Source: Pseudomonadota bacterium (GTDB lineage: Bacteria; Pseudomonadota; Gammaproteobacteria; Comchoanobacterales; Comchoanobacteraceae). Taken from it: a DNA stretch of 24,000 nucleotides. A program made the position numbers and the translations under genes. The notes under the pieces were generated by a model. That model was not told where the DNA came from, made no database searches, and saw only the letters and a list, made by a program, of their open reading frames with translations. This document shows positions 1 to 24,000 of this stretch, one piece after another (positions within the stretch are counted from its first letter, which is position 1; every line of letters starts with the position of its first letter). The DNA is taken from contig JAYYPW010000008.1 of NCBI GenBank assembly GCA_036128855.1, positions 288,571 through 312,570 on the forward strand. The letters run 5' to 3'.

Positions 1-415
1 GATGAATAGCAACGTGATCTGTGACAATTTTCTCACCACCAATTTTTTTAGGTCTTTTTTGTGTTTTCTCAACATTAGTGTCGTTTAGAGGTCTGACTAA
101 TATACTGTAGCTAGACTGTTCGAGATCATAAAGGACGGAAAAGTTTAGATGTAAATCTTTGCGAGTATCTTTTATGTAGTGCGCTATGTGTGAATGGATC
201 TTGCTGGACGTACTATCATCGGTATGTTGTGACAATTGAACTATGGCTCGAGTGTTTTTAGGACGATGAATTTGTTCAAGCATCCAAGTAATATCATTTT
301 TGCGCAGGCCAAAAGCTTCTTTCAATGTGCTACTTAAATCATCTCGATAATAAGACATTGATAGTTGTACCAGTAAGGTTTTAAGGTTGCCAGGAAGTTC
401 TTCTTGATGCTGCAT
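1..415 (-). CDS. Hypothetical protein, N-terminal part only (ORF runs off the left edge of the window)
   Basis: My own reverse-strand translation. The ATG is the complement of 413-415, followed by 138 sense codons with no stop down to position 1 (MQHQEELPGNLKTLLVQLSMSYYRDDLSSTLKEAFGLRKNDITWMLEQIHRPKNTRAIV...). It is absent from the supplied track because there is no stop codon inside the window. No domain recognised. Confidence 0.5.
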   Translation of the reverse strand, partial: MQHQEELPGNLKTLLVQLSMSYYRDDLSSTLKEAFGLRKNDITWMLEQIHRPKNTRAIVQLSQHTDDSTSSKIHSHIAHYIKDTRKDLHLNFSVLYDLEQSSYSILVRPLNDTNVEKTQKRPKKIGGEKIVTDHVAIH

Positions 416-551
416 ATATATTTTTATATTAATTATTAATGCATATAGCACATAAATGACAGTCTGATAGTTTTTTTATTAGATAAATATATACCCATGG
501 GATTGATAACTAAAGATAGAACCAAACCACATAATGGGGGGATTTTCTTGA

Positions 552-579
552 TTGCCTTCCGGCACAGATACCGTATAAT
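552..579 (+). promoter_or_regulatory. Candidate sigma70 promoter for the 607-1500 gene
   Basis: -35 TTGCCT (552-557), a 16-nt spacer, then a perfect -10 TATAAT (574-579), about 28 nt upstream of the ATG at 607. Sequence match only. Confidence 0.4.
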
Positions 580-606
580 TAAAAATTCTCCTATTTGATC
601 TCCAGA

Positions 607-1500
607 ATGTTTAAAAAGATTTATTGTATTTGTGCCGCTATGCTAGCTTCGTCAGCTTGCATATATGCAGACTCGCATATCAACACAAAAAATTGGCAAG
701 AAGTACTCACAAGCGTTGAGAATACAACACAAATACCTGAGCAAACCCTAATTTTATTTGATGTCAACGATGTATTGATTGCACCGACTGATATTATATT
801 GAGCAAATATCATCGCCAGGAGGCTATAGATAAGATTAAAAAAATCCACAAAATCGAGCAAAACGAAGCACAACCAGGGGTGCATCCGGTGCTTCGAGAA
901 GATCTTGAAGTAACTAAAACTTTTATGGATATCTGGACAAAGACGCATATTGATGTTGTAGATCAAGATGGGCCACAAGCGATCCAGGCATTACAGGAAA
1001 AAGGGTATAACGTAATGGGATTAACTAATGGCATAACAGGATCCATAGGTGGAATCACTAATATGGTAGGGTATCGGTCTGACGAACTTTATCGGCTTGG
1101 TTATACTTTCAAGGGGCCAAACGGGCTCGGGAAAATACCACTAGGCACAGCTGTGGCTGTTGGAAATGGAGCTCCTATCTATCAAGATGGTATTATTTAT
1201 ACAGCAGGGCAAGCAAAAGGGCCTGTGTTAGATACTTTTTTGCAAAAATCACATATTAAACCTAATAAAATAATCTTAGTGGATGACAAAAAGGGCAATT
1301 TAGATTCAGTAGCCACATTCTGTCGTAAGCATGGTATAGACTTTGTAGGTATAGAATTTAATGCATTAGCGGGCCAGCAGAAATATGTAAGTTACGATAA
1401 AAAAATAGGTGCTTGTCAATTTGAGCATTACCAAAAATATCATCAGTGGCTATCAGATCAAGACATTGCCAAAACAGCGTGCTTTCGCAAAAGCGTTTAA
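607..1500 (+). CDS. Secreted HAD-fold protein, DUF2608-like
   Basis: The track ORF is 595-1500, where 595 is a TTG. The first ATG at 607 gives MFKKIYCICAAMLASSACIYA|DSH, a Sec-type signal peptide. HAD motif I-like LILFDVNDVLI and motif IV-like IILVDDKKGN are present. The overall layout matches my memory of the DUF2608 family seen in Legionella and Coxiella. Confidence 0.7.
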   Translation: MFKKIYCICAAMLASSACIYADSHINTKNWQEVLTSVENTTQIPEQTLILFDVNDVLIAPTDIILSKYHRQEAIDKIKKIHKIEQNEAQPGVHPVLREDLEVTKTFMDIWTKTHIDVVDQDGPQAIQALQEKGYNVMGLTNGITGSIGGITNMVGYRSDELYRLGYTFKGPNGLGKIPLGTAVAVGNGAPIYQDGIIYTAGQAKGPVLDTFLQKSHIKPNKIILVDDKKGNLDSVATFCRKHGIDFVGIEFNALAGQQKYVSYDKKIGACQFEHYQKYHQWLSDQDIAKTACFRKSV

Positions 1501-1574
1501 GCAGAAGAAGGGGTTTCAATTATTAATAGATTAATTTATACTTAAACAACTCATCAATCATACAGGAACTAACG

Positions 1575-2237
1575 ATGAAAAACTGGATAAGCAAAGCTCA
1601 AGCTTGTAATCTTGTCATCTTCACGAGTATATTTGCACAATGCTCAGCCTATGATCATGTCAAGCCAGTGATGATTAGAGGTTCTTCTACTCAACAGGCG
1701 GTTTTTATACCACCTTCACTGCAAGATATAGCTACGCCTGCAGCAGTGAATAGAGGCCCAGGGACGCTACAAGATGTGGTAGCGCTTCTAAAAAAAGGCG
1801 ATGAGACCAAAGACAAAGTTTATTATCAACAAGCTCTAGGTATACTACAGAGAATAAAGCAACTACCAGTTTTCCCAAGTAAAAAATATAGTAAAGCAGA
1901 TTTTTATAATTTTTTTGGCTATGCCACACAAATGTTATCTAAAACCCGCTCAGAATATATGACAGCTGAGGACTTTTACCGCAAAGCACTTCTTATCAAT
2001 CCTGAGCATATTCAAGCTAACAAAAACCTAGGTAAATTATATGCAGACCTATACCGAATCACAGGTAGAGAGAAATTCTTACACAGCGCAAATGAACGGG
2101 CTGATATGTTAAGCAAGTTATTCTCTCGAACAGAAAAAGCTTTAATGTCGCTAAGAAATGATATCAACAGTTTCTCTGAAGATGGTGTAGAAGACGTTTT
2201 AGATCCGGACTCAGACTGGTATAACACAAGCTTCTAG
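1575..2237 (+). CDS. Secreted TPR-motif protein (hypothetical)
   Basis: AGGA lies 9 nt upstream of the ATG. The N-terminal hydrophobic signal is NLVIFTSIFAQCSA|YD. There is a TPR-like segment (AEDFYRKALLINPEHIQANKNLGKLYADLY). The C-terminus is acidic (SEDGVEDVLDPDSDWYNTSF). Confidence 0.6.
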   Translation: MKNWISKAQACNLVIFTSIFAQCSAYDHVKPVMIRGSSTQQAVFIPPSLQDIATPAAVNRGPGTLQDVVALLKKGDETKDKVYYQQALGILQRIKQLPVFPSKKYSKADFYNFFGYATQMLSKTRSEYMTAEDFYRKALLINPEHIQANKNLGKLYADLYRITGREKFLHSANERADMLSKLFSRTEKALMSLRNDINSFSEDGVEDVLDPDSDWYNTSF

Positions 2238-2273
2238 CACTTTATGTGATAAATAACAAATCTATTTTTGTTT

Positions 2274-2289
2274 ACACGATACATCGTGT
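2274..2289. terminator. Short hairpin between convergent genes (weak terminator candidate)
   Basis: ACACGA-TACA-TCGTGT forms a 6-bp stem with a 4-nt loop. It is preceded by TTTTTGTTT and followed by CTGTGTTT. It sits between the stop at 2237 (+) and the stop at 2313 (-). Confidence 0.3.
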
Positions 2290-2312
2290 CTGTGTTTAAG
2301 CCCAGTACAACT

Positions 2313-2624
2313 TTATAAGCCTAAAATATCGCCTAATTGCATAGCAACAGATTGATCACCTTCGATGGTAAGAAGGCCCTGGAAGAACGCATCCATGCCA
2401 GTAAGCGTACCATCTTGAATTTGACTAAAGGTGTCTTGGGACATAGTCAAGGTGACATCTGCTTCACGGTCAGAATTATCCACGGTGTTGGTAGTTTGCG
2501 TGCCATCAAGAAAAATAACACCCAAGTCTCCTAACACAAACTTTACTGTATGACCAAACGGAACCTGTCCAGAAAGTTTTTCTTGAAGTTTTGTCGTGAT
2601 TTCTGCCAGTGAATGTGTTGTCAT
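2313..2624 (-). CDS. SCP2 sterol-binding-domain protein
   Basis: The track ORF is 2313-2663. I prefer the internal ATG (complement of 2622-2624) because GAGGA lies 6 nt upstream on the coding strand. The product is MTTHSLAEITTKLQEKLSG...FVLGDLGVIFLDG...EADVTLTMSQDTFSQIQDGTLTGMDAFFQGLLTIEGDQSVAMQL, a typical SCP2 pattern. Confidence 0.75.
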   Translation of the reverse strand: MTTHSLAEITTKLQEKLSGQVPFGHTVKFVLGDLGVIFLDGTQTTNTVDNSDREADVTLTMSQDTFSQIQDGTLTGMDAFFQGLLTIEGDQSVAMQLGDILGL

Positions 2625-2772
2625 GTGGGGTCCTCTTATGTCTGTAATGCAGTTGTAGACCATGAAATACTATTTGTCAAATAATATTCTTAAGGAAAGA
2701 AAAGGTTGCTAGAAATTAGCTAATGATTCATGCATAATGAGCGATAAGAAACGGACGGTTGGAGATATTATC

Positions 2773-4233
2773 ATGTCACAAAAAAAGAGCACGCAATGCT
2801 TGGTACTTGGAAGTGGCCCTGGTGGCTATGCTGCTGCATTTCGTGCGGCTGATCTAGGTATGCAAGTAACCTTGGTGGAGAAGTTTGAAACCTTGGGTGG
2901 CGTGTGTCTAAATGTTGGGTGTATCCCGTCTAAAGCACTTCTACACGTCGCAGAAGTAGTCAACGAGGCAGGTCAGCACGAGAAAATGGGAATAAAAACT
3001 AGTAAGCCTGAACTAGAGATTCCCAAAGTGCAAAAGTTTAAAGAACAAACCGTAAGTAAGCTGACTAAGGGACTTGATATGTTGGCGAAAAAAAGAAAGG
3101 TCGAGGTTGTGCATGGCCTAGGTCATTTCGAAGATAAACATACGTTGGCAGTGATCGCACAAAACGGAGAAAAAACAGAAATACAATTCGAATCCTGTAT
3201 CATTGCTACAGGCTCAAAACCAGTCCATTTGCCTTTTTTACCGGATGACCCACGAGTAGTAAATTCTACCGGTGCATTAAAATTGTCTATCACCACTGGC
3301 AAAATGCTCGTGATTGGAGGAGGTATCATCGGCTGTGAAATGGCAACCGTGTATAACGCGATGGGGATGGAGGTCCATGTCGTTGAAATGACTGGGCAAA
3401 TTATGCCAGGAGCAGATTTAGACTTAGTCAAGCCTTGTCAAAAGATGTTAGAAAAGCGTGGTGTGACATTTCATGTGAATACTAAAGTTGAGAGTGCAAA
3501 AGCAAGTAAGAAAGGGATTAGTGTCCAGTTTACAGGCAATGACAAATTAGAGGGCGAGCAGTTATTTGATTTAGTTCTAGAATCGGTAGGTAGAAAACCC
3601 AATACAGCAGGCTTGAATCTCGACCAGGCAGGCGTTGAAGTAGATGCAAGGGGGTATATTACTGTAGACGCAAGATATTTACGCACTAGCCAGCCTCATA
3701 TCTATGCTGTGGGGGATATAATCGGTGATCCAATGCTTGCGCATAAAGCGACAGCACAAGGCCGGATAGCTGCAGAGTTAGTCGCAGGCGAAAAAGTTGC
3801 CTACGATACGGTAGTTATACCCAATGTCGCTTACACAGACCCAGAAGTTGCATGGGTAGGGAAAACCCAGCAGCACTGTAAAGAGGAAGGTTTAGAGGTA
3901 GAGATGGGCGTTTTCCCATGGGCAGCTAATGGTCGATCACTCTGTATAGGACGTGATGAAGGTTGTACAAAAATTATCACAGACGCCAATACAGGAAGAA
4001 TCATTGGTGCAGGAATTGTAGGACGCCATGCCGGGGATTTAATTGCAGAACTGGGACTTGCTATAGAGATGGGTTGTGATATTGAAGATGTAGCTTTGAC
4101 AGTCCATGCCCATCCAACATTAGCAGAAACAGTTGGTATGGCAGCAGAAGCCTGTGAGGGAACCTTAACCGATTTATATATGCCTAAACCAAAGCCTAAA
4201 TTCAAAAAAAATCATGAGGCTATTTCAAGTTAG
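2773..4233 (+). CDS. lpdA: Dihydrolipoyl dehydrogenase (E3 component)
   Basis: FAD-binding motif GSGPGGYAAAFRAADLG, redox-active disulfide motif GGVCLNVGCIPSKALLH, NAD motif VIGGGIIGCEMA and C-terminal HAHPTLAE. The track start is 2737. I prefer ATG 2773 (GGAG 8 nt upstream), which places the GxGxxG motif at the usual distance from the N-terminus. Confidence 0.93.
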   Translation: MSQKKSTQCLVLGSGPGGYAAAFRAADLGMQVTLVEKFETLGGVCLNVGCIPSKALLHVAEVVNEAGQHEKMGIKTSKPELEIPKVQKFKEQTVSKLTKGLDMLAKKRKVEVVHGLGHFEDKHTLAVIAQNGEKTEIQFESCIIATGSKPVHLPFLPDDPRVVNSTGALKLSITTGKMLVIGGGIIGCEMATVYNAMGMEVHVVEMTGQIMPGADLDLVKPCQKMLEKRGVTFHVNTKVESAKASKKGISVQFTGNDKLEGEQLFDLVLESVGRKPNTAGLNLDQAGVEVDARGYITVDARYLRTSQPHIYAVGDIIGDPMLAHKATAQGRIAAELVAGEKVAYDTVVIPNVAYTDPEVAWVGKTQQHCKEEGLEVEMGVFPWAANGRSLCIGRDEGCTKIITDANTGRIIGAGIVGRHAGDLIAELGLAIEMGCDIEDVALTVHAHPTLAETVGMAAEACEGTLTDLYMPKPKPKFKKNHEAISS

Positions 4234-4345
4234 TCCTATAATCATCGCATGGCTTAAGCCAATCATAGAGTTACGCTATTAATTAGATGTTCTAGTAAAC
4301 AACGGTATGGTTTTTATAGAAATTTCTTAGTACTCTATTTTTCCC

Positions 4346-5092
4346 ATGGATTGGCAAAAAATATTACTAAAAATACTATGCAGATATTGGGATTGGCGAG
4401 ATAGCTTATTTAACAAAAAATGTTTATCTTGTCGAGGGAAGCCTGCTCAGCATAGGCTATATTTACTTTGTTCAAGATGTTTTGAAGATGCGTGTCTAAC
4501 AATAGCACAGTGTCAGTTTTGTGCGGTAGATTTGCCAAGTGGAGGGGAGATATGTGGGTTATGTGTGCAAAGAAAAATGAATAACCAACCAACGATAGTG
4601 CGTGCAGGGTTTGCATACCAAGGAGAAGTTAAACAGCGTATTATTGATTTGAAGTTTAATTATTGTTTTCTCCAGGCGCGAGTTCTAGCAGCGATGCTCG
4701 TTGCAAATATGCAAAATAGAGGTGCAATAAATAAGTTCGATGCAGTAATCGCTGTCCCTATGTATTGGACTAAAGTAGCAGATAGGGGATATAACCAGGC
4801 TGAAATCTTAGCAAAATGGGTTGCTTCATTACTACAAATACCACACATAGCACATGCACTTATCAAGTATAAAAATACTAAACCACAGCAAGGTATGGAC
4901 AAAAAATCGAGAAATAAAAATATACGAAATACTATTCGGGCAAAATCGGTAGTGACCGGTAAATATATTTTATTACTAGATGATGTATTAACTACAGGGG
5001 CAACAATATCAACTTGTGCCAGAATGTGTTATCAAGCAGGCGCAAAAAAAGTAGAGGTATGGGTAGTAGCAAGAACTTTGTCACCATCGTAA
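4346..5092 (+). CDS. comF: ComF-family protein (phosphoribosyltransferase-domain, competence-related)
   Basis: The N-terminus is Cys-rich (CLSCRG...CSRCF...CQFC...CGLC). The C-terminus carries a PRT motif (ILLLDDVLTTGATIS). Length and architecture match ComF/GntX. Confidence 0.8.
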   Translation: MDWQKILLKILCRYWDWRDSLFNKKCLSCRGKPAQHRLYLLCSRCFEDACLTIAQCQFCAVDLPSGGEICGLCVQRKMNNQPTIVRAGFAYQGEVKQRIIDLKFNYCFLQARVLAAMLVANMQNRGAINKFDAVIAVPMYWTKVADRGYNQAEILAKWVASLLQIPHIAHALIKYKNTKPQQGMDKKSRNKNIRNTIRAKSVVTGKYILLLDDVLTTGATISTCARMCYQAGAKKVEVWVVARTLSPS

Positions 5093-5103
5093 GAAAATGA
5101 TGT

Positions 5104-5964
5104 TCAAGGTAACCATTGGGAGGCAAGATTATGAATTTTTTGATGTATTTGTTCAGGCTGATCAAGCATAATTGCATGCCAAGCATTATTAATAAGTACT
5201 TCTTGCATCGCCGGAAAGACTTTTCGTAGTGATGTACGCACAAATTGCGTCGTTACTGTGGTGTGTTCTCCATAAAATAATACATGTTCAACAGATGGTC
5301 TGAAACTACTATTTTGCTGTGGATCAAGAAAGTCAGCACCATCTAGCTTAAGGAAGAAATTTGGGTCAAATTGCCAGCGCCAACCGCCTGTAACAGGTAG
5401 TATGGAATGCTCGGCTATATAGCGACATAAGAAAGGATCTGGTAATGGTTGATTTGGGATAAATCGAAAACGCTCGATCATATTCTGTTTAGATGGTCGT
5501 ATTGTATGAGAGCGCAATGGTCCATTTTTTTTTCTAGCTAATCTTGGTAAACGCATACCTGGAGGATCAAGCACACATACACCGCAAATTTTATTTGCGT
5601 ATCGACGTAGATATTCGAGTGCAACGCGACCTCCAAAACTATGTCCAATCAATATTGCAGGACCATCAACAAGCGCAATGGCATCATCCACAGCACGAAG
5701 TAAAAGGGGAAGTGAGTAGGTGTCTTGCCAATGACTCAGGCCGTGTCCAGGAAAACTCAGGCTAATCACTTGGTACTGACCTTCAAATGTGCTTCCTAGC
5801 ACAGAAAACCAATATGCATTAGCAGATGCCCCGTGCAGGCAGATAATGGCAGGAGCATGAGTTGATCCCCAGCGTAGATAATGGCAGGTGCCGTAAGCGC
5901 CATGAAGGTGGCCCTCTTGTGGATTAGTAGATTGTAAAGACTGAAGCCAGCTGGTGTGAAGCAT
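5104..5964 (-). CDS. Alpha/beta-fold hydrolase
   Basis: Oxyanion-region motif IICLHGASANAYWF, nucleophile elbow ILIGHSFGGRVA and a C-terminal His motif NNAWHAIMLDQPEQ. The substrate is unknown. Its stop lies 11 nt from the comF-like stop, and the two genes are convergent. Confidence 0.8.
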   Translation of the reverse strand: MLHTSWLQSLQSTNPQEGHLHGAYGTCHYLRWGSTHAPAIICLHGASANAYWFSVLGSTFEGQYQVISLSFPGHGLSHWQDTYSLPLLLRAVDDAIALVDGPAILIGHSFGGRVALEYLRRYANKICGVCVLDPPGMRLPRLARKKNGPLRSHTIRPSKQNMIERFRFIPNQPLPDPFLCRYIAEHSILPVTGGWRWQFDPNFFLKLDGADFLDPQQNSSFRPSVEHVLFYGEHTTVTTQFVRTSLRKVFPAMQEVLINNAWHAIMLDQPEQIHQKIHNLASQWLP

Positions 5965-6052
5965 AATATTGAATTAATGGTCTATAAAGAGCATAGCTGA
6001 AATGAAGTTGGTTGAATTTTGCATAGATATGTCTTCGGGGTGAGTATAAATG

Positions 6053-6697
6053 TTATTTACCAACAAGCGAGAGAGGAGATGGAGGTGAAACAGTGACAGT
6101 ACATACCAAACGCTTAGGTGTGGGTTGGTGAAAGTCTATACGGTTGTTTTGGTCTAAAAAGCAGCTAGTCGACAACAGTTCTAGGAAGTTTTGGGTAAAG
6201 AATCGGATTTTTTTCCCTAAAGCTTGCCACAGTGGCCAGCCATTGAGCTTGGATGTTGCTTCAAGATATGTCCAAAGCTTAAAAAAGACCAAGTTCTGCG
6301 ATTCTAATGGAAGGGTCTTGTAAACTCGAAGTAAGGTAGGTATGTCGGCAGGAAGATGGGTCATATTACGTAAAATTCTCCGCAGTAAGCGTTCTTGATA
6401 AGGTCGTGTTTTCATAGTTTCACAATCTATACCAATGGGCATGGTACTATACGCAAGCACAGAAAAATCTAAGCAATGACTCATACTTAGGTAGTAAGGC
6501 AACATCTCAATGGTTGACATGTTACTAGGCTTGATAAAATAAGGTTTACCCAGAGGGCTTTTGGCAACAAGCGCATCAACATCACCCAACTCAGCTCGCA
6601 AAGTGGATGTAGCTTGGCTATAGGCAGATTTTGAGCGCGATTGGCGAGAAGAGTGGGAGTCCTCTGTGAAATAATATAATTTTGTTGAAAGTTGCAT
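6053..6697 (-). CDS. 4'-phosphopantetheinyl transferase, Sfp-type
   Basis: Ordered PPTase motifs are present: LGKPYF, SMSHCLDF, PIGIDCET (Mg-binding D/E) and LWTYLEATSKLNG (a variant of W/F-x-x-K-E-A-x-x-K in which the Lys before Glu is Leu). Confidence 0.7.
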   Translation of the reverse strand: MQLSTKLYYFTEDSHSSRQSRSKSAYSQATSTLRAELGDVDALVAKSPLGKPYFIKPSNMSTIEMLPYYLSMSHCLDFSVLAYSTMPIGIDCETMKTRPYQERLLRRILRNMTHLPADIPTLLRVYKTLPLESQNLVFFKLWTYLEATSKLNGWPLWQALGKKIRFFTQNFLELLSTSCFLDQNNRIDFHQPTPKRLVCTVTVSPPSPLSLVGK

Positions 6698-6738
6698 AGA
6701 AAATAATTTGATGGCTGTTTCTGAAGGTCTAGAATGAA

Positions 6739-7242
6739 CTATGTATCTTGGTTAAAGCTATAATAAATAAAAAGTATGAGTAATATAGCAAGAAAGATGT
6801 TAACAATAGGCCATATAAATAAGCCAAGGCTTGTCAGATGTATGCTATATATGATTATCTTTTTAGAAGCGTTTATAACCAAACTAAATAGAGTCATAAT
6901 GACACCAAAGATGATCAAAAGTCGGCCAAATTGTTCACAAACCTCATTATATGCTTCATCTTGTTTAGAAAAAGGGTAGCGTAAGTCTAGTAGCGTCCCA
7001 AATACTGCTACTAAAACAGCGACTTTTGTTTCAGTATTCTCGCTACGATGACTTTCATACATTTCAATGCTATTGTTTAAAAAGTAATCATTCAGGTATA
7101 TTATATCTAAGTACAGGGCAAGTAAGGTATACATCAGCATGAGCATAGATATACATGTTAGGGTGGTACGGCTTAAGAGTGTGCGATCTATATGCTTTGA
7201 TAAAAAATACATAGTGGCAGGAAGTATCTGGAGATTATTCAA
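6739..7242 (-). CDS. Small integral membrane protein (hypothetical, about 4 TM segments)
   Basis: The track ORF starts at a TTG (complement of 7240-7242). The first ATG would be at 7212 (MYFLSKH...). Hydrophobic segments include CISMLMLMYTLLALYLDIIYL, VAVLVAVFGTLL, LLIIFGVIMTLFSLVI and LGLFIWPIVNIFLAILLILFIYY. No homology recognised. Confidence 0.5.
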   Translation of the reverse strand: MNNLQILPATMYFLSKHIDRTLLSRTTLTCISMLMLMYTLLALYLDIIYLNDYFLNNSIEMYESHRSENTETKVAVLVAVFGTLLDLRYPFSKQDEAYNEVCEQFGRLLIIFGVIMTLFSLVINASKKIIIYSIHLTSLGLFIWPIVNIFLAILLILFIYYSFNQDT

Positions 7243-7333
7243 CTAAAAATAACCTTATTTCATTATAAGGTCAACTAATAATGCCAAACCGCTGACCATT
7301 TCTACACACATGCGCACAAATATAAAGCTTTGT

Positions 7334-7363
7334 TTGCACATAGTTAAAAAAATGGGTTAAAAT
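7334..7363 (+). promoter_or_regulatory. Candidate sigma70 promoter for mpl
   Basis: -35 TTGCAC (7334-7339), an 18-nt spacer and -10 TAAAAT (7358-7363). GGAG lies 8 nt upstream of the ATG at 7391. Sequence match only. Confidence 0.3.
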
Positions 7364-7390
7364 CCAATAACAATTATCTGGAGTATTTAA

Positions 7391-8737
7391 ATGACCCATC
7401 ACGTTCTAGCCGGGTGCGGCAGTTTTATGGCAGGCTTATCCTCAATTATGGCTGAAATGAATATAGAAGTTAGAGCGTACGACAAAACTTTCCAGCCACC
7501 CATGCGCAATCAACTAGAGCATGCCGGTATACAGATGTTACAAGGTTACGATTACAATACATCAATACCGGATAAAGATACGCTGATAGTAGGCAATGCT
7601 ATACGTCGCGGCAATCCAATGTTAGAAAGGCATTTACAAGAAGGTAGGCCTGTAATGAGTGGCCCACAATGGCTGCATGATGCAGTATTACAACATAGAA
7701 AGACCATTGCAGTCAGTGGTACACATGGCAAAACCACAACAACGGCTATGATGGCATGGGTGTTAGATTATTGTGAGCAGAATCCGGGTTTTCTCTTGGG
7801 GGGGATTCCGTTAAATTTTCAGTCATCTGCAAGACTAGGTAAAGATACGTGGTTTGTAATAGAAGCAGATGAATATGATACCGTTTACTATGATAAGCGC
7901 CCTAAGTTTTTTTACTATCCAGCTCATTGTCTCATTGTTAATAATTTAGAATTCGATCATGCTGATATTTACCGCGATCTAGCAGATATCGAAAAGCAAT
8001 TTCGCCACTATCTACAAACATTAAAACCAGGAGCTTGGGTAATATATCCAAAAGAGGCTAAAAATATTGCTCAGCTAGTCGAAGCTGCCGGTTGGGTGCG
8101 TGGATGTCCAGTATCTTGCTTAGAAAATGGGGACTGGCGTATTGAGGCGCAGGGTATTGATTGGTCCAAATTCAATATTGTCGATGATCAAGAGAAAAGT
8201 TATATGGTAGACTGGGAATTGTTTGGACAACATAACGCTGAAAATGCATTGATGGTATTTACTGCAGCAGTAAAAATGGGCATGGACCCAGAAAAGGTTG
8301 TCCGTGGGCTTTCGCTATTTAAAGGTGTAGCACGAAGAATGCAAAAAATTGGCGAGTCTCATGATAACAAGGTTGTATTTGATGATTTTGCACATCATCC
8401 AACTGCTTTACAAAAGGTGATTGAAGCTACACGAGCAAGATTTTCTATGCAGAGACTGGTTGTGTTTTTACAACTTAGTAATTTTACCCAACGCGAGGGT
8501 GTTATGTGGGAAAGATTACAAAAGGCCTCTGAGGGTGCAGATTTAATATTATTATTACAAAATGATTCACAATTTCCTTACGCAAAATTTGTCAACGGGC
8601 ATAAACGACCAGTTGAGTTAATACCATCTATTTTTACAAAAGAGGATATTCGTAAGCACATAAAGCCGGGTGATCATGTCTTAACCTGTAGCAGTCGCGA
8701 TTGTCATAGTATACATCAGGCTATATTGCAGCCATGA
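7391..8737 (+). CDS. mpl: UDP-N-acetylmuramate:L-alanyl-gamma-D-glutamyl-meso-diaminopimelate ligase (murein peptide ligase)
   Basis: Mur-ligase P-loop GTHGKTTTTAM, plus Mpl-characteristic blocks MSGPQWLHD, NNLEFDHADI and DDFAHHPTA. The length of 448 aa is close to E. coli Mpl. Confidence 0.92.
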   Translation: MTHHVLAGCGSFMAGLSSIMAEMNIEVRAYDKTFQPPMRNQLEHAGIQMLQGYDYNTSIPDKDTLIVGNAIRRGNPMLERHLQEGRPVMSGPQWLHDAVLQHRKTIAVSGTHGKTTTTAMMAWVLDYCEQNPGFLLGGIPLNFQSSARLGKDTWFVIEADEYDTVYYDKRPKFFYYPAHCLIVNNLEFDHADIYRDLADIEKQFRHYLQTLKPGAWVIYPKEAKNIAQLVEAAGWVRGCPVSCLENGDWRIEAQGIDWSKFNIVDDQEKSYMVDWELFGQHNAENALMVFTAAVKMGMDPEKVVRGLSLFKGVARRMQKIGESHDNKVVFDDFAHHPTALQKVIEATRARFSMQRLVVFLQLSNFTQREGVMWERLQKASEGADLILLLQNDSQFPYAKFVNGHKRPVELIPSIFTKEDIRKHIKPGDHVLTCSSRDCHSIHQAILQP

Positions 8738-8883
8738 TCAAAAAAGGGGACTTACCACATAAACCATGTTTACAGTGTGGACGTCCTTTTGCATGGCGAA
8801 AAAAATGGAAAAGATGCTGGGCGCAAGTACGTTTTTGTAGTGAGTCTTGCAAGCGTCAGGCTAAGAAAGAAAATCGTAAGTAG
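8734..8883 (+). CDS. DUF2256-family small zinc-ribbon protein (49 aa)
   Basis: My own translation gives MIKKGDLPHKPCLQCGRPFAWRKKWKRCWAQVRFCSESCKRQAKKENRK*, which matches the DUF2256 pattern C-x2-C-G-R-P-F-x-W-R-K-K-W...C-S-x2-C. Its ATG (8734-8736) overlaps the mpl TGA (8735-8737) as ATGA. It is below the size cut-off of the supplied track. Confidence 0.8.
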   Translation: MIKKGDLPHKPCLQCGRPFAWRKKWKRCWAQVRFCSESCKRQAKKENRK

Positions 8884-9187
8884 ATCATCCCAGGATATGC
8901 TGATAAATATTGCACAGGGTGCGATGCTAGGGAAGAACATAGTATTTAGTATTTTTGTAACTAATGTGGTTTTTAAGATGCATTGTATCGGACATATAAA
9001 ACTAAATTAAGTGGAAAGAAAAGATTGTTCGAAGTTTTAACCGAGAAAAATTGATATTAGGAAGAAATGGATAAAAAAATAATTCAACTCGAAAGAAAAA
9101 TGAGGTTGTATTATAGTAGCTGTGTGTAGCTCAAGTTTTATCTAAAGAATTTGAGCAATTTTAACAAGTTAAATACAGTTATAAATC

Positions 9188-9514
9188 ATGCATCCATATA
9201 TTATTTTGTCCGTAGCGATAGCCTTTGAAGTTTTTGGGACTATGCTATTACCATTATCAAAAAGTTTCACGTTACCTCTACCAACAGCTTGTATATTAGT
9301 CGCTTATGGAATGTCGTTTTATTGTCTTTCTATAGTCGCAGCTAAGATGCCGTTAGCTGTTTTGTACACAACATGGGCAGGGTGTGGTGTATTTTCTATA
9401 GCTCTACTCAGTTATTTGATATATGGTCAAGAACTAAATTGGCAAGTTATTTTAGGATTATGCTTGATTACAATCGGGGTAACCTTAGTCAATATTTTTA
9501 AAGTATACAATTAG
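9188..9514 (+). CDS. SMR-family small multidrug/quaternary-cation exporter (EmrE-like)
   Basis: 108 aa with four TM segments. The essential TM1 glutamate context AIAFEVFGT and the Y-x-x-W-x-G block (LYTTWAGCG) align with E. coli EmrE along the whole length. Confidence 0.85.
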   Translation: MHPYIILSVAIAFEVFGTMLLPLSKSFTLPLPTACILVAYGMSFYCLSIVAAKMPLAVLYTTWAGCGVFSIALLSYLIYGQELNWQVILGLCLITIGVTLVNIFKVYN

Positions 9515-9846
9515 CTGGCACGACTTGGCGCGCTATTTTCACCCTAAAAAGCATATTGTGGGAGCATCAAAGAGTTTCTGTTGGTAGTATCTATATTTTC
9601 AATAGCGTTCGTAATAGGGATAGCAAGCATATTTACCCTCTACACTGCTTTAAGTTTTCTATGAGCAAAATAGATTATAAGCTCACAATGATATCCCATT
9701 TATACTTTGCAGCAAGAAGTTGAACAATTGCAGCGCTGTGTGGCATATAAACTAGTCAACTAATTATTTACTGCATGTGTGGAATACAAAAGTATTATCA
9801 GGCGTAATTTCAGAGAGAAGATTGCTAAAAATAAAGATTCTTAAAA

Positions 9847-10515
9847 CTACCAGCCTGGTTTATTAGCTGCACTACCAAAAAGGTGTGTTATTTTAGGTTC
9901 TTGTTTCTGTCCACATTTAACATTGAGAAGACAGATTGGATTCCTTTTTCGTTGTGGTTGATTCTTTAGGACAGGCTGAAAGCAAGGGGCAATTACTGGT
10001 GTTTGGTATACATCGCGCTCAAGACTGGCATAGACTTTACGGCAGCCATAGGGTAAGAATGTTGCACCAAGAAGATTGCACATGAGCATACCGATCCAGG
10101 CAAAAGGTTTAGCGATCAGGCTAATTAGGAGTTTGCTCGCGAGATGTAAAAAATCAATAAATCCCTGAAATTTAAACATGGTCAAGTTAAATAAAGCACA
10201 TACAATACATGCACTAAGACAAAAAATATCTCTAATCATCATCAAGGGAACACCAATCGCATGGATAGTTAGATCCGCAAGAAGTAAAAGCCCGTGTTTG
10301 GTGCGTACCATACCGGTACTTTCGTTAATATATAGTTGTGCTGTCTGTTTATCAACTAGGTAAGAATAAGCATATCTTACGCCACCAGACTGATGTGTAT
10401 ATGTATAAGGTAGCCAAAGAGAAAACGGGTTATAGTTTGATGGTGAAATCCATTCAGATATATCGCAAAGATAGTGGTAGAACCTGGAAGTCTTATAAGA
10501 GTTTTTTGTAGACAT
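9847..10515 (-). CDS. Hypothetical polytopic membrane protein (orphan)
   Basis: 222-aa ORF with an ATG start. A central hydrophobic block (HGLLLLADLTIHAIGVPLMMI, IFCLSACIVCALFNLTMF, LISLIAKPFAWIGMLMCNLLGATFL) is flanked by polar N- and C-terminal regions. No family recognised. Confidence 0.55.
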   Translation of the reverse strand: MSTKNSYKTSRFYHYLCDISEWISPSNYNPFSLWLPYTYTHQSGGVRYAYSYLVDKQTAQLYINESTGMVRTKHGLLLLADLTIHAIGVPLMMIRDIFCLSACIVCALFNLTMFKFQGFIDFLHLASKLLISLIAKPFAWIGMLMCNLLGATFLPYGCRKVYASLERDVYQTPVIAPCFQPVLKNQPQRKRNPICLLNVKCGQKQEPKITHLFGSAANKPGW

Positions 10516-10648
10516 AACAAAAATGAATTATGATAATTTAATTATTATACAATTACTTACAATAAGGTTCAAGTAATTTTTAAGAAAATCATCATTGTAT
10601 AATGACAATATCAAAAGTATATTATAGTGTAGTTAACAATCATTCGGA

Positions 10649-11383
10649 ATGAATCATGCTCTACATAAACCTCGTAACTATATTCTTAAGATTTTACAAA
10701 ATTTGACAGCAATGATGATAAAAAACCCTTTAAAAAATAGTATTATTCAATACTTCAGTTTATCAGAGAAAGATGCAGAGCTATGGGTTGCCAGGCTACT
10801 AGACGATCCAGTATTAATAGCAAGCCAGAATGCGGATAGAATCTTCGATGCGCTTATTTTTCTACTAGGAAGACAAGCACAAAATAGAGGTCTGGAACAT
10901 CTACCAATAAAAAATAAAGAGGGACTTTTATGTGGTATTAGACTAGCTCAAAACGCACAAGCACAAAGTCGGTTGGTACCGCTTGATGAGAAGCACATGA
11001 AACAAGACAAAAATAAAATGACAGTCTCCTTAGCAAGTGGGTCTAAGCAGCTCAAGCTAGACATTCGAGAATACGCAAGCTCAATTAGGGCGCATAAAAT
11101 CGAAGATCAGCCTTGGTTTTATATACTAAATGAAATCTGCCCATACAACGACTATGATACATCCGGGTACAAGAGCGACAAGCAAAACTTAAGTTTACAA
11201 GAAGGGTTATTTAGTAAAAGTGATATAAGTAAGCCATTAGGTCAGATCACTGAGACAACTAGTAGCAAAAAACTCGGTAAAGAGTTTTTTTACCCTATGG
11301 ATCCCGATACGGATATCATGCCAGTTAAGTCCGATACAAGCTATGAAGATGAGCTTTCCCCCACTATGAAGGGGGCATGGTGA
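10649..11383 (+). CDS. Hypothetical soluble protein (orphan) with an acidic, Ser/Thr-rich C-terminus
   Basis: 244-aa ORF with an ATG start. It has no TM segment or signal peptide. The last 30 aa are YPMDPDTDIMPVKSDTSYEDELSPTMKGAW. No family recognised. Confidence 0.55.
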   Translation: MNHALHKPRNYILKILQNLTAMMIKNPLKNSIIQYFSLSEKDAELWVARLLDDPVLIASQNADRIFDALIFLLGRQAQNRGLEHLPIKNKEGLLCGIRLAQNAQAQSRLVPLDEKHMKQDKNKMTVSLASGSKQLKLDIREYASSIRAHKIEDQPWFYILNEICPYNDYDTSGYKSDKQNLSLQEGLFSKSDISKPLGQITETTSSKKLGKEFFYPMDPDTDIMPVKSDTSYEDELSPTMKGAW

Positions 11384-11733
11384 CGTACCTATTATGATCA
11401 GTATTGTATAGAGGTCTTGGTGATTATTGATAAAAATCAGATACTAATATTCTAGATGTAAGTGAGCTAAGTAATATAGAAGAAATAGCCTATTTATGTT
11501 TTAGAAAAAACTAAACGACAAAATTTCCACCCTTCAGTACGTTGCTTAACTAATACACAGCAATATTTTAGATACTTATCAATACCGGTAGAAAATACAC
11601 CAGCTCAGTATTTGAGGAACATAGGCAAAACTGTGCTAAGGATAGCAGCATAATTCTAAGCAATGGCAATCATATTACTTTGTACAACATAAGAAATGGG
11701 TTATGATTAATGTAAGAAATGGCCAGGAATAAT

Positions 11734-12726
11734 ATGAAGAAAGTTTTAGTAACAGGAGGAAGTGGGTTTATAGCCATGCATGTTATAGAACAATTGTGGG
11801 CTAAAAACTATGCAGTTGTAACCACTGTCCGGTCAGAAGAAAGAAAAAAAACCATGCTAGAGTTTGCCAAGCAGCACCAGAAGGACCTAAAAGTGGTATT
11901 AGCAGATTTATGTGAAGATAGTGGCTGGCAAGATGCTACGCATGGAGTAGACGTTGTTATCCATGCTGCTTCACCATTTCCAGATGAGCCAGTAAATGAT
12001 GAGAAAATACTAATAGAGCCAGCTCTAGAGGGAACAAAGCGAGTAATGCAGGCCGCAAGTAAGAATAAAGTGAAACGATTGGTCCTTGTATCATCTATCG
12101 CAGCAGTGGCGTTTGGCCGCAAAGATAAAAAAGATTTTACCAATGAGGACTGGTCTGATATTCATGGCGAAGGTATTGATGCATACCAAAAGAGTAAAAC
12201 ACTAGCTGAGCGATTCGCTTGGGATTTTATCAAGCAAGACGAACACAAGTCATTAGAGCTTGTCACCATAAACCCTGGATTAGTTTTAGGGCCAATTTTG
12301 GGAACGCGGGTTAGCTCATCGAATAAAATCATTCAAAAAATGATACGAGGAGAGTATCCAGGTTCTCCAAACATCCAAGTGGCAATTGTGGACGTCAGGG
12401 ATGTGGCTGTGGTTTTAACCGCAGCAATATCTAGTAAAAACATAGTTGGTCAGAGGTTATTATTAGCAGACAAGAATTATTGGATCAAAGATATTGCTCA
12501 GATACTAGCAAAACACGGTTACGATAAAGTTGCAACGCGGCAGTTACCAGATTGGATTTTCTGGGTGCTAAGTTTAGTAGATAGAAAAATAAAACAAGTG
12601 TGTATCTATTTAGGCATGGAGAAACATTATGATTGCCAGCCAGCAAAAAAACTATTGCACTGGCGGCCAACTGATGGGCAGAAAACCATCTTAGCCGCAG
12701 CAAAAGATATTGCAAAAAAAACTTGA
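11734..12726 (+). CDS. NAD(P)-dependent epimerase/dehydratase-family reductase (extended SDR, aldehyde or dihydroflavonol-reductase-like)
   Basis: Rossmann motif VLVTGGSGFIAMHV and catalytic Y-x-x-x-K (YQKSK). The track start is 11719. I prefer ATG 11734, which has AGGA 5 nt upstream and gives the typical MKKVLVTGG N-terminus. Confidence 0.8.
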   Translation: MKKVLVTGGSGFIAMHVIEQLWAKNYAVVTTVRSEERKKTMLEFAKQHQKDLKVVLADLCEDSGWQDATHGVDVVIHAASPFPDEPVNDEKILIEPALEGTKRVMQAASKNKVKRLVLVSSIAAVAFGRKDKKDFTNEDWSDIHGEGIDAYQKSKTLAERFAWDFIKQDEHKSLELVTINPGLVLGPILGTRVSSSNKIIQKMIRGEYPGSPNIQVAIVDVRDVAVVLTAAISSKNIVGQRLLLADKNYWIKDIAQILAKHGYDKVATRQLPDWIFWVLSLVDRKIKQVCIYLGMEKHYDCQPAKKLLHWRPTDGQKTILAAAKDIAKKT

Positions 12727-12777
12727 AAGTAAGATTTTACCGTGTTTTGATAATATATCCTTCACTGAACAGCTGAT

Positions 12778-13254
12778 ATGAAAAAATTAAGCCAAAACAA
12801 TATTTTACCTTTTTGTCTGACTTCTTTGCTGTTAATAGCGGGCTGTGATAACAGTCGTGATTCAGATAATGAGTCTGCCGGTAGACTACTTGGTGGTATA
12901 GCAGGGGCAGCGATCGCAAACGATCGTACTGATGGAGACCCTTTAGGAACAGTGATAGGTGCAATGGCAGGTAGTTACATTGGTGGTCAGATTGGTAGAG
13001 ATATTGATCAAAGTAATCGCGAGCGTATGGCCATAGTGCTTGAAAAGCAGCCATCCAATAAAACAAGCAAATGGATAGATCCTGATACGGGGGTTGTCTA
13101 CGAAATGAGGCCAGCAGCTGCCTACAGAAATAAACAAAGAATCTGTAGACCATTCACACTCAAACTACATGACCCAGATGGATCAGGAGCAGATTATATG
13201 CACAAAGGTATAGCATGCCGCGGCGATGATGGCACCTGGGAGGTTGTAAAGTAA
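12778..13254 (+). CDS. Outer-membrane lipoprotein, glycine-zipper / RT0821-Lpp0805-type surface antigen
   Basis: Lipobox LLLIAG|C. A glycine-zipper stretch (GGIAGAAIA...GAMAGSYIGGQIG) is followed by the C-terminal pattern W-x-D-P-x-T-G...C-R-P-F...G-x-A-C-R-x-x-D-G-x-W, as remembered for 17-kDa surface antigen-like proteins. Confidence 0.7.
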   Translation: MKKLSQNNILPFCLTSLLLIAGCDNSRDSDNESAGRLLGGIAGAAIANDRTDGDPLGTVIGAMAGSYIGGQIGRDIDQSNRERMAIVLEKQPSNKTSKWIDPDTGVVYEMRPAAAYRNKQRICRPFTLKLHDPDGSGADYMHKGIACRGDDGTWEVVK

Positions 13255-13324
13255 ATATTTCTAGTAGCGCGAGTATTTATAATCAAGCCATAAGTGAAAA
13301 CAACTACATAAAAGGATTCAGGCG

Positions 13325-14620
13325 ATGCGCGTTCAATTAAGTGGTGATGCACTCGTCTTTTTAGTTGGGTGCTCAGGATCTGGTAAATCGACCTTTTGCG
13401 AGACTTATTTTCAGCCGTCTCAAGTTGTTTCCTCAGATCAATGTAGAAAGCTAGTCTCGGATAGAGAAGAAGAGCAGCAAGCGACACAAGATGCCTTTAC
13501 CATTCTTTACCAAATAGTTGAGAAAAGAATACGGCGAGGTTTATTTACGGTAATAGATGCAACAAACTTAGAAAAATCGGTAATACAGAAAATCAAAAAG
13601 TATGCAGAGGTTTTTAAAAGGAGTTTACATGCATTTGTTTTCTCACTGCCACTAGAGCAATGTTTGACGTGGAATAACAAAAGACCGAAGCGACAAGTTG
13701 TATCGGAGGTAATTTATCGTCAGCATAAAGCACAGCAAAACGCACTGGAATATATTATCGCAGAAGAGATTACGCACACAGTACTTACGAGCGTTGATGC
13801 GATAAATGCAATAGAAATTGAAGTCAAGGGTACACAAATCTACACCCAAGCAGAAAAGCACATTATCGATGACGGGCCCTTTGATATCATTGGAGATGTA
13901 CATGGGTGTTTGGATGAGTTAAATGATCTACTTAGTAAGCTAGGCTATGTAATAAATAGGCAAGATGGATGTGAACATATGCATCATCCGCAGCGAAGAA
14001 AAGTGATTTTTGTGGGAGATCTTGTGGATAGGGGGCCCAATTCGGTCGGGGTGATTAATTTAGTACGTCAAGCGGTAGCAGATGGTGTTGCTTATGCAAT
14101 TTTAGGCAACCATGATGAAAAATTGAAAAAAAAGCTCAGAGGTAAAAAGGTAAAAGTGCGGCATGGGCTCGAGACCACGCTAGCTGAGTTAGAGCGAGTA
14201 CCCGAGTCTGAAAGGCAGTCGATACTCAATTTCTTAGTGGGCTTACCTTATTACAGTATTTTTGCAGGGGGGAAGTTGGTCGTTGCACATGCGGGGATAC
14301 TAGAAAAAGACATCGGTGAAATATCGGATCGGATTAAGCGTTTTTGTTTATACGGTGATATAACCGGTAAAACCAACGAATTTGGTTTTCCGATAAGAGG
14401 GAATTGGGCCAAGACATACCAAGGGGAAGGCCTTATTGTGTATGGTCATACGCCAGTAAGGCAGGTACATTGGGAGAATAATAGTGTAAATATTGACACG
14501 GCCTGTGTTTTTGGAGGGGCACTTACAGCATTGCAATACCCAGAAAAAAAGTGTGTGTCAGTCAATGCACATGCGAGCTATGCTGAAGATATACGTTCCA
14601 AATCCGCGGACCAGTCTTAA
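13325..14620 (+). CDS. Polynucleotide kinase-phosphatase (Pnkp-like); P-loop kinase plus calcineurin-type metallophosphatase, no ligase domain
   Basis: N-terminal P-loop GCSGSGKST, then SSDQCR and IDATN, which are the kinase motifs of bacterial Pnkp. The C-terminal half has metallophosphoesterase motifs GDVHGC, GDLVDRGP, GNHD, VAHAG and GHTP. AGGA lies upstream of the ATG. Confidence 0.8.
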   Translation: MRVQLSGDALVFLVGCSGSGKSTFCETYFQPSQVVSSDQCRKLVSDREEEQQATQDAFTILYQIVEKRIRRGLFTVIDATNLEKSVIQKIKKYAEVFKRSLHAFVFSLPLEQCLTWNNKRPKRQVVSEVIYRQHKAQQNALEYIIAEEITHTVLTSVDAINAIEIEVKGTQIYTQAEKHIIDDGPFDIIGDVHGCLDELNDLLSKLGYVINRQDGCEHMHHPQRRKVIFVGDLVDRGPNSVGVINLVRQAVADGVAYAILGNHDEKLKKKLRGKKVKVRHGLETTLAELERVPESERQSILNFLVGLPYYSIFAGGKLVVAHAGILEKDIGEISDRIKRFCLYGDITGKTNEFGFPIRGNWAKTYQGEGLIVYGHTPVRQVHWENNSVNIDTACVFGGALTALQYPEKKCVSVNAHASYAEDIRSKSADQS

Positions 14621-14632
14621 AGTCAAACCTAT

Positions 14633-14661
14633 CGGGTAAGGCTGACTTTTACATTTACCCG
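14633..14661 (+). terminator. Hairpin just after the Pnkp-like stop (weak terminator candidate)
   Basis: CGGGTAA (14633-14639) pairs with TTACCCG (14655-14661) across a 15-nt loop. It is followed by TTATAAAAA, so there is no clean U-tract. Confidence 0.3.
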
Positions 14662-14867
14662 TTATAAAAACATCAGTTAACAAAGTAGAAAATGAATACT
14701 ATTAGGTGATTGGCGCGAGTATGAGATTGCATTTTGTGGTGCATACAAAGCAGACAGGGGCAAAGTGTAAAATAAAAAGGCTGAGCAAGCACAATGATAG
14801 TTATAGAAACGTTTGACTATGGGAAATCCGCGTAGTAAGTTAAGATAACATTAACAGGAATTATACC

Positions 14868-16799
14868 ATGTGGTTACCAATCATTATTTGTAGTTTATTT
14901 ATGCAACCATTCGCACAAGAGCTTGAAGAAGTGGTAGTAACAGCAGAAAAAAGAGAGGAGTCTCCTCTAGATCTCCCTGTGTCAGTCTCATCTATAGATC
15001 TATCTACTATAGATCGAGTAGAAATTCTGCGAGGTCCCGCATCAGCAGTCTACGGCACGGATGCTGTAGCTGGAGTTAATAATATTAGTATAAGAGACAT
15101 AAGAGGCATGTCTGGCTCTATTAACTCAGTAGAGTCAGGAACTACATTGGTACCTCCCACTCTTTTTGATCTCGTGAATAGACCCTGGTTAGAATCAAAA
15201 TTTTTGGACGTAACGCGTATACAAGTTTTAAGAGGGCCTCAAGGAACACTCTACGGCAGGAATTCCAAAGGTGGAGTCATAAATCTGATCACAGAAAAGC
15301 CCTCTGATTCTGAATTATCAGCTAAGTATGATTCTAATTTCGGAGCTTCGACACAGTCGGGTACATCTGGCCAAGGTTTGAGTTATAATACAACGCGTGA
15401 GTTTGATAGCAACAATACGAAAATCAGATTCGAGCTTTTAGATAGGAATTTTGGTAACTACAACGTACCAAATGGAACATTTGCTGATAATGACATCGAA
15501 GTTAGAAACTCAGGTTTTGATAATACAACAGTATCTTTTGGTACGAATGTAGATATAAATGGGAAAAGTACCCTAATGATGGGGCAAAAGACCGATTATA
15601 GTTATGGCTTTCCTAGTTTCGTGGAGGGTCACGCAGAAGGATCTATAGAATCTTTATTGTTTCGGGGGGAGCTGGCAGCAGGAGAGTTACTTGATGCAAT
15701 CAATGTTGATGCCTACAACAACAAGATAACCAAAACCGAGCATTCTACTTCCACTGGATCTTTGACGAAGACATTATTTTTAACTGAGCAACGTGGGGTA
15801 GATATGTCCACAGGTTTTAGCAGTAATAATGTAGACCAGACTATATATTTTCGTTTTGTATCAGGCAACCAATCTATCACCAGCCCCAATACAGACGATC
15901 CTATGTCACTGGTAAAACTAGATGCTAACTTGTTTGGTTATAGTGCTAGTAGAGAGATGAATAATCTTATTGTGAATGTTGCGATGAGTTATGGAAGCAA
16001 CGATTATTCACCTGAGGGAACAGATGAAGTTGACTTTAACAGCACAAGCATCTCTACAAGCTTGAGCTACACTGTCTCTGATGAACTTTCTGCGACCCTA
16101 AGTCTTGCTTCTATCGAAAGAGCACCTTCTCCAGTAGAACTTTTTATGAACGGAGAAAATCATACGATTAATCGTATTATTGATGGTAATGCTAACCTTA
16201 AAAAAGAGAAAGACAAGCCGGCTATTCTAACACTCCAGTACGATCAAGGCACTATATATGGCTACGCTGCATACTTTCAAAATGATGTAGATAACTGTAT
16301 TTATTTACAAGATGAAAATGAGCATGAATTCTTATCCGTAACGGCAGCAGATGTCCTACAGAAAAATGCAACGTTCGAAGGCTATAAAGTGGAGCTAGGC
16401 CGAACCTTCAATGTTGCAGGCGGTGAACTAGGTGTAACACTTGGTCGAGATGCTATGACAGGTGAATTTACAGATGGAGCTAACGTTCCAAGGATAGTTC
16501 CTGCCAGGAATATATATAGTTTCACATATAGTGTTTTTGATATTAAATCAAATCTCACGCTCACCGATGTTGCAGCACAAAATGATGTTGCAACCAACGA
16601 AACAACCACAGCTGGCTTTAAAATGCTTGATTTTAGTATTAGAAAGGACTTCAAATTAAGCAGGGGATCTGATCTCGATGTAACTGTTTTCGGACGCAAT
16701 CTTCTAGACGAGGTAGCAAGAAATCATTCATCGTTCGTCAAGAACGAAGTACCACTGCCAGGTAGAAACTTTGGGTTGAAATTAAGCTTCAGCTTCTAA
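14868..16799 (+). CDS. TonB-dependent-receptor-like outer-membrane protein with an atypical plug
   Basis: Features are a short signal-like N-terminus (MWLPIIICSLFMQPFAQE), a TonB-box-like EEVVVTAEK, the plug signature RIQVLRGPQGTLYGRNSKGGVINLITEKP, a long Ser/Thr/Asn/Gly-rich beta-barrel region, and a C-terminal GRNFGLKLSFSF ending in Phe. An in-frame stop at 14841 fixes the start at 14868. Confidence 0.8.
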   Translation: MWLPIIICSLFMQPFAQELEEVVVTAEKREESPLDLPVSVSSIDLSTIDRVEILRGPASAVYGTDAVAGVNNISIRDIRGMSGSINSVESGTTLVPPTLFDLVNRPWLESKFLDVTRIQVLRGPQGTLYGRNSKGGVINLITEKPSDSELSAKYDSNFGASTQSGTSGQGLSYNTTREFDSNNTKIRFELLDRNFGNYNVPNGTFADNDIEVRNSGFDNTTVSFGTNVDINGKSTLMMGQKTDYSYGFPSFVEGHAEGSIESLLFRGELAAGELLDAINVDAYNNKITKTEHSTSTGSLTKTLFLTEQRGVDMSTGFSSNNVDQTIYFRFVSGNQSITSPNTDDPMSLVKLDANLFGYSASREMNNLIVNVAMSYGSNDYSPEGTDEVDFNSTSISTSLSYTVSDELSATLSLASIERAPSPVELFMNGENHTINRIIDGNANLKKEKDKPAILTLQYDQGTIYGYAAYFQNDVDNCIYLQDENEHEFLSVTAADVLQKNATFEGYKVELGRTFNVAGGELGVTLGRDAMTGEFTDGANVPRIVPARNIYSFTYSVFDIKSNLTLTDVAAQNDVATNETTTAGFKMLDFSIRKDFKLSRGSDLDVTVFGRNLLDEVARNHSSFVKNEVPLPGRNFGLKLSFSF

Positions 16800-16813
16800 T
16801 TTTAGGCTTTATT

Positions 16814-16845
16814 TACCTACAGCATCTACGTGGGTGCTGTAGGTA
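16814..16845. terminator. Perfect 11-bp-stem hairpin between convergent transcription units
   Basis: TACCTACAGCA (16814-16824) pairs perfectly with TGCTGTAGGTA (16835-16845) across a 10-nt loop. It lies 15 nt after the receptor stop and downstream of the minus-strand tRNA. There is no U-tract on either strand. Confidence 0.45.

Positions 16846-24000: not shown

Follow-up and report, generated by a model that had tools for sequence, protein, structure and literature searches.

A predicted ligase-less Pnkp-type kinase-phosphatase encoded in a reduced gammaproteobacterial genome

To our knowledge, studies of bacterial Pnkp have been confined to its place in the Pnkp-Hen1 repair-and-immunise machine, and the searchable literature, whose coverage does not extend to the survey by Burroughs and Aravind (2016), returned no biochemical study of a ligase-less form. 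In the kinase of Clostridium thermocellum Pnkp (CthPnkp), Lys21, Ser22, Asp38, and Arg41 are each essential, with Asp38 acting as the general base; the lid pair Arg120/Arg123 is redundant, Gln51, Phe58, Thr80, and Val129 contact the acceptor strand, and Arg116 does no more than stack on the donor NTP base through a pi-cation contact (PMC3902929). The residues of the phosphatase found essential by mutagenesis are Asp187, His189, Asp233, Arg237, Asn263, His264, His323, His376, and Asp392, among which His264 is described as a determinant of the 2',3'-cyclic phosphodiesterase ability (PMC3675462). Beside the phosphatase site stands the Cth-loop, an acidic stalk that is conserved in Pnkps from ten phyla and that was proposed by the authors to clamp RNA or to move the healed 3' end to the methyltransferase and ligase sites (PMC3675462).

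The window analysed here, a stretch of 24,000 nucleotides taken as a whole, carries an open frame for a 431-aa product (Table 1) that is predicted to be a ligase-less variant of bacterial Pnkp, i.e., a shortened enzyme of the CthPnkp type. A sequence-only reading of the locus had proposed a Pnkp-type kinase followed by a calcineurin-type phosphatase without a ligase domain, and the Pfam, NCBIfam, and PDB matches agree with this. Every motif that it quoted is found in the translation (GCSGSGKST, SSDQCR, and DATN; GDVHGC, GDLVDRG, GNHD, and GHTP). Pfam places AAA_33 at residues 10-142 (76 bits) and Metallophos (PF00149) at residues 185-378 (56 bits), and the best PDB match is C. thermocellum Pnkp for the kinase domain (4gp6, E 8.5e-28) and the phosphatase domain (4j6o, E 3.7e-74) alike. 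The NCBIfam equivalog model for bacterial Pnkp (TIGR04075, bacter_Pnkp) aligns with residues 3-424 over model positions 3-422 of 851 and scores 489 bits, which is under its curated cut-off of 750 bits because nothing in the product corresponds to the second half of the model. The frame ends at model position 422, where the ligase domain would start, as the earlier reading had stated. AlphaFold2, run on 14 sequences, gives a model with a mean pLDDT of 80 in which both domains fold confidently; low confidence is confined to the linker, residues 324-358, and the seven C-terminal residues.

The surroundings of the gene are also as first described, with a lipoprotein gene (glycine-zipper/17-kDa-antigen) upstream and an outer-membrane receptor gene (TonB-dependent) downstream. 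The intervening 247 nt downstream of the stop codon were said to be non-coding; they contain neither an open frame of at least 60 aa nor a remnant of a ligase domain, match no Rfam family, and show no unusual fold (z = -0.5). Neither a sigma-70-like promoter nor an intrinsic terminator was found near the gene on the + strand.

Table 1. Features of the kinase-phosphatase gene and its neighbours (window positions; residue numbers are those of the 431-aa product)
Feature	Coordinates	Strand	Evidence or remark
mpl, housekeeping gene	7391-8737		
Glycine-zipper/17-kDa-antigen lipoprotein gene (upstream neighbour)	12778-13254		
Putative ligase-less Pnkp (kinase plus phosphatase), complete ORF	13325..14620	+	ORF, translation, Pfam, NCBIfam and PDB matches
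Polynucleotide 5'-kinase domain, residues 1-145	13325..13759	+	K21, S22, D38, R41, R120, R123; W116 vs Cth Arg116
P-loop, residues 15-23	13367-13393	+	Within the kinase domain
Linker, residues 146-183	13760..13873	+	Poorly conserved; pLDDT drops at about residues 170-175
Binuclear metallophosphoesterase domain, residues 184-421	13874..14587	+	D191, H193, D232, R236, N262, H263, H322, H375, D391
Cth-loop equivalent, residues 342-361	14348..14407	+	Length retained, acidic residues swapped; pLDDT <50
Non-coding spacer from stop codon to TonB-receptor gene	14621..14867	+	Without ligase remnant
TonB-dependent receptor gene (downstream neighbour)	14868-16799		

The kinase numbering of the product coincides with that of the C. 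thermocellum kinase. The four essential kinase residues and the lid pair are all present and invariant in the alignment, and the four acceptor-strand contacts are present as well and kept across the six-member clade to which the protein belongs. These Pnkp-specific residues are conserved, so the N-terminal half is not the generic AAA domain that the first reading had allowed for. Arg116 is the exception: it is Trp in the window protein and in its relative P0002, and Asn in P0003-P0006. Being aromatic, Trp116 could still stack on the NTP base. In the C-terminal half all nine residues equivalent to the essential ones of CthPnkp are invariant (Table 1), including His263, the counterpart of Cth His264. 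The active sites of both domains thus look intact, as judged from the alignment.

The five closest relatives are proteins of similar length (418-446 aa) that share 54 to 79% identity and the same end point with the window protein, and no longer, full-length protein exceeds 49% identity. One of the five, P0002, is a mosaic, which may stem from recombination or from a chimeric assembly. In a tree of 277 kinase-phosphatase regions these proteins form an all-short clade (P0001-P0006) with support of 1.0, set off by a stem branch 0.65 substitutions per site long; the other short forms are dispersed among full-length Pnkps. When 1.84 billion cluster representatives are searched exhaustively with a profile, the clade comes out as a single 50% cluster at 830 bits, with the next match at 438 bits, and three other assemblies carry intact copies that are 99 to 100% identical to the window protein. 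Because the closest relatives are all short and form a clade of their own, the phylogeny argues against the short form being an isolated truncation.

The clade also differs from other Pnkps in residues that are otherwise nearly invariant. Among 132 full-length Pnkps, 127 columns are at least 95% conserved, and 94 of these are kept in all six clade members. The replaced positions include seven that are 98 to 100% conserved in the full-length proteins, namely Arg87, Arg116, and Cth His311, Asp315, Arg333, Asp352, and Arg405. Arg87, Asp315, Arg333, and Asp352 are kept by all 46 other short forms, and Arg116, His311, and Arg405 by most of them. Throughout the clade the Cth-loop preserves its length and loses most of its acidic charge (Cth Glu350 is Lys349, Asp352 is Asn351, and Asp361 is Asn360), whereas the other short forms keep an acidic loop. 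Since such highly conserved residues are replaced, the substrate preference of the clade enzyme may have shifted. A de-acidified loop in a lineage without ligase and methyltransferase sites would fit the proposed role of the loop in relocating the 3' end, and the clade amounts to a natural experiment on the Cth-loop in which most of the loop charge and both partners are gone. It is unlikely that, after the loss of the ligase and Hen1, the clade took on a new job, be it end healing in the ligase-associated (Lhr-Core/MPE/Exo/Lig) DNA damage response, for which no kinase-phosphatase is known, or action as a secreted enzyme on host RNA ends; if it did, the de-acidified loop and the lost arginines would mark the new role.

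These changes bear on a further reading, in which polynucleotide ends are no longer the substrate, the phosphatase acts like PrpE/ApaH on dinucleoside polyphosphates or phosphoproteins, and the kinase acts on a small molecule. The clade has changes at several conserved arginines and in the acidic Cth-loop, its stem branch is long, and the PrpE model matches the phosphatase half at 260 bits. This score, however, lies below the PrpE cut-off of 340 bits and compares with 489 bits for the Pnkp model over both domains, which speaks against the grouping of this half with ApaH/PrpE considered in the sequence-only reading. The acceptor contacts Gln51, Phe58, Thr80, and Val129 are also retained together with Asp38 and Arg41, as is the cyclic-phosphodiesterase determinant His263, and we consider a change to such substrates quite unlikely.

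No dedicated partner was found for the enzyme in the genome that encodes it (1.43 Mb in 14 contigs, 92% complete, 38% GC). Hen1 is not found in this 92%-complete genome, in which generic methyltransferases match the Hen1 model at no more than 29 bits against a cut-off of 340 bits. The Pnkp ligase domain (PF16542) has no match anywhere in the genome, and a six-frame whole-genome search at E<=10 with an in-house ligase-domain HMM, built from 109 full-length Pnkps, returned no remnant. RtcB, RtcA, an Rnl2-type ligase, and ThpR/LigT were likewise not found in the 92%-complete sequence. PF09511 (T4 Rnl1) is unmatched too, although this says little since it is also unmatched in every control genome. 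The proposal that the gene has no Hen1 or ligase partner beside it therefore holds, with unrelated neighbours and empty genome-wide searches for both. RtcB and LigA had been suggested as unlinked ligases: RtcB drops out, and LigA is encoded at C8:313214-315154, which lies a little past the window's edge and about 10 kb downstream of the kinase-phosphatase gene. There is in addition an ATP-dependent DNA ligase, unlinked on contig C2, in an Lhr-Core/MPE/Exo/Lig cluster.

This cluster offers another context for the enzyme, as the missing end-healing step of the ligase-associated DNA damage response (Lhr-Core, MPE/PdeM, MBL exonuclease, and ATP-dependent ligase), in which the kinase-phosphatase would make the 3'-PO4/5'-OH DNA ends produced by MPE ligatable. 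All four cluster genes are present above their curated cut-offs (ATP-dependent ligase, TIGR04120, 626 bits; Lhr-Core helicase, TIGR04121, 927 bits; exonuclease, TIGR04122, 433 bits; PdeM/MPE endonuclease, TIGR04123, 190 bits). Single-stranded DNA cleaved by the MPE of Pseudomonas putida is left with a mix of 3'-PO4 and 3'-OH ends, and an enzyme that heals ends is missing from the cluster (PMC7826289). Among the 31 genomes of the order, the TIGR04120 ligase and the kinase-phosphatase are both found only in the window's genome, but the neighbouring TonB receptor is equally unique to it, so that the shared uniqueness is weak evidence. Moreover, the cluster lies on contig C2 and the kinase-phosphatase on C8, and in Cytophagales the TIGR04120 ligase occurs in none of the six genomes with a short form, compared with 66 of 301 overall, leaving a regular association between short Pnkp and the cluster unsupported in that group. 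The window's genome also encodes Xth, which removes 3'-phosphates in E. coli. On balance we regard a role in this damage response as rather unlikely. Of the 31 genomes in the order, 30 have Xth, which the window's genome also encodes, and the searches for Nfo found none in the 31; because Xth is present, we rejected the idea that the kinase-phosphatase stands in for a lost 3'-phosphatase.

Ligase-less forms are not restricted to this lineage. General search patterns, which returned no members of the clade, were used to fetch about 160 loci from genome and metagenome collections. About 130 of these encode a full-length Pnkp of about 850 aa (41 to 48% identity), most with an ORF of about 460 aa directly upstream of pnkp; two of these upstream ORFs proved to be Hen1, and an HMM derived from the whole set of upstream ORFs recovers Hen1 in most loci. 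Most of the short-looking matches are ended by contig ends, and some are frameshifted genes still accompanied by Hen1 and ligase fragments. Four, all metagenomic, are true stand-alone loci (L133, L118, L162, and L104), coding for 422 to 452 aa with no Hen1 or ligase within 2 to 8 kb; their neighbours are unrelated and none is conserved among the four. In Cytophagales, 6 of 301 sampled genomes have an open short frame (432 to 446 aa), and four of the six (G256, G099, G142, and G176) have neither Hen1 nor the Pnkp ligase domain anywhere in the genome. One genome (G192) has the complete operon plus a separate short copy. Between about 65 and 70 of the best 150 cluster representatives in the profile search are 390 to 460 aa long, of which some may be fragments, and the ESM Atlas holds several large clusters with AAA_33 and Metallophos and no ligase domain. 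Together these distributions show that the ligase-less architecture is recurrent rather than unique and that it arose repeatedly.

The sixth Cytophagales genome, G320, is caught in mid-decay of a Pnkp-Hen1 operon: a 445-aa open kinase-phosphatase frame adjoins a ligase domain broken into four frameshifted pieces and a Hen1 fragment. The decay route seen here raises the alternative that the window gene is a leftover of such an operon without a function of its own. We find this highly improbable, given that debris of a ligase or Hen1 is absent from the window's genome, several independent assemblies carry the ORF in intact form, the catalytic residues are all conserved across the clade down to 54% identity, and the gene is retained in a reduced genome of 1.4 Mb.

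Searches of the order's other 30 genomes and of 16 more genomes from the class did not recover the gene. Its GC content resembles that of the genome, and there is no compositional sign of recent transfer. The housekeeping gene mpl, also encoded in the window, has orthologues (74% identity) on contigs of 25,754, 38,747, and 21,319 bp, and the contigs that carry the clade members P0003, P0247, and P0248 have these same three sizes and come from the same sources. These three coincidences of size and source make linkage of the kinase-phosphatase gene to mpl very likely in a sister lineage too. Conserved linkage of this kind points to vertical inheritance, and recent horizontal transfer has probably not occurred. 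An origin from a phage or plasmid has no support; the phage matches are distant (26 to 32%), and the plasmid matches for which an annotation is shown are all named polynucleotide kinase-phosphatase.

The organism is probably an intracellular, Legionellales-like bacterium, since its genome encodes DotH/IcmK (214 bits) and the window carries a weak DotI/IcmL-like gene and several orphan genes. Such a lifestyle makes it conceivable, along the lines of the host context suggested in the sequence-only reading, that the product is translocated by Dot/Icm as an effector and modifies RNA or DNA ends of the host, and the gene is indeed lineage-specific within the order and lies among orphan and other lineage-specific genes. 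The product has no eukaryote-like features, however, its C-terminal tail is variable across the clade, and the same architecture occurs in free-living Spirosoma and Fibrella and in other Cytophagales. An effector role is, in our estimate, decidedly improbable.

We favor a function as an autonomous 5'-kinase and 2',3'/3'-phosphatase that heals nucleic acid ends and that most likely retains both activities; this reading is drawn from sequence comparison and is, in our judgment, moderately probable. The N-terminal domain would be an NTP-dependent 5'-OH polynucleotide kinase, and the C-terminal domain a Mn2+/Ni2+-dependent 2',3'-cyclic phosphodiesterase and 3'(2')-phosphomonoesterase, such that 5'-OH and 2',3'-cyclic-phosphate or 3'-phosphate ends would be converted to 5'-phosphate and 3'-OH ends. 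The ancestor was presumably a full-length Pnkp from which the ligase domain was lost, along with the Hen1 partner; the remainder would then have persisted as a gene in its own right in a small clade of gammaproteobacteria that have reduced genomes and a type IVB secretion system. We infer that the healed ends are passed to unlinked enzymes, either LigA or the ATP-dependent ligase; alternatively, the recipients may be enzymes of RNA decay and tailing that depend on 5'-phosphate and 3'-OH ends. The healing half alone persists as an intact gene in many lineages, even in a genome of 1.4 Mb, and end healing therefore seems to be useful without a dedicated RNA ligase, whether for DNA nick repair, RNA clearance, or something else.

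Compared with full-length bacterial Pnkp, the window protein has the same two N-terminal domains in the same order (42 to 49% identity) and keeps the essential kinase and phosphatase residues, the length of the Cth-loop, and the beta13 strand. It differs in having neither the C-terminal adenylyltransferase/ligase domain (PF16542) nor Hen1, in the loss of most of the Cth-loop charge in its clade, in Trp at position 116 in place of Arg, and in the replacement of Arg87 and Arg405. The diadenosine tetraphosphatases of the Bacillus subtilis PrpE/ApaH type share the homologous metallophosphoesterase fold, with the PrpE model (NF010148, cut-off 340 bits) covering residues 186-421; they are single-domain proteins of about 245 aa without a kinase domain, and the window protein falls below their cut-off.

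Other two-domain healing enzymes resemble the window protein in layout more than in descent. T4 Pnkp and Capnocytophaga Pnkp1 are 5'-kinase/3'-phosphatases without a ligase domain whose healed ends go to a separate ligase (PMC4411300). The sequence-only reading had drawn its comparison with the three-component system to which Pnkp1 belongs, and this does not stand: Pnkp1, a homologue of T4 Pnkp, has a phosphatase of another fold and is thus not the relevant comparison, and it is encoded beside Rnl and Hen1 (PMC4411300), neighbours that the window gene does not have. The T4 Pnkp phosphatase is placed in the DxDxT acylphosphatase superfamily (PMC3592404), and a phosphatase domain of that type is absent from the window protein, whose phosphatase is Metallophos (PF00149). 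Mammalian and fission-yeast PNKPs, functional analogues that heal ends at DNA single-strand breaks, have a HAD-fold phosphatase and an FHA domain. They too are described (PMC5626526) as ligase-free kinase-phosphatases that restore 5'-phosphate and 3'-OH ends for separate DNA ligases, but homology to the window protein extends only to the P-loop kinase, and the TIGR01663 model scores just 17.7 bits.

The closest counterparts in architecture are the other ligase-less Pnkp-type proteins, for example those of Spirosoma, Fibrella, Thiomargarita, and a Chlamydiae MAG, which are annotated as 'AAA family ATPase' or 'PrpE'. They share with the window protein the two-domain layout, an end about 10 to 25 residues past the conserved Tyr419, and the lack of Hen1 and ligase nearby, or genome-wide where this was tested. 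These other short forms are polyphyletic, lie mostly near full-length Pnkps, and have retained the conserved arginines as well as the acidic loop; in contrast, the window's clade is a separate, long-branched lineage.

The kinase-phosphatase encoded in the window and its nearest homologue (P0002) show mosaic identity along their length, with 97 to 100% identity across residues 241 to 431, including the unconserved C-terminal tail, but just 33 to 80% identity across residues 1 to 240 (63% for the kinase and 40% for the linker). This unevenness suggests either that close relatives have recombined or had the kinase half replaced, or that the assemblies are chimeric.

Two loci from elsewhere are listed in the table. 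The Pnkp-Hen1 operon of the Cytophagales genome G320 is caught mid-decay: a 445-aa kinase-phosphatase frame is still open, the ligase domain is broken into four frameshifted pieces, and the Hen1 methyltransferase is reduced to its C-terminal third. The kinase-plus-phosphatase protein of Lactobacillus phage Lb338-1 is a distant relative, with 26% identity to the window protein across residues 10 to 325. Its two records label it differently, one as "RNA ligase" and the other as "protein phosphatase."

Coordinates of the features discussed
Feature	Location	Note
Kinase-phosphatase ORF	window 13325-14620	plus strand
TonB-dependent receptor gene	window 14868-16799	
zipA	window 17296-18084	
ORF between zipA and ligA	window 20119-21267	minus strand
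DotH/IcmK gene	G000:C8:229100-229846	
ligA	G000:C8:313214-315154	~640 bp past the window's end
Ligase-associated DNA damage response cluster	G000 C2:108884-114733 (locus numbering L167:3884-9733)	outside the window
Pnkp-Hen1 operon	G320 C1:1889750-1893829	
Phage Lb338-1 relative	FJ822135.1:17965-18885	

In the window's own genome (G000), the ligase-associated DNA damage response cluster is complete, comprising PdeM/MPE, an ATP-dependent ligase (TIGR04120), an exonuclease (TIGR04122), and an Lhr-Core helicase (TIGR04121); among 31 genomes of the order, it is the only one in which the TIGR04120 ligase was found. The TonB-dependent receptor gene matches the Plug model over positions 75 to 107 of 107 only (the last 33), and no counterpart was found in the order's other genomes. 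G000 encodes a clear DotH/IcmK (214 bits) and so has a type IVB secretion system. DotI/IcmL-like, ELM1-like, and orphan membrane-protein genes, together with one more ORF on the minus strand, occupy the ∼6.5 kb between zipA and ligA, which adjoin each other in E. coli.
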